A DNA stretch of 64,000 nt from a virus (IMGVR_UViG_3300023719_000001:1-64000); one strand, 5' to 3'. Positions 1 through 64,000 are shown, counted from the stretch's first letter. Translations and numbers: made by a program. The notes: a model not told the origin generated them from the sequence alone.

Positions 1-33
1 CGAGGATTTCTCCTTTGGTACTCTTTGAAGCCA
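1..33 (-). CDS. hypothetical protein, N-terminal fragment (gene runs off the left window edge; begins MASKSTKGEIL)
   Basis: ATG at 33..31 preceded by AGGAGG 8 nt upstream on the minus strand; ORF continues past position 1. Confidence 0.35.
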
Positions 34-73
34 TGGTAAGACCTCCTGCTTATCTTTGTGAGTTTCAAAATTA

Positions 74-87
74 GGTATATTATACCT
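74..87. promoter_or_regulatory. perfect 13-bp palindrome GGTATAtTATACC (operator-like)
   Basis: inverted repeat read directly; lies in an intergenic region next to the int-proximal repeats. Confidence 0.3.
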
Positions 88-112
88 TACTTCCTACTTT
101 TTTTCAAGATGG

Positions 113-219
113 TCTATGCAAATCTCTATAAGTCTATATTTATCGATATTGCGACATTATTTCGAAGTCGTTTTTGCCATTCCAAAATGGACTCTATGCA
201 AATCTCTGTAAGTCTATAT
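113..219. repeat. two 27-bp direct repeats TCTATGCAAATCTCT(A/G)TAAGTCTATAT (113-139 and 193-219)
   Basis: one mismatch between copies, ~80 bp apart, immediately beyond the 3' end of the integrase gene; candidate arm-type sites / attP region. Confidence 0.6.
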
Positions 220-234
220 ATCTTTTGAAGATTT

Positions 235-257
235 GGTGTCAAAATTGGTGTCAAATA
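235..257. repeat. tandem 11-12 bp repeat GGTGTCAAAAT / GGTGTCAAATA
   Basis: adjacent direct repeats abutting the integrase stop codon. Confidence 0.5.
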
Positions 258-258
258 A

Positions 259-1425
259 TTAGGAAACAATCCTATTAAACTGTTTGATTGCCTCTGCTTC
301 GGTCTCTTCTTTTAAGATATGAGTATACACTTTCAAGGTTATATCGGGCGACGAATGTCCCATGAGGTATTGAACCGATTTAACATCCATCTTGGCTTTG
401 ACAAGCCGTGTACAATATTCGTGGCGCATACTATGGGCAGTGACTTCAGGCAATGGTTCATCATGGCAACTATTATAGGCTTTGATTAGTCCTTCAAAAA
501 TTCTAACAAGGTTTTTATTCGTATAGGGCCTTCCAGTTTTTGCTATAAACAAGAAGTCGGCCTGCCCATCTATTATTCTCTCTGCTTTTACAATCGGACG
601 TTGTTTTATCGCTTCTTCAAAAGCAATGATGGCGTCTTTAGATAATGGGATAGTCCTTATCCCACTTTCTGTTTTTGTAGGTGCTAAATACAGCCCGCCG
701 CTCTTTCCATCGTACACCATCTGATGAGATATAGTAACAGTGTTGTTATCAAAATCAAATGACTTTTTTGTTAGCCCGCATAATTCTCCTGCTCGAAGTC
801 CTGTCTCGTGCAAAAGCATCACCATGCCAACATGCCTTTTATATACTCGACTAGATTTCATGAACTTGATCAGATTTTGATACTGCTCTTCTGTTAATAT
901 TTCTTTTTCTTTTGAGTCACATTTGACAACTGTATTTAATTTAAAAACGAATGGATTTCTAGGAATTATATTCTCATCAAACATTTCTTGAAATGCCGGT
1001 CTAGCTAAAGACATGACATCTCTGATTGTTGTATAACAATATCCTTCGTTATCCAATTCTCGTGCAAATTGTTTTACATCGCGCACTAAAATATCAGTTG
1101 CATTCATTTCCCCAATTAGGTGATTCTGAAAGATTTTCAAATTCTGCGATTTTGTTTTATAGCTGCTTGGCCTAATAGTAAGTTTTGTTTCTTCGAGATG
1201 TCTTTTTGCTAATTGGTATACTGTGATTTTTGAAGTAGACGTTGTACTCCAATTAAGTTTTTCTTGGATTTCAGCTTCTTTTTCTCTCAATTCTTTAAGT
1301 GAAGTGGCGTATATTATTGAGCGTTTTCCAAGTTTGTTTGTCCATCTATATTGGTATCTCCCATCCTTTCTCTGGCTCTCGCCGTCTTTTAAAACTTTGC
1401 CATTATTATCTTTACGTCTTATCAT
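259..1425 (-). CDS. int: tyrosine recombinase / phage integrase
   Basis: 388 aa; C-terminal catalytic motifs HSMRHEY...LMGHSS...TLKVYTH (H-x-x-R, GHS, Y nucleophile); N-terminal arm/core-binding region. Confidence 0.85.
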   Translation of the reverse strand: MIRRKDNNGKVLKDGESQRKDGRYQYRWTNKLGKRSIIYATSLKELREKEAEIQEKLNWSTTSTSKITVYQLAKRHLEETKLTIRPSSYKTKSQNLKIFQNHLIGEMNATDILVRDVKQFARELDNEGYCYTTIRDVMSLARPAFQEMFDENIIPRNPFVFKLNTVVKCDSKEKEILTEEQYQNLIKFMKSSRVYKRHVGMVMLLHETGLRAGELCGLTKKSFDFDNNTVTISHQMVYDGKSGGLYLAPTKTESGIRTIPLSKDAIIAFEEAIKQRPIVKAERIIDGQADFLFIAKTGRPYTNKNLVRIFEGLIKAYNSCHDEPLPEVTAHSMRHEYCTRLVKAKMDVKSVQYLMGHSSPDITLKVYTHILKEETEAEAIKQFNRIVS

Positions 1426-1498
1426 GATGCAGAACTCCTTACGTTATATAAGAAGCTCTGGTGTGACACCATGAGTATACCACATCAGAGCCTATATT

Positions 1499-1693
1499 TC
1501 AAACAGAATACGTTTGATCTATATATTTTTCGAGAGCTTTACGTTTGATAAGACGTTTATTCCCCACCCAAAGTACCAATGGACAGTTTTCATCATCAGT
1601 AATCGCTCTTAGTCGGCAGACCCCAATCCCCGTGTAAGCAGCCGCTTCATCTAACGTCAGAGTCGTCTTTTCCCAAATTGGGACTTCTTTCAT
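1499..1693 (-). CDS. xis: excisionase-like HTH DNA-binding protein
   Basis: 64 aa; LTLDEAAAYTGIG...LR helix-turn-helix typical of the Xis/MerR-like family; immediately upstream of int. Confidence 0.5.
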   Translation of the reverse strand: MKEVPIWEKTTLTLDEAAAYTGIGVCRLRAITDDENCPLVLWVGNKRLIKRKALEKYIDQTYSV

Positions 1694-2517
1694 TCAATCA
1701 CCCTCTCCATCTTCTCTTCCCCATACCTTGCCACACATACATTGTAAAGTAGCATGGCACGTGTCATAAGGCCAACTCCGCCGATACGAGGGGTCACTTT
1801 GATGTCTTCCATCTCATAAATATCATCGGCACAGTCGCCGTGTTGCTTTCCGTTCTCGTCATAGTTGATGCCAACATCGATGCAGACTTCAACCCGATCA
1901 AGACCAAACGGTGTGATAAAGTTGCGCTTGCCCACAGCAGAGATGACCACATCGACCATTTCAAATCCAAGAGTAGTGGCCTTCATGCGGGAACCCGTGC
2001 TATTCACAGAGATCACATTACAGTGCCGTTTAATCAGCATATCAACCAGCGGACGACCAACAATATCAGATTGACCGCATACGAGTACATTCTTGCCATC
2101 CAGATCGTAACCGATGGAGTCAAAAATCTTCATAACGCCCAGCGGAGTGCAGGGCTGAAATTTAGATGTAGAATTAAAGCCATCAACGTCAAGTTCATCT
2201 GGAATACAAATATTTTTAGGGTCGATATGTTTTGGCAACGGAAGCTGAACAATGATACCGTCCACATATTCCCAATTATAATCTTCTAAGATCTTGTTGT
2301 TCAATTCATCTTCGGTAATATTTTCTGGCAGTTTGACAAGCTCCACTCCGATTCCAACCTCTTCACAGTCACGCAGCTTGCCGCGAATATAAGCATTGGA
2401 TGCAGGGTTGTCCCCTACTTGATAAATATGTAAAATAGGAGCATAGTCATCTTCTGCGATGACATTCTTGATTTTATTTTTGATATCCTGTGCGATAGAT
2501 TTGCAGTCAATAATCAT
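1690..2517 (-). CDS. folD: bifunctional methylenetetrahydrofolate dehydrogenase/cyclohydrolase FolD
   Basis: 275 aa; GDNPASNAYIRGK, Rossmann segment VLVCGQSDIVGRP, C-terminal PRIGGVGLMT motif. Confidence 0.8.
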   Translation of the reverse strand: MIIDCKSIAQDIKNKIKNVIAEDDYAPILHIYQVGDNPASNAYIRGKLRDCEEVGIGVELVKLPENITEDELNNKILEDYNWEYVDGIIVQLPLPKHIDPKNICIPDELDVDGFNSTSKFQPCTPLGVMKIFDSIGYDLDGKNVLVCGQSDIVGRPLVDMLIKRHCNVISVNSTGSRMKATTLGFEMVDVVISAVGKRNFITPFGLDRVEVCIDVGINYDENGKQHGDCADDIYEMEDIKVTPRIGGVGLMTRAMLLYNVCVARYGEEKMERVIE

Positions 2518-2529
2518 TGTGAGTCTCCT

Positions 2530-2940
2530 TTATAAGAATGTCTGAAATAGTTTCCTAAGCTTTGCGCTGAGAGCGTTATTTTCAAGATATGACGAAGAAT
2601 TCGATCTGAACTTTCTGTACGGAACGTTTTCAGATGATAGATAAACATCATAATTGATGTCGTCTATTGTGAAGGACTCATTAGTGACAACTTTGGCGGT
2701 CGGTAAAAGACATTCAAGCAATGAAATATCATAATTGAAATCCTGACAAAGAGATTTACCAAAATCATCAATATCTGGAATCTTCTCATTATCGATATAG
2801 TCCCAAATATATTTTATTCCAGTTAGACCATCTTTCATGAGGCTATCCGTTTTTACCATTTTGTGTAGGTCTGTATCAATCAAAATAAATCTACTATAGA
2901 ATCCAGAAAATCCTCCATTAGACTGTAAAAGCAGCTTCAT
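2530..2940 (-). CDS. hypothetical protein
   Basis: 136-aa ORF, co-oriented, start overlaps the upstream stop (ATGA). Confidence 0.4.
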   Translation of the reverse strand: MKLLLQSNGGFSGFYSRFILIDTDLHKMVKTDSLMKDGLTGIKYIWDYIDNEKIPDIDDFGKSLCQDFNYDISLLECLLPTAKVVTNESFTIDDINYDVYLSSENVPYRKFRSNSSSYLENNALSAKLRKLFQTFL

Positions 2941-3152
2941 ATGTTTTCTCCTTTATACTCACTACTACTATACAGAATATTTCGTAGCTGATTGATAAAA
3001 CCATCAACAACGCATTCACTGCAATCTAAATTAACCGTACACATGCCACAGCTATCAGTATAATGGTGCAGTAGATCTTCGATTGATCTTTTATAATATT
3101 CTGTTTGGTCTTTATAAAACCCTAATTCTTTACCATCCAAGTTCAACACCAC
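2937..3152 (-). CDS. hypothetical Cys-rich protein
   Basis: 71 aa; CGMCTVNLDCSEC; translationally coupled. Confidence 0.35.
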   Translation of the reverse strand: MVLNLDGKELGFYKDQTEYYKRSIEDLLHHYTDSCGMCTVNLDCSECVVDGFINQLRNILYSSSEYKGENI

Positions 3153-3621
3153 CTTCGTTTACAATATAGATGCCGTTGTCTTTAAGATATTCTATAAATT
3201 CTTCGTGTGGCAACTTATGTGCAAGTTCACAAATAGTGTAACTGCTTCTGCCTTTCACCCATTTTGTTTCTTTACGCAAGTTAGACCATTGATGTACACG
3301 AAATTCCTTGCAATACCATTTTAAATGAAATGCATCTGCACACAAATCGCAAATTGGTATCTCTACATAAAAGTCACCCGGATAGCGTTTTCTTCGCCAC
3401 CATTCCATATCATAGAATACAATACCATAGAGTTCAGGATAATCTTCAAATCCATGTTCTCTAAGGTAAGTAAAACTCAATCCATTGATAGTCCATTCTG
3501 GCGACCTTGGAACTGTATATCGAAGCTGCGATTCTGTATGTGAGATACAGGCGTTGTTATATTTTCCGTCGATGCCCATAATGTACCAGTCGGATTTATA
3601 ATAGCCTATTTGTTTAGTCAC
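3130..3621 (-). CDS. hypothetical Trp-rich protein
   Basis: 163-aa ORF in compact operon. Confidence 0.4.
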   Translation of the reverse strand: MTKQIGYYKSDWYIMGIDGKYNNACISHTESQLRYTVPRSPEWTINGLSFTYLREHGFEDYPELYGIVFYDMEWWRRKRYPGDFYVEIPICDLCADAFHLKWYCKEFRVHQWSNLRKETKWVKGRSSYTICELAHKLPHEEFIEYLKDNGIYIVNEGGVELGW

Positions 3622-4075
3622 AACTAATCACCTCCCCAGTATCATCACCCAACGGCAACGTGCATCCATAAAATGTTCCCAAATTTTCGATTTTAAAATA
3701 GTACCATTTTTTCGTCACGTAGTCATAAATACTGTAGCAAGTGCAGCGGCCATCATGCCAACGGTTCTTTTTAATAGCATCAATATCAAGTTCTAAAAAT
3801 CGTTTGATTTCGGATAATTTATATGAAGCAAAAATATAATCCCATGGGCCACGCCAATGGATAAACCACATGTGCTCTACGAAGTTCGGCCATTCTACAG
3901 AAAATCGTTCGACTGGTTTACTTCTGCCAAAATTCTTATATTGAAGAAAATAGTTGCTAATACCGTGTACACCAGTCCAATAATGGCCTTTAGTGCAGAT
4001 GAAATGAGAATAGCTTTCCCATTCTGGATTTTGTATTTCCCAGTGATTCTTTTCGATTGAAAATCTATCGTCCAT
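3614..4075 (-). CDS. hypothetical Trp-rich protein
   Basis: 153-aa ORF overlapping neighbour by 8 nt. Confidence 0.4.
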   Translation of the reverse strand: MDDRFSIEKNHWEIQNPEWESYSHFICTKGHYWTGVHGISNYFLQYKNFGRSKPVERFSVEWPNFVEHMWFIHWRGPWDYIFASYKLSEIKRFLELDIDAIKKNRWHDGRCTCYSIYDYVTKKWYYFKIENLGTFYGCTLPLGDDTGEVISCD

Positions 4076-4139
4076 TCAATCTACCTCATAAAAGTCTAGT
4101 TTTACTGTATTATTTTCTAATTTTTATAGCGATGATACG

Positions 4140-4463
4140 TTATTTATTTACTGTTCGGAACTGTTTCTCCATAAAGTCGTCCCATTTCATACCGAGAGGA
4201 TTACCGTCAACATCCACACAGTTGCCATCATCATCACAATAAACAGCAGGCTCTGTTGGCTTGCCATAAAATGGGATAGATTCCTTTGGAACAATTTGAA
4301 TTTCTTTGTTAGGATCATAATTGAAATCGTGAGTCCCATCGCAAGCTACGACATCTCCATCCGGCATTATGTAAACCGGTTTGAAGAACTTCTTGTTTGG
4401 ATTGTTTGATGTGTCAAAAGAGATTCCTACGATTTCGTATTTCTTTCCGTTAATTTCGACCAT
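4140..4463 (-). CDS. hypothetical protein
   Basis: 107-aa ORF. Confidence 0.4.
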   Translation of the reverse strand: MVEINGKKYEIVGISFDTSNNPNKKFFKPVYIMPDGDVVACDGTHDFNYDPNKEIQIVPKESIPFYGKPTEPAVYCDDDGNCVDVDGNPLGMKWDDFMEKQFRTVNK

Positions 4464-4765
4464 TAAAAATTAACCCTCCGAATGTGTCTATTCAAAACAT
4501 CCTGCATTTCTTCTACAATATCAATAACAGCGCACTCTGCTTTATCTTTTTGATATTCTTTTACAGAATCAACATCAACATCAATATTGATTACATCATT
4601 ATGGTATGGTTCTCCGGTCAAATCAATACCATAGGTGATCTCATCAAATGGAGCATTGTACCATTCTCCAGTATTACCGTCTGCGAATCCAAATGTCAGT
4701 TCAGTATTCTCGTCGTATCCGATTTCGTTTAGTTTGTTGATGAGCTCTACAACTTTCATAATCAA
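4463..4765 (-). CDS. hypothetical acidic protein
   Basis: 100-aa ORF, stop/start overlap with downstream gene. Confidence 0.4.
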   Translation of the reverse strand: MIMKVVELINKLNEIGYDENTELTFGFADGNTGEWYNAPFDEITYGIDLTGEPYHNDVINIDVDVDSVKEYQKDKAECAVIDIVEEMQDVLNRHIRRVNF

Positions 4766-4810
4766 TCTCCTGAATGCTTTCTATAAGCGCATACTTCTTT
4801 ATGTAAACAT

Positions 4811-5218
4811 TTACTGCAAATAGCCATTTTTTCTCGCTTTCCAACAGAAATTCTCTGCCCAATCATAAAATAGTTTTGGAATGTCTCGTACACAAGAAAC
4901 AACTTCCTGAAGTAAGGTGTTACTAGCTTTGTCTTCATGAGGTTCTTTATAAATACATTCCCATTTATACTCCCAGAGTTCAACTGTACTATTATCTTGT
5001 GTACTGATTTTCACAAAAATAGAACGAAGATGTGCGTTTACATTTACAGAAGTATAGCAATGTTCTTGTTCAAGCGGCCATTCATTTATTTTTTCAAGTA
5101 AACTAACTGCCCTATCGACCGCCATTTCGAATAGTGGTTGCTCGTCAGAGCACACACATATTCGTTCTATATCACCATCATGTAGAAGATTCAACTCCCA
5201 AATTTCTATTGTTCTCAC
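4811..5218 (-). CDS. hypothetical protein
   Basis: 135-aa ORF. Confidence 0.4.
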   Translation of the reverse strand: MRTIEIWELNLLHDGDIERICVCSDEQPLFEMAVDRAVSLLEKINEWPLEQEHCYTSVNVNAHLRSIFVKISTQDNSTVELWEYKWECIYKEPHEDKASNTLLQEVVSCVRDIPKLFYDWAENFCWKARKNGYLQ

Positions 5219-5238
5219 CTCTTTCTAAAACATACATT

Positions 5239-5475
5239 TCAATCGTCAAAAACCTCGTCCCTTGGAACAGCTACCTCTACGCTATAAGCAATGCTAGTAC
5301 ATTCTGGGCATCTTGTTTCATAATGAAGGAACTTAGAAACGTCCAGTCCTCCACGCATACGATATTCCGTAACAGAATTTTGGTCTGCCCAAAACTCACA
5401 GCCACAACTGCACTCGAAATGTACCGCGTACTCTATAGGTTTCACAATTCTATGTTTAATAATTTGATATGCCAT
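5239..5475 (-). CDS. hypothetical zinc-ribbon protein
   Basis: 78 aa; CSCGCE...CPEC. Confidence 0.35.
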   Translation of the reverse strand: MAYQIIKHRIVKPIEYAVHFECSCGCEFWADQNSVTEYRMRGGLDVSKFLHYETRCPECTSIAYSVEVAVPRDEVFDD

Positions 5476-5485
5476 ACTATACTCC

Positions 5486-5839
5486 TTACTGCATACTCAC
5501 ACGATTATATACTGACCCATTCTTATCAGCCAGCAAGCACTGCTCTAGATATTCTTGTTTTTTCATAAGCTCGTATTTGGCAGCGAAAATCATACCATTA
5601 TATTCAGTTGCCGCTTCTTCATAAGTGTCTGCGAAACGATAACAATCAGGATTTGCCCCAACGCTAAAAGTCTTTGATCTAGTTTTGTTACTCAAGGTAT
5701 GGAACTTAGAATAGCAACTTCTTTCTTCAAAAGTACCAAAGACAGGCTCACATTTGATGCCAGCCTTTGTATCGTCAAATCTAAATCCAGTACACCATAG
5801 AGGGGTATCTTCTGGGACTGTTTTAATGTCGTAAACCAT
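5486..5839 (-). CDS. hypothetical protein
   Basis: 117-aa ORF. Confidence 0.4.
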   Translation of the reverse strand: MVYDIKTVPEDTPLWCTGFRFDDTKAGIKCEPVFGTFEERSCYSKFHTLSNKTRSKTFSVGANPDCYRFADTYEEAATEYNGMIFAAKYELMKKQEYLEQCLLADKNGSVYNRVSMQ

Positions 5840-5849
5840 ATTTTATTCC

Positions 5850-6086
5850 TCAAATATTATTCGCCGCAAACACAAACGACATATTAAAAATATCTTGGAG
5901 ATTTCTTTCTTGAATCATATTCTCTTCGGATAAAGCAACCTTGATAACTTCATCGTCGGTATGCGTATCATCATATTCTACTGTATCACAAATCTTATAC
6001 AGTTTGCCGTCTTTCTCTTGAAGTAATGTTCCCTCACCAAGTTTTAATGGAGTTGTTTTCTTTTCTTCTCGAATATGTGCTTTCAT
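5850..6086 (-). CDS. hypothetical protein
   Basis: 78-aa ORF coupled to the MTase gene. Confidence 0.35.
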   Translation of the reverse strand: MKAHIREEKKTTPLKLGEGTLLQEKDGKLYKICDTVEYDDTHTDDEVIKVALSEENMIQERNLQDIFNMSFVFAANNI

Positions 6087-6820
6087 GATACCTCGATTCT
6101 TTCTTTGGCAATCTCAAAATATTTTTGGTCAAGTTCTATACCAATATAATTTCGTTCAAGATTTTTAGCGGCAATACCACTTCCACCAACACCCATACAA
6201 TTATCAAGAATGGTCTCACCCTTATTTGTGTAAGTACTGATAAGCCACTCCATCAAAGCTACCGGTTTCTCGGTTGGATGGAGCATAACGGAACTATGTG
6301 CTCTTTGAAATGTCACCAGCGATTTCGGATACTTTTTCGTGTCACCCGCTCTTTCCGCAGATGCCCGATTTGTAGAATTAAAGTTGCCGTAGTTGTTGTT
6401 TTTACGGTTTCCTTCTTTATATTTTGTGCCCATTCCGTGGAGCGGTTTACCTTCTGTGAATTGTGGATTATATGTAGGAAGCTTCTTATAAAAAACAACA
6501 ATTTCTTCTGTACTGCGGAGTGGCATTCGTTTTGCATTCAAAAATCCAGATGAAAGAACTTTATCCCACACGAGATTATATCGCCACATTTTGCGGTTAC
6601 TTTCCATAAGATCTGCCATGAACATTCCATCAGCAAACAGACAAATCGCACCGTTATCCTTAATGATTCGGTTGTATTGTTCCCACAGCTTATCGAAAGG
6701 AATCACAGAATCCCATTTATTATGAGTGACACCATAGGGCAAGTCACAAAGAATCATATCGATAGATTTATCTGTGATTTGTGGCATAATTTTCAAACAA
6801 TCATCATTATAAAGTTCCAT
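6083..6820 (-). CDS. DNA methyltransferase, beta-class N6A/N4C (N6_N4_Mtase family)
   Basis: 245 aa; N-terminal motif IV variant DLPYG; C-terminal motif I region ILDNCMGVGGSGIAAKNLERNYIGIELD. Confidence 0.8.
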   Translation of the reverse strand: MELYNDDCLKIMPQITDKSIDMILCDLPYGVTHNKWDSVIPFDKLWEQYNRIIKDNGAICLFADGMFMADLMESNRKMWRYNLVWDKVLSSGFLNAKRMPLRSTEEIVVFYKKLPTYNPQFTEGKPLHGMGTKYKEGNRKNNNYGNFNSTNRASAERAGDTKKYPKSLVTFQRAHSSVMLHPTEKPVALMEWLISTYTNKGETILDNCMGVGGSGIAAKNLERNYIGIELDQKYFEIAKERIEVS

Positions 6821-6867
6821 TCATTCACATCCTCTTATTCCTCCCACCCACCCATAAAATTTACCTT

Positions 6868-7191
6868 TTACCAGAATGAATATTTCGTTCTAATCGAAGG
6901 TGTTTCTACACTTTTTGCAGGATTCTCCAGCGTTGCAGCCGATGCGATAATTTCACCGATGCTCTTCTGGAATTCCTGCAATTTCTTCAATTCGCTTTTA
7001 ATATCAACTTTCACTTCGACATTTTCAATAAACCCAATGTCCTCAAGACATTTACAGTAACCGGCAATCTCGTTATAGAAGATGTGGTCGTATTCTTCCA
7101 AAAGCGTGTGCTCGTCAAACAGCTTTACTTGCCATGCAATTCCAAATGGAGCTTCTTTCTCGTAATGAGATTCGATAATATAATACTTCAT
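6868..7191 (-). CDS. hypothetical protein
   Basis: 107-aa ORF. Confidence 0.4.
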   Translation of the reverse strand: MKYYIIESHYEKEAPFGIAWQVKLFDEHTLLEEYDHIFYNEIAGYCKCLEDIGFIENVEVKVDIKSELKKLQEFQKSIGEIIASAATLENPAKSVETPSIRTKYSFW

Positions 7192-7257
7192 TATATATTC
7201 TCCTTACTTGATGCTGTCCTTAGCTTTAACCCTCTTTAAAACATCAGCTTTATTCTC

Positions 7258-7791
7258 TTACTGTTTTCCGGTACTTCCAAAACCACCGGCTCCACGCTCA
7301 GTTTCGTCCAATTCGGAAACTTCTTCAAAATCAGCCTGCCAAAACGGAACAACTGCCATCTGAGCAATACGGTCACCATGAGTAATCATTTGAGGGATGT
7401 CGGAATGATTATGTAAAGCAACGATGTACTCGCCACGATAATCCTGATCGCAAATACCAGTTTTATTCGCAGGAGCAAGTCCCTGCTTGGTTGCCATACC
7501 GCTACGAGCGTAGATAGCGACGTACCAACCTTCCGGCAGAGCCATTCGCAGACCAGTATGTACCTTAACTGTCTCACCCGGCTGAATCATAATGCAGCGG
7601 TCGCCATTCTTGTTTACCATCGTTGCATCATCAAAACTAATGTAAGCATACAGGTCTGCACAAGCAGCATTTTTAGAACCATAAGTCGGCAGACGAGCAT
7701 CTTCGTGCAGTTTATTGATCTTAATGTTGGGGCGATACGGCATCCGACTCATGCCATAGCCAAGATTAGTAGTTGCGTTTCCTAAATCCAT
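7258..7791 (-). CDS. dut: dUTP diphosphatase (dUTPase)
   Basis: motifs ARSGMA, GICDQDYRGE, GDRIAQM, RGAGGFGSTG; start trimmed to the ATG at 7791 that has AAAGGA 8 nt upstream (the longer ORF to 7863 would overlap nrdG). Confidence 0.8.
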   Translation of the reverse strand: MDLGNATTNLGYGMSRMPYRPNIKINKLHEDARLPTYGSKNAACADLYAYISFDDATMVNKNGDRCIMIQPGETVKVHTGLRMALPEGWYVAIYARSGMATKQGLAPANKTGICDQDYRGEYIVALHNHSDIPQMITHGDRIAQMAVVPFWQADFEEVSELDETERGAGGFGSTGKQ

Positions 7792-7816
7792 ATTATTTTC
7801 CTTTCTCTTCTGGAGT

Positions 7817-8320
7817 CTACCAAAGGGTTGGCTCTTTATATCCAAGACTCCATTTAATATCAATTACTCGTTGGTTCTTACTTCCCATATATGGAAGTGA
7901 GATATCTTTTTCTGCTTCAATAAAAGGACCATCTACAAGGACGTTGATATCCGCAAGAATGTCAGCCACAAGTCCATCTTGGTTCCATAAGTCTTCCCAC
8001 TTGTATCCAGTCCAGAGCCAGACGTCTTTTTTGCTTAGAAATTCAGTCCACACACGATGGACGATTTTCTTAACAACTTCTCTATTCTCCGGCAAGAGTG
8101 GATCTCCACCAGTAAGCGTAAGCCCCTGAATATAATCAGGTCGAAGTAAATCTACAATTTTATCAAGCGTTTCATCCGTGAATGGCTGACCACAATTCGC
8201 GTTCCATGTAGTAGGATTCTGACAGCCGGGACAATGATGATCACAACCCTGCACGAAAAGTGTGACGCGCACCCCTTCGCCATTTGCTATATCACAGGGA
8301 ACAATTTTAGCGTAGTTCAT
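7817..8320 (-). CDS. nrdG: anaerobic ribonucleotide reductase activating protein NrdG (radical SAM)
   Basis: 167 aa; CDHHCPGCQN (CxxxCxxC) near the N-terminus. Confidence 0.8.
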   Translation of the reverse strand: MNYAKIVPCDIANGEGVRVTLFVQGCDHHCPGCQNPTTWNANCGQPFTDETLDKIVDLLRPDYIQGLTLTGGDPLLPENREVVKKIVHRVWTEFLSKKDVWLWTGYKWEDLWNQDGLVADILADINVLVDGPFIEAEKDISLPYMGSKNQRVIDIKWSLGYKEPTLW

Positions 8321-8700
8321 TTAATGCCCTCCATTTTTGCCCCACAATAGGGACAATACTTAAAAGGCTTGTATTTCTCAGAGCCGATACAAGGTGTCTC
8401 GCGCGGATAGAAAAAATCTTCGTAAAACTGTTCGTTGCAATTAGAACAATGATATACAGAGTCTTCTTCGTCATCGCACGGCCAGTGATCCCAGTGTGCA
8501 ATAGCACGAACTGTATTAGATTCTGCTTTCGGAAGCCCTAATAGGTCTTCGCGTTCTTCTGCTAGGAAATCGGAATAGTCATCTCGTTCGTCATAAAAGC
8601 GCATGTGCTTCAAGCCACTGTCAATTTCGTCTAGTAAAGGAGTGATATCCGCCCATTGAGCGTTTTCAGGAATATATTTCGCCATCTTGAACCACCTCAA
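8317..8700 (-). CDS. hypothetical zinc-ribbon protein
   Basis: 127 aa; CSNCNE...CPYCG. Confidence 0.4.
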   Translation of the reverse strand: MRWFKMAKYIPENAQWADITPLLDEIDSGLKHMRFYDERDDYSDFLAEEREDLLGLPKAESNTVRAIAHWDHWPCDDEEDSVYHCSNCNEQFYEDFFYPRETPCIGSEKYKPFKYCPYCGAKMEGIK

Positions 8701-8874
8701 TGCTTAAACGTCTGTAATGCTGCAAACACGACAATGGCAACGTTCACAACTCCACAAAAGAACTTCTGTGTTCTTTCGTCATCAAAACTTGCCTTGGACA
8801 CTTCAACGATAAGCTGCTCACATCGGATGCAACAGCCCATCATAATTAGAGTTGCTAAGACAGCAATCGTAAAA

Positions 8875-9183
8875 TCAATCCACATCGATTAGCACCTCCT
8901 CGATAGGAATAATCTGACCATCAACGTAGTAGCACATCTGACCGTGCTTATTATAATAAGGAGACATATAGCCGTAGCCTGTGTAGCCTGCACCTTTTCC
9001 GAACAAATAATACATGATGTGTGTATCCTTGTCGTACACCATAGGAGTGTCACCGATACGATAGAACCAGTCATTCGCTACAGTTACATTCCCTACTGAG
9101 TCTTTCACCCTTGTACTGCATCCAGTCAGTATAATCGCTACTAGAAGTACGCATACGGCAGTATTTTTAAAAATTTTAAACAT
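8875..9183 (-). CDS. putative lipoprotein
   Basis: 102 aa; signal peptide with lipobox LTGC. Confidence 0.45.
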   Translation of the reverse strand: MFKIFKNTAVCVLLVAIILTGCSTRVKDSVGNVTVANDWFYRIGDTPMVYDKDTHIMYYLFGKGAGYTGYGYMSPYYNKHGQMCYYVDGQIIPIEEVLIDVD

Positions 9184-9266
9184 ACCCTTCCTTTCTGTTA
9201 AAAGCGGAATTCTATCAAAATCTGTAAAAAATTATTACGATAATACGTTGATTAAATTTAGCAAAA

Positions 9267-9596
9267 TCAGGATTTTTTCTCCTCCTCCGGCAGATACCGC
9301 CAATAGTCAGGTTCCTTAACAGCATAAAGAACTCCAATTTCGTGCCATCCAACATAAGAACTCAGAACTGCTGTATCCTCTCTACCATCTTTATATCTGA
9401 TCTGGCACGGTACACCATATTTCGGCAACTCAATATTTGTGCTTTTCCAACCGTCGTTTTCTTCCGGCCAGTCAATTCTAGCTCCGCAATTTCCGCAGTA
9501 GCCGTTCTGGTTTCCATCTTCGTTATAAAGGTACTCACCACTGCCACAGCACTGACAGGAGACGATACCATCTTCTGCAAAAGGATTATTAATCAT
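9267..9596 (-). CDS. hypothetical Cys-rich protein
   Basis: 109 aa; CQCCGSG...CGNCG. Confidence 0.4.
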   Translation of the reverse strand: MINNPFAEDGIVSCQCCGSGEYLYNEDGNQNGYCGNCGARIDWPEENDGWKSTNIELPKYGVPCQIRYKDGREDTAVLSSYVGWHEIGVLYAVKEPDYWRYLPEEEKKS

Positions 9597-10044
9597 CGTT
9601 TACCTCCTGCGGGTAATCCGGCCACTGTTGCCAATGTGTCACATTAAAAAGAACATTACCATCTGAATCTGTCCAAAAGTCCTGTTCCTTGTAATATGAA
9701 GCAATTGTTTTGTATCTGCAACCGTCAGGATCTTTATCAATCGCCAAAACGTCATCGCTCCAACCAGACTTCGGGTTTACATCTGGATTGTGATCTTTTG
9801 TACTAATCCACAAATTACAGCCAAAGGCTTCTGCTGGGAAAGTCTTGCAGAATACGCCTTGTTCGTTTTTCAAAAGAATACGTTCAGCCTGATTGAATAC
9901 ATCATCAGGAACAGAACATTCAATTGTTCCGTTGTTTTTCTTTGCAATTACGTTAATAACGAACTCATCCGCATCCATATTAGCCGGCCTCCTCTTTCTC
10001 TTTGTCATCAAAAAAAGATCCGTAATCAAACCACTTATCCTCAA
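9589..10044 (-). CDS. hypothetical protein
   Basis: 151-aa ORF. Confidence 0.4.
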   Translation of the reverse strand: MRISGLITDLFLMTKRKRRPANMDADEFVINVIAKKNNGTIECSVPDDVFNQAERILLKNEQGVFCKTFPAEAFGCNLWISTKDHNPDVNPKSGWSDDVLAIDKDPDGCRYKTIASYYKEQDFWTDSDGNVLFNVTHWQQWPDYPQEVNDD

Positions 10045-10378
10045 GAATATTGCCGATAATCTTTACTGTACTGCCCCAGCCTTTTGTTGCCACACGGACA
10101 TATTTCCCCTTCATGTCCTCATATTTACTGCAACCAACCGTGTCCATAATCCGCATGATGGCCTCAATGCCCGAAGCATAACCTTCAAAGTTTTTTGCTC
10201 CAACATATCCTTTACCAAAGACGTAACCACCATAGCAACAACAAGGGCCATGACCATCAAGACTCAGATAAAAAACAAGACAAGCGTGATCTTCCATGCT
10301 AAGAGATACATTCTTGATTTCTGCATTCCAAATTTCGTATCCTTCAGCCTCAAGCTGCTTTTTCGTCCATTTCTTCAT
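9980..10378 (-). CDS. hypothetical protein
   Basis: 132-aa ORF. Confidence 0.4.
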   Translation of the reverse strand: MKKWTKKQLEAEGYEIWNAEIKNVSLSMEDHACLVFYLSLDGHGPCCCYGGYVFGKGYVGAKNFEGYASGIEAIMRIMDTVGCSKYEDMKGKYVRVATKGWGSTVKIIGNILEDKWFDYGSFFDDKEKEEAG

Positions 10379-10404
10379 ATATTCACCTCGCTAGAACGGC
10401 ACTT

Positions 10405-10668
10405 TTATCGTGAATGAATTTCTATCCAAAGATTTCTCAACGGAATTCCATTTATCTTTTTTGCCTCAAGATATTTTGTTTCATTTGGCTCATTATTGCG
10501 GTATTCGTACCTTATTGTGCTTTCCACTTCATAATAAGTGTTTTTATTTACAATCTCACAAGATGCCCAATTGTCGGTTTCGATAATGAGCACTTTCTTA
10601 TATGATGGGTTAAGCAGAGGCTCAATATTGAAGTGACATTTTGACTCAACACTCATAAAGCACCCCAC
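10405..10668 (-). CDS. hypothetical protein
   Basis: 87-aa ORF. Confidence 0.3.
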   Translation of the reverse strand: MGCFMSVESKCHFNIEPLLNPSYKKVLIIETDNWASCEIVNKNTYYEVESTIRYEYRNNEPNETKYLEAKKINGIPLRNLWIEIHSR

Positions 10669-10797
10669 TTCTCACGACCACAGGTGTTACAGACAAAGTG
10701 CCATTTATCACACAAACTGTGTTTTGCATCATAGAACATCACGCCACCACATCGACTACACTCTGGAAGGAACCAACGGAGTAGACGTTTCAAGAGT

Positions 10798-11142
10798 TTA
10801 GCAATCATTCTTACTCTTTCTCCATAATCCGTGCTTTTTCATAATCTCGAAGAAATCTTCCATAAGAGTAGCGGCCATCTTACCAGGTATTTCAGGGAGA
10901 TCTAGTCCAAAATCTCTAAAAGCACAGTGTAGGCAGTCCCATGGAGTTAAGGCGAATTTTTCATAAAAATCCAACGTATTCGTCTCGTACTCAAACTGTC
11001 TCACTTCATTCTTAGTGAGCCATTTCTGCCACTTGCCACAAGCAGAGCAATACAGACCAATCTGGCTACCTTTACTCTGGATAAAGAAGGATTCACTGCC
11101 ACACTTACATTTGAAGTCCATCTCAGCCACCTGCCTTTTCAA
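10798..11142 (-). CDS. hypothetical zinc-finger protein
   Basis: 114 aa; CKCGS...CSACGKW. Confidence 0.4.
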   Translation of the reverse strand: MKRQVAEMDFKCKCGSESFFIQSKGSQIGLYCSACGKWQKWLTKNEVRQFEYETNTLDFYEKFALTPWDCLHCAFRDFGLDLPEIPGKMAATLMEDFFEIMKKHGLWRKSKNDC

Positions 11143-11368
11143 TGCTCTGAATCATACAGCTCATGTTAGGATGAGCCTTTTCAAAGCGATGATGCGCCTT
11201 GTTTATAGCATCATTCTGATCCTGCGCCTTTACCATATATGTATTGAATGCCTGATTCCCATCATCGTAGTACATTACTTCAACAGACCAATAATCCATA
11301 AGACTCCTTTCTTTATCGACCGTTATAAAAATCAAACTCAACATCAGAAATAATATCTTCCATTTCAT
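11123..11368 (-). CDS. hypothetical secreted/membrane protein
   Basis: 81 aa with N-terminal hydrophobic segment. Confidence 0.35.
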   Translation of the reverse strand: MKWKILFLMLSLIFITVDKERSLMDYWSVEVMYYDDGNQAFNTYMVKAQDQNDAINKAHHRFEKAHPNMSCMIQSIEKAGG

Positions 11369-11496
11369 TTTGACTAATATTGTTCGCTTGTTGTATGACT
11401 CGAATAATTTCGAGAATCAACTGACGTATACGTTCCACATCCATGTTTTCATGCCACCACACCCACCCTGCTTTTATTCCATCAATAAGATGTTAC

Positions 11497-12348
11497 TTAC
11501 TCACCCTTAGTTACAACGGTATCAGCACCCTGTACAGTCACCCAACCATGCTTCAGACGAGCTTCTGCTTCCTTCATCTGAATCAGCTCAGGAGTGATAG
11601 ACTCGGAAAGCACCTTATTTGCATCAGCCTCGGCCTGTGCTTCAATCATCTTAACGTCAGCTTCCGTCTGTGCCTTAACCTTATCAGTCTCCGCCTGAGC
11701 CAGAGCGGTCTGCTTATTCAGCTCTGCAATCTCTGCGTCCTGCTTTGCCTGCTCCTTTGCGCGAATCTTCTGCATCAGGGTATCATCAGGCTGTGCATCC
11801 ACAATCAGAGCAGAGGAAACATTGATTCCATACTCTGCGGTCAGCTTCTCATTCAGATAGTTGGTGATTGCAGTATTCACACCTGCTCGATCATCGGAAT
11901 AAATCTGCATGACACTGAACTGAGGAGTAACTTCCTTGACGTAAGCAATAATATCGTTCTGAATCTTGCTCTCCATCAGGCTCTCACCGTCCATACCACC
12001 AAACTTGGTGTACAGTTCAACAACATGCTCCGGCAGGAAGTTATAATTGACAGTCAGGTTGATTGCAATCGTACCGCCATTAGCAGGGGCATCAATGTGC
12101 CAATCTGCGTGTTCCTTTACGCCATAGTCGGACGGAGCATTAGAAAATACCACTCGCTGCTGAGTAATCGGGAACTCAGACACATGCTTCAGTGGACTCA
12201 TGAAATGCCAGCCCTGAGAAATAGTCTGCTGCTCAACACCCTTTGCAGAATAAACAACACCAACATAGCCAGTATGTACTCGCTCGGTACAAAGCACCGC
12301 ACCGACTGCAATGAGGAATGCAACGAAAATTGCCATAAATTTCTTCAT
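11497..12348 (-). CDS. SPFH/Band-7 domain membrane protein (HflK/C-, prohibitin-like)
   Basis: 283 aa; N-terminal TM, SPFH core GYVGVVYS...GWHFMSPL, C-terminal Ala/Glu/Gln-rich coiled coil; AAGGAG RBS. Confidence 0.7.
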   Translation of the reverse strand: MKKFMAIFVAFLIAVGAVLCTERVHTGYVGVVYSAKGVEQQTISQGWHFMSPLKHVSEFPITQQRVVFSNAPSDYGVKEHADWHIDAPANGGTIAINLTVNYNFLPEHVVELYTKFGGMDGESLMESKIQNDIIAYVKEVTPQFSVMQIYSDDRAGVNTAITNYLNEKLTAEYGINVSSALIVDAQPDDTLMQKIRAKEQAKQDAEIAELNKQTALAQAETDKVKAQTEADVKMIEAQAEADANKVLSESITPELIQMKEAEARLKHGWVTVQGADTVVTKGE

Positions 12349-12358
12349 AAGTATCTCC

Positions 12359-12436
12359 TTAATCTTTATAGTTATCTTTTAAAATGTAATAGGCGATAAC
12401 CCATACAATCACAAAGAAAACAATGATTTCTTTCAT
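12359..12436 (-). CDS. hydrophobic micropeptide (25 aa, MKEIIVFFVIVWVIAYYILKDNYKD)
   Basis: hand-translated small ORF sitting between nrdD and the SPFH gene, 10 nt upstream of the SPFH start; single TM helix. Confidence 0.3.
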   Translation of the reverse strand: MKEIIVFFVIVWVIAYYILKDNYKD

Positions 12437-12470
12437 AAATAACCCCACCAACCCACCGCTTATACATTAT

Positions 12471-14672
12471 TTAGTTGTCGCTCAAATGAACCACTCGATC
12501 TCGAATTTCCTGAGTGCGTCCTTGATTCCAAAAATTGGTTCCCAGGTAACCGCAGGTACGTCTTACGACATTCATTTTGTTCTGGTCACGATTACCACAA
12601 TTCGGGCACTCCCATACAAGCTTGTGGTTTTTCTCATCTTCTACAATTTTAATTTCGCCGTCGTAACCACAGCACTGGCAGTAGTCGGACTTGGTGTTCA
12701 GCTCCGCATACATGATGTTGTCGTAAATGAACTGCATAACACTAAGCACCGCAGGAATGTTCTGCTGCAGATTTGGCACCTCGATATAGCTAATCGCTCC
12801 TCCGGGAGAAAGCTTCTGGAACTCGCTCTCAAACTTTAGCTTAGTGAAAGCATCGATATGTTCACGGACAACGACATGATAAGAATTTGTTACGTAGTCA
12901 TGGTCAGTAACATCTGGAATCATACCGAACCGCTTCTGCAAGCAACGTGCAAATTCATATGTAGTGGACTCCAAAGGAGTACCATACAGGGAGTAATCGA
13001 TGTTTTCAGCGGCCTTCCACTCGTTACACTTGTCATTCATGTGCTGCATAATTTCGAGAGCGAAAGGTTTAGCATCAGGATCGGTGTGGCTCTTGCCGGT
13101 CATATACTTCACACACTCATACAGACCGGCATAACCCAGGCTGATGGTGGAGTAGCCGCCGAAGAGCAACTTGTCGATCTTCTCGCCCTTCTTTAGACGA
13201 GCTAATGCACCGTACTGCCACAGGATAGGGGCCATATCAGAAGGAGTGCCGAGTAGACGCTTGTGACGAATCTGTAGAGCTCGATGACACAATTCGAGTC
13301 GTTCATCGAAGATTTTCCAGAATTTATCCTTGTCCCTTTCTGAACTGCAAGCCACATCTACCAGATTGATAGTTACCACACCTTGGTTAAAGCGGCCATA
13401 ATACTTATGCCCCTTAACCCAATTCTTGGCATTAGCTACGTTCTCAGTGATGCGGTCAGGAGTAAGGAAGGATCTACAGCCCATGCTAGGCCACACACCG
13501 CCTTTAAGCTCCTTCATAACCTTTGCGGAAATATAATCAGGAACCATTCGCTTGGCAGTACACTTAGCCGCCAGCTCAGTCAGGTAATAATATTTAGAAT
13601 CGGGATGAATGTTATCCTCATCAAGAGCATAAATGAGCTTTGGGAAGGCCGGAGTGACCCATACCCCAACTTCATTCTTTACACCCTGGATGCGCTGTTT
13701 TAACACTTCTTCAACAATTAGAGCCAAATCATCACGAGTCTGACCTTCTGGAACTTCATCGAGGTACATAAACACGGTGATAAAAGGGGCCTGACCGTTG
13801 GTGGTCATCAGGGTGACCACCTGATACTGGATGGTCTGCACGCCACGAGCAATTTCTTTATGTAAACGCTCTTCTACAATTCGATTGATAGTTTCAGACT
13901 CCGGCATCTTATCGATTTCATTATTCTGAACCATCTCGTAAAATTCTTGGCGTATTTCACTTGCAATCTTCTTGCGGGAAACATCTACGAATGGAGCCAG
14001 ATGTGAAAGTGTAATACTCTGACCTCCAAATTGCATCGAAGCCACCTGTGCAATGATCTGGGTGGCAATGTTGCAGGCGGTGGAAAAGCTGTGGGGCTTC
14101 TCGATATAGGTGCCGGAGATGACGGTGCCGTTCTGGAGCATATCTTCCAGATTGACCAGATCGCAATTATGGCAGTGCATCACAAAATAATCTTTATCAT
14201 GCACATGAATTAAACCATTTTTGTGTGCATCTCGGATATCCTTTGGAAGTAGAAGTCTGTCAGTTAGTTCCTTAGATACCTCTCCGGCCATGTAATCACG
14301 TTGCGTGCTATTGATGGTTGCGTTCTTATTACTATTTTCCTGATTAATTGCGTCGTTCTGGGCATCAAGAATTTCAAGAATACTTGCGTTGGTTTTCTCT
14401 TTATCTCGAATTTCCTGACGATACTGTCGCCACTGACTATATGCATCTGCAACATCAATGAACGGGCTATTTGCTAGACTGTCCACTACGATATCCTGAA
14501 TCTGCTCAACAGAAAGAATGTCCGGCATGTCTGCGATATAGTCAGCAATCGCATTCGACACACGAGCGTCGATGCCACCCGGCGTACAGGTCATCGCCTT
14601 CTCAATCGCATTTACAATCTTACTTTTATCAAAAGAAACTTTCGTTCCATCGCGTTTAATCACATATTCCAT
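12471..14672 (-). CDS. nrdD: anaerobic ribonucleoside-triphosphate reductase NrdD (class III, glycyl radical)
   Basis: 733 aa; N-terminal ATP-cone, C-terminal Zn site CQCCGYDGE...CPNCGN and glycyl-radical motif RTCGYLG. Confidence 0.9.
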   Translation of the reverse strand: MEYVIKRDGTKVSFDKSKIVNAIEKAMTCTPGGIDARVSNAIADYIADMPDILSVEQIQDIVVDSLANSPFIDVADAYSQWRQYRQEIRDKEKTNASILEILDAQNDAINQENSNKNATINSTQRDYMAGEVSKELTDRLLLPKDIRDAHKNGLIHVHDKDYFVMHCHNCDLVNLEDMLQNGTVISGTYIEKPHSFSTACNIATQIIAQVASMQFGGQSITLSHLAPFVDVSRKKIASEIRQEFYEMVQNNEIDKMPESETINRIVEERLHKEIARGVQTIQYQVVTLMTTNGQAPFITVFMYLDEVPEGQTRDDLALIVEEVLKQRIQGVKNEVGVWVTPAFPKLIYALDEDNIHPDSKYYYLTELAAKCTAKRMVPDYISAKVMKELKGGVWPSMGCRSFLTPDRITENVANAKNWVKGHKYYGRFNQGVVTINLVDVACSSERDKDKFWKIFDERLELCHRALQIRHKRLLGTPSDMAPILWQYGALARLKKGEKIDKLLFGGYSTISLGYAGLYECVKYMTGKSHTDPDAKPFALEIMQHMNDKCNEWKAAENIDYSLYGTPLESTTYEFARCLQKRFGMIPDVTDHDYVTNSYHVVVREHIDAFTKLKFESEFQKLSPGGAISYIEVPNLQQNIPAVLSVMQFIYDNIMYAELNTKSDYCQCCGYDGEIKIVEDEKNHKLVWECPNCGNRDQNKMNVVRRTCGYLGTNFWNQGRTQEIRDRVVHLSDN

Positions 14673-14683
14673 GTAATCACCTC

Positions 14684-16207
14684 TTACTCAGCATCCTGCA
14701 CATCGTTCTTTTCAGAAACAATCGTCGAATCGCTTACAAGGTTCACATTCTTAGTGACCTTTGCATCGTAACTGTTGGCACGGACAATTTCCTTCATATC
14801 AATGCCAGTTGCTTCACGAACGGCCTCAAAAGTCTGAGCCATGACTGCTGGGACATTGCCGGAAATCTCAGAAACACCATTTGCGTTACTGCCAATGATG
14901 GAAACCTTGTCAATGGACGCCAGCGGCTTTGCAACCTCAGATGCAATGCTAGGAAGAATCTTAATGATCATTTCGCCCATAGCCGCACCATTGTACTGCT
15001 TGTAAGCTTCAGCCTTCTTCAGCATAGCTTCTGCTTCAGCAAGACCCTTCTGCTTGATGGCCTCAGCTTCCGCCATACCAACCATACGGATACCTTCTGC
15101 CTCCTGTTCCTTAGCGAACTTTGCGGATTCTGCAGAACGCTCTGCTTCGTACTTCTTTGCTTCAGCTTCCTTCTGACGCTTATACAGGTCAGCGTCTGCC
15201 TGCTTACGAACTTCCGCATCCAGCTTCTGCTGGCGAACTTCTGCTTCTTTAGCGGCCAGTTCAACCATCTTTTTCTGCTGTGCAATAGCTGCATCGGCTT
15301 CAGCTTCCTTGATTTCCTTATCACGGAGATTCATCTGAATCTGACCAGCCGCCTCAGCATCAGCATTTGCTCTATCGGCCTTAGTCTTTAGAGCGGCCTG
15401 AGCCAGCAGATACTCATTGTTGCGCTGGGCAATAGCAGTCTTGGACTCAATTTCCTTCTCGTTTGCTTCACGAGCCGTGTCAGCCTTTGCGCGAGCAATA
15501 TCACGAGCGGCTTCTGCCTTAGCAATCTCAGCCTGTTTCTTCACCAGTTCCTCCTGCTGGACACCAATTGCTTCAATGACACCATGGTTATGACCCTGTG
15601 CGTCAATAGCATCCTTGATATCCTGAACATTGAAAGTAACAACTTCCAGACCCATCTTTGCCAGATCAGGACGAGCATTCTCAACAACGGAAATTGCCAT
15701 CTGTTTACGATTAGTCAGGATATCGTTGACAGTCATCTCAGAGACAATCTCTCGCAGATTGCCCTGAAGGACATCGTTGATCTTCTCGTTGATTCCATCT
15801 TCACTCATGCCAAGGAAGTTGGAAATAGCAGCCTGCTGACGAGCACTAATGTAAGTCTTTGCATCCTCGCAACCGGCGCTCTTAATCTCATCATCAGTTA
15901 CAGTAGAGTTTTCAGAGTAAACCTGAACAGTAACAACAGAGTCCAGCCACAGAGAAACACCCTCTTTAGTCTTAACACCTGTTTCAGGAGTCTTAACATC
16001 AATCTTGAGCAGTCGCATATTTAGACGGTCAGCTCGCTGAATAACCGGAAGGACGAACACGCCACGACCACAGATAACTTTTGGCTTAGACAGCCCAAAA
16101 CCTGTCACGACGATTGCCTGAGTAGGAGGAGCCTTCTTGTAGCAAGTAAATGCAAAGGCGACCAGAAGGACAACAACGACAGGAATTGCAATAAACATCA
16201 TATTCAT
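14684..16207 (-). CDS. flotillin-like SPFH domain protein (YqiK/FloT-like)
   Basis: 507 aa; N-terminal TM, SPFH domain, long EA-repeat coiled coil (KAEAARDIARAKADTAREANEKE...). Confidence 0.7.
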   Translation of the reverse strand: MNMMFIAIPVVVVLLVAFAFTCYKKAPPTQAIVVTGFGLSKPKVICGRGVFVLPVIQRADRLNMRLLKIDVKTPETGVKTKEGVSLWLDSVVTVQVYSENSTVTDDEIKSAGCEDAKTYISARQQAAISNFLGMSEDGINEKINDVLQGNLREIVSEMTVNDILTNRKQMAISVVENARPDLAKMGLEVVTFNVQDIKDAIDAQGHNHGVIEAIGVQQEELVKKQAEIAKAEAARDIARAKADTAREANEKEIESKTAIAQRNNEYLLAQAALKTKADRANADAEAAGQIQMNLRDKEIKEAEADAAIAQQKKMVELAAKEAEVRQQKLDAEVRKQADADLYKRQKEAEAKKYEAERSAESAKFAKEQEAEGIRMVGMAEAEAIKQKGLAEAEAMLKKAEAYKQYNGAAMGEMIIKILPSIASEVAKPLASIDKVSIIGSNANGVSEISGNVPAVMAQTFEAVREATGIDMKEIVRANSYDAKVTKNVNLVSDSTIVSEKNDVQDAE

Positions 16208-16223
16208 GTATTTTTCTCCTTGA

Positions 16224-16313
16224 TTATCTTAAAACAAATTTGGCAAAGCCAAAAATCAATACTGTAACAAACAGGGCGAATACCGCAAATGGTTCTTCCC
16301 AATTGTATCTCAT
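16224..16313 (-). CDS. hydrophobic micropeptide (29 aa, MRYNWEEPFAVFALFVTVLIFGFAKFVLR)
   Basis: internal ATG of the 69-aa ORF with AAGAGG RBS 8 nt upstream; 16 nt before the flotillin start. Confidence 0.3.
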   Translation of the reverse strand: MRYNWEEPFAVFALFVTVLIFGFAKFVLR

Positions 16314-16326
16314 ATATGTAAACCTC

Positions 16327-16767
16327 TTAGAATTTGACTTCATCGGCACAATCAGGAACCACGGCAGTCTCAATGTTTGGAGCATGAATCTCTGGACGGA
16401 AAACCAAGTCATCCGTATAATCAGGCTTTGCATGACGAGGAATGTAATCCAGCATTGTAGTTAGGTTGTCAGTTACTTCGCTAGGAACCTTCTTGAGCGT
16501 ATCTACGACGCTTTCAACAATCTTCTGCTGTTCCTCTAAAAGCCGGATTTTATAGTCCAAATACCAACGTGCCTTCGTCAAATCTTGAAGCTGAGAATTG
16601 CCATCTTTGTGACCTGCCCGGCTCAGATACTTACCAACATTCCAAAGATAAGCATCCTTGTCTAACTGCCACTCCCGTAGCACTTTGATTGCCTCATAGG
16701 GATTGTCTGCACCGCCGTAATAAGACGGGTGCTCGACGTTCTTCTTGATTTCGTCAAGTGTTTGCAT
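16327..16767 (-). CDS. hypothetical protein (HPSYYGG...NPYE motif, DUF3310-like from memory)
   Basis: start trimmed to MQTLDEIKK (ATG 16767, AGGAGG 7 nt upstream); overlaps the thyX stop by 14 nt. Confidence 0.4.
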   Translation of the reverse strand: MQTLDEIKKNVEHPSYYGGADNPYEAIKVLREWQLDKDAYLWNVGKYLSRAGHKDGNSQLQDLTKARWYLDYKIRLLEEQQKIVESVVDTLKKVPSEVTDNLTTMLDYIPRHAKPDYTDDLVFRPEIHAPNIETAVVPDCADEVKF

Positions 16768-17470
16768 CAATAACCTCCTTGTTTTTTTCAATAGGCTTAT
16801 AAACATCTGCCAACCGAGGATGACGGCCACAGCAGCCACGACCTTCTGGACAGAACGGATACTTCGGATTAGCCTCACAGGAAGGAACCATCCAGTTTGC
16901 TACTTCAGGACAAACCTGTGCAACTTCCTTCTTCATTTCTGTGAACATCTCGCGGATTTCTTTTTGAGCCCTAGAACAAAGTCGAAGATGACTCATCTCA
17001 ATCAAAGCACGAGCGTTCATCGTGATGTAGAATTCTGTACAGCAAGCATTTGGCAGAACTGCACGAGCGTCTTCGTTTTTGGCATTATGATACTTCTTGA
17101 GAATCTGATAATCGGTATCAATGTCCGACATCATATTATCGAAAACATCAGCATCTTCACCGGTAAACGGATTTACATACTTGAATCCATCCTCGCTGCA
17201 ATAACGCTGGCTGCGGCAGCTCATGCTAATATGTCGATGACGACTAATCTGTGCCAGAAGTGCGCGACTCACATCTTTGACATAGAACGTAAAGTTGATG
17301 TGTTCAAGCACAGAATAATGACCGCTGGCCTTACATCCCTTAGCAATCTTATAATCGTCAGTCATTGAAGAATCATAACAAATACTCGCAGCTTCCTCTA
17401 CAATATCTAAAGGATTCTTATCATTTGTAGGAACAACTCGCTGTGTGTACGCAATCAAATCAACAGTCAT
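16754..17470 (-). CDS. thyX: flavin-dependent thymidylate synthase ThyX
   Basis: 238 aa; ThyX signature RHRHISMSCRSQRY (RHRxxSxxxxSxR). Confidence 0.85.
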   Translation of the reverse strand: MTVDLIAYTQRVVPTNDKNPLDIVEEAASICYDSSMTDDYKIAKGCKASGHYSVLEHINFTFYVKDVSRALLAQISRHRHISMSCRSQRYCSEDGFKYVNPFTGEDADVFDNMMSDIDTDYQILKKYHNAKNEDARAVLPNACCTEFYITMNARALIEMSHLRLCSRAQKEIREMFTEMKKEVAQVCPEVANWMVPSCEANPKYPFCPEGRGCCGRHPRLADVYKPIEKNKEVIDANT

Positions 17471-17480
17471 TCAACTCTCC

Positions 17481-17705
17481 TTAATATTCGTCCTGCCAGT
17501 TTTCAGGAATGTCGTTCTCACCAATTACGATGCAATTTTTAGGTGCGACATTTAAAGTGTACTTTCCATCTTGAACTTTAATCATTACGTTCATAATGGA
17601 GACAACTTTATGAATGCTCCAAAGAACTCCGCGACCTTTTCGAGTTCTAGCTCTAAGAACTGTGTCGCCAATATGAATTTCTCTATTAAGAATATCGGTT
17701 ACCAT
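17481..17705 (-). CDS. hypothetical protein
   Basis: 74-aa ORF. Confidence 0.4.
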   Translation of the reverse strand: MVTDILNREIHIGDTVLRARTRKGRGVLWSIHKVVSIMNVMIKVQDGKYTLNVAPKNCIVIGENDIPENWQDEY

Positions 17706-17864
17706 TTAATCCTCCTTTACTTTAGAAGTGCAAACTTAAACCAATCTGGGAAGCTTGATACTGAAATCCAATATTTGATAAGACAAGATAATAGCCACAA
17801 CGCAATCATGATTCCGACCGCAATAAGATAATCCTTAAAAATCTTAATGAAAGCGATCCACATC

Positions 17865-18068
17865 TTAATCCTGTCTCTCATTTACCTCACCTCTTTCAAT
17901 CAACTCATCCACAGTAACCTCTCCACAGAGAACCTGTTTAAGCTGCTCTTCTGACAACTGATATGTAATCGGATCTCCACATTCAGTGGGATATCGAGCT
18001 AAGATTCTATAATACTCTGCAAGGGCTCGTTCCTTACGACCCTGCTCACGATGGTCAATACCAATCAT
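17865..18068 (-). CDS. hypothetical protein
   Basis: 67-aa ORF. Confidence 0.35.
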   Translation of the reverse strand: MIGIDHREQGRKERALAEYYRILARYPTECGDPITYQLSEEQLKQVLCGEVTVDELIERGEVNERQD

Positions 18069-18313
18069 ATCGCCCCACCTCCTTCCTCAAATTCTTCACT
18101 CTTTCCGGTCACGACATAGATGTCATCTTCGAGATCTTCTTTATCAACAAACGATATTTCTCCTAGCCGCAGACCGCACTTGTTACTTTCTGGTCTGTTG
18201 TCAATTATGTAGAAGTCGCCAGCATCACAAAGAACCTTATACCAGTGTCCTTTCTGCAAAGTGGCTTCTGCCGGGCCCCACTCTTTATAGTCCGTTCTGA
18301 AGTACATCCTCAT
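18065..18313 (-). CDS. hypothetical protein
   Basis: 82-aa ORF, overlapping stop/start. Confidence 0.4.
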   Translation of the reverse strand: MRMYFRTDYKEWGPAEATLQKGHWYKVLCDAGDFYIIDNRPESNKCGLRLGEISFVDKEDLEDDIYVVTGKSEEFEEGGGAI

Positions 18314-18660
18314 TAGAGCTCCTTGTAGGGTTCCATATCACCCTTCCAAATCTGAAAATAAGGATGTGCGTCAATGCCGTAAACCTGACCCTTCATACCG
18401 GTACTGGTGATTTTGTAAGGCTTTCTGTCTTCAAGGCTATTGATAAAGTCCTGATACTGAGGACTCATCTTAAAGAAATCTTTCTTACCCTGAATCCTCT
18501 TTACCTTAATAGTGACCTCATCACCAATCTTTGGTTCCCACTCTTCAACTGGCATCCCAGCCAGAAAGTCGGGACCACCGGCCTTTTTGATTCGCCGGGC
18601 AAGGATTCGTGCCTTACGCTGCTCTCTGCGCCGGTCTTCTCGATTCATCGAATTACTCAT
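18313..18660 (-). CDS. hypothetical basic protein
   Basis: 115 aa; Arg/Lys-rich N-terminus. Confidence 0.4.
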   Translation of the reverse strand: MSNSMNREDRRREQRKARILARRIKKAGGPDFLAGMPVEEWEPKIGDEVTIKVKRIQGKKDFFKMSPQYQDFINSLEDRKPYKITSTGMKGQVYGIDAHPYFQIWKGDMEPYKEL

Positions 18661-18925
18661 ATTCTGTTCCTTTCAGCTTATCAAAGTAGGGATCGCCGTC
18701 TCGCTTCTCTAATAAGTTGAGCTCCCCGGCGGAGCCTACAGAATACAAACGAAAATTTTTAAAAATCTCAGCACCTTTAATAGTGGCTAGAGATGTAATT
18801 ATGTACAGTATATTGTGTTCTTCTGTGCCATCCGTAAGTTGAACTTCAAGTCGTTCTTTCTTTGGGATAGCTAGTTTTTTGAAATCATTCATTTTAGTTA
18901 TTTGGCATAATATAAGCAAGTGCAT
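18653..18925 (-). CDS. hypothetical protein
   Basis: 90-aa ORF. Confidence 0.35.
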   Translation of the reverse strand: MHLLILCQITKMNDFKKLAIPKKERLEVQLTDGTEEHNILYIITSLATIKGAEIFKNFRLYSVGSAGELNLLEKRDGDPYFDKLKGTEYE

Positions 18926-19121
18926 TCAACTTATAGCAATAAAAAATATCGCAAATAACACTCTTACACCTTTCTTCGGAATCGTATCCTCCAAGAATGA
19001 TTCCGCGCTCACCATTTCCCTGTCTTGCGTAAATATTAAGGCTTGCAGTATCAATGATGGCTATACGGTCAAGATTTACGATTTCTTTGTTTTGCGTTAA
19101 AAGTAGCATTTTACACCTCAC
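18894..19121 (-). CDS. hypothetical protein
   Basis: 75-aa ORF. Confidence 0.3.
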   Translation of the reverse strand: MRCKMLLLTQNKEIVNLDRIAIIDTASLNIYARQGNGERGIILGGYDSEERCKSVICDIFYCYKLNALAYIMPNN

Positions 19122-19396
19122 AAATCGGCAAGCTGTGCAGGAGAATCGATATCTGGACTATCCAAATCCATCCCAAACTCCTCAGACATTTCATTTTTGA
19201 TTCCCCAAAAGTAACCTTCGGATGGAACGTAAACAATAGTCCACCATCCATACGCTTCTTTATTCTTAGGCGTGAATTCACGAGTTGGAATTCGATTGCC
19301 GCCGAAGCTAATTGTTGTGGTTTTGGATGGATTCTCAACACATTTGTTATCAAGAATCCGAAGAATGTGCTTAATGGACTTCTTAGAAAGATTCAT
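19118..19396 (-). CDS. hypothetical protein
   Basis: 92-aa ORF. Confidence 0.35.
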   Translation of the reverse strand: MNLSKKSIKHILRILDNKCVENPSKTTTISFGGNRIPTREFTPKNKEAYGWWTIVYVPSEGYFWGIKNEMSEEFGMDLDSPDIDSPAQLADL

Positions 19397-19776
19397 GCCA
19401 ATCCCTCCCGTTCAGCTTTCCACTGGGCGTACTTATCATAAGCAATCTTTTGAGCAAGCTCTTTGTTTTCAGCGGTAACATAAATAGTCCATGTCATACC
19501 CTTATTGAAAAGAATGTCCTCAAAATAATCCGGTTTCCACTCCCCATCTTTAATATCTTCGACGTCTCTGTCAGAATGGCATACGATCCAACCCCCATTT
19601 TTTTCGTAGTGATAAACCTTCCAAACGCCAATCGGATTTATAATACAATCATCGTACTCTTCAACATAACCATCGTAGGCCGCAGCGATTCTTTCTGCTT
19701 TTTCTTTATCTTCAGTGATAGTAATAATCCGATAATCTGAATATTCACCTTGGGTCACTGCATAATAAGTTCTCAC
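19393..19776 (-). CDS. hypothetical protein
   Basis: 127-aa ORF. Confidence 0.4.
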   Translation of the reverse strand: MRTYYAVTQGEYSDYRIITITEDKEKAERIAAAYDGYVEEYDDCIINPIGVWKVYHYEKNGGWIVCHSDRDVEDIKDGEWKPDYFEDILFNKGMTWTIYVTAENKELAQKIAYDKYAQWKAEREGLA

Positions 19777-19862
19777 ATCTGCTCCTTAGCCGTAGCTTAC
19801 TTCATTCTTATCGTTTCCACCCATCCAATAAAAGGAATCTTTTAGCTTGTTTTTAGGCATAT

Positions 19863-20159
19863 TTACCTCATTTTTGCTCCGCAATTTAGACAGTATTTTG
19901 AACATAGGGCTATGACTGGTCCTACAGTATTCCCACAGATTGAGCAACCCCATGCCCCATCGTATCTATCTTTACGCCGAATCCAATATCCTCTAGGCCG
20001 CATAGATTCCGCGTCAATTGTCGGAGCGTTTTCAATATTTTTCTTCATGAGAGCGATACCGTCTCGCCAAGCATCGGCTTCTTTTTCACTGTATTGCTTG
20101 ATTGTCCAATTATTTCGGTCAAGCAAAGCATTTGCGTCAATCAACCTAACATCAGCCAT
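19863..20159 (-). CDS. hypothetical zinc-ribbon protein
   Basis: trimmed to MADVRLID...; C-terminal CSICGN...CLNCG; the longer 200-aa ORF would overlap the ligase gene. Confidence 0.35.
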   Translation of the reverse strand: MADVRLIDANALLDRNNWTIKQYSEKEADAWRDGIALMKKNIENAPTIDAESMRPRGYWIRRKDRYDGAWGCSICGNTVGPVIALCSKYCLNCGAKMR

Positions 20160-21483
20160 AAGACACCTCGTTCTTGTCGTTTCGGAATCGCACAAAAGTT
20201 GGGAATTGCAGGGACTCAAGGCCGGTCTTTTTATCCATCGTGACCTCTTTGTATTTACACTCCACAATCTTACCGATGTAATTATCAGGATTTGCCCACA
20301 CAGCAGCTCTCGTAGCATCATCAAAACCAGAACCGACACGAAGCTCGTTGCCCTTGTAGTCCACAACCAGAGCGCCCATCGTACCAGCCAGACGATTCTG
20401 ACCTTCCTCAATCGCGGTGATTCGCAGGTCAACAGTATAGAATCGCTTAATTTTGAGACATCCATTGTGACGAGCCCGACGATAAGGTACGTCCGTGTTC
20501 AACATAAGACCTTCCCAATCGTGCTCGACCGCATAATCAAGCCACTTTGGAATCACGTTTTGGTCTTTTCCTTCATAAACCATGGGAACAATCTCAATAT
20601 TTTCAAGGTGCTTATGAGTAATCTCTGCACGAAGGCAATTCAACCATTCGCGGCGCGTCCGATACGGAACCGTGCATTTACTGCGGTCGAACTCAACAAC
20701 AGGGATGACATCAAAAATAACGAACTTGATGCCCGTCTTGTCCTTACTATCCGAGTTCAATAGGCCAGTGCCATAACGAAAAGCCTCTCCGTCTGACATT
20801 CCTTCTGGATTCTTATAGATAAGTTCGCCATCAAATACCCAAGCATCTCGCTTTGATGCGTCTCCATCGTATAGAGCAAGCAGGTCATTTTTTATATGGT
20901 CGAGTCCTTTAAACTTCTGGACCTGCCGAGAGATGAGCTCGCCTCTATGCATGGTGCCCCTATTGCCATTTTCTTTCTGGCTAAGGCTGAACCAAGTTCC
21001 CTTCTTTAGCTTGACCTTATCAATTGGATATCCCTGCTGAACTTCCCATACAGGAACAATCTCTTCGCCGTACACCTTATTGATGGTAGCTGCTTCAACT
21101 CCAATCGGCAGGTTCTTAGTGAACAGTCGCTTCAGGAACTCTTCGTATTCAGGATTTTTATGTAAATAATTCTGGATTGTTGCGATGGATGCGTCAGAGC
21201 CGGTATTGTGACCGGCACCCATAATATAAAGGTATCCGCAGCTGAGATACTGAACATCGATATCCGGCTTTGCAGCTACCTTCTTATTGATCTTTGCATC
21301 AGACAGGCCAGTAACAATCGCCGGGTCAAGCAGGAATCGGAAGAATGCCATCAGCTCGTCAGCCTCATCTCCAAAATCTTTTCGTGCATCCAGCAAAATG
21401 CGGGTCTTGTCCGTCTTCTTCTTTGCTTTTTGCAATGCCTTAACCATTGCATCAAGCTTACCTATGAGTTCCTTATCTGTCAT
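20152..21483 (-). CDS. ATP-dependent DNA ligase
   Basis: 443 aa; nucleotidyltransferase motifs III (AWVFDGELIY), IV (EGLMLN), V (CLKIKRF); noncanonical motif I candidate KENGNR. Confidence 0.65.
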   Translation of the reverse strand: MTDKELIGKLDAMVKALQKAKKKTDKTRILLDARKDFGDEADELMAFFRFLLDPAIVTGLSDAKINKKVAAKPDIDVQYLSCGYLYIMGAGHNTGSDASIATIQNYLHKNPEYEEFLKRLFTKNLPIGVEAATINKVYGEEIVPVWEVQQGYPIDKVKLKKGTWFSLSQKENGNRGTMHRGELISRQVQKFKGLDHIKNDLLALYDGDASKRDAWVFDGELIYKNPEGMSDGEAFRYGTGLLNSDSKDKTGIKFVIFDVIPVVEFDRSKCTVPYRTRREWLNCLRAEITHKHLENIEIVPMVYEGKDQNVIPKWLDYAVEHDWEGLMLNTDVPYRRARHNGCLKIKRFYTVDLRITAIEEGQNRLAGTMGALVVDYKGNELRVGSGFDDATRAAVWANPDNYIGKIVECKYKEVTMDKKTGLESLQFPTFVRFRNDKNEVSYG

Positions 21484-21496
21484 AAAGCCTCCTTGC

Positions 21497-21523
21497 GTAT
21501 CCTGTGTTATATAGTTATAGCTA
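21497..21523 (-). promoter_or_regulatory. conserved phage motif copy M1 (GTATCCTGTGTTATATAG[ttatag]CTA)
   Basis: 14 nt upstream of the ligase start; matches the ~21-bp consensus with a 6-nt insertion. Confidence 0.4.
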
Positions 21524-21565
21524 ATAAAGAAAGGCTTGTCGTTACGAGCAAGCCATTCCCTTCTC

Positions 21566-21586
21566 GTATCCTGTATTGTATAGCTA
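21566..21586 (-). promoter_or_regulatory. conserved phage motif copy M2 (GTATCCTGTATTGTATAGCTA)
   Basis: sequence identity to the other copies. Confidence 0.4.
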
Positions 21587-21624
21587 AAGAGAGAATTTTA
21601 AGCCTCCGGGATGGAGACTTTTTG

Positions 21625-21645
21625 TAGCTATATTATACAGGATAC
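21625..21645 (+). promoter_or_regulatory. conserved phage motif copy M3 in inverted orientation (TAGCTATATTATACAGGATAC)
   Basis: forms an inverted repeat with M2; 12 nt downstream of the helicase stop. Confidence 0.4.
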
Positions 21646-21656
21646 GCACATAATTG

Positions 21657-23987
21657 TCAATGATTTTCTGAAAATTCTTTCCGTAAAAATTCCTTCAGGA
21701 ACGTCCGCTTGTATGGAACTCTCGAAGTCTTTACAGCCCGATCAAGAGCGTGAGTTTCGGCGCAAATCACACAATACTTCTTGGCACGAGTGATAGCCGT
21801 ATAGAGCCATTCTCTTGTCAACATCAGATATGCGGAGTTGTCCATGCCAACAATCACATACGGTGCTTCACTGCCCTGCAGCTTATGACAACTCAGAGCA
21901 TAAGCAAGTTCAAGCGTTGCCCAGATGTTATTCCCACCAAAGTAATGAGGAATAAATATCGTGCCCCACTGGTCAAAATCAACCAGAATAAAGCTATTCT
22001 CAATCTTTCGGATAATGCCACGGTTTCCGTTGAACACCGGACACTTCTCTTCCTTTTTCTTTGTCTTGAAATTATATGTATGAAGTTCGTAGTTGTTCTT
22101 GTTGATAATAACCTGATCGCCCTCACGCAGAGTGTACACTCTATCCTTGCCATCACCATAGATTGTGACCTTTGCTTCTGCTTGACCACTACTCGGATTC
22201 ACGATTTCCTGAATAGCATTATTGACTTCATAGGTGCAGATACTGCCACGAAGCTTCTGTGGAAGTACAATCTGAATCTTCGCACTATCATTCCCTACCT
22301 TATTATATAAGGTACGGTACTGATTGATGATGTGGTTGAATGACTCACTTGCATCCTTATAGATATCAAGCTCCAAGTCACGAAGTTCACCACGAACCTC
22401 ATTGCCAGCCCAGCCATAAGGAACCAACTGTGTAGCATTACGAACCTTGATGCTCTCCGTAATAATTGCAGACTTAGCTGCCTGACGATGGATCTTAGTC
22501 AAACGAGCTACAGGAACAACCTTAGATGCAAGCATATCTTTGAAGATGTTGCACATACCGATACTCTCAAGCTGGCCGTCATCACCAATCATGATGAATC
22601 GCTTGCCGGTCTCGATTGCCTGAATCAAGTCATAGAATAACTGAGCTCCAACCATAGAGGTCTCATCCAGAATGATAATGTCTTCTTCAAGAGGATTGCC
22701 CTTGTTATGGACGAAACCACCATTCTCAATATCATAACCAAGAAGACGATGAATGGTCTTACCGTCCTGACCAGTAATCTCCTGCATACGAGCTGCGGCA
22801 CGACCAGAAAGTGCAGTCTGAGCAAAAGACTTACCACGAAGAACCTTTAAGACACCAGCGACAACGGTACTTTTACCGCATCCACCAAGACCTGTGACGA
22901 TAGCAATATTGTTAGAGCATACCTTTTTAATAGCATCTCTCTGCTCTTCAGTGTACTCGATACCAAGTTCATCCTCGGCTTCATTGATTGCTACGTCCAT
23001 ATTTCGACCAATCGGATCAACAGGTGCATCCGCCAGTCGCTTGATTTCCTTTGCGATTTCATCTTCCAGATTCCACACTCTAGTTAAAGCAAATTCCTGA
23101 CGGTCATCACTCCACCAAAGTGTTTCACGGACATCGTGCAGATGGAAAAGTGCCCTTTTGATGACTTCTTGGTCACCCTCATTCAAATCAAGTTCCTTGA
23201 TGCAGCTATTGATTGTCTGGTTTGCCGGGATAATAGAGTTTCCTTCTTCGGCACGGGCAGCAAGAAAATGCATGACGTAAGCTTCGATTCTGAATTGCGA
23301 ATTGTGCTTTAAGCCCATATTCAAAGCAAGAGCATCAGCTTTTTTCCAGCCGATGCCATACACATCGTCAATCAGGACGTAAGGATTCTCTTCAATCTTT
23401 CTCACCAGAGTGTCTGCACCATGATATTGACGGACAAGCTTTTCAATAGCACTAGGGGTCAGACCGTACTCAATTAGCTTTGTGTACGCCTCACTGTTAT
23501 CAATGTTGTTTTCATAAGTATCAATGATCTTTTGAGCTCTGCCTTCCGTAATACCACCAACAGTGCAAAGCGACTTGATATCACCATTCTTGATAATCTC
23601 ATACGGATTTTCGAATGCTTCATAAAGTATCTCAAACTGATGGTCGGTCAGGATATAATGGAGAAAGCTTTTCTGTTCTTCCGGGTCAGTAATCTCTTGA
23701 AACTCATTCATATAAATGATTTTATACTGGTCACCAAACTTTTCATGATGAACATACTCACCACAGAACGAATAAGTTTTATTCATATCGAGGCTAGGAA
23801 CGTTGCCCTTTAACCGGAGGTCACTGTATCGACTCATAACAGGATTTCCCTGCTTGACTTTTACCACCTCGGCAGAGAAAGTGGCGAAGCCGCCGGGCTC
23901 CACCTCCCTCCCATCTTTCGGATAAAAGACTCGTTTTATCCTGATGTAGCAACGGATCATATTTTCATTGAATTTTTTATCTGCCAC
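21657..23987 (-). CDS. RecD-like / Dda-like SF1 DNA helicase
   Basis: 776 aa; Walker A TGLGGCGKST, motif II IIILDETSM, C-terminal SF1 motifs. Confidence 0.8.
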   Translation of the reverse strand: MADKKFNENMIRCYIRIKRVFYPKDGREVEPGGFATFSAEVVKVKQGNPVMSRYSDLRLKGNVPSLDMNKTYSFCGEYVHHEKFGDQYKIIYMNEFQEITDPEEQKSFLHYILTDHQFEILYEAFENPYEIIKNGDIKSLCTVGGITEGRAQKIIDTYENNIDNSEAYTKLIEYGLTPSAIEKLVRQYHGADTLVRKIEENPYVLIDDVYGIGWKKADALALNMGLKHNSQFRIEAYVMHFLAARAEEGNSIIPANQTINSCIKELDLNEGDQEVIKRALFHLHDVRETLWWSDDRQEFALTRVWNLEDEIAKEIKRLADAPVDPIGRNMDVAINEAEDELGIEYTEEQRDAIKKVCSNNIAIVTGLGGCGKSTVVAGVLKVLRGKSFAQTALSGRAAARMQEITGQDGKTIHRLLGYDIENGGFVHNKGNPLEEDIIILDETSMVGAQLFYDLIQAIETGKRFIMIGDDGQLESIGMCNIFKDMLASKVVPVARLTKIHRQAAKSAIITESIKVRNATQLVPYGWAGNEVRGELRDLELDIYKDASESFNHIINQYRTLYNKVGNDSAKIQIVLPQKLRGSICTYEVNNAIQEIVNPSSGQAEAKVTIYGDGKDRVYTLREGDQVIINKNNYELHTYNFKTKKKEEKCPVFNGNRGIIRKIENSFILVDFDQWGTIFIPHYFGGNNIWATLELAYALSCHKLQGSEAPYVIVGMDNSAYLMLTREWLYTAITRAKKYCVICAETHALDRAVKTSRVPYKRTFLKEFLRKEFSENH

Positions 23988-23999
23988 TTTATAACCCTC

Positions 24000-26900
24000 T
24001 TACGCTATCTCTCTATCATGCAGCCACTGCTTATAAGGCTTCATCTTCTCAACAATGTACGAATTTTCTTTTCTCTTGCAAAGGATTGCAAGATCGTTAC
24101 CCTTTGAAATCAGACTTGAATATCGTGCATACTGAGATGCCCAACAAATCATTTCGACAATACCACCTGTCGTGTAAACATGTAAGTACGCAAACTGGTT
24201 GCCACGTTTATCCTTCTTTTTTTGGATATCTACGATAACACAAATAGCAGTTGCCTTACCGCCATCCTCTACAGTATCAAGACCAGCATCAATATAGGTG
24301 CAAGCATCCTTAATGGGATTGCTAGTCAAAAACATTGAAAGAGTTTCAAATTCCCACATGTGCTCGTCTTGCATATACTTTTCAGCAAACGCCTGCATAA
24401 ATGCATTCCGCTTTTTGTCTTTTTCTTTCTTTCGATTCCATGTGCCCGCTTCCCAGCGCTCCCTTCTTACCTTATTATATAAGGCAAGTCTGGTTGGTTT
24501 GTCTTTAATAGAATCCGTATCAATGCCGTATTCGTCTTTAAGAATGGAAATCTTAGGGAGAGACGCCATCTCATGGAATCCTTTCTCTTTATACTCATTC
24601 TCAAAAACCATATTTGCAAAAGTGATTAAGATTTTTTTCTTATCCTTTGTCGGGATAGCGCCAGCCTTAATCAACTTGACAACATTTGAGGTTCCAATCT
24701 TACCACCGTTTGCCCTCTGAACAAAGTCTGCCAGTCCAGAATATGGACGGTCTGCAATCACTCCTGAAGCGACACTCTCACCCATTCCCTTAATGGCTTT
24801 CAAACCAAACAAGATTGTGTGCTTTTCCGCATCAGCCTTAAATTCCATATCAGACTTGTTGACACTTGGAGGAAGGACACGAATATGTAGACGGTCGCAT
24901 TCGTTGATAAACACACCCATTTTGCCAGAATCACCTTCCTTGGTAATCATACACGCAGCCATGAAATACTCAGTATAATGAGTTTTCAGGTAAGCCGTCA
25001 GGTAAGAAAGAAGTCCATACGCAACTGCGTGGCCTCTATTAAAGGAATAAGAAGCCTGCTTCAAGATTAGTGCCCACATCTCAGAAATCTGGTAATCATT
25101 CCATCCTTTCTTGTGAAGACCATCTCGGAACTGAACTTCCAAGGATGCCATAACATCTTTCTTTTTCTTGCCGATAGCACGACGAGCATTGTCAACCTCA
25201 GTTTCAGGGAATCCTGCATAGCGGAATACCGCTAGTGCCTGTTCCTGATAAAGAAGAATGTATTGCGTCTTAGCAAAAAGCTGTTTGATGTCAGGATGGA
25301 GTAGTTTGATAGTCTCTGGATGAAGTTTATTGGAGCAATACGTCGGGAAGCTGTCCTTAGTACCAGGACGATTCGCTGCGTTCACAACAATGATATCCTC
25401 AGCATTATCGCACTTTGCTTCAACACACATCTTTCGTGCTTCTGCAGATTCCATCTGGAAAATGCCAATTGTGTTGCCCGACTTGTAGACGGTATCATAG
25501 ACAGCCTTATCACTTAGATCAAGATGGTTGATATCGACATCTTCCCATGTTAATCCAGCCATCTTTAACGTATCGTCAATAATGTCCAGATTCTCAAGAC
25601 CAAGGAAGTCCATCTTGACCAGCGACAAATCATCCATGGCATTGTGCATCTCAAGTTGGCACATCTGATTGCCTTCTCTGTCCATACAAAGAGGACAATA
25701 TTCAATGACAGGCTTGGGCGTAATCAATGTACCGGCAGCATGGCGACCCATACTCTTAGGCAGACCCTCAAGACGCATAACGTATTTGAACCATAGAGGA
25801 AACTTGTCATATACATTAGAAAGCTGTTCACTCTTTCCGAGGATATCCTTTAGTAGAACTTCCTTTTCAACTTCTTCGCCAAGGTCATCCAGCGTTTTTA
25901 CAGTCGGAATTAACTTGGCGACCTCATTACGTAATTCATACGGAATCTGCATATAATACGGGCTTTCTGGGTCTTCGTTCAGAACTTTGCCAATATCTTT
26001 GATGGCAACTTTTGTAGACAAAGAGTTAAACGTAGCGATAGGAGCAACATTTTCTTTGCCGAAAAGTTCTTCTGCAATAGCAATAAGTTCCTTTCGACGA
26101 CGTTTAGAGACATCGAAGTCGAAGTCGGCCAGGCTCTTTCTACCTTTGTTTGCAAAGCGAGAGAAGTCAAGATCCCAACGAACAGAGTCAATCTGAGTAA
26201 CATTCTCCATAAAAAGGCAAAGACAATTTGCGCCAGAACCACGAGAGTACCCACGAGGAATTTTGCGTTCATCAGCCTTTTTGCAAAGCATATACAGCAT
26301 AATGAAATAGTCAATATAATCAACATACTTCAAAACATCCAGTTCCATCTCAATACGATTCCGCCGGGTTTGCTGTTCCACTTCACTCATCCACCCGAAT
26401 TTTTTATTAAAAGTGGCATATACAAGGTGCCGAAGATAATCAAAATGAGAATCAAATTTTCCCTCAATTTTCACTTCTGGCATCTGGTTCGGCTGTCCAA
26501 GACCGATATCGATATCATCAATCATGTCTGCGATTTTCACAGACATCTCACAGCCTTTTTTGATAAAGTCCTCATCAAACTGCTTTGATAGCGTTCTCAA
26601 AACATCGTTTTCAGTCTGAAGATAGCAGTCAACGTAGCTTTCACCAACTTCTCGGCCTTCTCCAATCTCAACAAAGACAGAGTGTGCATCAATATCTTCT
26701 TTAGAAAGCATGTGAGCATCGGTCGTAATGGTATACGGCAAGTCGTATTTCCTAATAAACGCCGCAATTTTTGCATTGGCCTCAGCTTGATCTGGCGTAT
26801 CATGTGACTGTACTTCCATAAACACGTCATCAAAGATCCATTCCAGTTTGTTCCATAACTGCCATGCTTCAGTCTCGTTGCCATCAACAAGTAATCTACT

Positions 26901-27344
26901 CATTCGACCAACTTGACAGGCCGTAAGACAGATGATACCTTCCCCCCACTCGTTCTGTTCAATGATATTCAAAGAAGTTCGAGGCTTTTTATACATGCCA
27001 TCAATGCAAGCATTTGAAACAATCTTGAACAGATTTTTCAAACCGGTCTCGTTCTTCGCCAGTAAAACAAGATGGTAACGTGGTTGTTTATAGTCTTTTG
27101 TGTCGGCTTTCTCTGCCTGATTATCTACTTCATAAACTTCACAGCCGATGATAGGCTTAATACCTTCTGCTTTACAAGCCTTAACTTGGTCAACAAAAGA
27201 ATGCATCTTGCCATGGTCTGTAACAGCAATAGCCTTCTGACCATTCTCTTTGGCAAAGTCTACAAGTTCCTTGACGGTAAGAATAGAGTCAAGTAACGAA
27301 CCCTGCGCTGTATGTACATGAAGATTTACAAAATTATCTGACAT
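24000..27344 (-). CDS. dnaE: DNA polymerase III alpha subunit (DnaE-type) with N-terminal PHP domain
   Basis: 1114 aa; PHP signature NFVNLHVHTAQGSLLDS, then polymerase core. Confidence 0.9.
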   Translation of the reverse strand: MSDNFVNLHVHTAQGSLLDSILTVKELVDFAKENGQKAIAVTDHGKMHSFVDQVKACKAEGIKPIIGCEVYEVDNQAEKADTKDYKQPRYHLVLLAKNETGLKNLFKIVSNACIDGMYKKPRTSLNIIEQNEWGEGIICLTACQVGRMSRLLVDGNETEAWQLWNKLEWIFDDVFMEVQSHDTPDQAEANAKIAAFIRKYDLPYTITTDAHMLSKEDIDAHSVFVEIGEGREVGESYVDCYLQTENDVLRTLSKQFDEDFIKKGCEMSVKIADMIDDIDIGLGQPNQMPEVKIEGKFDSHFDYLRHLVYATFNKKFGWMSEVEQQTRRNRIEMELDVLKYVDYIDYFIMLYMLCKKADERKIPRGYSRGSGANCLCLFMENVTQIDSVRWDLDFSRFANKGRKSLADFDFDVSKRRRKELIAIAEELFGKENVAPIATFNSLSTKVAIKDIGKVLNEDPESPYYMQIPYELRNEVAKLIPTVKTLDDLGEEVEKEVLLKDILGKSEQLSNVYDKFPLWFKYVMRLEGLPKSMGRHAAGTLITPKPVIEYCPLCMDREGNQMCQLEMHNAMDDLSLVKMDFLGLENLDIIDDTLKMAGLTWEDVDINHLDLSDKAVYDTVYKSGNTIGIFQMESAEARKMCVEAKCDNAEDIIVVNAANRPGTKDSFPTYCSNKLHPETIKLLHPDIKQLFAKTQYILLYQEQALAVFRYAGFPETEVDNARRAIGKKKKDVMASLEVQFRDGLHKKGWNDYQISEMWALILKQASYSFNRGHAVAYGLLSYLTAYLKTHYTEYFMAACMITKEGDSGKMGVFINECDRLHIRVLPPSVNKSDMEFKADAEKHTILFGLKAIKGMGESVASGVIADRPYSGLADFVQRANGGKIGTSNVVKLIKAGAIPTKDKKKILITFANMVFENEYKEKGFHEMASLPKISILKDEYGIDTDSIKDKPTRLALYNKVRRERWEAGTWNRKKEKDKKRNAFMQAFAEKYMQDEHMWEFETLSMFLTSNPIKDACTYIDAGLDTVEDGGKATAICVIVDIQKKKDKRGNQFAYLHVYTTGGIVEMICWASQYARYSSLISKGNDLAILCKRKENSYIVEKMKPYKQWLHDREIA

Positions 27345-27361
27345 CTATTCTCCTTTCACCA

Positions 27362-27685
27362 TTAAAACTGGTCGCGTTCCTTCAGACGCTTAATCCAGCG
27401 CTTGCGCTTCTCGTTAGCAATCTCATTCGCTTTCGATGTAAACGCCAAGATGCAATCCTCGTCATCATCATAGTATGCATAGATACAGTTCAGCACATCG
27501 CCGAATTCTTCTACGAGATTTTCATAAGCCTCGTTAATGCTTACCGGCGTAGGATTCTTCATGTCGATTGCACGATAAAACTTTATCGCAGCTTTCGACA
27601 ACTCAGATCCTTCCTCACCCATCTGAATGAGAATTTCCTTGCCATCAATATAATCAAGCACTCGTAAATTTTTATCTTTGATCAT
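27362..27685 (-). CDS. putative MazG-like nucleotide pyrophosphohydrolase
   Basis: 107 aa; QMGEEGSELSKAAIKF resembles the MazG EExGE helix. Confidence 0.35.
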   Translation of the reverse strand: MIKDKNLRVLDYIDGKEILIQMGEEGSELSKAAIKFYRAIDMKNPTPVSINEAYENLVEEFGDVLNCIYAYYDDDEDCILAFTSKANEIANEKRKRWIKRLKERDQF

Positions 27686-27927
27686 TCTGTCTGCTCCTTA
27701 TCTTCGATGGACACTCTTAAAGTTACAGTCTTACCGTCCTTTGTTGTCCATGTGTATCCACCAAAAGTTCTATTGTTGAACTGAGCTTCAGAAAGAAGCC
27801 AATCACGAACTGCCTCAATAGCTTCATCTGTGACACGAGTTTTATCTTTCCATTCGGTTCCATTCTTTTTAACAGTTCCTGCGTAAATACCAAACATACC
27901 ACAGCTCACATGATATTCACTCATCAC
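27682..27927 (-). CDS. hypothetical protein
   Basis: 81-aa ORF. Confidence 0.35.
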   Translation of the reverse strand: MMSEYHVSCGMFGIYAGTVKKNGTEWKDKTRVTDEAIEAVRDWLLSEAQFNNRTFGGYTWTTKDGKTVTLRVSIEDKEQTE

Positions 27928-28678
27928 TCTTCACCTTGTCTCCAAACTTAATAATATCGTCAAAAAGCATCACATAGTCATCGGTGTACTTGTTACCATG
28001 AAAATGGCCGAAGTACCAGAATGGTTTACAATCGTTAGGATAACATTCGTATATATCATCAAAGAATATTTCAGTTGACTGGTCTACTGTGCTTTGATCA
28101 ATACCACCGATAAACAATTCAGTTGGAATGAACCGGAATGGACAGGTATGCGTGAGCATAACATCAATATCATCGATTTGAGGGTCATGTGTAATATTCC
28201 AGATCTTTTTCTTAGTCTTTTCACTCGGCTGTTCATTCGGCCACCAGTTCCATCCACGTTCCAACCGATAATATTTATCTACGGAATAAGCTCCGCCGCA
28301 AACAAGACAGTTCAGAATTTCCCTATCAGCAAGAATCTGGTAAACTTCGCCATCAATAGCAAAATACTGATTGGGATAATGTGGGTCATGCCACACTTTT
28401 CCGCAAATATCTCCACTGATTTCCTTTGTCTTATAGCCATCCTTACGAGACGGGCGGCGTTCGTGATTTCCATGAATGCAGAATAAATTCGCAGGGATGT
28501 CCGCAGCAATGGTCTTAATGCTCCATTCACGAGAATCATCCTTGCCGTAGTAATTCAAACCAACATCGCCAAGGCAGATAATCCAATCATTCTTTCCAAG
28601 ATTGTGTCTAATGCAAAACTTATTTAGCTTTAAGAGACGATTAAAGTCGCCGTGAATATCGCCTGTAATATAAACCAT
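27917..28678 (-). CDS. calcineurin-like metallophosphoesterase
   Basis: 253 aa; GDIHGD, GDVGLNYYG and GNHE metallophosphatase motifs. Confidence 0.7.
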   Translation of the reverse strand: MVYITGDIHGDFNRLLKLNKFCIRHNLGKNDWIICLGDVGLNYYGKDDSREWSIKTIAADIPANLFCIHGNHERRPSRKDGYKTKEISGDICGKVWHDPHYPNQYFAIDGEVYQILADREILNCLVCGGAYSVDKYYRLERGWNWWPNEQPSEKTKKKIWNITHDPQIDDIDVMLTHTCPFRFIPTELFIGGIDQSTVDQSTEIFFDDIYECYPNDCKPFWYFGHFHGNKYTDDYVMLFDDIIKFGDKVKSDE

Positions 28679-28687
28679 ATACTCACC

Positions 28688-28936
28688 TCACTCAAAATCT
28701 TCTTTATCAATCACATAAGTTCGTGGATAAAACCTATCGTTTCTATCACCGAAAATATCAACAAAGTAGACTTTAACAATCTCAAACTTACGATTACACT
28801 CTTTGCTTTTTAGCATTTTAACTGCATCTCTTGCATTTTCAGCGTAGATTTCTCTGTGTAAGTTGTGATATTTCTTGAGCGTATAATTATATGTACGGTA
28901 ATCAATTTTGTAATATCTATATCGTCGTTTTTCCAT
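28688..28936 (-). CDS. hypothetical protein
   Basis: 82-aa ORF. Confidence 0.3.
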   Translation of the reverse strand: MEKRRYRYYKIDYRTYNYTLKKYHNLHREIYAENARDAVKMLKSKECNRKFEIVKVYFVDIFGDRNDRFYPRTYVIDKEDFE

Positions 28937-28939
28937 TTT

Positions 28940-29263
28940 TCATTCAAAATCAAGAACAATCATATCTCCCATACCTTCATAGAAAACATGACCTATCTTA
29001 AATTTCTCACTAACCGATCCGTGGTCAGTTTCGATACAAATCTCCCAATCTGGATGCTGCTCTGCAAATTTATCAAGAATATGAGTCAATTCATCCGGTT
29101 CAATAATATGAGCACCATCATTTAAAATCTGATTAAATGCTGTACCTTCCCGAAGTGGTTCTAAATCTGCAATAGTATGTGCAAGTGATTGATGTGCTTT
29201 GTCAAGCAAATTTAATGGCAAATCGTAATTACCAACTTTATTCATTGTCAACCAACTCTCCAT
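28940..29263 (-). CDS. hypothetical protein
   Basis: 107-aa ORF. Confidence 0.35.
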   Translation of the reverse strand: MESWLTMNKVGNYDLPLNLLDKAHQSLAHTIADLEPLREGTAFNQILNDGAHIIEPDELTHILDKFAEQHPDWEICIETDHGSVSEKFKIGHVFYEGMGDMIVLDFE

Positions 29264-29579
29264 TCTTTACTTTTACAGCCTTATCGTCCCAATATTCATC
29301 AGCCCCAACCTTTCTAGGAGCAGTGCCAAAATGCTCTTTCCACTCAGGAAGACTCTCATTGATGGCATCAAACTGAATACCCCAATCAAAGCAAGCCTCC
29401 ATTGCATCATACAAAAGCTTTCCTTCCCGACAAGTCCAGAGAATCAGACCAGCACCGTGCTTCTGTTCCTGAATTGCTTGATAAATGACATTCCAGTTTG
29501 GTTCACCGATATCAGGATAATTATTCTCACAGAGAGTGCCATCAAAGTCGATGGCGATAGCACGTTTCCAATTTCCCAT
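29238..29579 (-). CDS. putative HAD-superfamily phosphatase
   Basis: 113 aa; N-terminal IDFDGTL (DxDGT) motif. Confidence 0.4.
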   Translation of the reverse strand: MGNWKRAIAIDFDGTLCENNYPDIGEPNWNVIYQAIQEQKHGAGLILWTCREGKLLYDAMEACFDWGIQFDAINESLPEWKEHFGTAPRKVGADEYWDDKAVKVKNGELVDNE

Positions 29580-29580
29580 A

Positions 29581-31305
29581 TCAAATCACCTCAAAATCAA
29601 CAATCTGCGCCTGCGGAGTAACTTTGTTTCCGTACTGATTTAAAGACAACCGGCATACAGCATTGATGTATTTTTCTTCCTGATCACCATAGAAGTCATT
29701 ATTGATCCAGCCAATCATCCGGCCATTATCTGCAAAGCACACAAAATCAATGCCTTTTTCTTCATCAGAATACTTCCACATATTGCCGTTCTTGCCCATC
29801 GGAGCACATCCACTATGAATCAGCGGAATATTTTTAATGTAGAAATATGGCTCTGAGATTCCCTGTGCCCAGATTTTATGCATTTCATACATGGTCTTCG
29901 GCAATGCAACAGTCAGCCTACTATAGTCAAAATCAAAGTCAACCACGATTGCTTTGCTCATCGTGACATCTTTAAGCAGCTCATTACAATCCGCAATCGC
30001 CTTTGGCACATTTTCTTTCTTGATTTTCACGCCAGCAGCGTTGTCATGCCCAAGAACCGACTCAAAATCTCCGGTGCTCATCAGGAATTCTTTTAAGCTT
30101 TCAATTGGAGAACCATCAGGATTTCTCATTGAACCACCGTAATAGTCCGGCTCATCAGCAAATGTACGAAGTAACACACACGGTTTTGCATACATTTCAG
30201 CCAGCTTGATTGCCACAACACCAGTCAAAGTGTTATCGAGAATACCAGTAGAGTTACAGAAAAGAATCTTATTCTGGTCTGCACCATGCTTTTCAATCAG
30301 TTCCTGAAGCTCCGCAACAGCCTTGTCCTTAGTCTTGTTCTGCTGATACTTGCAAGAGGAGCACTCACGAGCCACATGCTGCGCCAGAGTCTCATCAACC
30401 GTGACACCGGCATTCTTGCCACGGGTCGGAGTATACTGGAACGTCTGTTCTTCACCGACCATTGCACGGAACATCCGCTTCTTCTGCTCGGATGAGCCAA
30501 CACGAATCAGTGCGTTCATCATCGGAACGATGTAAAACTGAACATCATTAATAGTCGAGTCACCCTTAATATTGAAGCTATTCGCCTCAACCAAAGCACA
30601 AATCATCGGATTTACAATTCGTGCCAGACCTTTTGTACAAAGACGTTTTGTCTCATACGAGTGCATATCCATAACATCACCGATGTTTCCGACTGCCACC
30701 AGATCAAGATACCGGTCTGCAACATCAGTCCAATTATATTCATCAACAGCCTGAAGAAACTTATACACTACGCCAGCGCCAGACAATTCCTTATTAGGAT
30801 ATGTACCGTTCTGGTTGTTGACGATTACTGCGTAAGGATTTTCTCTATCACAGATATGATGGTCAAGAATCAAAATATCAATGCCATTTTCGCGGAGTTC
30901 CTTACACTGCTCGACATCGTTGCTGCCAGCATCAGGAATAATCAGTAAGGTAGTTTCAGGTGGAACCTCAATTTCTTTAGAGAGTCCATGTTCCTTGCCA
31001 CTATGATGCAGAACATTGATTTTTCCAAAATAACCAATCGTCTTCAAATACTGAAACATCATTGAAGCACTTGTGAATCCATCCACATCACAGTCTACAA
31101 GGATAGAGATAATAGACTTATTCCAGATATGTTTGTTCAATAGCCTGACAGCATCTTCCATGTTGTCCAGTTCCCACGGAGAATTCAGACAAGAATCATC
31201 TAGGTTCATGTAAGTCTTATAATCCTCAACCCCTCTGTTCTCCATAATCGTTCCAATCGGGTCGGATAGGTCATTCCTACTCCCCTTCCAGAGTTTTACA
31301 TTCAT
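29581..31305 (-). CDS. DHH-family phosphoesterase / RecJ-like ssDNA exonuclease
   Basis: 574 aa; DHH motifs DCDVDG and LILDHH, DHHA1-like GHDNAAG. Confidence 0.7.
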   Translation of the reverse strand: MNVKLWKGSRNDLSDPIGTIMENRGVEDYKTYMNLDDSCLNSPWELDNMEDAVRLLNKHIWNKSIISILVDCDVDGFTSASMMFQYLKTIGYFGKINVLHHSGKEHGLSKEIEVPPETTLLIIPDAGSNDVEQCKELRENGIDILILDHHICDRENPYAVIVNNQNGTYPNKELSGAGVVYKFLQAVDEYNWTDVADRYLDLVAVGNIGDVMDMHSYETKRLCTKGLARIVNPMICALVEANSFNIKGDSTINDVQFYIVPMMNALIRVGSSEQKKRMFRAMVGEEQTFQYTPTRGKNAGVTVDETLAQHVARECSSCKYQQNKTKDKAVAELQELIEKHGADQNKILFCNSTGILDNTLTGVVAIKLAEMYAKPCVLLRTFADEPDYYGGSMRNPDGSPIESLKEFLMSTGDFESVLGHDNAAGVKIKKENVPKAIADCNELLKDVTMSKAIVVDFDFDYSRLTVALPKTMYEMHKIWAQGISEPYFYIKNIPLIHSGCAPMGKNGNMWKYSDEEKGIDFVCFADNGRMIGWINNDFYGDQEEKYINAVCRLSLNQYGNKVTPQAQIVDFEVI

Positions 31306-32324
31306 TTAATTCTCCTAACACAATTCTCAATCAATGCCTTAAATTTTTCAGGATTATCAGTCGGGGCTTCCTTTTCATCCAGAATCCCTTTATCGTCTAC
31401 TACAGCATACACACTTACGCCATCGACGAATCGATTGGCGAGAACCATAAGCTCACTAAGCTGAACGTCTTTATCAAAGACGAAACAAATATCAACGCAA
31501 AGACGTGTCAAAATTTCAATTTGATTTTGTGAAACCTTCTTACCGCCAGTCGCCACACAGTTGCAGACATCCATGTTCCACATCTGCATGACAGACTTTT
31601 CAGCTTCACCAACATATACTAGACCTTTATTCTTAATGTACGGCTCTGTCTTATACAGGCCATACAGAATACGGTTTCTGGCACACGGCTCAAGATATAG
31701 ATACTTTAATTCACCTTCAGGCGGCTTGCCAAAATATCTTCCCTTTACACCAACCAGAGTGCCAATTTCATCTCTAATTGGAATCGTGATTCTATTTGTC
31801 AGTTCATCAAAGCCAATCTCAAACTCCTGCTGCGTCTCATAAGATATCCCATCGTCAGCAAAAATCTGGTTCACATAAGGTTTGTAATAACCGAGGATGG
31901 CTTCAGAGATGGGGACTATCGGACGGTCATCCTCGTGTTCTTCACCTTCACTTTGCATGGCGATGAGTTCTTTTAGAATCAACATACTTTTAGGAAGGTC
32001 TTCCTCGAAGTTGTGATAGTAGTCAAGTCCAACCCATTCGCAGATTTGCTTAATAGCTTTTGGGAAAGACAGTTCCAGAAAGAACTGGACGACAGAAATC
32101 AAATCGTAACTGGTCTTTCCATTGGCAATATCTCGTGTGTAATCTACCGCAGTAAGATTTTCATTCTCGTAGATACAGAGTGCCGTTCTATTGTCACCAT
32201 CTGGATTTGCACACTGGTAATAACCAGCCTTGTGACTGATATGATGACAACCAAGTTCCTCCAGAATCGGTTCAATCTGCTGTTCTTCAAGAATGTAATT
32301 TTTCAGATCTGCGATATTTACCAT
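31302..32324 (-). CDS. DNA primase (zinc-binding N-terminus + TOPRIM)
   Basis: 340 aa; N-terminal Cys/His cluster, TOPRIM-like GEAEKS...DKD segment; immediately downstream of the helicase gene. Confidence 0.55.
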   Translation of the reverse strand: MVNIADLKNYILEEQQIEPILEELGCHHISHKAGYYQCANPDGDNRTALCIYENENLTAVDYTRDIANGKTSYDLISVVQFFLELSFPKAIKQICEWVGLDYYHNFEEDLPKSMLILKELIAMQSEGEEHEDDRPIVPISEAILGYYKPYVNQIFADDGISYETQQEFEIGFDELTNRITIPIRDEIGTLVGVKGRYFGKPPEGELKYLYLEPCARNRILYGLYKTEPYIKNKGLVYVGEAEKSVMQMWNMDVCNCVATGGKKVSQNQIEILTRLCVDICFVFDKDVQLSELMVLANRFVDGVSVYAVVDDKGILDEKEAPTDNPEKFKALIENCVRRIK

Positions 32325-32333
32325 TGTAGTTCC

Positions 32334-33857
32334 TTACTTTCTGGTGCAGACACCGACCTCTTTCCAGACATTCTGATTCAAATTCACTTCAAACATGATT
32401 TTCTTTTTCTCACCAAAGCGGTTCTTATCGATGTTTCCAACGTAATACCGCTTATCTGGATTTAGCCGATGGGCACAGTCACCGCCCCACTCAGGGTCAT
32501 GAGAGATGTATTGATACTTCGCGAACTTATCTTTTGGAATCTCCTTGAACAGAACCATCGTCCAAGCAACATGCTTAATCATTTTTGACTCAGCAATGTT
32601 GTTTGAATTCAGCTCATCAGGAAGATACTCATGAGCGTTTTCGGCCAACTGGATACTACCGTAGATAAAGATCTTCAGATTTTTCGCAATCTCTTCAAGT
32701 TCGGTGGCCGTGACCTTGAACGCCGCCCATTCACCAATAGATGCAATATCGTTCTTTAAAGTATCATAGAACACATACTTAACTCCCTGAGTGAGAGCTG
32801 CCTTCTGGATTTCAAATCGCAGAGACTTATCACTATAATCAGCAGAAACATCTTTTGCGATAATCAAGCCTTGTGATTCGTTCTCAATCCACTGGCAAAC
32901 ATCAAGCACATTGCGGTACTCTTCGCTTTCTTCGTAGACACGAGCGGTAAACTCATCAATGCTTTCTATGTATTCTCCATCTTCGTTTTGCTTTCGGAAG
33001 ATGAAGTTTCCATTTGCATCCCGGTACATTCCAAGGGTGATTTCTCGCTCATCCTTGTGGAAGCGATGACCATGCAACTCTTGAAATTCAGGATTATTGA
33101 TGGCGGTGACCAGTAAGCAATACCGGACTGACTCAAGATCCATCTCGTTTAGCAGCAGAAGAGCTTTTTGCTTTTGAACCAATGTGACGTAGGCAACAAT
33201 CGCCATCATGTATCTAGTCTTACCAGCATTAGATGGCATACCATTGAACATCACAGTGCCAAGCTTCAATCCTCGGAACAAATCATTCATGATAGGATAC
33301 TGGAACGGCAAACCCATATCGGGAACGCTCAGACGTTCATTGACCATTGGTAGCAGACCATTATTCAAAATCTCAGCATCATCGTTTGTGATAATAACCG
33401 TATTGATCTTGTCGGCCTTGCCACGAATCAATTTATAAATGTCCTGAGCACCAAACATTTCAAACTGTCGATGCTTCAAGATTCCTTCAATGTTAAATCC
33501 GTTTCTCTGATACTCACGAAGTAGCGAATATTTCTTCAAGATATTAAAGTATCCCTTGATGTCATCGTCATTCGCAAGGCTCATGTAGTATTCAATGGTT
33601 GACCAGCCCTTCAGCCGCTTGTATTGGGACAATCTGGACTCATCTTCAGCCATAAACGTTAAAACAGACGTTTTATTAAATTCTTGAGTCCGAGTTTCAT
33701 AAATAATTAACGCTGCATCGTAGAAAAATTTTGTTGCTTCATCGGCAAAATCGTACTTGCTCTTGACATAATGCCCATACTCGACCAAATAGTCAGGATG
33801 CTTGTAAATTGCGCCAACAAATAGAATTTCGTTCGGGATATTTGAAATGAGTTCCAC
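32334..33857 (-). CDS. DnaB-like replicative DNA helicase
   Basis: 507 aa; Walker A FNGMPSNAGKT, RecA-like C-terminal core. Confidence 0.8.
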   Translation of the reverse strand: MELISNIPNEILFVGAIYKHPDYLVEYGHYVKSKYDFADEATKFFYDAALIIYETRTQEFNKTSVLTFMAEDESRLSQYKRLKGWSTIEYYMSLANDDDIKGYFNILKKYSLLREYQRNGFNIEGILKHRQFEMFGAQDIYKLIRGKADKINTVIITNDDAEILNNGLLPMVNERLSVPDMGLPFQYPIMNDLFRGLKLGTVMFNGMPSNAGKTRYMMAIVAYVTLVQKQKALLLLNEMDLESVRYCLLVTAINNPEFQELHGHRFHKDEREITLGMYRDANGNFIFRKQNEDGEYIESIDEFTARVYEESEEYRNVLDVCQWIENESQGLIIAKDVSADYSDKSLRFEIQKAALTQGVKYVFYDTLKNDIASIGEWAAFKVTATELEEIAKNLKIFIYGSIQLAENAHEYLPDELNSNNIAESKMIKHVAWTMVLFKEIPKDKFAKYQYISHDPEWGGDCAHRLNPDKRYYVGNIDKNRFGEKKKIMFEVNLNQNVWKEVGVCTRK

Positions 33858-33874
33858 TCATCCACCTCCCTCTT

Positions 33875-34567
33875 TTATATCTCATCGAGAATTGCATTTA
33901 TATCAATTTCGTTCTCGTTTTTACTCTGTTTCGGTGCTGTTTTCATCCGTTTCAGTACCGTTTCAGTCAGATTTTCCTTCATTTTTTCTTCGCTTTCACT
34001 GCGAATCGAAGCTAGTCTTTCTTTTCGATCGAGATAACTAGGATATTGAGCCAATAAAACAGCCAAGTCGTAATTCCATCGCTGACTCATATCACAACCC
34101 TTTGCTTCTTTCTCGGCAACTATCTTATCTAGTCGGGGTTTCGCTAGAACCCACATATCGTAAAGTTCTAGCGGAGGAATAGAACCTCTGTATTTGTAAT
34201 AATTACCGGAAATTAACTGCGCAAGTTTCGAGTAGAAGCTACCAGGAACAACCGCCGGGGCGTATATATCTCGAATATGGTCGAAAAGAATCTTTTTCTC
34301 TTCCTGTTTGATATGTGCAAGCTCACGATTGTGGTCTTGTTCTCTCTTTTTGGAAAGAAGATCATCGACCTTTTTGTCCGTAGTGTCATTCACTTTGTCA
34401 AAAAATGCCCTTAGCAGGTCATCTGTCCAAGGGCGTTTTTGATTTTTCTTTTTTTCTACAAAACAATCCTTATGGTAAAAACCAGTCTTGTCGTAGAAAA
34501 ACGTGCTACGGTCTCGCTCGATGAAAATGTTCTTCCCGCAAATCTTGCATTTACGGGTTAGTTCCAT
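33875..34567 (-). CDS. hypothetical protein with N-terminal zinc ribbon (possible helicase-loader / replication accessory)
   Basis: 230 aa; CKICGKN...; stop/start overlap with the helicase operon. Confidence 0.4.
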   Translation of the reverse strand: MELTRKCKICGKNIFIERDRSTFFYDKTGFYHKDCFVEKKKNQKRPWTDDLLRAFFDKVNDTTDKKVDDLLSKKREQDHNRELAHIKQEEKKILFDHIRDIYAPAVVPGSFYSKLAQLISGNYYKYRGSIPPLELYDMWVLAKPRLDKIVAEKEAKGCDMSQRWNYDLAVLLAQYPSYLDRKERLASIRSESEEKMKENLTETVLKRMKTAPKQSKNENEIDINAILDEI

Positions 34568-35715
34568 TAAGCCAGTTCCTTCTCCATGACTGCGGCGACC
34601 TTCTTCAGTTCCTCAATATCAGTCATAGAACGGAATGCAGTAGACAGGCCAGCCGCCTTAACAGCCTTCTGTGCTGCGCTCTTCTTCACAGGAGAAGCAG
34701 AAGCAATCAGGTCATTCAGCTTTGCCTTAATGTCATCCAGAGAAGGCTCTTTATTGTCGGAACTCTTATCTGCCGGAGCATCATCCGGCTCATCGTTTTC
34801 GATACCAAGGTCACGCATACTCAGCTTAACCTCAGTCTTAACAGCATCGTTCAGGCCGTTCTTGATGACGTTCTCCCGATTCTTTGCGCTACTAGAGATA
34901 ATGTCCTGATACTCAAGCAGGGTCAAATCCTCAACGACCTCACCACCCTTGTGCATACCAGTACGATCCTTATCGAAGAAAGCAAGCTGCTGACCATCTT
35001 GGAAGTACAGACGGAACTCAGTATCAACGTTGTACTCCTGACCAGCGAAGCCATCAGGAATCTTGCGACCAGTGGGCTCACTTACGATAGAACCATTCAC
35101 AACCTTGGTATGCTTCTCATCCTTCTCACGGCAGATGACGATGTAGTTTACGCCAGATGCATTCAGATCCAAAATCAGAGACTGACCCTTGAAGTTCAGG
35201 GTATTGAAATCCTTGAGTTCCATGCCAGCACCCTCAATCTTAACTGCCTTTTCATCACCGGTCAGACCCTGAGATGCAGCCTTAACCTTGGCACGCTTCT
35301 GCGAGAAGGCGGTGAGGCCCTGGGTAGCTGTCATCTTAAGAATGGATGCGGAGTCAACAACCAGAGCGTCTGCACGGAACGGCTTGCCATCTGCGTCCAG
35401 ATAAACATCACCATTCTCATCCTCGATATCCTCATCGTTGGTAACCATCTTGATATAATCCTGAACTTCTGCCAGAGACTGGGTGTAAACAATCAGCAGA
35501 TTGTCAGGATTCACACCATTGGCTTCCAGTTCCTCAGTATAGTTATCAATAGAACCATTCTCGGTATCCAGATACAGAACACGGAACGGCTTGCCGTCTG
35601 CATTCTTCAAATAGCACAGCTGCATAGCAGTACGAGACTTACCAGTTCCCTGTTCACCATAAATCAGCATATGAAGCTTCTTACGAACAGCAGATGCCTT
35701 ACGAATCATAGCCAT
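34567..35715 (-). CDS. Sak4-like RecA-superfamily ATPase
   Basis: 382 aa; Walker A YGEQGTGKS near the N-terminus; adjacent to the putative SSB. Confidence 0.5.
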   Translation of the reverse strand: MAMIRKASAVRKKLHMLIYGEQGTGKSRTAMQLCYLKNADGKPFRVLYLDTENGSIDNYTEELEANGVNPDNLLIVYTQSLAEVQDYIKMVTNDEDIEDENGDVYLDADGKPFRADALVVDSASILKMTATQGLTAFSQKRAKVKAASQGLTGDEKAVKIEGAGMELKDFNTLNFKGQSLILDLNASGVNYIVICREKDEKHTKVVNGSIVSEPTGRKIPDGFAGQEYNVDTEFRLYFQDGQQLAFFDKDRTGMHKGGEVVEDLTLLEYQDIISSSAKNRENVIKNGLNDAVKTEVKLSMRDLGIENDEPDDAPADKSSDNKEPSLDDIKAKLNDLIASASPVKKSAAQKAVKAAGLSTAFRSMTDIEELKKVAAVMEKELA

Positions 35716-35743
35716 ATATGTAAATTCCTCTCTAAATCTTTTA

Positions 35744-36037
35744 TTAAACTTTCAAACACTCATACCACGGATCACCCGTTTCAACTGCATGAGCAACATA
35801 ATCCAACTGACGGGTGATGTTATCCACACTATCAACCAGAAGGTCTTTACACCCTACCGGAACAGCACCACCATTGCATTCCGCGTCGGCTTTAGCTTCT
35901 GCAATAATCTCAGGATGCGTAGTAAACACAATAGACATCATCGGAGAGTCTTCTTCAGGTTCCTTTTCAAGCGCTTCGATGTAGACAATGTAAAATTTCA
36001 TACCATTATAAGCGGTATACTCAAGAGTATTCTGCAT
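35744..36037 (-). CDS. hypothetical protein
   Basis: 97-aa ORF with AAGGAG RBS and upstream motif M4. Confidence 0.4.
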   Translation of the reverse strand: MQNTLEYTAYNGMKFYIVYIEALEKEPEEDSPMMSIVFTTHPEIIAEAKADAECNGGAVPVGCKDLLVDSVDNITRQLDYVAHAVETGDPWYECLKV

Positions 36038-36052
36038 AACTAAACTCCTTAT

Positions 36053-36073
36053 GTATCCTGTATTGCATAGCTA
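36053..36073 (-). promoter_or_regulatory. conserved phage motif copy M4 (GTATCCTGTATTGCATAGCTA)
   Basis: 15 nt upstream of the gene start at 36037. Confidence 0.4.
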
Positions 36074-36086
36074 ATGCTAAAATAAA

Positions 36087-37187
36087 TTAACCCCAGTCGT
36101 CCTCTTCCTCATTTGCAGGAGTTGCAGTAGACTTGTTGGAACCACCCCACCAAGAAGTGTCGTTCTCAGCAGCCTTGCCGTCGAAGTCCTTCTTAGCCTG
36201 AGTATTGGCAGCAATCTTTGCCCGTGCCTCGGAGATATTGTCCTCTGTGTAAGTAGGTTCCGCATCCTTGTCGCCAGGGTTCGGATCAAAGGAATCAGGA
36301 TTAACGCCCTCAATATACAGCTTACGAACTGCCGGAGTGCTCTGGCGCTTCATCTTATTAGGACCACCCCAGATATTCTCGGTCTCAACTTCCTCAACCT
36401 TCTGCTGATTGACAATGGGGCCAAAACACTCAAAGCTAGTATAAGACTTCAGACGCTTACGAATAGAATCAGCCAGAACCTTATTCTGAGTGTTTGCCTT
36501 ATAGTCAATGAAAAGCTCTGCGTCCTCAATGGTGTTGTAGTTCACAATTTTTGCATCAACAACTACTTCATCATCCTCATCACTCTTGCGGCAACCAGTG
36601 TAAACAATGGTCTGAGTAAACAGAGCCAGCTCCTCGAAACCCTCTGCATCGAAGTCGATTTCCTTAGAGCTCAGAGAAACCTGAGTAGGAACAAATCGAA
36701 TCTGGTGCTTATCGTTGTAAGTGCTGTACTCGATGTTACCACGGACATACACGTTGTCACCGTCATGCAGATTCTCGGAAATCTCCTTAGCTGCATCAAA
36801 ATCGGTCAGAGTCTTGTTATCATTGACGACCTTACCAGACTCATTCGTCTTCTTGGTAACACCGACCTTGACGCCAATCATATCATAGCCTTCCGGTGCA
36901 ACATAAGTCAGACGATCCTTCCAAGCGACTTCCTTCTTATCCTTCTCGATGCCCTTGTCCTTATCGGCACGGCGGAAGAAATAAACCTTATCACGAGGCA
37001 TACCAGCCAGATCAACATAGAAAGTGTTTTCATTGGAAGTCTGAATGCCAAAGCTCAGGACACGGCGCATAGCACCACTCTTAGTCTCCTTCTCGTTATA
37101 GAAGTTGCTACGCTGGGTGCCGGTGACCTTACCAGCCATCTCAAAAGAACCACGGGTCTGAGGAAGATTAAAAATTCTATCTGCCAT
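36087..37187 (-). CDS. putative ssDNA-binding protein
   Basis: 366 aa; acidic C-terminal tail ...ANEEEDDWG; partnered with the Sak4-like gene. Confidence 0.4.
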   Translation of the reverse strand: MADRIFNLPQTRGSFEMAGKVTGTQRSNFYNEKETKSGAMRRVLSFGIQTSNENTFYVDLAGMPRDKVYFFRRADKDKGIEKDKKEVAWKDRLTYVAPEGYDMIGVKVGVTKKTNESGKVVNDNKTLTDFDAAKEISENLHDGDNVYVRGNIEYSTYNDKHQIRFVPTQVSLSSKEIDFDAEGFEELALFTQTIVYTGCRKSDEDDEVVVDAKIVNYNTIEDAELFIDYKANTQNKVLADSIRKRLKSYTSFECFGPIVNQQKVEEVETENIWGGPNKMKRQSTPAVRKLYIEGVNPDSFDPNPGDKDAEPTYTEDNISEARAKIAANTQAKKDFDGKAAENDTSWWGGSNKSTATPANEEEDDWG

Positions 37188-37332
37188 ATCAAGTCTCCTT
37201 TATGTAATTTTGTTTCATTGATAATCACTTATGTTTCTTTTTATTGTCTTGAATCAATTCATGCACTATTCATTTTATGTATTATCCTCCGTCTGTCTTA
37301 TTGATGGCTTATATTTCATACGGCACTCGCCG

Positions 37333-37545
37333 TTAGAAATCGTCCTTTAAGGGATTATGTACAAACATTGCGCCGAGCACTACTGGGAGCCGTTCTGAAC
37401 ACTCAGGACACAAATCAAAACTCAAAAGCGAACCGTCAAGCTGGCTACCATAAGAGTATTGATGCTCAAAACTGATTCCCTGCTCGCTACCTATCGGCTT
37501 GATTTCACGACCACACCAGTTACATATTTTCTTACATGTGTTCAT
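37333..37545 (-). CDS. hypothetical zinc-finger protein
   Basis: 70 aa; CNWCG...CPEC. Confidence 0.35.
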   Translation of the reverse strand: MNTCKKICNWCGREIKPIGSEQGISFEHQYSYGSQLDGSLLSFDLCPECSERLPVVLGAMFVHNPLKDDF

Positions 37546-37562
37546 ACGGCATCACCCCATTT

Positions 37563-37841
37563 TTAATATTCTCTATCACGGAACATTTTAGATTGAGCAC
37601 GAGTCAGTCTGTTGTTCCGACCATGCTTAGGTCTGAATGCGGACTGCAGTTTGTTATTTGCATATTCGAGATCGCTCTCCAAAATCTTCGCAGCTTCTTC
37701 AATATAATCTCGAATTGCACAATACTGGTCACTGCTAATACAGTGTGTCTTTAGATAATCAAGCATATCGACTGCCTGATTCTTCAAAAGAAGCGTATCT
37801 TCAAGCTGAGTTTTACGCCGTTGGAAGAATTCCTCGTTCAT
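37563..37841 (-). CDS. hypothetical protein
   Basis: 92-aa ORF. Confidence 0.35.
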   Translation of the reverse strand: MNEEFFQRRKTQLEDTLLLKNQAVDMLDYLKTHCISSDQYCAIRDYIEEAAKILESDLEYANNKLQSAFRPKHGRNNRLTRAQSKMFRDREY

Positions 37842-38230
37842 TACTCATCGCCTCCTTCGATAGTAATAAGATAGGTCCTGTTTTCATATGCAGCCCAGTC
37901 AAGATTTTGTCCACACAGTTTGCAAACTTTCTCCTTCCAATTTACCGGATTGCCGCACGTTGGACATTGATAAAGCTTACAATGATTTGTCGGATAAGAA
38001 AGAATCGGCATTTCTGGTTTATTTTCTGCTTGGTTTACCAGAAGTTTGACAAACCTTATGTACTTGTCTGCATAACATAATATCATCTCGTAAGCATGAG
38101 TGGTATGTTCACGAGGGCGAAATTCACCATCTGTATGACCAAGACGAATCTGTTTTTCCATGATTTCTTTCGCTTCATCGAAAGTCATCTTTTCAATTTC
38201 ACGTTTTGTAGCGTGCAGCCAATCTTTCAT
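37841..38230 (-). CDS. hypothetical zinc-ribbon protein
   Basis: 129 aa; CPTCGN...CKLCGQ. Confidence 0.4.
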   Translation of the reverse strand: MKDWLHATKREIEKMTFDEAKEIMEKQIRLGHTDGEFRPREHTTHAYEMILCYADKYIRFVKLLVNQAENKPEMPILSYPTNHCKLYQCPTCGNPVNWKEKVCKLCGQNLDWAAYENRTYLITIEGGDE

Positions 38231-38505
38231 AATACACCACTTTCAGCAAACGCATAGTTATGCTTTGCATTCTTATCTGTCCATACGCCCCAATCCATCT
38301 TGTGATGACAATCAGAACATTCACACTCGAACTTTTCCAGTTTCGTCACACAAAACGGACAGAGATACGTGTTCTTCTCCTTCTGAAAGATAGGACTTGC
38401 TGGAATGCTCAAAGAACCTGGGTCGATGGTTACATTGATAGGAATTTTGCTGTTCATCGTGTTACCTCTTATTTGAATTAGCCTTTTATGAGATTTTCTT
38501 ATCAA
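38227..38505 (-). CDS. hypothetical zinc-ribbon protein
   Basis: 92 aa; CPFC...CECSDC. Confidence 0.35.
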   Translation of the reverse strand: MIRKSHKRLIQIRGNTMNSKIPINVTIDPGSLSIPASPIFQKEKNTYLCPFCVTKLEKFECECSDCHHKMDWGVWTDKNAKHNYAFAESGVL

Positions 38506-38911
38506 GCTTCCGCAGTTCTAACTTACTTGGAAGAAAATTTCTACAGAAGTATGCACTTCCAAACGACACTCCCTCGACAGGACTGTCTGTGTGTTCAGGG
38601 TCCATAAATCCGATTCGAGAATCAAAACACAACATCTGTACATCATTTTTAAAAATGTCAAATCGTGTTTTCCCCTGAATACTATTTGCAGGAAGCAGTA
38701 GAGCAAACGGTTTTTCAAGTTCATATGCTCTACGCAGCACATCATCCTTCTTACTAAAAGGAGGATTCGAAATCATAACATCCCAACGTTCTGGTTCATA
38801 TGTAAAGAAATCTTGCCCATTATCGATATGGCTACACTCTACTTTGTACCCAGCATTTCTAAACACCTGCACAAAAGCAGACCATTCTTTATCAAACGGA
38901 CACCAAATCAC
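38486..38911 (-). CDS. N6-adenine DNA methyltransferase-like protein (Dam-like; NPPF motif), possibly 5'-truncated or split
   Basis: 141 aa from a GTG start; catalytic motif IV DVMISNPPFS; no AdoMet motif I within the ORF; a short upstream ORF in another frame ends in GTGA overlapping the start. Confidence 0.5.
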   Translation of the reverse strand: MIWCPFDKEWSAFVQVFRNAGYKVECSHIDNGQDFFTYEPERWDVMISNPPFSKKDDVLRRAYELEKPFALLLPANSIQGKTRFDIFKNDVQMLCFDSRIGFMDPEHTDSPVEGVSFGSAYFCRNFLPSKLELRKLDKKIS

Positions 38912-38924
38912 TGCTTCACTCGAC

Positions 38925-38930
38925 GGGGGG
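38925..38930. repeat. G6 homopolymer tract immediately upstream of the Dam-like gene
   Basis: cgacGGGGGGcaaa; a 1-nt length change would fuse the upstream reading frame to the MTase ORF. Confidence 0.5.
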
Positions 38931-39028
38931 CAAATTCAAGCAATGGAATAACCGCGTAAACCGGTGTGTATCGCTCATCGCCTGCCGCAGATCGGTCAGC
39001 TGTTAAATATCCTTTGTTTTCTGGCAAA

Positions 39029-40505
39029 TTATCCTCCTTGCTTTTCTGGAAAATGCTCCTTAGTTACTGCAACGCAGAACGGTTCGATTTCAGATCCCCA
39101 GATAGCAGTACCATCACCATACGTACTTTCAAAGACAAGCGGAAAGCCACCAATCCCATCGAATAGACTGCCAAGCGTAGGATTTTCACCAATATACGGC
39201 TTCATCTTCTGGCAAATCCAGTACCACTGCGGTAACGCAATCGAATTGCCGAGAGCCTTATAACGAGCTGCGTCAGAAGTCTTGTGCTTCTTCCCATTCT
39301 CATCGATCCAGTCACCGATATCAGTCCATCCGTCAGGGAAACCCTGTAACCGTTCATCCTCCAAAGGAGTCAAGCGGCGAACAATCCATCGTAGATTCTT
39401 AGTTTCCTTCTCTGCAATCAGGTCAGTAGCGTCCTTATAATCACGAGATTTCATCGTGCTGGCGTGTTCGCTTTCCTTGTACTCACCAATGCGCTGCATT
39501 GCAAAGGCTTTCTTTTCAACGACCAGCGGCATATTATTACCGCCCGTTCCCCACTGAGCAGTACAAGTCGGACTTGTATCACCCTGCTGAGTGTATCGAG
39601 CGTCCTGACTGTGACTCTCAAATACCACCGGTGAAATCTTTTGTTTTGAATTATGTAATGATGGATTTTCTACCAAGCAAATTAGCGTCTGGTCTTGCAA
39701 CGTAGAAATCGTTGCGCTCAATTCAGTTTGAACCAGAGCGCCTTTACCTCCGCCTTCACATCCAGAACGGATTTTTAGAGTGTAGGCTGCAGGTTCTGTG
39801 CATCGAGTCGAAGTCTCTCGATGGTCTGACTCCAATACTCGTCCAATTCCTTCTCTTCCAGACCTTCTTGTTCCTTCACTTTCTGCACCACCTGTGACAG
39901 AGTTCCTGGATTCCACCATTCGATCATATCCAGCAACGCTTGCTTCAGGAGTTCGGGCAAAGGTTTTCCACGCCGGGATGCTCTCACAAGAATCCCCTGA
40001 CATGCTCGTGCGCTCAAATAGAATTTCTGAGGCACGTTGTCCTCCAAAATCCATGACAAGCGCGATTCTCTGGCGGCGCTGGGCGACTCCCCAGTATTTA
40101 GCGTCGAACAATCTCCATGCAAGAGACCATCCATTACCGGAAATCGCTCCAGATTTTTCCCACTTTCCGTTCTTTCCTGAAGGTCGAGGAATTGAAACGT
40201 CTGGCTCGACAATGCGTGCAAATCTTTCCAACACACATCTGAAGTCTTCACCTTTGCTTGAGCTGAAAGCTCCTCTGACATTTTCCCAGATTGCGAATTT
40301 TGGATATTCTCCATTAGTGGCCTCCCTCATTTCTGTAATCACACGAATCATTTCAAGGAACAATCCAGAGCGTTCACCAGCCAAACCTTCACGTTTACCG
40401 GCCTGACTCAAATCTTGGCATGGACTGCCTCCTGTGATACAGGAAACCGGTTCAATCTGCCATCCATGAAGTTGTGTAATATCTCCGTAATGCTTCAGTT
40501 TTCAT
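39029..40505 (-). CDS. DNA (cytosine-5)-methyltransferase, circularly permuted; leader ATG at 40505 is out of frame by +1 and an in-frame TGA lies between them
   Basis: hand translation gives HYGDIT (III), GGSPCQDLSQAGKREG (IV), FAIWENV (VI), QRRQRIALV (VIII), TRD SPTCTAQWGTGGNN, RRLTPLEDERLQGFPD (IX), KALGNSIALPQ (X), then C-terminal FDGIGGF (I) + SEIEPFCVAVTKEHFPE; region ~50% GC. Confidence 0.6.
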
Positions 40506-40516
40506 CCCTCCTTTTC

Positions 40517-40537
40517 GTATCCTGTATTATATAGCTA
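40517..40537 (-). promoter_or_regulatory. conserved phage motif copy M5 (GTATCCTGTATTATATAGCTA)
   Basis: immediately upstream of the GGAGGG RBS and ATG of the C5-MTase leader. Confidence 0.4.
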
Positions 40538-40641
40538 AAACTCAGAAAATGAGCGAAAAAATAATAGACGTATCAACGTCATATTATTTCGTCGCCTATA
40601 AAACAAAAGATTTAGCAGATTTTATGTATGCCCTATCGGGC

Positions 40642-40718
40642 TGGTGGGACAGGAGAGATTTGAACTCCCGACCAAGCGGTTATGAGCCGCCAGCTCTGAC
40701 CAACTGAGCTACTATCCC
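40642..40718 (-). tRNA. tRNA-Met (anticodon CAT; elongator Met or Ile2-type), CCA encoded
   Basis: cloverleaf folded by hand: acceptor GGGATAG/CTGTCCC, D-arm GCTC..GAGC, anticodon loop CTCATAA, T-loop TTCAAAT. Confidence 0.8.
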
Positions 40719-40908
40719 ATAAAAACCAGTTAAACAGCTGCAACTATTCAACTGGGCACCTTCCTTATAAAACACTATTGCATCTATATCATATAGACGA
40801 GGAAGGAATAACAGCGATGCACATTTCCTATATCTCGCCCCTTTCGGGGTAGTATTTCGCACAGGCGCGGCCGGGACTGACCGCTTAAAATCCCTACCCA
40901 TACGAAAT

Positions 40909-40983
40909 TGGAGCAGCGAAAGGTAGTCGAAACCTCATCCTCAGCTTGGAAGGCTGATATACTAGCCGTTGTACGACCGCTGC
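40909..40983 (-). tRNA. tRNA-Gly (anticodon TCC), CCA encoded
   Basis: acceptor GCAGCGG/TCGCTGC, anticodon stem-loop TCAGC-CTTCCAA-GCTGA, T-loop TTCGACT. Confidence 0.7.
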
Positions 40984-41089
40984 ATGAGAACCCAGCTTAC
41001 AAAGCACTACTGCACCATCACTGGCGAGCCGGGAATAATAGTGGCAATCAAAGGAGATCAACAAACGGTACGCAACCATTCTATGACCG

Positions 41090-41171
41090 TGGTGCGGATA
41101 GTGGGCATCGAACCCACACGCTAAAGCACCAGAGCCTAAATCTGGCGTGTCTGCCATTCCACCATATCCGC
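41090..41171 (-). tRNA. tRNA-Leu (anticodon TAG), type II, CCA encoded
   Basis: acceptor GCGGATA/TATCCGC, anticodon loop TTTAGGC, long variable arm, T-arm GTGGG-TTCGATG-CCCAC. Confidence 0.8.
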
Positions 41172-41176
41172 ATAAA

Positions 41177-41247
41177 TTGCGCCAACAGGGGTCGAACCTG
41201 TGATGGAGGAGTCAAAGTCCTCTGCCTTACCGCTTGGCGATGGCGCA
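41177..41247 (-). tRNA. tRNA-Gln (anticodon TTG), no encoded CCA
   Basis: U1-A72 acceptor TGCGCCA/TGGCGCA, anticodon loop CTTTGAC, T-arm ACAGG-TTCGACC-CCTGT. Confidence 0.75.
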
Positions 41248-41314
41248 TCATGTACCCAGCTTACTGGAGAATAATCCTACTGCCTTACTATTAAGGAGCT
41301 GGGAATAATAGGAA

Positions 41315-41390
41315 TTGGTCCGAGTGACAGGTCATGATCCTGCGGCCTCATGCTCCCAAAGCACGCGCTCTTCCAACTGAGCTACACCCG
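41315..41390 (-). tRNA. tRNA-Pro (anticodon TGG), CCA encoded; atypical T-loop
   Basis: acceptor CCGGGTG/CACTCGG, D-arm GCTC-AGTTGGAA-GAGC, anticodon loop TTTGGGA; T-loop ATCATGA is unusual. Confidence 0.6.
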
Positions 41391-41397
41391 GATATCA

Positions 41398-41480
41398 GTG
41401 CTACCAGCGGGGGTCGAACCCGCACGTCTTTCGACATCGGTTTTTAAGACCGAAGCGTACTGCCTATTTCGCCATGGTAG
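41398..41480 (-). tRNA. tRNA-Leu (anticodon TAA), type II, no encoded CCA
   Basis: acceptor GCTACCA/TGGTAGC, anticodon stem-loop TCGGT-CTTAAAA-ACCGA, long variable arm, T-arm GCGGG-TTCGACC-CCCGC. Confidence 0.8.
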
Positions 41481-41562
41481 CATATAAAAGCTGTCTGTCC
41501 AGCAGTCAATCGTCTTTCCGATTTGCCAGTTGAGTTTGCCATCCGCTCATCTACACATGAGC

Positions 41563-41646
41563 TGGTAGGGATAGAGGGATTCGGACCCTCACGTCTCTCG
41601 ACACTGGGACTTGAAACCAGCGTGGCTGCCATTTCACCATATCCCC
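41563..41646 (-). tRNA. tRNA-Leu (anticodon CAA), type II, CCA encoded
   Basis: aligns with the Leu(TAG) copy; anticodon loop TTCAAGT, one 31-39 mismatch, G1-U72 wobble. Confidence 0.65.
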
Positions 41647-41712
41647 ATATTGCCGGTCTTTCCCGGCCGTCAGCCCCGCTCAGGGCATTTTCGGAGGAAG
41701 AAAATGTCTTAA

Positions 41713-42381
41713 TTACTCATTACCAAGCGTATCAGCGATATCCTTGAAGTCATTCCACTTGATTTTGACAATTACTCGATTACCTCTGCGGTCTTTCAAC
41801 TCAACCTTTGGACGACCAACCAGACCTTCCATATAAATGTCATCAATCGAAACCGTAGACTTCGGATGTTGACACACAAACTTGATACCGTCTCGAATCG
41901 TCCCTGTAAACAAAATAGGAACTACTTGGATACCAAACATCTGAGCAGTCTTTTCAACCCACTCTCTACTCTGGTAGTTATCACCAATCAGGACATCGAA
42001 CAAGATGAACCACTCATCAGGTCAGTATCCATGACCACATCCTTGAATTTTGCCACCATAACCCTCTCCAAAGAGGATTACTTCTTTATCACCGTAAGTC
42101 TGTTCAAACAATTCCTCTGCTTCAGAAGTACCGAAAATTTCATTTAGTGCATTCAGCAGATTCTTTGGAAGTTCTGCACGTTCAGTTCGTCCGGCAAAGC
42201 TGACTTTATGACCGTCCCAGCAAACACGCACATTCGTGCCATCCACTTTCTCAGTAAATTCCCACTCATTATTTTGTAGGAACTCAATGGTTTCATTACG
42301 AAAATCACCGATAATCAGCTTTTTAGTGCCTTCGATATCACGATTAAACACCGTTTCGATTTTTTCGTAGGTTTTCATCAA
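41713..42381 (-). CDS. Rnl2-like RNA ligase interrupted by a single in-frame TGA (at 42022-42024)
   Basis: motif I EKVDGTN, motif III ILFGEGYGG, then ...GHGY-TGA-PDEWFILFDVLIGD (motif IIIa), motif IV EGLVGRP, motif V IVKIKWNDF; both halves verified by hand to be in the same frame. Confidence 0.6.
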
Positions 42382-42448
42382 AAATCACCTCAAAATTCTA
42401 ACGTATTTTCGTTAATTATTTTAACGAAAATCACGATAAAATGTCTAT

Positions 42449-42832
42449 TTAATTCAACTCTTCCAGCTTCTTCATTAGCTGGTCAACGTCCATATCTTCA
42501 AGTTCCTTGTCCTTCTTCTTTGCAACGATCTTCATAATCTTATCACGTTGCGCCTTCTTCTCTGCGGCGTCCACACGTGCCTCGTACTCGGCCAGCCTGA
42601 CAGAAACGATGTATTTGACTAGCTCAATCTTATTTTCCAGTTCTGTATTTTCGGCGCTCTTAACAGCCAGCAAAGAATCTTCATCTGCGGTTTTCTTTTG
42701 ACGGTTCAGAGTCTTAAAAATCGCATCCAGTGCCTCGACGCTCAGAGCCCACAGATCTTCAACAGTCATAACACCCTTATAGTTGAAGCGATAGCGATTA
42801 CGGGTTGCAATTTCAAACAGATTCTTTTCCAT
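42449..42832 (-). CDS. hypothetical coiled-coil protein
   Basis: 127-aa ORF, Lys/Glu-rich C-terminus. Confidence 0.4.
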   Translation of the reverse strand: MEKNLFEIATRNRYRFNYKGVMTVEDLWALSVEALDAIFKTLNRQKKTADEDSLLAVKSAENTELENKIELVKYIVSVRLAEYEARVDAAEKKAQRDKIMKIVAKKKDKELEDMDVDQLMKKLEELN

Positions 42833-42846
42833 AATTATTTCTCCTT

Positions 42847-44919
42847 TCAGATAACCACTTTCAAAATTCGCTCAGTAGCTCCCTGCACCTTAACAATAAA
42901 GGAATCCTGCTTCGTTTCAGAGAATCCAACGCCGGACAGCTGATCATTTACCGACTGAACTGCCATCTGAGAACCCAGCGCCTCAAATACTCGCTTATGC
43001 TGTAGCAATTCCGCCTTCAGGAATTCGTTGTAAAATCCGTTCGGCTTTTCGGGGTTGACGCAATCCTTGAGCATGAAGAAGTAGTGACGATTGCCATTGC
43101 CGGTCTGTTCGTCCCAGTAGTTCGGAGAGTACATCGCCACAGACACAGGTACGAACTGGTTGGAACTCACACCCCAAATTTCACGGGTGCTGGTAGAACT
43201 GGGAAGCAGTTCCTTGATAGAGAATTTGCCATCCTTCAGAGTGACCTTTGCCACAGCTACATTCTGACCACCATGCAGCGGCTTATCGTAGTTAAACGAG
43301 TAGATGTTGCCATCGAATTCGATTTCAGCACGGAAACCGGTTTTGCCGCCGCGACTAGCGAAGCAGTTTACATAGAAGCTGTACTCGCCTTCCTTCATCT
43401 TTTTGATGTCAGGCCAGGTGATATTCTCGACCGCGGCCTTATAGCGAATGGGACGCATAATATCTACGTCCAGGCGGCCATCAGTACGAGGGTGCCACTT
43501 GCTGCCGAAATAGATGTGATTCTTATCGGGTTCAATGCAATGAGCATCCTCATCATTTTCATCCCACTCGCCCGGCTTATCGTTCCACTGAATAGAGAAA
43601 CGCAGCACGCCATCGACTTTGCCGCCAGCATTCTTGACGTTCTCTCGAATCTGGCTGTCAGTCATGTTACCTGTATACGCCCAACTGAATCCATTTGCCC
43701 ACTTGAACATAGACGGCGCACTCTTATCCTGCGGAGCAACCAGAGACACCATGTTCTTCGAGAACCGATTTTCCATAAACAGTTCCAGACCTGCTGCAGT
43801 AGGCAGAACTTCTTTGACGAACTTTTCAATACCAATTTCTTCTGCGCGGCCGAACTTCTTGGGGTCGGTACCCAGAGACTTTGCCATTGCCTCGAACGGA
43901 TTCGCAGCGCCAAGCACACGAGGAGCGGCATCGCGGTTGCAGAACAGAATGTTGTTGGCAGTAATATCATCCAGAGTGGCGAACCGACGACCCAGACTGT
44001 TCATATAGCCCAGCTCAGTGACGGTTTTCTGTGCATCCTCCAGCATCTTCTTAGTGAAAATTGCCTTTGGACGCTTATAGTTTGCAGGAGCAACAACCTT
44101 CTCAAAGGCAGTGACGGCAGAATCTACATCCATACCTTCGCTCAAATTGATAAGAAGGGTGCCGATAGCGGTGTTACGAATGCGAAGCTGCGCCGCCGTA
44201 GCATACGTAGGGGCAAGCCATACAAAGGCAACCTTTTCGTCAACAGACAGTTTGTCATAACCAATCTTATCGTGCTTAAACTCCTTTACAGACCGCTCAA
44301 ACTCCTTGCCGCGATACAGACTATTCTGTGCAATCAGCTCCAGAACAGTATCAACCGCATCCATAGTCAGTTCTTCCAGAGAACGCTTGAATACATTCGC
44401 CGAATCGCGCCACTGAGCCATCTTAGCAGCTACGTCATCTCCGCTGGTAATGAAACGCTGCGGAATATTAACTGCGAAATGATCCCAAGTATGTACGTCC
44501 TTATGGTTTTCGTCGTACTCGTAGTTCATCACGGTGCCGAACATATCTCCAGAACCGATCATATTGCGACTGACAAAGTACGGATTCACAATGGTACGGC
44601 TCTTCACATAGGCAGCCAGCGCATCAACAACCGGCTGATACTTGGCAGACTTTGCATCGAAATCCCAGATGGAAATCAAATTATAATTCTTATCAAACGC
44701 CACCAGTTTACCGATATTTTTCACAAAACGGCGGCAGCAGGAACAGTCATACTCACGACGCTTTCGGAACAGCTCATTCGTGCCGGCCGGGAAGCTGTCG
44801 AGATACAGATTGTACAGTTCGTCTTCGTCTGCATCGGTGATAAACAGAGGGTTTTCGCTCTTCACCATCTCGTCAAAATGCTCCTGCAGCAGAGTACGGA
44901 ATTCTTTAAAATCAGACAT
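42847..44919 (-). CDS. large hypothetical protein (690 aa; Cys cluster DCSCCRRF), GC-richer than its surroundings
   Basis: long ORF with GGAG RBS and motif M6 upstream; natural amino-acid composition, unlike the 621-aa antisense ORF. Confidence 0.55.
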   Translation of the reverse strand: MSDFKEFRTLLQEHFDEMVKSENPLFITDADEDELYNLYLDSFPAGTNELFRKRREYDCSCCRRFVKNIGKLVAFDKNYNLISIWDFDAKSAKYQPVVDALAAYVKSRTIVNPYFVSRNMIGSGDMFGTVMNYEYDENHKDVHTWDHFAVNIPQRFITSGDDVAAKMAQWRDSANVFKRSLEELTMDAVDTVLELIAQNSLYRGKEFERSVKEFKHDKIGYDKLSVDEKVAFVWLAPTYATAAQLRIRNTAIGTLLINLSEGMDVDSAVTAFEKVVAPANYKRPKAIFTKKMLEDAQKTVTELGYMNSLGRRFATLDDITANNILFCNRDAAPRVLGAANPFEAMAKSLGTDPKKFGRAEEIGIEKFVKEVLPTAAGLELFMENRFSKNMVSLVAPQDKSAPSMFKWANGFSWAYTGNMTDSQIRENVKNAGGKVDGVLRFSIQWNDKPGEWDENDEDAHCIEPDKNHIYFGSKWHPRTDGRLDVDIMRPIRYKAAVENITWPDIKKMKEGEYSFYVNCFASRGGKTGFRAEIEFDGNIYSFNYDKPLHGGQNVAVAKVTLKDGKFSIKELLPSSTSTREIWGVSSNQFVPVSVAMYSPNYWDEQTGNGNRHYFFMLKDCVNPEKPNGFYNEFLKAELLQHKRVFEALGSQMAVQSVNDQLSGVGFSETKQDSFIVKVQGATERILKVVI

Positions 44920-44949
44920 TGTTATTCTCCATTCAAATACTATTTTTAA

Positions 44950-44970
44950 GTATCCTGTATTATATATCTA
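44950..44970 (-). promoter_or_regulatory. conserved phage motif copy M6 (GTATCCTGTATTATATATCTA)
   Basis: ~30 nt upstream of the 690-aa gene start. Confidence 0.4.
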
Positions 44971-45005
44971 ACGTATTAAAATCAAGGAGCCGAAGCCCCC
45001 TGTTT

Positions 45006-45932
45006 TTAATTTTTATGGAAATATTCGACCCAACCTTTGTATCCTTGTCTGAAGCTAATGTAGGCAACCTTGCTACACTTTCTTCCGATAATGTCTGCAA
45101 GAGGGTCTTTACCATTTCCGAAACTAAGTTCTGCAAGATTAAATTCTGGATTATTCTTACAGTAGTCGTAGACCTTCACGTATTCGCCGTTTCTGGTTAG
45201 ATGCCTTCGATCTAAAGCCTTTGAGTGATATCTTTTTTCGAGGATGTTATTCAACCGCATAAAATAGGTATGAATTGTATGCACAGACATCTTTGGGTCA
45301 CTGTCTGCACCGATACTATCCTCGGTTTTACGAATGATGTAATCACCATTCATGACATAGAATGCCCTATACCCTCCCTTATTGGGAGCGTCATACTGTT
45401 TCATTTCATAACACTGCTTAATAATATCCATCAACTTTGCATCAACACCTGTCTTATCAAGAACAGTACAAGATTCAAAATCGACATCGTTAATCGTCAG
45501 GTTAGAAACTTCTTCAGAAGTAAGGCCAATCCAGTACAGTGCAGCAATCACGTTCATACGAATCTGATATGGCTCTTCATACTTATTTAAGAAGTCAACA
45601 AACTCATCAACTGATGCAAAGTATTTATCCGCATACATATTGTCTGCGCTTACATCGCTCTCTGAAAAGTCAGCCAGATCATACATGCTTGTTTTGTTTT
45701 CGCTTTTGATGTAGCCTGTGATTATTGACTTCACATTTTTAAACGAACGACTCGAGTTCACCCAATTATATTTGGCAAACATCTTTACGAAATCATCTTT
45801 TGTGAAGTCAAACAACTCATACCCACGCTCAGCCTCGTAACCCAGAACATGGTTAAGCGTCGATACAACAAACTCACCGCTTCTATCAGAATACTTTTCA
45901 GCAAAAGCTTTGATCTTTTCTTCAGTAAGCAT
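45006..45932 (-). CDS. putative site-specific (tyrosine) recombinase-like protein, weak
   Basis: 308 aa; C-terminal HTIHTYFMRL...RR...VAYISFRQGY weakly resembles box II of the integrase family; hairpin plus T-run follows the stop. Confidence 0.3.
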   Translation of the reverse strand: MLTEEKIKAFAEKYSDRSGEFVVSTLNHVLGYEAERGYELFDFTKDDFVKMFAKYNWVNSSRSFKNVKSIITGYIKSENKTSMYDLADFSESDVSADNMYADKYFASVDEFVDFLNKYEEPYQIRMNVIAALYWIGLTSEEVSNLTINDVDFESCTVLDKTGVDAKLMDIIKQCYEMKQYDAPNKGGYRAFYVMNGDYIIRKTEDSIGADSDPKMSVHTIHTYFMRLNNILEKRYHSKALDRRHLTRNGEYVKVYDYCKNNPEFNLAELSFGNGKDPLADIIGRKCSKVAYISFRQGYKGWVEYFHKN

Positions 45933-45985
45933 AGTGGCACACTCCTTCTTATTATATGTAGTGTACCATTAACCATTATAAAAAA

Positions 45986-46405
45986 TCAAGCAAATGCGGC
46001 AAAATTTTGAAATTCCATGGTATGTTGTACGCCGCTCAGGAATGCTGCGAGTAAAAACGGTTCATCCTTGCATCTTGCCATTGCGATCATATTCATATGA
46101 CGCTCAGACAAGACACCAAGCTTTTTGATGAACTGTCCTTTGTTAAGTGTATCAGTCTCTTCACAAAGAACGATACTATCAACCTCTAGGAAATCGCAGT
46201 CTTCTTTCGAGAGTAGAACATGAACCGGAGAACGCTTGTATATTCTGGAAGACAACGGATTCCCTTTGATTGTGGGACTGAAGAAGTTGCGCTTGTTGTT
46301 GCTTGTCACAACGAACGGTCGAATACCGCGCTGCTGATGACCTGTTGCATTGGACAAATCGACCAACCAAACCTCTCCGACCTTTGGGTCAATATTGTTG
46401 TCCAT
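45986..46405 (-). CDS. MazF/PemK-family endoribonuclease toxin
   Basis: 139 aa; VGEVWLVDLSNATGHQQRGIRPFVVTS and DTLNKGQFIKKLGVLSERHMNMIAMA match the MazF fold signature; no MazE-like ORF directly upstream. Confidence 0.7.
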   Translation of the reverse strand: MDNNIDPKVGEVWLVDLSNATGHQQRGIRPFVVTSNNKRNFFSPTIKGNPLSSRIYKRSPVHVLLSKEDCDFLEVDSIVLCEETDTLNKGQFIKKLGVLSERHMNMIAMARCKDEPFLLAAFLSGVQHTMEFQNFAAFA

Positions 46406-46441
46406 AGTTTTTCTCCTCTATAATAGTGTAGCTCCGTTCCA

Positions 46442-46462
46442 TAGCTATATTATACAGGATAC
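46442..46462 (+). promoter_or_regulatory. conserved phage motif copy M7, inverted orientation (TAGCTATATTATACAGGATAC)
   Basis: lies between the MazF start and the stop of the upstream gene. Confidence 0.4.
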
Positions 46463-46496
46463 CATTTCAGAAGTCAAGAGGTTTTTGAAAATATTT

Positions 46497-46841
46497 TTAG
46501 TGCCCGTACAACTCGGGATTCTCTGATACGAACACGCTTGTGTTATCGAATATCATCTCATACGCTTTCTCTTTATCGCCCGGTCTAAGCTCAATCCTCC
46601 TTGCTTCGTGGCATTCTTGCCGCAGCTCAATATGACTTTCGTTTCCGAAGAAGCCAATGCCTTTAACGATCCCATGTGTCTCTGTTCCAACATCGTTCAT
46701 TTTGTTACAGACCATGTGAACATCTACACCATTGCAAACAAAACAAACCCACACTCTCTTTTTTCTTATGTACTTTAAAAAGTCATCAACTCGTATGACC
46801 TTCAGAACCTTTCTCTCACGCATTAAAACACCGCCCTCCAC
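46497..46841 (-). CDS. hypothetical protein
   Basis: 114-aa ORF preceded by a strong sigma70-like promoter. Confidence 0.4.
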   Translation of the reverse strand: MEGGVLMRERKVLKVIRVDDFLKYIRKKRVWVCFVCNGVDVHMVCNKMNDVGTETHGIVKGIGFFGNESHIELRQECHEARRIELRPGDKEKAYEMIFDNTSVFVSENPELYGH

Positions 46842-46864
46842 TCATTTAGACAACTTTCAAGATA

Positions 46865-46892
46865 TATTATACACATCTTTTTGTTTTAGTCA
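46865..46892 (-). promoter_or_regulatory. sigma70-type promoter (-35 TTGACT, 16-nt spacer, -10 TATAAT) within a duplicated TATATTATACA(C)ATCTTTTTGTT element
   Basis: read on the minus strand ~20 nt upstream of the gene start at 46841; second partial copy at 46893-46915. Confidence 0.5.
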
Positions 46893-46947
46893 ATATATTA
46901 TACATCTTTTTGTTGTTGTAAAAGTTTAAAATTTTAGATGATGCCAT

Positions 46948-47574
46948 TCACTCGGCATCATCCACAACCAGTTCCGCGTTGTAATAGAACCTATGTGCGC
47001 CAAATTGTCCAGCGAACGTTGCTCCGCGCTCGTGCCAACTGCCGGAAGCTGCCGCCGGGGTCACAAACCATTGAATTGGTTTGTCTGAAATTTTAGCGCC
47101 GTAATCAAACACCATAGACACAGCCAATTCGTTCTCTGCCGTCACCTTCCTATTATATAAGGAACTATAACCATACTTCTTAAAGACCTGCTGGATGGTT
47201 AGACCATCAAGTACGGCAGAATCATAAAGACATTGAGCCACAGCCATCTGACCTTCTAGGCTATCAGCACCTGCTTCACAAGCAACGATCTGCTCCGCAA
47301 GAGCACGCTCATCATTAGTGAGTTCGCGCTTTCCCTGACTGAAGTTTACCACACGCGTTTCGATAACAGTTTTTACGATGACTTCTGGTTCCTTTTCCTC
47401 TTGCTGCACAACACTTACTGCCGGAGGACTACTATTATAAAGGTACGAATTGCTCTGATTTTGAATTACCGGGCTGATCTTCGATACCAGATTCCCTGCC
47501 AGCAAGCACATTATACACACAATGGCAACACTTTGCTCACAATTTATTAACAAATTAGAGTTAATGAAAATCAC
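46948..47574 (-). CDS. SleB/CwlJ-family cell wall hydrolase (candidate endolysin) with N-terminal signal-anchor
   Basis: 208 aa; Hydrolase_2-like EGQMAVAQCLYD and C-terminal WHERG...GAHRFY; hydrophobic N-terminus. Confidence 0.6.
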   Translation of the reverse strand: MIFINSNLLINCEQSVAIVCIMCLLAGNLVSKISPVIQNQSNSYLYNSSPPAVSVVQQEEKEPEVIVKTVIETRVVNFSQGKRELTNDERALAEQIVACEAGADSLEGQMAVAQCLYDSAVLDGLTIQQVFKKYGYSSLYNRKVTAENELAVSMVFDYGAKISDKPIQWFVTPAAASGSWHERGATFAGQFGAHRFYYNAELVVDDAE

Positions 47575-47595
47575 TTCCCTTCAAAAATATTGGTT

Positions 47596-47787
47596 TTATA
47601 AGCTGCGCAAAAATTCATACAGCTCAATTTCACCTTGCAGCCAAACGATATCTCCGCCAGCCTTCAAATACACCGAATAGATCTTATCAGGATGCTCGAA
47701 GATAGATTCTACCTTCTTAGCTGCGTTCCGATCAATAAGTACACTACTCATAGTCTTATTCTCCTTCTTCAAAACGCATATCCACAC
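47596..47787 (-). CDS. hypothetical protein
   Basis: 63-aa ORF. Confidence 0.3.
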   Translation of the reverse strand: MWICVLKKENKTMSSVLIDRNAAKKVESIFEHPDKIYSVYLKAGGDIVWLQGEIELYEFLRSL

Positions 47788-48104
47788 ACATTATTATGCA
47801 GCGGCGGTTCAATCTCGAATGCTGTGTCACTCTCAGCATCATATTTAAACCACCTCGTCAATTCTGGTCTTGGATACAGACCTTCCTCGTATCCTTCAAC
47901 GACTGCGTAGTTGTAACAATGTTCAAAGATGTCAGTCACGTTTTCCTTAACAACTCGAATAGCCTCTGCTAAATCTGTAAAGAATCCAGCAATCCAACTG
48001 TCGTCCGGCATCCAGTAGATGCCTTTGGTATTTGACACTGGCGAACTAAATTTCGCATTCTGCTCGTTCTTAAACGAGTCAATCATTGTTACGGTATAAA
48101 TCAT
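47769..48104 (-). CDS. hypothetical protein
   Basis: trimmed to the internal Met MIYTVTMID to avoid overlapping the upstream gene. Confidence 0.35.
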   Translation of the reverse strand: MIYTVTMIDSFKNEQNAKFSSPVSNTKGIYWMPDDSWIAGFFTDLAEAIRVVKENVTDIFEHCYNYAVVEGYEEGLYPRPELTRWFKYDAESDTAFEIEPPLHNNVCGYAF

Positions 48105-48105
48105 T

Positions 48106-48324
48106 TTAAAACACCTTATTATCAAAATGTACTCTATCTTCAACTGGTTCCTGTAACCATACAATCCATTCAAATTTATTCTTGGGATAACGGTCTGGAT
48201 ACTTCTGAATGTTCTCAAGAAACTTTTCAAGCCCCATAATGTCTATCTTTCTAATTGCGTCAAGTCGAGTCACTTCATGTTTGTTCTTTTCATGATTTGT
48301 TTCGCTCATAATATTTTCCTCCAT
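48106..48324 (-). CDS. hypothetical protein
   Basis: 72-aa ORF. Confidence 0.3.
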   Translation of the reverse strand: MEENIMSETNHEKNKHEVTRLDAIRKIDIMGLEKFLENIQKYPDRYPKNKFEWIVWLQEPVEDRVHFDNKVF

Positions 48325-48337
48325 TAAATCTTAGTTT

Positions 48338-48568
48338 TTATTCGACTCGCTTATTCCACGCTTCGATAAGGTCGGCTTTGATTCTTTCCTTGTCTTTTTC
48401 AGAGGAATCAAAGTAGTAAGTTTTGCTTTCCATGAAAACATGGCAGTTGCACCTATTTTCTTTGTTTCCTCTCGTAACATACATCCATCGTGTTTGGCGA
48501 TAACTGCCCTCTGCAACGGTAACTTCTCCACCACAAAAAGGACACGGCTTTAATTTATATTCACTCAT
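48338..48568 (-). CDS. Lar-family restriction-alleviation-like protein
   Basis: 76 aa; N-terminal LKPCPFCGG zinc-ribbon signature of the Lar family (from memory). Confidence 0.4.
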   Translation of the reverse strand: MSEYKLKPCPFCGGEVTVAEGSYRQTRWMYVTRGNKENRCNCHVFMESKTYYFDSSEKDKERIKADLIEAWNKRVE

Positions 48569-48615
48569 AACTATGTCTCCCTAAATCTCAGCATTTATTA
48601 GACATACCTTTTCAC

Positions 48616-48831
48616 TCAAAAGTTATCCAAATCATTTTTAGCAGCTAACACATTATAATGAATTTCATGCTCGTGTCCTTTTACAGAATCATTTAATCTT
48701 TTAGCGATCCTTTCCGCTCCTTGTTTTGAAAATTGCCAACTTGCCGTTTTATCTTTTGTCCATCCATCTATACATTTATATTTTTTGTACTCAATACCAT
48801 TTTTTGTGGTTTTAATTACATAGAATTTCAT
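48616..48831 (-). CDS. hypothetical protein
   Basis: 71-aa ORF. Confidence 0.3.
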   Translation of the reverse strand: MKFYVIKTTKNGIEYKKYKCIDGWTKDKTASWQFSKQGAERIAKRLNDSVKGHEHEIHYNVLAAKNDLDNF

Positions 48832-48862
48832 AGAATCCTCCTAGAACTTAACTTTTATCACA

Positions 48863-49162
48863 TCAACTACGTTCTTTAATCAAACCATTAGCCGATGCCT
48901 CTGCTCTTAATTTTATGAGTTCTTTCTTTGTTTCAAAATTTTTCTCATATCTTTCCATAAAAGCCCGAACGTTCATGTTCTTCTGGTTATTCGGAAAGAT
49001 AAATTCGTCTAAAATACCATCTTTTGTTACCGTATAAATATCCTTTGATGTATACTGTTTTTTCAATTTCACCTCAAAGCCATGTTTTAATAGCCAAGAG
49101 ATAGCTAGTTCCTCTTGTTTATTAAAGTCCCATTTTTTATTTTCAAGTCCTTGTAAATTCAT
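48863..49162 (-). CDS. hypothetical protein
   Basis: 99 aa; sigma70-like promoter (TTGACG-17-TATGCT) upstream at ~49190-49225. Confidence 0.35.
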   Translation of the reverse strand: MNLQGLENKKWDFNKQEELAISWLLKHGFEVKLKKQYTSKDIYTVTKDGILDEFIFPNNQKNMNVRAFMERYEKNFETKKELIKLRAEASANGLIKERS

Positions 49163-49270
49163 AAGTCCACCTCATTCCATGTTTGCGCATTCTGTGGTTA
49201 TGCAAAGCATAACAGCATAACCAGTTATCGTCAAGCTTTTTTCAGTAATTTCATAAGAACCCGGATTTTA

Positions 49271-49498
49271 TCACTTTCCATCCAATGCATCCTCAAGCTT
49301 GCCGTTGATAGAATCGATTTCTCGCATTAACCTGCAGAACCAATCCCCATCTTTATCAAGCCTAAAACACAGATCCTTGTCTCCGCTCTTATAACCCATA
49401 TAGCATCCAGACCGGCACAGGCTTGTCACATCAAGTGCGTCTTGTATAACTCGTGCTTCATTGAGAGTCAAATCAATCTTCATCTTGTTTCTCTCCAA
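49271..49498 (-). CDS. hypothetical protein
   Basis: 75-aa ORF. Confidence 0.3.
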   Translation of the reverse strand: MERNKMKIDLTLNEARVIQDALDVTSLCRSGCYMGYKSGDKDLCFRLDKDGDWFCRLMREIDSINGKLEDALDGK

Positions 49499-49743
49499 TC
49501 AAACTTCTGACCACAATCTCTGCAATAGTGATCATACCTACTTGCAATTACCGTATTGCATTTGGGACAGCGAAAACTTCCATACTTCGGATCAACGACA
49601 ACTTTTTCACCCTCAATACGGCTGAAATAGTCATCAAGTACATCACTCAAAATTATCTTCCCGCGCCAGCCGAGGTCATTCTGCTGAATATTCTTCGTGA
49701 GAATTCGATATGCGCTAATGATTTCACGCTTTGTGTATTTCAT
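49480..49743 (-). CDS. hypothetical zinc-ribbon protein
   Basis: 87 aa; CPKC...CRDCG. Confidence 0.35.
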   Translation of the reverse strand: MKYTKREIISAYRILTKNIQQNDLGWRGKIILSDVLDDYFSRIEGEKVVVDPKYGSFRCPKCNTVIASRYDHYCRDCGQKFDWRETR

Positions 49744-49746
49744 GTT

Positions 49747-50265
49747 TTACTCCTCTACCATATCTTTATTTACAGTATTCCATATCTCAGTTGAAACACT
49801 TTCATTTTCATCAGACAGACGGTTAATCCAAGCATTCAACACCTCTCTGTACACCGTCATATTCGGGCAGAAGTAGCTGTTTGTAAATACCGGCATATCA
49901 TCATTACACAGAATTCTCATAACAGCAGCGCACACGGCTGCGGATCTTGATACGCCAGCACCACAATTCACGCAGAACCAATCTGTCTTATCTTCCTCAT
50001 GGTTGTCCAGAACAAAATTCACGATATTCTTAGCTTGAACATCAGTGATACAGGTGCCTTCTAAATCAGTAGTGCAATCATCAAACTTCAGCGGTAGAAA
50101 AGTAATGTTGCCCTCACACTTATGAAAATCAATATGATGACCATTAGCTTCTGTGATTAAAATAAACCGAATCCGTTCAAAATGTGGCTGTCGGATAAAG
50201 TCTTCTGCATCTTCTGCACTCATCACCGAGAATTTCCATTTTCTTCGATACATAGTAACAATCAT
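49747..50265 (-). CDS. dual-specificity / tyrosine protein phosphatase-like
   Basis: 172 aa; PTP loop VNCGAGVSRSAA (C-x5-R). Confidence 0.5.
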   Translation of the reverse strand: MIVTMYRRKWKFSVMSAEDAEDFIRQPHFERIRFILITEANGHHIDFHKCEGNITFLPLKFDDCTTDLEGTCITDVQAKNIVNFVLDNHEEDKTDWFCVNCGAGVSRSAAVCAAVMRILCNDDMPVFTNSYFCPNMTVYREVLNAWINRLSDENESVSTEIWNTVNKDMVEE

Positions 50266-50447
50266 TTCTCATCATCCTTCTTTAACAACACTTGTTTTAA
50301 ATATTCTGGTGTTAGTTCTCTTATCGTTCCATCCTCTTCTTGAATCATTGGCACCTTATACTTCGACGAAAATGGGACATTATACTTTTTACAAAGTTCT
50401 AAAAATAATTCGCAGTCAAACATTTCTATTCAATCCTTCCAAAGAAT

Positions 50448-50663
50448 TTAGGTTTTATCAAAATCCTCTTTGATACATTCTTCTCTTGCTTTTTCAAGTG
50501 TTTCTTCTACGATTCTTATTGCAATATCAATACCACGCATCTTACCATGATAATAAAGCCTATCGCCATCCTTTTTACCATTAAGTCCAGCATCAAAGTG
50601 TTCCTGTGATGCTTTATCAAACTCTTCTCTAAGATGATTATAAATTTCTGTTAGTTGCCCCAT
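50448..50663 (-). CDS. hypothetical protein
   Basis: 71-aa ORF. Confidence 0.3.
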   Translation of the reverse strand: MGQLTEIYNHLREEFDKASQEHFDAGLNGKKDGDRLYYHGKMRGIDIAIRIVEETLEKAREECIKEDFDKT

Positions 50664-50949
50664 ATTTACACCTCCAACTCAAAACGCAAACGGATTACTA
50701 TTCACTGCTATTATCAACGCCACATTAAAAGCAAACATTACAAACGCGGTCATTCTCTATCACCTCAATCTCTAAATTCAATATCGACAACAATATTCTC
50801 GGGCTCTGTCATGTACCTTCGTGCCAGCAGATCTACCATGCGTTCCTTGTCCCCAAGATTGCTATTACGCAAAAGATACGAACAAACTTGCCTACCTCTA
50901 TACAAGAACACAGCCCATGCATTTCTCCTCAATGGGTTTGTTGTGTTAA

Positions 50950-51294
50950 TCATTCCATCGCTTCCTCCAGAGATGTGGTCACATCACCAAAGTCAAAATC
51001 CAGAGCACCAATCATATCATTCAGCGCATCCACAGCATCAGACAGATTCGTACAAGCATCATCTGCTCTATCGTACCGCTCACTCCCTTGCAGATTCTCC
51101 GGCATATTATCACGATACTCTTCTTCTTCCCACTGAATATCCTCAACGTCAGACTTTACACTTTCGACCTCTGCTACAAGCTCTTCCAGCTTCTTACGGA
51201 TGGAACAAAAACGGTCAATGGTCTGCTTGATAGCTTTTCTACGAGTGTTGTTCATTTTCAAATCTCCTTTTAATCTACGATGCCAAGCTTGCAA
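50950..51294 (-). CDS. hypothetical coiled-coil protein
   Basis: 114-aa ORF. Confidence 0.35.
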   Translation of the reverse strand: MQAWHRRLKGDLKMNNTRRKAIKQTIDRFCSIRKKLEELVAEVESVKSDVEDIQWEEEEYRDNMPENLQGSERYDRADDACTNLSDAVDALNDMIGALDFDFGDVTTSLEEAME

Positions 51295-51671
51295 ATGTTT
51301 TTCGGATCAGTGATATAACCAAACGTCAACGTGTTTCGCAGATACCCCTTATACTCAAATCCACGATCACGAGCTGCCAGACGGCACACATCTCGAATCG
51401 CAGATTCTCTCGGCCAAGAGATGCCAGCCAGCTGATACTTCCACTGAAGATCTCTCAGCTTCTGCCACTCAATCACAGGCTTCTTTTCATTCTCAAAACA
51501 TAAACCGTTCTGCACGGCATACTTCAAAGCATCACACCGCTTACTCTCTTCCGATGTACAAGTGCCCCATTCGTTTTCGAGACGGCGATATGCCCTATCG
51601 AACGGTGCTTGCTTTACCGCATCAATACCAAACGCTGCTCCAAGCAAACCCAAACCAAGTAACAACCCCAT
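51270..51671 (-). CDS. hypothetical secreted/membrane protein
   Basis: 133 aa; Gly/Leu-rich N-terminal hydrophobic segment. Confidence 0.35.
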   Translation of the reverse strand: MGLLLGLGLLGAAFGIDAVKQAPFDRAYRRLENEWGTCTSEESKRCDALKYAVQNGLCFENEKKPVIEWQKLRDLQWKYQLAGISWPRESAIRDVCRLAARDRGFEYKGYLRNTLTFGYITDPKNICKLGIVD

Positions 51672-51686
51672 AATTCAAACCTCCAT

Positions 51687-52379
51687 TCATGCTGTTTCCA
51701 GCTCTCTTTTAACCAGCGGACGACGTTTTGTTGCGTTTTTTAGCCAATCGTTTCCACTGGGAGCTTGTCTATCCACTCTTGTATTGCGACCACAACCAGT
51801 CGGACACACCCGGCGATAATCATCGGCAGTCTTGCAACCAAGAGATTCCGCTTCATCCAGAGCTTTTCGCACATAAGCCCATGTACTACCACCTAGATCA
51901 GAACACTTTCCAATCACAGCAAGTACAAGTTCATCGCCCATGCGCTCAACATATTCTGCCAAAGCCTTCTTTCCTGCAACACCGAGCTTTCCGATGTCCT
52001 CTCGAAAGACATCCTCGATAGATTTCGTCGTTGTCGCTTCATCACTAGACGAAGACGATATCTTATCTTTTTCTTTCTCTTTTTCTTTTTCTAGCTTGCT
52101 CTTGCTTGCGTTTGCTTCGTTTTGCTTACGCTTGCTTTCACCGCCAGCTTTTCCAGAAATGCGCTTACCTTCGATGTATTCGGCATCTTTAATTAAATCT
52201 CTCTTTACAGCAGGCCACACATACCGCTCATTTCCGTTGAGTTCAGGCTCCATTCCAGACGATTTATATTTCATCATCGCCAGTACTAGACGCCCCACCT
52301 CAGCAGCACTAAGGGGCTCAAAGTAGCTCTCATAAGTATCCCAGATTTTAATATAAGTATCAGCCATAACACACCTCAA
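51687..52379 (-). CDS. DnaD-domain replication-initiation-like protein
   Basis: 230 aa; C-terminal WAYVRKALDEAESLGCKT resembles the DnaD domain; Lys/Glu/Ser-rich linker. Confidence 0.4.
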   Translation of the reverse strand: MRCVMADTYIKIWDTYESYFEPLSAAEVGRLVLAMMKYKSSGMEPELNGNERYVWPAVKRDLIKDAEYIEGKRISGKAGGESKRKQNEANASKSKLEKEKEKEKDKISSSSSDEATTTKSIEDVFREDIGKLGVAGKKALAEYVERMGDELVLAVIGKCSDLGGSTWAYVRKALDEAESLGCKTADDYRRVCPTGCGRNTRVDRQAPSGNDWLKNATKRRPLVKRELETA

Positions 52380-53245
52380 GAGTTTTCATGGCAGTCCACG
52401 CCATAATCAATCCCAGAGTAGTATTCATCATCCACTTCTTCATCCAGACCAATATAGCGAAGCGTAATTGCCTGACTACTGTGATTTAGACTATACTGCA
52501 ACCACGCAAGAGCTTTTATGTCATTTGGACGAGATGCAATAAACTGATATCCGAAAGTTTTGCGGCAGCTATGAGAACCAAGCTGGACAGGAAGATTTAG
52601 CTCCTTACCAACTTGACGCATGATTCTACCAAAAGAATCCACATCAAGCGGATCGCCCATTTCTTTTGGATTTGCATCATACTTACGGAACACATCAGAT
52701 TTACTTACGCTTGTTCCACCGTTTGTTCTCATGGAGTTCTTCCAACTGCCTTGCCGAGACGGGAAGAGCCAATCGTCATAAGACAATCCATCAATATTGA
52801 TATAAGTTTGAATACACTTTAGTGCCGGGACCGGAACTTTAAGAATGCGATACTTATTTGTTTTCTTTTCCTTAACACGAAGTTTTGCGTTGAAATTCAC
52901 CACAACCTTTCCATTCATATCTGTAGCTGCTACATCAGAAACCTTCAAACGAAGCAAATCACTTGCTCTGAATCCTGTGCAACATCCTACATTAAACAAA
53001 CACCAGTTGCGGTACTGACGTTTAATCCAGAAATATTCTGAAATACGTTTAATATCTTCTTTGTCCTTAATCGGCTGAACCGTTCCATGATTCGCTTCCA
53101 TCCGAGTCAGGTTATAATTCCTTTTGATTACTTTCTGGTGCCTTTCTTCTTTAGAAGAATCATATTCAGAAAAATCAAAAGCAACCGTATTCTCGTTTTT
53201 CTTTTCATTCTCAAGTGCGTTCATTACATTCACCTCAAATTCCAT
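52376..53245 (-). CDS. tyrosine recombinase (phage integrase family)
   Basis: 289 aa; GFRASDLLRL (box I Arg), HSCRKTFG (H-x-x-R), LNHSSQAITLRY (GHS...Y). Confidence 0.6.
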   Translation of the reverse strand: MEFEVNVMNALENEKKNENTVAFDFSEYDSSKEERHQKVIKRNYNLTRMEANHGTVQPIKDKEDIKRISEYFWIKRQYRNWCLFNVGCCTGFRASDLLRLKVSDVAATDMNGKVVVNFNAKLRVKEKKTNKYRILKVPVPALKCIQTYINIDGLSYDDWLFPSRQGSWKNSMRTNGGTSVSKSDVFRKYDANPKEMGDPLDVDSFGRIMRQVGKELNLPVQLGSHSCRKTFGYQFIASRPNDIKALAWLQYSLNHSSQAITLRYIGLDEEVDDEYYSGIDYGVDCHENS

Positions 53246-53459
53246 ACTTCAAACAGTATTTTCCGTAAGATAATCCCTCTGCATCTGCCATTCTTACAAT
53301 CTCAACAAATGTTGGTTTATGTTTCTTTTTATTCTTGCATCGAATGGATGCCTCATTTCTTATTATCTTACGACATTTATCACAATAGAGCTTTCCACAT
53401 TTAGGGCCATACCATGTAATGCCACAGCGATTACACGTTATGTTTCCATATACCATCAT
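53235..53459 (-). CDS. hypothetical zinc-ribbon protein
   Basis: 74 aa; CNRCG...CDKC. Confidence 0.35.
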   Translation of the reverse strand: MMVYGNITCNRCGITWYGPKCGKLYCDKCRKIIRNEASIRCKNKKKHKPTFVEIVRMADAEGLSYGKYCLKYGI

Positions 53460-53462
53460 AAT

Positions 53463-53732
53463 TCACACCTCAAACTTGTCAATTTTCCAATGATGTCGAT
53501 AGTAATTTCCAGAGCTCCCACTAACAACGGACGCCTCACATGAATCACACCACGTTTCGTCCTGGTTCACACTATTTCCTTCCGAGTCCCGGCAATCCTT
53601 ATAAAGCGAGAACATCTTTTCAGACAACTTCTCTTTATCTTTGTTAATGGTAATAATATTACCTTCCGCGTAGAAATCGCTAGAATCAATACATTCATGT
53701 AAAATACGAATCGTCATTTTTATGTACCTCAA
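53463..53732 (-). CDS. hypothetical protein
   Basis: 89-aa ORF. Confidence 0.35.
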   Translation of the reverse strand: MRYIKMTIRILHECIDSSDFYAEGNIITINKDKEKLSEKMFSLYKDCRDSEGNSVNQDETWCDSCEASVVSGSSGNYYRHHWKIDKFEV

Positions 53733-54352
53733 TTCTTTTCAAACAGATCGTTGCGAACTTTCGGAGTAAACTGACGAGTGTCAAGTTGCTCAATGGCAGT
53801 CTCAAGCCGACTATGACCCCAATCATTGTTGTTTCGACGACTCATCGCAATCTCAATTAGAAACTTTGCATCCTTGGCTTCTCTCCTCTTACGACGAGCC
53901 TTCTTTAATTCCGCCATAAGTTGATAACCTTGCGCTGCGTTCACTGTTTTGAACTCAATTGCGTGTTCAATATCAGCAATCTCATCACTAGCCGCAGTTA
54001 AATCACTGTAGACTTTGGCATATAAATCATCGAGGCTGGCCATGGTTTTGTCTGTGACCTCAAGATTTTTCTTCAACTCTATCAGCCATTCAGAATCTTT
54101 CATATGAAATGCGTATGTATTCGGCTTTACAACCTGATTTGTTATATTCGGACTCTTATTTGCAGCTTCGATTTCATCCATTGATTTCGGCACATAGTAT
54201 CCGTTCTTATACCCGGCGGGAAGCTTGTTGATTTCACAAATCGCCAGTCCCTTAGATTCAAACTGTAACGCTAGGTTAATATCACAAGTTGCACAGATTC
54301 GACCTCCCTTCCGTTTCATAATATAGTTGTGCCCATTCGATATTACGTACAT
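53729..54352 (-). CDS. hypothetical protein
   Basis: 207-aa ORF. Confidence 0.4.
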   Translation of the reverse strand: MYVISNGHNYIMKRKGGRICATCDINLALQFESKGLAICEINKLPAGYKNGYYVPKSMDEIEAANKSPNITNQVVKPNTYAFHMKDSEWLIELKKNLEVTDKTMASLDDLYAKVYSDLTAASDEIADIEHAIEFKTVNAAQGYQLMAELKKARRKRREAKDAKFLIEIAMSRRNNNDWGHSRLETAIEQLDTRQFTPKVRNDLFEKN

Positions 54353-55654
54353 TTACTTGTTCTCCTGTTCTTTCATCAGCTGCTTTACAGCCTTTTTAAA
54401 CAGTGCAAGATTCTTTTCACTTTCGATAAACACCTTCGTTTTCGGACTTGGTGCTTTACCATGAGCCTTCTCGTAAGCAATAAACAAATTATTCATCTTC
54501 TTATAACCAATACGCTCATAGATTAGGGTATAAGTGTGCTTATATTGTGGCTTGTCACCAAGTTTTTCCGCCAGAGGCATCATGATTGGAAAAAGAATCT
54601 TCGCCGTCTCACTCTGTTTCTTAGGCTTATCTTCTACAACTTCTTTGACTACTGCGTCAACAATAGGACCATCGCTCACGTTTACTTCAGAAACAGCTTC
54701 GACAGCCTTTGGAGTCAGACGAAGTTCATTCTGATTCTGATGCAGACGTTCAATAGATGCCGCGTACATATCTGCGACAACAGCACCCATAACGGATTTC
54801 CAAGTGGAGTCCTCTTCGATAATATCAATCGTAGAGATTTTCCCACTACGATTCGTTCTTTTAACATACTTCGCACGAGCGTCTTCCAAAACGAAACCAT
54901 AATTACGATTCAGATATTCATATATCTTGTGAAGCGTTTCCTTATTCGTATAGCCTTTGGTATTTGCAATCACACCAATCTTGCTATACAAATCTTTACG
55001 CCAGTCACTCATTTCATCCTGAAACACATTGCGAGGAGTATAGCTCTTAGCACGAATCGAATTATCCATCTGCTTATCCTTAATCTGATGGACACACTGA
55101 GACACGCTGCTGATTATATTCAGTGCTTCGTTGCTAGTAGCACGAGCTTCCTCAATCTGGTCACCGAGCTCCTTGCGAGTGGAATCAAGTTCACTCTGAA
55201 GGTTCTTCATGCTATCAAACAGAGCGTGAAGTCTTACATCAATGAACTCCTTACTCAGTGCAGCATCCATCTGAGGAGTAGCCAGAACGGAATCGCCACG
55301 CATCAGAGATTCCATAATGTCCCAGCAGAAATCCATAAACGCATCCGCCTTCGGCTGACGAGACAAACGACAGATTTCCATAACACCACGCAAACTGTAC
55401 ATATATGTTTGACGTTCTTGCGTATAATTTCCGACCTCAGTCGTCAAATTGACGACCGAGCTCAACGGGTCAAGACGGTCTGCATTACGCTCATGAATCT
55501 TCGCAATGTACTTCCGAGGTTCTTTACATTCCAGTGCTCGCCCAATCTGTTCACGGGTCATATAATACTGGTGTTTATCATTCTGGTACACGTCCACATT
55601 CAGTGCGCCGAATGGCTTAGAGGTTATTACAGTCATAGAATTGTTAGTAGTCAT
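54353..55654 (-). CDS. ant: phage antirepressor (Bro-N domain + KilA-C-like C-terminus)
   Basis: 433 aa; N-terminal Bro-N-like FGALNVDVYQNDKHQYYMTREQIGRALE. Confidence 0.55.
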   Translation of the reverse strand: MTTNNSMTVITSKPFGALNVDVYQNDKHQYYMTREQIGRALECKEPRKYIAKIHERNADRLDPLSSVVNLTTEVGNYTQERQTYMYSLRGVMEICRLSRQPKADAFMDFCWDIMESLMRGDSVLATPQMDAALSKEFIDVRLHALFDSMKNLQSELDSTRKELGDQIEEARATSNEALNIISSVSQCVHQIKDKQMDNSIRAKSYTPRNVFQDEMSDWRKDLYSKIGVIANTKGYTNKETLHKIYEYLNRNYGFVLEDARAKYVKRTNRSGKISTIDIIEEDSTWKSVMGAVVADMYAASIERLHQNQNELRLTPKAVEAVSEVNVSDGPIVDAVVKEVVEDKPKKQSETAKILFPIMMPLAEKLGDKPQYKHTYTLIYERIGYKKMNNLFIAYEKAHGKAPSPKTKVFIESEKNLALFKKAVKQLMKEQENK

Positions 55655-55673
55655 TTTGTTTTACTCCCTCCGC

Positions 55674-55925
55674 TCACTCTTTAATCATAAGTTGTTCTTT
55701 AGTCCAGCGCATCATCCTAGTGTATTCATCCGTAGACGTATTTTCCCAGATAAAGACCCTGCCTTCGCCAGTTTCTTTATCAATTTCCGTACAAGATAAA
55801 TCAATTTGAACGCCATCTTCTCTCTGAAGATAAATATAAATTCCTGGATAATCCTTATAATCTCCACCAGCTTCAGCAACCAGTTTTCCGATGGGCGTGT
55901 CAATTTCAAATCTCTTTTCATTCAT
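55674..55925 (-). CDS. hypothetical protein
   Basis: 83-aa ORF. Confidence 0.35.
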   Translation of the reverse strand: MNEKRFEIDTPIGKLVAEAGGDYKDYPGIYIYLQREDGVQIDLSCTEIDKETGEGRVFIWENTSTDEYTRMMRWTKEQLMIKE

Positions 55926-55954
55926 ATTACTATCTCCTTAGAAGAACTGTTTTA

Positions 55955-56215
55955 TCAAATCTCTACGATTTTCCACCAATCGTATGCGTCACAAGCATCA
56001 ATACGAATATCACCTTTTAATCGCAAAACACTAAAATTCTGTTCACCGTTTTCATCTTCATAATATCTACAATAATGATTTACAAGAATATCGTCCACTT
56101 GTTTGTTCATTTCACTTTCCGCCTCAAGAATCGTATTGAAACCCTTTTTATAAACAACTTCTGGGAGAAATGAACCCTCACCTTTTGCAATATAAATATT
56201 GATAAGCAAAAACAT
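55955..56215 (-). CDS. hypothetical protein
   Basis: 86-aa ORF. Confidence 0.35.
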   Translation of the reverse strand: MFLLINIYIAKGEGSFLPEVVYKKGFNTILEAESEMNKQVDDILVNHYCRYYEDENGEQNFSVLRLKGDIRIDACDAYDWWKIVEI

Positions 56216-56229
56216 TTTATTTTCTCCTT

Positions 56230-56463
56230 TTAAAACTGATATTTCCAGAACAACTTTGCGTTGCCGGTGATGGTCTGCAAAAAACCAATGTATTCGTCAA
56301 AGGAGCACACGCCATTCATTTTCAGCTTGCGTGCTCCCACAACTCGTGCGGCCATCTTCGGATCATAATCAACAGCATCAATAAATGCACTGTCAACCAT
56401 CTTCTGCTCAAACATACTGTCGACCATCTTCTGCTCAAACATTTTGATTTCGTTAGTGTCCAT
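56230..56463 (-). CDS. hypothetical protein with internal 9-aa tandem repeat (MFEQKMVDS x2)
   Basis: 77 aa; 27-nt direct DNA duplication around 56385-56440. Confidence 0.35.
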   Translation of the reverse strand: MDTNEIKMFEQKMVDSMFEQKMVDSAFIDAVDYDPKMAARVVGARKLKMNGVCSFDEYIGFLQTITGNAKLFWKYQF

Positions 56464-56465
56464 TT

Positions 56466-56813
56466 TTAAATCTCCTTAATCACCAATGCGTATTCACCGA
56501 TTCGGTTTACAAACTCTCTGCCGTATGTCTTGTACAGTTCATACATACAGTCCAAATCACCTCCACGAAACACTCCAACAATTTCAATTCCCTGATTGTA
56601 AAGCAGTTTTGCCAAGCGAGTCGCCACATAATGCGAATCCTTATTTGTTGCAGCCAAATAAAGATCATCCATTTCTTCTGTAATAACATCGCTCGCATCA
56701 ATAGCTTCAATAAACTCACCATCACTGTCGTAAAATTTTAAATATTCTTCTTCGTTGCAGTTATTTGCTTTAAAGAGCCCATAGTCATTTTCGATTTCAA
56801 GTTTGATTTTCAT
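56466..56813 (-). CDS. hypothetical acidic protein
   Basis: 115-aa ORF. Confidence 0.35.
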   Translation of the reverse strand: MKIKLEIENDYGLFKANNCNEEEYLKFYDSDGEFIEAIDASDVITEEMDDLYLAATNKDSHYVATRLAKLLYNQGIEIVGVFRGGDLDCMYELYKTYGREFVNRIGEYALVIKEI

Positions 56814-56824
56814 TTTAATTCTCC

Positions 56825-57058
56825 TTACTCAAAATCCCACCATGCGTTAATAGACGTATTCGGAACATAAACCTCAAGCATATGATGGCCGTCACGAATC
56901 CATTCAGGCTCATAGCCTTCATCTCGCAACTCTTTCATCAGGCTTTCGAAATCATTATTAACAGACTCTACCGCATCTTCCATCGTTTTGTGTTCTACAC
57001 GGTAAGGACCATTACACATCGTATCGTCATAGCAAACAATGACTGCTTTGTTCTTCAT
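56825..57058 (-). CDS. hypothetical protein
   Basis: 77-aa ORF. Confidence 0.35.
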   Translation of the reverse strand: MKNKAVIVCYDDTMCNGPYRVEHKTMEDAVESVNNDFESLMKELRDEGYEPEWIRDGHHMLEVYVPNTSINAWWDFE

Positions 57059-57070
57059 ATTTATTTCTCC

Positions 57071-57376
57071 TTAAAAACATGTTCCATCCGAATATTCAAA
57101 ATCGATATACCATACTTCGTTTGTGTACAATTCATCTGGTTCACCAGTTGTAAAACTCATTCCAAGAATATCAAGAACACTTACAAATTTCCGCCATGTT
57201 TCTTCATTATCAAACAATAGCATATCTCCGTCCGTTGAAATGTTTCCTGACATACACCCATCGCCATCAGCTCTTTCTACAAAAGAAATAAGAGCGTCTT
57301 GTAAATCGTAAGCATACTCGTCAATACTTTTTTCACAGCTTTTCATTTTTAAAACCTCGATTTTATTTAATTTCAA
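57071..57376 (-). CDS. hypothetical acidic protein
   Basis: 101-aa ORF. Confidence 0.35.
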   Translation of the reverse strand: MKLNKIEVLKMKSCEKSIDEYAYDLQDALISFVERADGDGCMSGNISTDGDMLLFDNEETWRKFVSVLDILGMSFTTGEPDELYTNEVWYIDFEYSDGTCF

Positions 57377-57680
57377 TATTCATTTTGCTAAATAAATATT
57401 TAGCAGATTCTTCAATCGCATCAATAGACCAAACATTAGGATTACACACACCAAGAATTTTATCGCCAGAAGCATTGTAACGTGCATCACAAAAATGCCA
57501 CCAGCTATTATCGCCAGCATCATATTCATAATAAACATCCACATCAATTTCAGGGTGACCATCTACATGATATTTAATCTGATCTTTATCATTAAATGTA
57601 TCCGGTTTGTATCCACGTCCATTCCATCCAGAAGGATTCATTTTAGAAAGAAAATCTCTTGCAATCTCACGTGCCGTCAT
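57363..57680 (-). CDS. hypothetical protein
   Basis: 105-aa ORF. Confidence 0.35.
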   Translation of the reverse strand: MTAREIARDFLSKMNPSGWNGRGYKPDTFNDKDQIKYHVDGHPEIDVDVYYEYDAGDNSWWHFCDARYNASGDKILGVCNPNVWSIDAIEESAKYLFSKMNIEIK

Positions 57681-57870
57681 AAGTTAATGCCCCCAAAATA
57701 AAAGCTTTTTCTGAATCAAAAGGTTTTAGTAACTCACATTTGTTGGTTTCTTCATTAAAAATACCAACTGTCACACCTTCTCTTAACCAATATGAAAGTG
57801 TATCAAGAGCTTCCTTAACTTCGTCCACTGAATGATCCCATCCGCAATTTTGGATAATCATAACTCTCAC
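57667..57870 (-). CDS. hypothetical protein
   Basis: 67-aa ORF. Confidence 0.3.
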   Translation of the reverse strand: MRVMIIQNCGWDHSVDEVKEALDTLSYWLREGVTVGIFNEETNKCELLKPFDSEKAFILGALTYDGT

Positions 57871-57885
57871 TCCCTTAATTCCTCA

Positions 57886-58104
57886 TTATATTATTATCTT
57901 ATCCTCACCAAGCGTTTCGGTTTCATACGTTGCATAGACAAGCTCTGTCGGCTTGCTGTAACACATTTTCATCCAGTTAAGTTCTGCGTTACGCAGCTCT
58001 TTTGTAGGATAGACTTCATGCCCTCTATATGTATCGCCGTACATAAAGTGTCTGACAGAGTATTCAAGATGGTAATACATTATTTTTCTCTCAGCTCCTC
58101 GCAC
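57886..58104 (-). CDS. hypothetical protein
   Basis: 72-aa ORF. Confidence 0.3.
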   Translation of the reverse strand: MRGAERKIMYYHLEYSVRHFMYGDTYRGHEVYPTKELRNAELNWMKMCYSKPTELVYATYETETLGEDKIII

Positions 58105-58277
58105 ACTTTAGCAATGATAGCAAGACCATTACGACGAAAATCAGCATTGTAAGGATTTTGTGCCATAATATCTAGCGAATGCAACAAATTTTCTAAATCA
58201 AGGTTATACTCAACACCTGCTACATCGCAAAGCGTCTCCGTCATTTGTTTAATGTCATATTTTATAGTAATTCTCAT
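58080..58277 (-). CDS. hypothetical protein
   Basis: 65-aa ORF. Confidence 0.3.
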   Translation of the reverse strand: MRITIKYDIKQMTETLCDVAGVEYNLDLENLLHSLDIMAQNPYNADFRRNGLAIIAKVCEELREK

Positions 58278-58292
58278 AATAAAACTCTCCTT

Positions 58293-58487
58293 TTATTTTC
58301 TTATATAGCCGCAAACTTCTTCATGAAAATCAGGGTCTTCGTCCTCGATAGCGTCTGTTGCTCCCCAATAATCACACCAGTTTACAGCACTTTCGGATTG
58401 ATTGTCGGCAATACTCATCGCTTCATCTTTACTATCCGCTTCGACATAAATATATCCAGTTTTAACCACAGTAACTTCGTATTTCAT
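58293..58487 (-). CDS. hypothetical acidic protein
   Basis: 64-aa ORF. Confidence 0.3.
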   Translation of the reverse strand: MKYEVTVVKTGYIYVEADSKDEAMSIADNQSESAVNWCDYWGATDAIEDEDPDFHEEVCGYIRK

Positions 58488-58582
58488 AATTACACCTCAC
58501 TAAGATCTGCATCTTCCAGCACTTCATTACCATGCGAGGATGGGGCGGTTTCGGTGGACGGGTCGTCAGCCCAATCTCGGCC

Positions 58583-58822
58583 TTAAGAATTGGAATATCC
58601 TTTTCCGATTAATGCGAAGTAATGCCAACAAAATTCTTCATCAGCTTTAAGAAGGCGAACCTTGACCCCGAATTGGTGCATACCGCTGAAGCGTCTATCG
58701 CAAGCCCATTTATGAATTGCGATTTCTTTAGCTTCTTTGGCGGTTTCTGCTTCAACATGGATTATCCAACTTTGCTCACCACCTTTCTTTGTATAAAAAC
58801 AAACTTCATAATACTTACTCAT
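58583..58822 (-). CDS. hypothetical protein
   Basis: 79-aa ORF. Confidence 0.3.
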   Translation of the reverse strand: MSKYYEVCFYTKKGGEQSWIIHVEAETAKEAKEIAIHKWACDRRFSGMHQFGVKVRLLKADEEFCWHYFALIGKGYSNS

Positions 58823-58868
58823 ATCTCATATACCTCTTTCGGTGCCTTATTCGCTTTTGTCGTGTCCT

Positions 58869-59210
58869 TTAAAACACCATATTAAAATTTGCATTAAAAA
58901 GAATCTCATTGCCATATTCAACAAGAGTATCCTTGAACCACTTTTCGTTCTTCTGCCACCACAGTTCAGCCTGCTTCGGAGTCAACACAATTCCTTTCTG
59001 TTTTGCTGCTTCGATAACATCATCAGTACACCAACGAGTTTCTGCGAACCAGTATTTATCTACGCCGCAATCCTTTTCCTGTTCATCCTCAACGTAATTT
59101 GGACAAAAATCAGTGTAGAAATCAACATCAAAAAGTGTGATGGTCATGTAGTCGCCACTTAGTTCACGCTCAACATCCGCAACCTCCTCTCTAAGATATA
59201 ACTCAGACAT
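58869..59210 (-). CDS. hypothetical protein with an FDVDFYTxFCPN domain (paralog of 63687..63992)
   Basis: 113 aa; shares ITLFDVDFYTDFCPNYVEDE with the last gene of the window. Confidence 0.4.
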   Translation of the reverse strand: MSELYLREEVADVERELSGDYMTITLFDVDFYTDFCPNYVEDEQEKDCGVDKYWFAETRWCTDDVIEAAKQKGIVLTPKQAELWWQKNEKWFKDTLVEYGNEILFNANFNMVF

Positions 59211-59395
59211 GATTCCATCATCGTGTCTCTTAATCCACTCTTCTGTTACATTGAATTTCTTTGCTAACTCGTCAACTTCAAATACCTATGTACCGTAGTT
59301 CGTATTCTCTGTACCATACTTCACCATATAGTCAGCAATCTGACGTTCCATCATGTTGTCATCCATGATATTTTCCTCCTAAAATTCAACATTTA

Positions 59396-60334
59396 TCAAA
59401 AGCGCCAGCTAGTTGTAACAACCTTTTTTGCTTCGCCTTCTTCGTATTTGTTATTTTTAATAGCTTCTTCTAAACCATTACCTGCATTGTAGGCCATACC
59501 ATTTTGAACAAGATCATCTCCAAGAAAACCACCACAAGAATCAATTTCAACCCAATTGGATTCGGCGCTTTCTTCGACATCATCTTCTACAAAACCATCC
59601 TGTTCATAAAGCGTATACCCATACACTTCACCAGTCAGATAGTTGTTATACGCCTCAACGTCAAGTTCCATATTTTTTTCAGCAATAGCTTTATTCTTTT
59701 CGTTAAAGTCAGAAAGAACAGTAACAATCCATCCAGCGCAACTTGAATCAAACGTATCATTGTAAGGATATGTCCGATCTCCGCAGCTCATCGTGATTAC
59801 GCTGTGTTCGTAAATCCAAAGAGGAAGCCAAACCACTTTCTTTTCAAGCAATTTCATACAATCACGAATGGAAAAATCTCCTCTTGAATACTGAACAAGA
59901 TCATCATAAAACAGATTTCTCCAAGAATATTCTTCTTCATTTGGAATCCAATCGTTTGACTCAAAATCATTGACGCAAATTGCCCAATAATCATTATCGT
60001 CATCCTGGTCGTGATATTGAACTGCACATGTATCAAATAACTTTTTGTTTACAAGTGCATCAAGAACTTCCTTGTCGTCGCAATACTTCCAAACAAGGTT
60101 ATTCCAAAAACTTTCCGGTGTATCTGCTTCAATAAAGTCTCCAAGTTTATAATTCCCATAAAAGCAAGCCATAATAGAATCATGGTCATAATCACGAGGG
60201 TTACACTCTTCGCCATTGTCTGCCCAAATATGTAAACAATAATTTATATCGTTGTCTGTCCATTTTATGGTTTCATTATCATAGCAATATAACATATTTA
60301 AAATCTCCCTTTTATCAATCCTTTTAATGCACAA
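59396..60334 (-). CDS. hypothetical highly acidic protein (312 aa)
   Basis: long ORF; very Asp/Glu-, Trp- and Tyr-rich composition. Confidence 0.45.
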   Translation of the reverse strand: MCIKRIDKREILNMLYCYDNETIKWTDNDINYCLHIWADNGEECNPRDYDHDSIMACFYGNYKLGDFIEADTPESFWNNLVWKYCDDKEVLDALVNKKLFDTCAVQYHDQDDDNDYWAICVNDFESNDWIPNEEEYSWRNLFYDDLVQYSRGDFSIRDCMKLLEKKVVWLPLWIYEHSVITMSCGDRTYPYNDTFDSSCAGWIVTVLSDFNEKNKAIAEKNMELDVEAYNNYLTGEVYGYTLYEQDGFVEDDVEESAESNWVEIDSCGGFLGDDLVQNGMAYNAGNGLEEAIKNNKYEEGEAKKVVTTSWRF

Positions 60335-60518
60335 AAATTGTAATCATACCTTCGCAATCTGCCGTAAAGAACGACACTTCGTACCGACTGGCTTCTGAAA
60401 TTGAAATCTGGTCACGTTTACAATAATCTTTGATTTTTTGCTCCTTGTAGTCATCCCAAAGAGCTACGCTTGTGCCATCAGTGACCAAAGAAAGAAATGT
60501 AAGTAAATTCATATCCAT
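60324..60518 (-). CDS. hypothetical protein
   Basis: 64-aa ORF. Confidence 0.3.
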   Translation of the reverse strand: MDMNLLTFLSLVTDGTSVALWDDYKEQKIKDYCKRDQISISEASRYEVSFFTADCEGMITIFVH

Positions 60519-60525
60519 TCACCTC

Positions 60526-60798
60526 TTATGCGCTTGCCTTTTCTTCAAATGTGTACCAATCAGACCAAATCTTATCGACCTCGCCATTCTTAAAACCATT
60601 CTTATAATCGGTAAACTCAACATAATAGTTGCTTGTCCACTCATTCAGGCAGTGTTCATAGATAGCTGCGACTCCACGCTTTGTTTCAACGACAAAACTA
60701 TCAATTAGAACACCCTCAACATAAGCACCAGTGTATTGTGCTTTATTCTGGTGCATCCAACGGCCAAGAGCACCTGCATTAAGATAAAACCGAGTCAT
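60526..60798 (-). CDS. hypothetical protein
   Basis: 90-aa ORF. Confidence 0.35.
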   Translation of the reverse strand: MTRFYLNAGALGRWMHQNKAQYTGAYVEGVLIDSFVVETKRGVAAIYEHCLNEWTSNYYVEFTDYKNGFKNGEVDKIWSDWYTFEEKASA

Positions 60799-60801
60799 AA
60801 T

Positions 60802-61068
60802 TCATTCTCCTCTTTCCATTCCGTCGCAACTTCCAACAATTCTATCAATCATTTCCATATACTCTCCGAATGTTTTGCATTTCACTTCCACTCCAAAACA
60901 AGCTGCATAAACAACCAAAGAGTCATTACTTGCCACATAATTACATTCGTGCCACCAGTCATAAAGCATGGAATCAACACTGCCAGAAATAACTCTACTG
61001 TTGCCATTATCATCCTTAACAATTACTACACAGTCGTCCAGAACGTCATTAAAAAGCAACATATTCAT
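60802..61068 (-). CDS. hypothetical protein
   Basis: 88-aa ORF. Confidence 0.35.
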   Translation of the reverse strand: MNMLLFNDVLDDCVVIVKDDNGNSRVISGSVDSMLYDWWHECNYVASNDSLVVYAACFGVEVKCKTFGEYMEMIDRIVGSCDGMERGE

Positions 61069-61080
61069 TCTCCTTTACTC

Positions 61081-61338
61081 TTACTCTGCAATCATCATAG
61101 CGAGAACTGGTTCACCGGAATCTTTCAGCTGAAGTTCCAGAATGCCGCCGTCATCCACAATCTCACACTTGCTTAGATAATCCTGAAGAAAGAACATCTG
61201 ACATTCCTGCCAAAAGATTTCTTTCGGATCTTCGTCCTCATCTACGAATACATTCTTATGATGAAAAGATTCATTCCAAACCCAACCAACACCATCAAAA
61301 CAAGCGTGAAGTTCCCTCAGATCCCACATAATCATCAC
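61081..61338 (-). CDS. MWDL-family small protein, divergent copy 5
   Basis: begins (MMI)MWDLRELH; tandem with four closer paralogs. Confidence 0.4.
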   Translation of the reverse strand: MMIMWDLRELHACFDGVGWVWNESFHHKNVFVDEDEDPKEIFWQECQMFFLQDYLSKCEIVDDGGILELQLKDSGEPVLAMMIAE

Positions 61339-61558
61339 TCCTTAAAACTCCAGTTTTTCTTAGTTCTTTCACGAGCACTTCCTCGATATCCTCTTTTTCA
61401 TTTTCTGAAACGTTAAGATGATAAAAAACACGAATTGAATTGTACAACCGCTTACACACATACATAACATCGAAATAGTATTTATCATTCGTGTTGAACA
61501 TCAAAGCGTGGCCAGTACCATCTTCTTTATGGTAATTGTTTTCAATTAAATCCCACAT
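61295..61558 (-). CDS. MWDL-family small protein, copy 4
   Basis: MWDLIENNYHKEDGTGHAL...; paralog alignment. Confidence 0.45.
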   Translation of the reverse strand: MWDLIENNYHKEDGTGHALMFNTNDKYYFDVMYVCKRLYNSIRVFYHLNVSENEKEDIEEVLVKELRKTGVLRSDDYVGSEGTSRLF

Positions 61559-61561
61559 AAT

Positions 61562-61783
61562 TTAAACTCCGTAATTCTTATTCAAATCTTCAAAAAGAAG
61601 GTCTCGAATTTCATCCATATGATCTTCGTCAATTTCATACGGCTTATAAATCATAATGCAGTAGTCCATAACAAGATACATAACCGAATATCCATACGAG
61701 TTTCCATCATCTTCTTTATATCTAAACTCTGCACAGCCAAATTTGTGATCTTCTGCATATTCGTTTGCAATTAAAACCCACAT
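61562..61783 (-). CDS. MWDL-family small protein, copy 3
   Basis: MWVLIANEYAEDHKFGCAEF... Confidence 0.45.
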   Translation of the reverse strand: MWVLIANEYAEDHKFGCAEFRYKEDDGNSYGYSVMYLVMDYCIMIYKPYEIDEDHMDEIRDLLFEDLNKNYGV

Positions 61784-61785
61784 AA

Positions 61786-62022
61786 TCAGTCCTCCCCAAA
61801 AATATGACGCTTGCTAAGGTCATCATAAATAATATCCTCAATTTTATTTTTGGTATTATCATCGAGTTCTCCGTAAGGAGCATCATCAAGATAATAGAAG
61901 TAAATTTCATTTCCAAGGTTCTTGTACATGACACTTACATAAAACCCAGCTGAAATTCCATTCAGTAAAGCATATCCAATACCGTACACTTCTGAATAAT
62001 TGTTACCCATTAAATCCCACAT
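61786..62022 (-). CDS. MWDL-family small protein, copy 2
   Basis: MWDLMGNNYSEVYGIGYAL... Confidence 0.45.
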   Translation of the reverse strand: MWDLMGNNYSEVYGIGYALLNGISAGFYVSVMYKNLGNEIYFYYLDDAPYGELDDNTKNKIEDIIYDDLSKRHIFGED

Positions 62023-62024
62023 AG

Positions 62025-62255
62025 TTAGTCCTCAAAAGTTTTAGAACGTCTTAAAATAATAATTTCTTTCATTTCTTCTTTATCTCTTGCGGTAGCAAAA
62101 GTGATAGAGAAAGAATACTCTGGATAATAAAAAGAAACACAAAAATCAAACACTACATACATGATTGTAAGGTAATGACCTGTTTGTTTGTTCTTGAATT
62201 TTGCTCTTCCGATTTTATATTCTTCAGAGTATCTATCTTCAATTAAATCCCACAT
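62025..62255 (-). CDS. MWDL-family small protein, copy 1
   Basis: MWDLIEDRYSEEYKIGRAKF...; 2-3 nt intergenic gaps along the array. Confidence 0.45.
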   Translation of the reverse strand: MWDLIEDRYSEEYKIGRAKFKNKQTGHYLTIMYVVFDFCVSFYYPEYSFSITFATARDKEEMKEIIILRRSKTFED

Positions 62256-62259
62256 TTTA

Positions 62260-62772
62260 TCACCTCAAAATCTCCTTGAGCATCTTTACCATACCTTCGT
62301 AATCTTTATCATCGGCACCCAGCATACGAACCGTCATATCAAAATCAACTGTCTGACAATCACTGAAATCGTATTGTTCAATATCATTACTACAAGTGTC
62401 AGGGTAATGTTCTTCGAGCCGGTCTTTCGTACCACAGTCACAGAAGGTTCCAGAATAATAATCACTGGCCGACTCACCTGTTTTCATGTACACACGGATA
62501 CCATCTGTGACAATCACTTTAGCGAACCGCTTCATATCTTCTGGCGTAAAGGTCTTATCCATAACATCATACGAATAGACCATGTAACAAGTTTTATCAG
62601 GCTCATAAATATCCTGTTCCTTATCTGCACCAAACGCTCTAGCGTATCCACCAGCCCATCCACCACAAAACACAAGAATTTCTTTTCCCGCTTCGATAGC
62701 TGCCATATATTCCTCTTCAGGAATCGCTACAATTCTTCCGTTAGGAAAAATAAAACCTTCAAATTCTCTCAT
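62260..62772 (-). CDS. hypothetical protein
   Basis: 170-aa ORF. Confidence 0.4.
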   Translation of the reverse strand: MREFEGFIFPNGRIVAIPEEEYMAAIEAGKEILVFCGGWAGGYARAFGADKEQDIYEPDKTCYMVYSYDVMDKTFTPEDMKRFAKVIVTDGIRVYMKTGESASDYYSGTFCDCGTKDRLEEHYPDTCSNDIEQYDFSDCQTVDFDMTVRMLGADDKDYEGMVKMLKEILR

Positions 62773-62776
62773 TTTA

Positions 62777-62986
62777 TCACTCCTCTGCGTCTTTTACCGT
62801 AACACTATCAATGTCCGTCGGATTCGGATTATCTGGTTCAATCTCACCGGCAACAAATCTATCTTTCGCAATTTCATAAGCATCATCTTTGTTGTCTGCT
62901 TCTACAAACGTTGTGTAAGTAACGCTTGTTTCAATAGTAACGTAATAGCCGTTCATTTTACACACTCCCAACATTCTTGAATCCAT
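62777..62986 (-). CDS. hypothetical protein
   Basis: 69-aa ORF. Confidence 0.3.
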   Translation of the reverse strand: MDSRMLGVCKMNGYYVTIETSVTYTTFVEADNKDDAYEIAKDRFVAGEIEPDNPNPTDIDSVTVKDAEE

Positions 62987-63143
62987 AAAGGCTATAACCT
63001 TTATATTTGAAATATCGCATTGCTTTATTGATTTGAGAAGAACTTGCCGTTGAATGACTTTTCAGGTATGTATTTTTATATTCACACAGCTTTTTATACT
63101 CGTCACTTTCACGATGGGCTTTTAGCTTTTCACAAATGGTCAT
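62958..63143 (-). CDS. hypothetical protein
   Basis: 61-aa ORF. Confidence 0.25.
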   Translation of the reverse strand: MTICEKLKAHRESDEYKKLCEYKNTYLKSHSTASSSQINKAMRYFKYKGYSLYGFKNVGSV

Positions 63144-63187
63144 GACAGCCTGGATAACGCTCCGGTGCCACGCAGTAACGGCAAGGA

Positions 63188-63508
63188 TCAGTCATCGTCA
63201 TTCTCCTTTTTACCAACGCTGTCAAACATTTCTCTGATACAGTTAATCCACACGTTGTTTTCCGGCATATTGCAATCAAAATTATCTTGAAAACGTTCTA
63301 CTAATTCCTCAGCATATTCAATAGCTTCATCATAAGAATAGCCGTATTCTCCTTCAATCCAATCCTCATGAAGTTCGAGTTGATTTTTAGCATCAGCAAG
63401 GCGATACTGATATTCTCTATAACGATATGCCGCTTCAATCTGTTCAGGTGTCATCTCCCAAGACTTACCATCCCAGCTAGTCACAACAATCTTGTTTTCG
63501 TTTCTCAT
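63188..63508 (-). CDS. hypothetical acidic protein
   Basis: 106-aa ORF. Confidence 0.35.
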   Translation of the reverse strand: MRNENKIVVTSWDGKSWEMTPEQIEAAYRYREYQYRLADAKNQLELHEDWIEGEYGYSYDEAIEYAEELVERFQDNFDCNMPENNVWINCIREMFDSVGKKENDDD

Positions 63509-63690
63509 ACTACAAACTCCTTTTCTTTTGTAAACTTAATCACCAGCGCATTTACGTTGGCTGCTTCCATTGTTGATTGTTTTGCATCCTCATGATTCCC
63601 TGCTCTGAGGAATGAAACGCTCTGATCCATCAACTTACGCCGATAGGAAGAAAGAGCTGCGAGAACGATATTCTTTTCAATGTTGGTCAT
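63505..63690 (-). CDS. hypothetical protein
   Basis: 61-aa ORF, stop/start overlap. Confidence 0.3.
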   Translation of the reverse strand: MTNIEKNIVLAALSSYRRKLMDQSVSFLRAGNHEDAKQSTMEAANVNALVIKFTKEKEFVV

Positions 63691-63992
63691 ACAATCTCAC
63701 TCCAATCTTTATCCTCTACATTGGGACAAAATTTTGTATAAAAATCAACGTCAAAAGTTTTCACATAAAAATCAGAGCCTTCTTGTAGAGTACATTCCAC
63801 GTCAGCAACCGATTCGTGTTCATAAAGTGAATCAAAAATCTCTCCACAATAGGCCGCAACAAACATTTTGCTTACGTTAAATTCTTTTTTGATTTCGTCA
63901 ATATGAAAAATCCAATTGCCTTCTGTAGTATTTTTTGTACCTTCTTTGACCATCCATTCGGCAATCTGCTTCACAACTTTGCTTTCGTCCAT
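63687..63992 (-). CDS. hypothetical protein with an FDVDFYTxFCPN domain (paralog of 58869..59210)
   Basis: 101 aa; KTFDVDFYTKFCPNVEDKDW. Confidence 0.4.
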   Translation of the reverse strand: MDESKVVKQIAEWMVKEGTKNTTEGNWIFHIDEIKKEFNVSKMFVAAYCGEIFDSLYEHESVADVECTLQEGSDFYVKTFDVDFYTKFCPNVEDKDWSEIV

Positions 63993-64000
63993 TTTATCAC

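Follow-up and report, generated by a model that had tools for sequence, protein, structure and literature searches.

Our main finding is that an SPbeta-like phage carries an intact gene for a MazF toxin without a recognisable antitoxin, and that this gene is followed, in a fixed order and behind a promoter overlapped by an operator-like box, by the gene for a putative repressor of the SPbeta type. The DNA analysed, hereafter called the window, is a stretch of 64,000 nucleotides (IMGVR_UViG_3300023719_000001:1-64000) from a phage genome of about 135 kb. To our knowledge, no one has described an arrangement in which MazF is invariably paired with an SPbeta-type repressor and placed under the presumed operator of that repressor. 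The steering of the lysis-lysogeny decision by MazF in SPbeta-like phages has so far been studied only with the toxin of the host. Here, the repressor unit of a related phage physically includes a toxin gene, as part of a compact trio that comprises a promoter with its box, mazF and the repressor gene, and this raises the question of whether a phage repressor alone can control a toxin.

The SPbeta-like character of the phage is seen in its replication module, which is colinear with yorI-J-K-L of SPbeta (RecJ 35% identity, E 1e-102); judged by RecJ, the closest cultured phages are Geobacillus E3 and the phi3T/SPbeta group, and related viral contigs measure 125-150 kb. An index of a public assembly collection lists the exact MazF protein in 2,119 blocks, the contigs shown being from human-gut samples. 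In metagenomes of the human gut, the phage is very common, and it ranks among the commonest large phages there. It is probably temperate, because the window encodes a tyrosine integrase (PF00589, 3.3e-15) and a Tn916-Xis-like protein, because 32 of the blocks with the exact MazF hold contigs of 0.2-1 Mb, that is, longer than the phage genome, the carrier contigs measuring 0.2-0.8 Mb, and because one source gives a carrier the label of Blautia MAG. Two scans of 185,579 representative genomes revealed no relative of this MazF, and a megablast of the locus against GenBank phages gave no significant match.

The toxin gene, mazF, occupies positions 45986..46405 of the minus strand and encodes 139 amino acids. 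A previous, sequence-only reading had noticed a strong MazF signature here, and the peptides that it quoted do belong to this frame; the span that it gave (45986-46496) holds mazF, but is not the gene alone, as it joins the coding sequence to the intergenic region upstream. The ORF matches PemK_toxin (PF02452) over residues 8-108 with E=3.8e-19 and 69.3 bits, for a curated cut-off of 23.1 bits, and PHROG 1936 ('MazF-like growth inhibitor') at 1.6e-21. The closest solved structures are those of S. aureus MazF (9e-14) and B. subtilis MazF/EndoA, and the phage protein is 30-35% identical to BsMazF and SaMazF. Its AlphaFold model (pLDDT 81.5), when compared by Foldseek with 4mzp, 4mdx and 1ne8, gives TM(target) values of 0.84-0.87 over about 114 columns (E ~2e-10), and the SH3-like barrel of MazF is present in this predicted structure. 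The earlier reading had also envisaged a loss of catalytic residues. From published MazF structures, we take these to be R25 and T48 of BsMazF, and both are kept: the arginine as R29, which is invariant, and the threonine as S52, a position that is Ser or Thr in the 20 family members. Beyond the canonical fold, the protein has a C-terminal extension of some 25-30 amino acids (residues ~110-139), in which the motif ARxxDEPFL..AF..F is invariant across MazF lineages.

Over 80 closely related viral contigs, mazF shows a synonymous divergence of 0.26 and a non-synonymous divergence of 0.008, hence a pN/pS of 0.03; since the flanking genes have values of 0.19 (upstream ORF) and 0.14, mazF appears to be functional and the most constrained gene of its neighborhood. 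As all the defining features that could be tested are present, we assign the phage protein to the MazF family, and conclude that the ORF is an intact, strongly constrained gene for a MazF endoribonuclease of predicted activity. Five overlapping or antisense ORFs within mazF were considered and discarded: four are interrupted in most variants, and the fifth (46147..46269, plus strand), which is intact in 35 of 36 variants, has no ribosome-binding site and is therefore taken as a chance occurrence.

The sequence-only reading missed the gene that starts 53 nt past mazF (45006..45932, minus strand), and this gene changes the interpretation of the locus. It encodes a 308-aa protein that matches PHROG 5830 'integrase' (3.8e-11) and, weakly, the Pfam family MrpR_N_CB (0.0022), with no match to Phage_integrase of Pfam. 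Matches to MrpR_C_cat and MrpR_N_CB, mostly weak or faint, are also recorded for its homologues, those on L081/L082 and L104 being unmarked. A profile built from eight family members has SPbeta YopR (8bj6) as its best PDB match (E 5e-4); among the six-frame ORFs of the whole SPbeta genome, YopR is again the best match (3.8e-6), and the integrase-like YopP of the same phage obtains no score. BLAST detects no similarity between the 308-aa protein and SPbeta YopR, the link being at profile level (E 5e-4 to 2e-3), and tblastn against GenBank phages returned no significant match. The invariant columns of the family's sequence alignment include no conserved HxxR motif, though R125 and Y298 are invariant. 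We consider the protein to be a putative diverged member of the MrpR/YopR/SroF-type integrase-fold repressors, the match being weak but specific. These three names designate one protein, the master repressor of SPbeta-like phages, which has an integrase fold, has lost recombinase activity, and acts as a monomer on a long asymmetric box, copies of which stand at many promoters, including the one that drives its own operon (PMC10516654; bioRxiv 10.1101/2025.11.27.690993).

The order small ORF, mazF, mrpR-like gene is invariant in the 88 loci compared, in further loci, and in eight lineages (the window group, L081, L083, L085/L112, L105, L106, L107 and L108). In all eight, the upstream ORF (100-127 aa) lies 70-125 nt 5' of mazF on the same strand, and the MrpR-like protein has 308-348 aa. 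Between lineages, MazF is 59-77% identical and the MrpR-like protein 19-33%, and the upstream ORFs can barely be aligned or not at all; among close loci, the corresponding values are 97-100%, 83-100% and 81-100%. Genes farther from mazF are shuffled among relatives.

Promoters, operator and terminator were all assigned as consensus matches. As the earlier reading had correctly noted, an intergenic region of 91 nt (46406..46496) with a copy of a repeated motif, M7, precedes mazF. It contains a sigma-A-type promoter, P(mazF), at 46449..46477 of the minus strand (TTGACT, 17 nt, TATAAT; 11/12 consensus positions). The TTGAC of the -35 and the -10 are kept in about 95 close loci, the spacer between the hexamers being variable, and a sigma-A-type promoter is also present 5' of mazF in the divergent lineages checked. 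Copy M7 is an operator-like 21-nt box (GTATCCTGTATAATATAGCTA, 46442..46462, minus strand), which overlaps the -10 of P(mazF), where a single orientation of the box was tested.

This asymmetric box (GTATCCTGTATWRTATAGCTA) occurs seven times in the window for 0.01 expected, and all seven copies are intergenic, at promoter positions. Two of them, at 46442 (mazF) and 21625, share one orientation, in which the box extends over the -10 of a promoter that is almost a perfect sigma-A match (TTGACT/A, 17 nt, TATAAT). The remaining five copies have the opposite orientation and likewise contain TATAAT; whichever way it points, the box overlaps a -10. Three inverted copies (44950, 40517 and 21497) immediately follow a terminator-like hairpin and precede the next ribosome-binding site; the one nearest to the unit (44950..44970, plus strand) is at the promoter of the following gene, which encodes a DUF8224 protein (42847..44919). 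In divergent lineages, where the repressor is only 25-30% identical, other repeated boxes take the equivalent places; this holds for the mazF promoter and the site 3' of mrpR and, in L085, for the site 5' of yorF. Since such a pattern is what an operator co-varying with its repressor should produce, and by analogy with SPbeta and phi3T, we infer that the 21-nt box is the candidate operator of the MrpR-like protein. The MrpR type is characterized by a long asymmetric box that recurs at intergenic promoters, including that of the repressor's own operon, and such an arrangement is found here at the level of sequence.

A second promoter-like element, P(mrpR), lies between the two genes (45960..45989, minus strand), with a -35 TTGATT, an 18-nt spacer and an extended -10 (TGG + TACACT). 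Its -35 overlaps the mazF stop codon in the window, and likewise in several other lineages; the layout TTGnnn, 17-18 nt, TGn, TAnnnT is found in eight lineages out of eight, and in about 95 close loci the element is invariant, the sequence just 5' of it being variable. A single block of the mazF-mrpR spacer, TGGTAYYC-TACATAT, is conserved in every lineage, and we interpret it as an extended -10 promoter in preference to an RNA hairpin. The hairpin considered would have enclosed the Shine-Dalgarno sequence of mrpR together with UACAU, which is the site cut by the closest characterized MazFs. It was rejected, as RNAalifold found no consensus structure in seven lineages; a stem of 8-10 bp with compensatory changes is present before mrpR in the window, L106 and L105. 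P(mrpR) would then be a second, weaker promoter with an extended -10 and without the 21-nt box, and because it stands between the genes with no such box, the repressor could be made without MazF. The unit is closed by a terminator-like hairpin (44983..45002, minus strand), and a hairpin is found 3' of the mrpR-like gene in every lineage. No terminator-like hairpin separates mazF from mrpR in the window, and in L081 a weak one immediately follows mazF.

Because mazF always stands before the repressor gene and behind a promoter covered by the candidate operator, it probably takes part in the lysis-lysogeny switch and is not a stray toxin. The full proposal, which is the most economical and to which we give not quite an even chance, is that mazF is a component of this switch, that it is transcribed only when the repressor is absent, and that transcriptional silencing replaces an adjacent antitoxin. 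Upon entry into a repressor-free cell, or upon derepression of a prophage, P(mazF) would fire and deliver a pulse of both MazF and repressor. The accumulating repressor would bind the box and occlude the -10, shutting P(mazF) and leaving mazF silent, and P(mrpR) would keep the repressor present in the lysogen. There, no adjacent antitoxin would be needed, since MazF would be silenced at the transcriptional level. The initial pulse would cut host transcripts, phage transcripts or both, and would thereby bias the choice between lysis and lysogeny, or enforce it, in the manner of host MazF in phi3T. Transcription of the repressor operon is believed to occur in SPbeta lysogens; were P(mazF) only partly repressed, MazF would be produced all the time, which would count against the silencing model.

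As a working analogy only, the two promoters recall PRE and PRM of lambda, where a strong promoter acts only before repressor has accumulated and a second promoter maintains the repressor. The proteins, the operators and the activation logic differ, however, and the establishment transcript of our phage would also carry a toxin.

Rather doubtful, if possible, is a stronger form of the idea, namely a 'toxin-repressor' cassette, in which MazF belongs to the phage switch and the repressor replaces the antitoxin through the operator, with or without direct binding, the toxin being either an effector of establishment or a dead-man switch on repressor loss. If true, such a cassette would be the phage-encoded counterpart, in a very common gut phage, of the dependence of phi3T on host MazF. 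If a phage repressor alone can control a toxin, the 'orphan' toxins of phages may often be switch components rather than broken toxin-antitoxin (TA) modules, and a class of regulated toxins would escape those annotation pipelines that demand an antitoxin gene beside the toxin gene.

That the toxin is solo, without a recognisable antitoxin, had been proposed from the sequence, and this part of the earlier reading withstood all our searches. An adjacent MazE or PemI with an AbrB or RHH fold, the mark of canonical mazEF, is absent from the mazF locus, and no AbrB, RHH or Phd fold was found near mazF. Pfam detected no antitoxin family among 70 small minus-strand ORFs from the whole 64-kb window, AimX and YosL being beyond its reach, and the neighbors of mazF gave no antitoxin or defence match in PADLOC and NCBIfam. 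Thus, the possibility, raised beforehand, that a neighbor might model as a known antitoxin did not materialize, and since the adjacent antitoxin was looked for and is absent, the locus is not a canonical mazEF operon. Tandem-repeat and Rfam searches of positions 44500-47800, including the 91-nt spacer, gave no match either, and neither the upstream repeats nor the antisense sRNA family expected of ToxIN-like type III or of type I RNA antitoxins were found. An RNA antitoxin within the spacer (46406..46496) was accordingly rejected, because the spacer has no tandem repeats, belongs to no Rfam family and consists of a promoter and an operator-like box; an antitoxin of the ToxI type is unlikely for the same reasons.

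MazF proteins are usually stable, and because a pulse of stable MazF should harm a cell that is becoming a lysogen, an unrecognized inhibitor may exist. This protein-level brake may be the repressor, the upstream ORF or a small protein encoded in the ~70 kb of the genome outside the window.

The upstream ORF (46497..46823, minus strand) has 108 aa when counted from its ATG, and corresponds to the 114-aa ORF of the sequence-only reading, where it was described as not MazE/AbrB-like. We agree with this description: the protein has no family match, and its predicted fold is a PH-like beta-sandwich that resembles YojF, with no DNA-binding fold, no known antitoxin fold and no acidic tail. It has no significant tblastn match in GenBank phages, and its homology between lineages is detectable for L083, marginally for L081, and otherwise not, so that the upstream slot may hold unrelated genes. 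A promoter-like site for this ORF (46866..46893, minus strand; TTGACT, 16 nt, TATAAT) is enclosed in a tandem duplication of 2 x 29 nt at 46864-46921. No terminator separates the ORF from mazF, and therefore read-through from its promoter would also transcribe mazF.

Such read-through would suit a three-gene module of antitoxin, toxin and repressor, in which the fast-evolving ORF of ~100-127 aa would be an antitoxin of new fold. We hold this to be improbable. In each of the eight lineages, an ORF of similar size does stand where an antitoxin gene would be expected, on the strand of mazF and 70-125 nt 5' of it, and it evolves fast, like antitoxins, judging from its pN/pS and from the failure of alignments between lineages. 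However, the ORF ends 91 nt before mazF without translational coupling, and the interval holds a consensus promoter that serves mazF separately. Moreover, the predicted YojF-like PH fold is not that of a DNA-binding protein or antitoxin, the homology between lineages is restricted as stated, and in close loci the ORF is as low as 81% identical beside a MazF of at least 97%. The ORF could equally encode an antirepressor that co-varies with the repressor, by analogy with Sar in phi3T.

Toxin-first TA modules, such as higBA and mqsRA, suggest another organization, a reversed type II system in which the co-transcribed MrpR-like protein would bind and neutralize MazF in addition to repressing the promoter; loss or inactivation of the repressor would free MazF, with prophage addiction or a suicidal link to induction as the outcome. 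The pair has several traits of this kind: the two genes are immediate neighbors in all lineages, no hairpin stands between them in the window (the weak one of L081 aside) and a terminator follows them, their promoter carries an operator-like box as in autoregulated TA operons, and the toxin is much more conserved than its partner, which is the usual TA pattern. The extra C-terminal segment of MazF could even serve as a docking surface. We nevertheless consider a reversed TA system unlikely. With 308-348 aa, the partner is much larger than known MazF antitoxins, and all its detectable parts belong to an integrase-fold DNA-binding domain, with no disordered acidic tail. The conserved internal promoter uncouples the two genes, which would be odd for a stoichiometric antidote, and the disparity between MazF (97-100%) and its partner (83-100%) in close loci gives no sign of a co-evolving interface.

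The sequence-only reading had rightly seen a solo MazF, but its guess of host shut-off or anti-defence ignores the strongest context, that is, the downstream repressor gene, the box on the promoter and the SPbeta-like, probably temperate nature of the phage. MazF as an early lytic weapon, a nuclease for the shut-off of host mRNA or against defence whose place beside the repressor gene is incidental, would leave unexplained why mazF is invariably paired with the repressor gene in lineages that otherwise have shuffled flanks, and has a low probability in our estimation. In its favor, the consensus sigma-A promoter is of the type used for immediate-early expression. RNA-repair genes (for a Pnkp-like kinase-phosphatase-ligase protein and RNA ligases) are located just downstream in most relatives, which makes RNA damage and repair relevant to this phage, and such enzymes could reseal the ends left by a MazF-type nuclease. 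On the other hand, no self-protection is visible in the phage: on the sense strand of its transcripts, UACAU is found 96 times for 70 expected, the depleted 5-mers of the phage are the palindromes CCWGG and GGWCC, and none is depleted specifically on the sense strand. Avoidance of MazF sites was consequently rejected as a means of self-protection.

Precedents for a phage-borne MazF without annotated antitoxin exist in PHROG 1936, whose solo members occur in at least 74 GenBank phage records, with carriers that include Lachnospiraceae, Enterocloster, Lactobacillus and Psychrobacillus phages. In the three neighborhoods inspected, none has an annotated antitoxin, none has an MrpR-like gene beside mazF, and one has mazF among tail and lysis genes; such solo genes speak for a lytic role. 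Unlike the protein studied here, these toxins lack the C-terminal extension, and they are at most 40% identical to it and located in unrelated contexts. The best GenBank match, in Psychrobacillus phage Perkons, was rejected as a parallel since it has no MrpR-like neighbor. Our literature search found no functional study of the solo MazF genes of phages in PHROG 1936.

The region around mazF is also a hotspot of variable accessory genes (GmrSD_N, Lar, RNA repair, Band_7), which would suit a role in prophage defence, with a low level of MazF in lysogens that is activated on superinfection and aborts the infection by other phages. TA systems, MazF included, do act against phages; for instance, mutants of SPbeta and phi3T deprived of their antitoxins are blocked by host MazEF (bioRxiv 10.1101/2023.04.27.537455). 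Such a function is very unlikely here, however: PADLOC gives no match, no labile antitoxin is available as a sensor, mazF should be silent in the lysogen given the operator-like box on its -10, and it is a core and highly conserved gene, not variable cargo.

We now return to mazF as a switch component, and to the systems that it resembles. With canonical mazEF/pemIK (E. coli MazEF, B. subtilis EndoAI-EndoA, S. aureus MazEF), the unit shares the toxin family, its fold and catalytic residues, and an operator-like site on the promoter of the toxin gene. It differs in that no coupled MazE/PemI lies upstream, the toxin coming first and being followed by a 308-aa integrase-fold repressor, in the extra conserved C-terminal segment of MazF, and in that the operator-like box is a sequence repeated phage-wide and not a private palindrome.

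The sro (yopM-R) operon of SPbeta and phi3T is closer in its logic. There, the gene for the integrase-fold repressor is the last of the operon and is followed by a terminator, and a long asymmetric box is repeated at early promoters, including that of the operon itself; both features recur here, the second by sequence. The backbone is shared, and in both cases a MazF-family RNase is tied to the lysis-lysogeny switch, a tie that is inferred in the phage examined here. In phi3T, the host MazF is needed for lysogeny and is restrained by the non-adjacent phage antitoxins AimX and YosL, and SroA (phi3T_93) of the repressor operon binds MazE and frees MazF (PMC10769878; bioRxiv 10.1101/2023.04.27.537455). 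Thus, the MazF involved in the Bacillus phages comes from the host and their operon encodes a binder of MazE, whereas here the repressor unit of the phage encodes MazF itself. Other differences are that the repressor resembles YopR at profile level only, and that the box sequence is unrelated to that of phi3T. BLAST with AimR, YopM-Q and YosL of SPbeta found no homologue in the 64-kb window, where AimP, AimX and SroA were not detected either, and the arbitrium arrangement of SPbeta (aimR-aimP-aimX by the repressor operon, with YosL) is thus absent from this stretch. This absence counts against the switch model, as do the non-avoidance of UACAU in phage transcripts and the failure to find a relative of this MazF in the representative genomes.

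Finally, the distribution of the MazF site offers some minor observations. In the mazF ORFs of the eight lineages, TACAT occurs once for 4.9 expected (P ~0.04), a weak signal as the lineages are not independent. To see a meaning in UACAU in the leaders of mrpR and of the yorF-like gene would be speculation, and SPbeta offers no clear parallel to this pattern. UACAU is present in only 5 of 99 leaders of the window; all lineages have it just 5' of the Shine-Dalgarno sequence of mrpR, and three divergent lineages have it just 5' of that of the yorF-like gene.

Immediately 3' of mazF and mrpR, the putative master repressor gene, most related viral contigs encode a protein of approximately 736 amino acids (L081:5583-7814, L083:5591-7855 and L086:7062-9272), in which a kinase domain (AAA_33) is combined with a metallophosphatase and an RNA_lig_T4_1 domain, a Pnkp-like RNA-repair architecture. 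The corresponding slot of the window differs, as 42847-44919 encodes a 690-amino-acid DUF8224 protein; next comes an RNA ligase (PF09414) that is broken into two ORFs (42022-42381 and 41713-42003). MazF-type RNases leave 2',3'-cyclic-phosphate and 5'-OH ends, which are healed by Pnkp-like RNA-repair enzymes, and it is therefore conceivable that the RNA-repair genes are functionally tied to MazF.

UACAU lies approximately 0 to 10 nt from the Shine-Dalgarno sequence of mrpR, of a yorF-like gene and of two genes following the latter, with window sites at 45956-45960 (mrpR) and in the leaders of 36087-37187 and 35744-36037. These could be MazF sites, or UACAU could mark a mere leader or transcription-start context; TACAT occurs anywhere between positions -60 and -1 in only 5 of 99 window genes, and its placement beside the Shine-Dalgarno sequences of mrpR and the yorF-like gene is retained in divergent lineages (L085:7873-7942 and L083:8107-8176).

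A more remote MazF (136 amino acids, 37 to 38% identical) is found in four IMG/VR contigs of 142 to 146 kb (L116-L119), where mazF is followed by a 417-amino-acid ORF that matched neither Pfam nor the MrpR-like profile; this may be a second type of toxin/large-neighbour pair in related large phages. Within mazF itself, a 40-amino-acid antisense ORF (46147-46269, plus strand) is unbroken in 35 of 36 sequence variants and has no evident ribosome-binding site; most likely it is a side effect of how strongly the sense frame is constrained.

A tyrosine integrase gene (PF00589, 3.3e-15) is located about 6 kb upstream of mazF and adjoins that of a DUF6291 protein; together with the gene of a Lar-like restriction-alleviation protein, they lie at 52376-53245, 51687-52379 and 48338-48568. 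The window also encodes a Tn916-Xis-like protein, its position unlocated. In L106 the same integrase and DUF6291 pair is just two genes upstream of mazF, recalling SPbeta, whose sro repressor operon includes the integrase-like YopP.

Regulatory sites are densely packed at 21490-21680, in front of the gene for DNA ligase (20152-21483). The series opens with a consensus promoter whose -10 is covered by the 21-nt operator-like box (21625-21645); a hairpin comes next, then an inverted copy of the box (21566-21586), and finally a terminator-like hairpin with one more inverted copy behind it (21497-21517). The transcript from the first promoter may be only very short. Upstream of the 108-amino-acid ORF, a 29-nt unit present twice in tandem (46864-46921) creates two promoter-like sites; the 11-nt core of the box, TGTATAATATA, recurs in their -10 region, where the box flanks are missing.

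Across both strands of the whole window, the rarest 5-mers relative to expectation are CCTGG/CCAGG (9 observed versus 41 expected, and 8 versus 27) and GGACC/GGTCC (4 versus 28, and 8 versus 25), a depletion suggesting that the sites of CCWGG- and GGWCC-specific restriction systems are avoided. At 61503-62259, a 60-nt segment occurs in four copies, spaced by about 230 nt, where small ORFs follow one another in tandem (from 61295 to 62022 and further on); this resembles a small array of paralogous genes.
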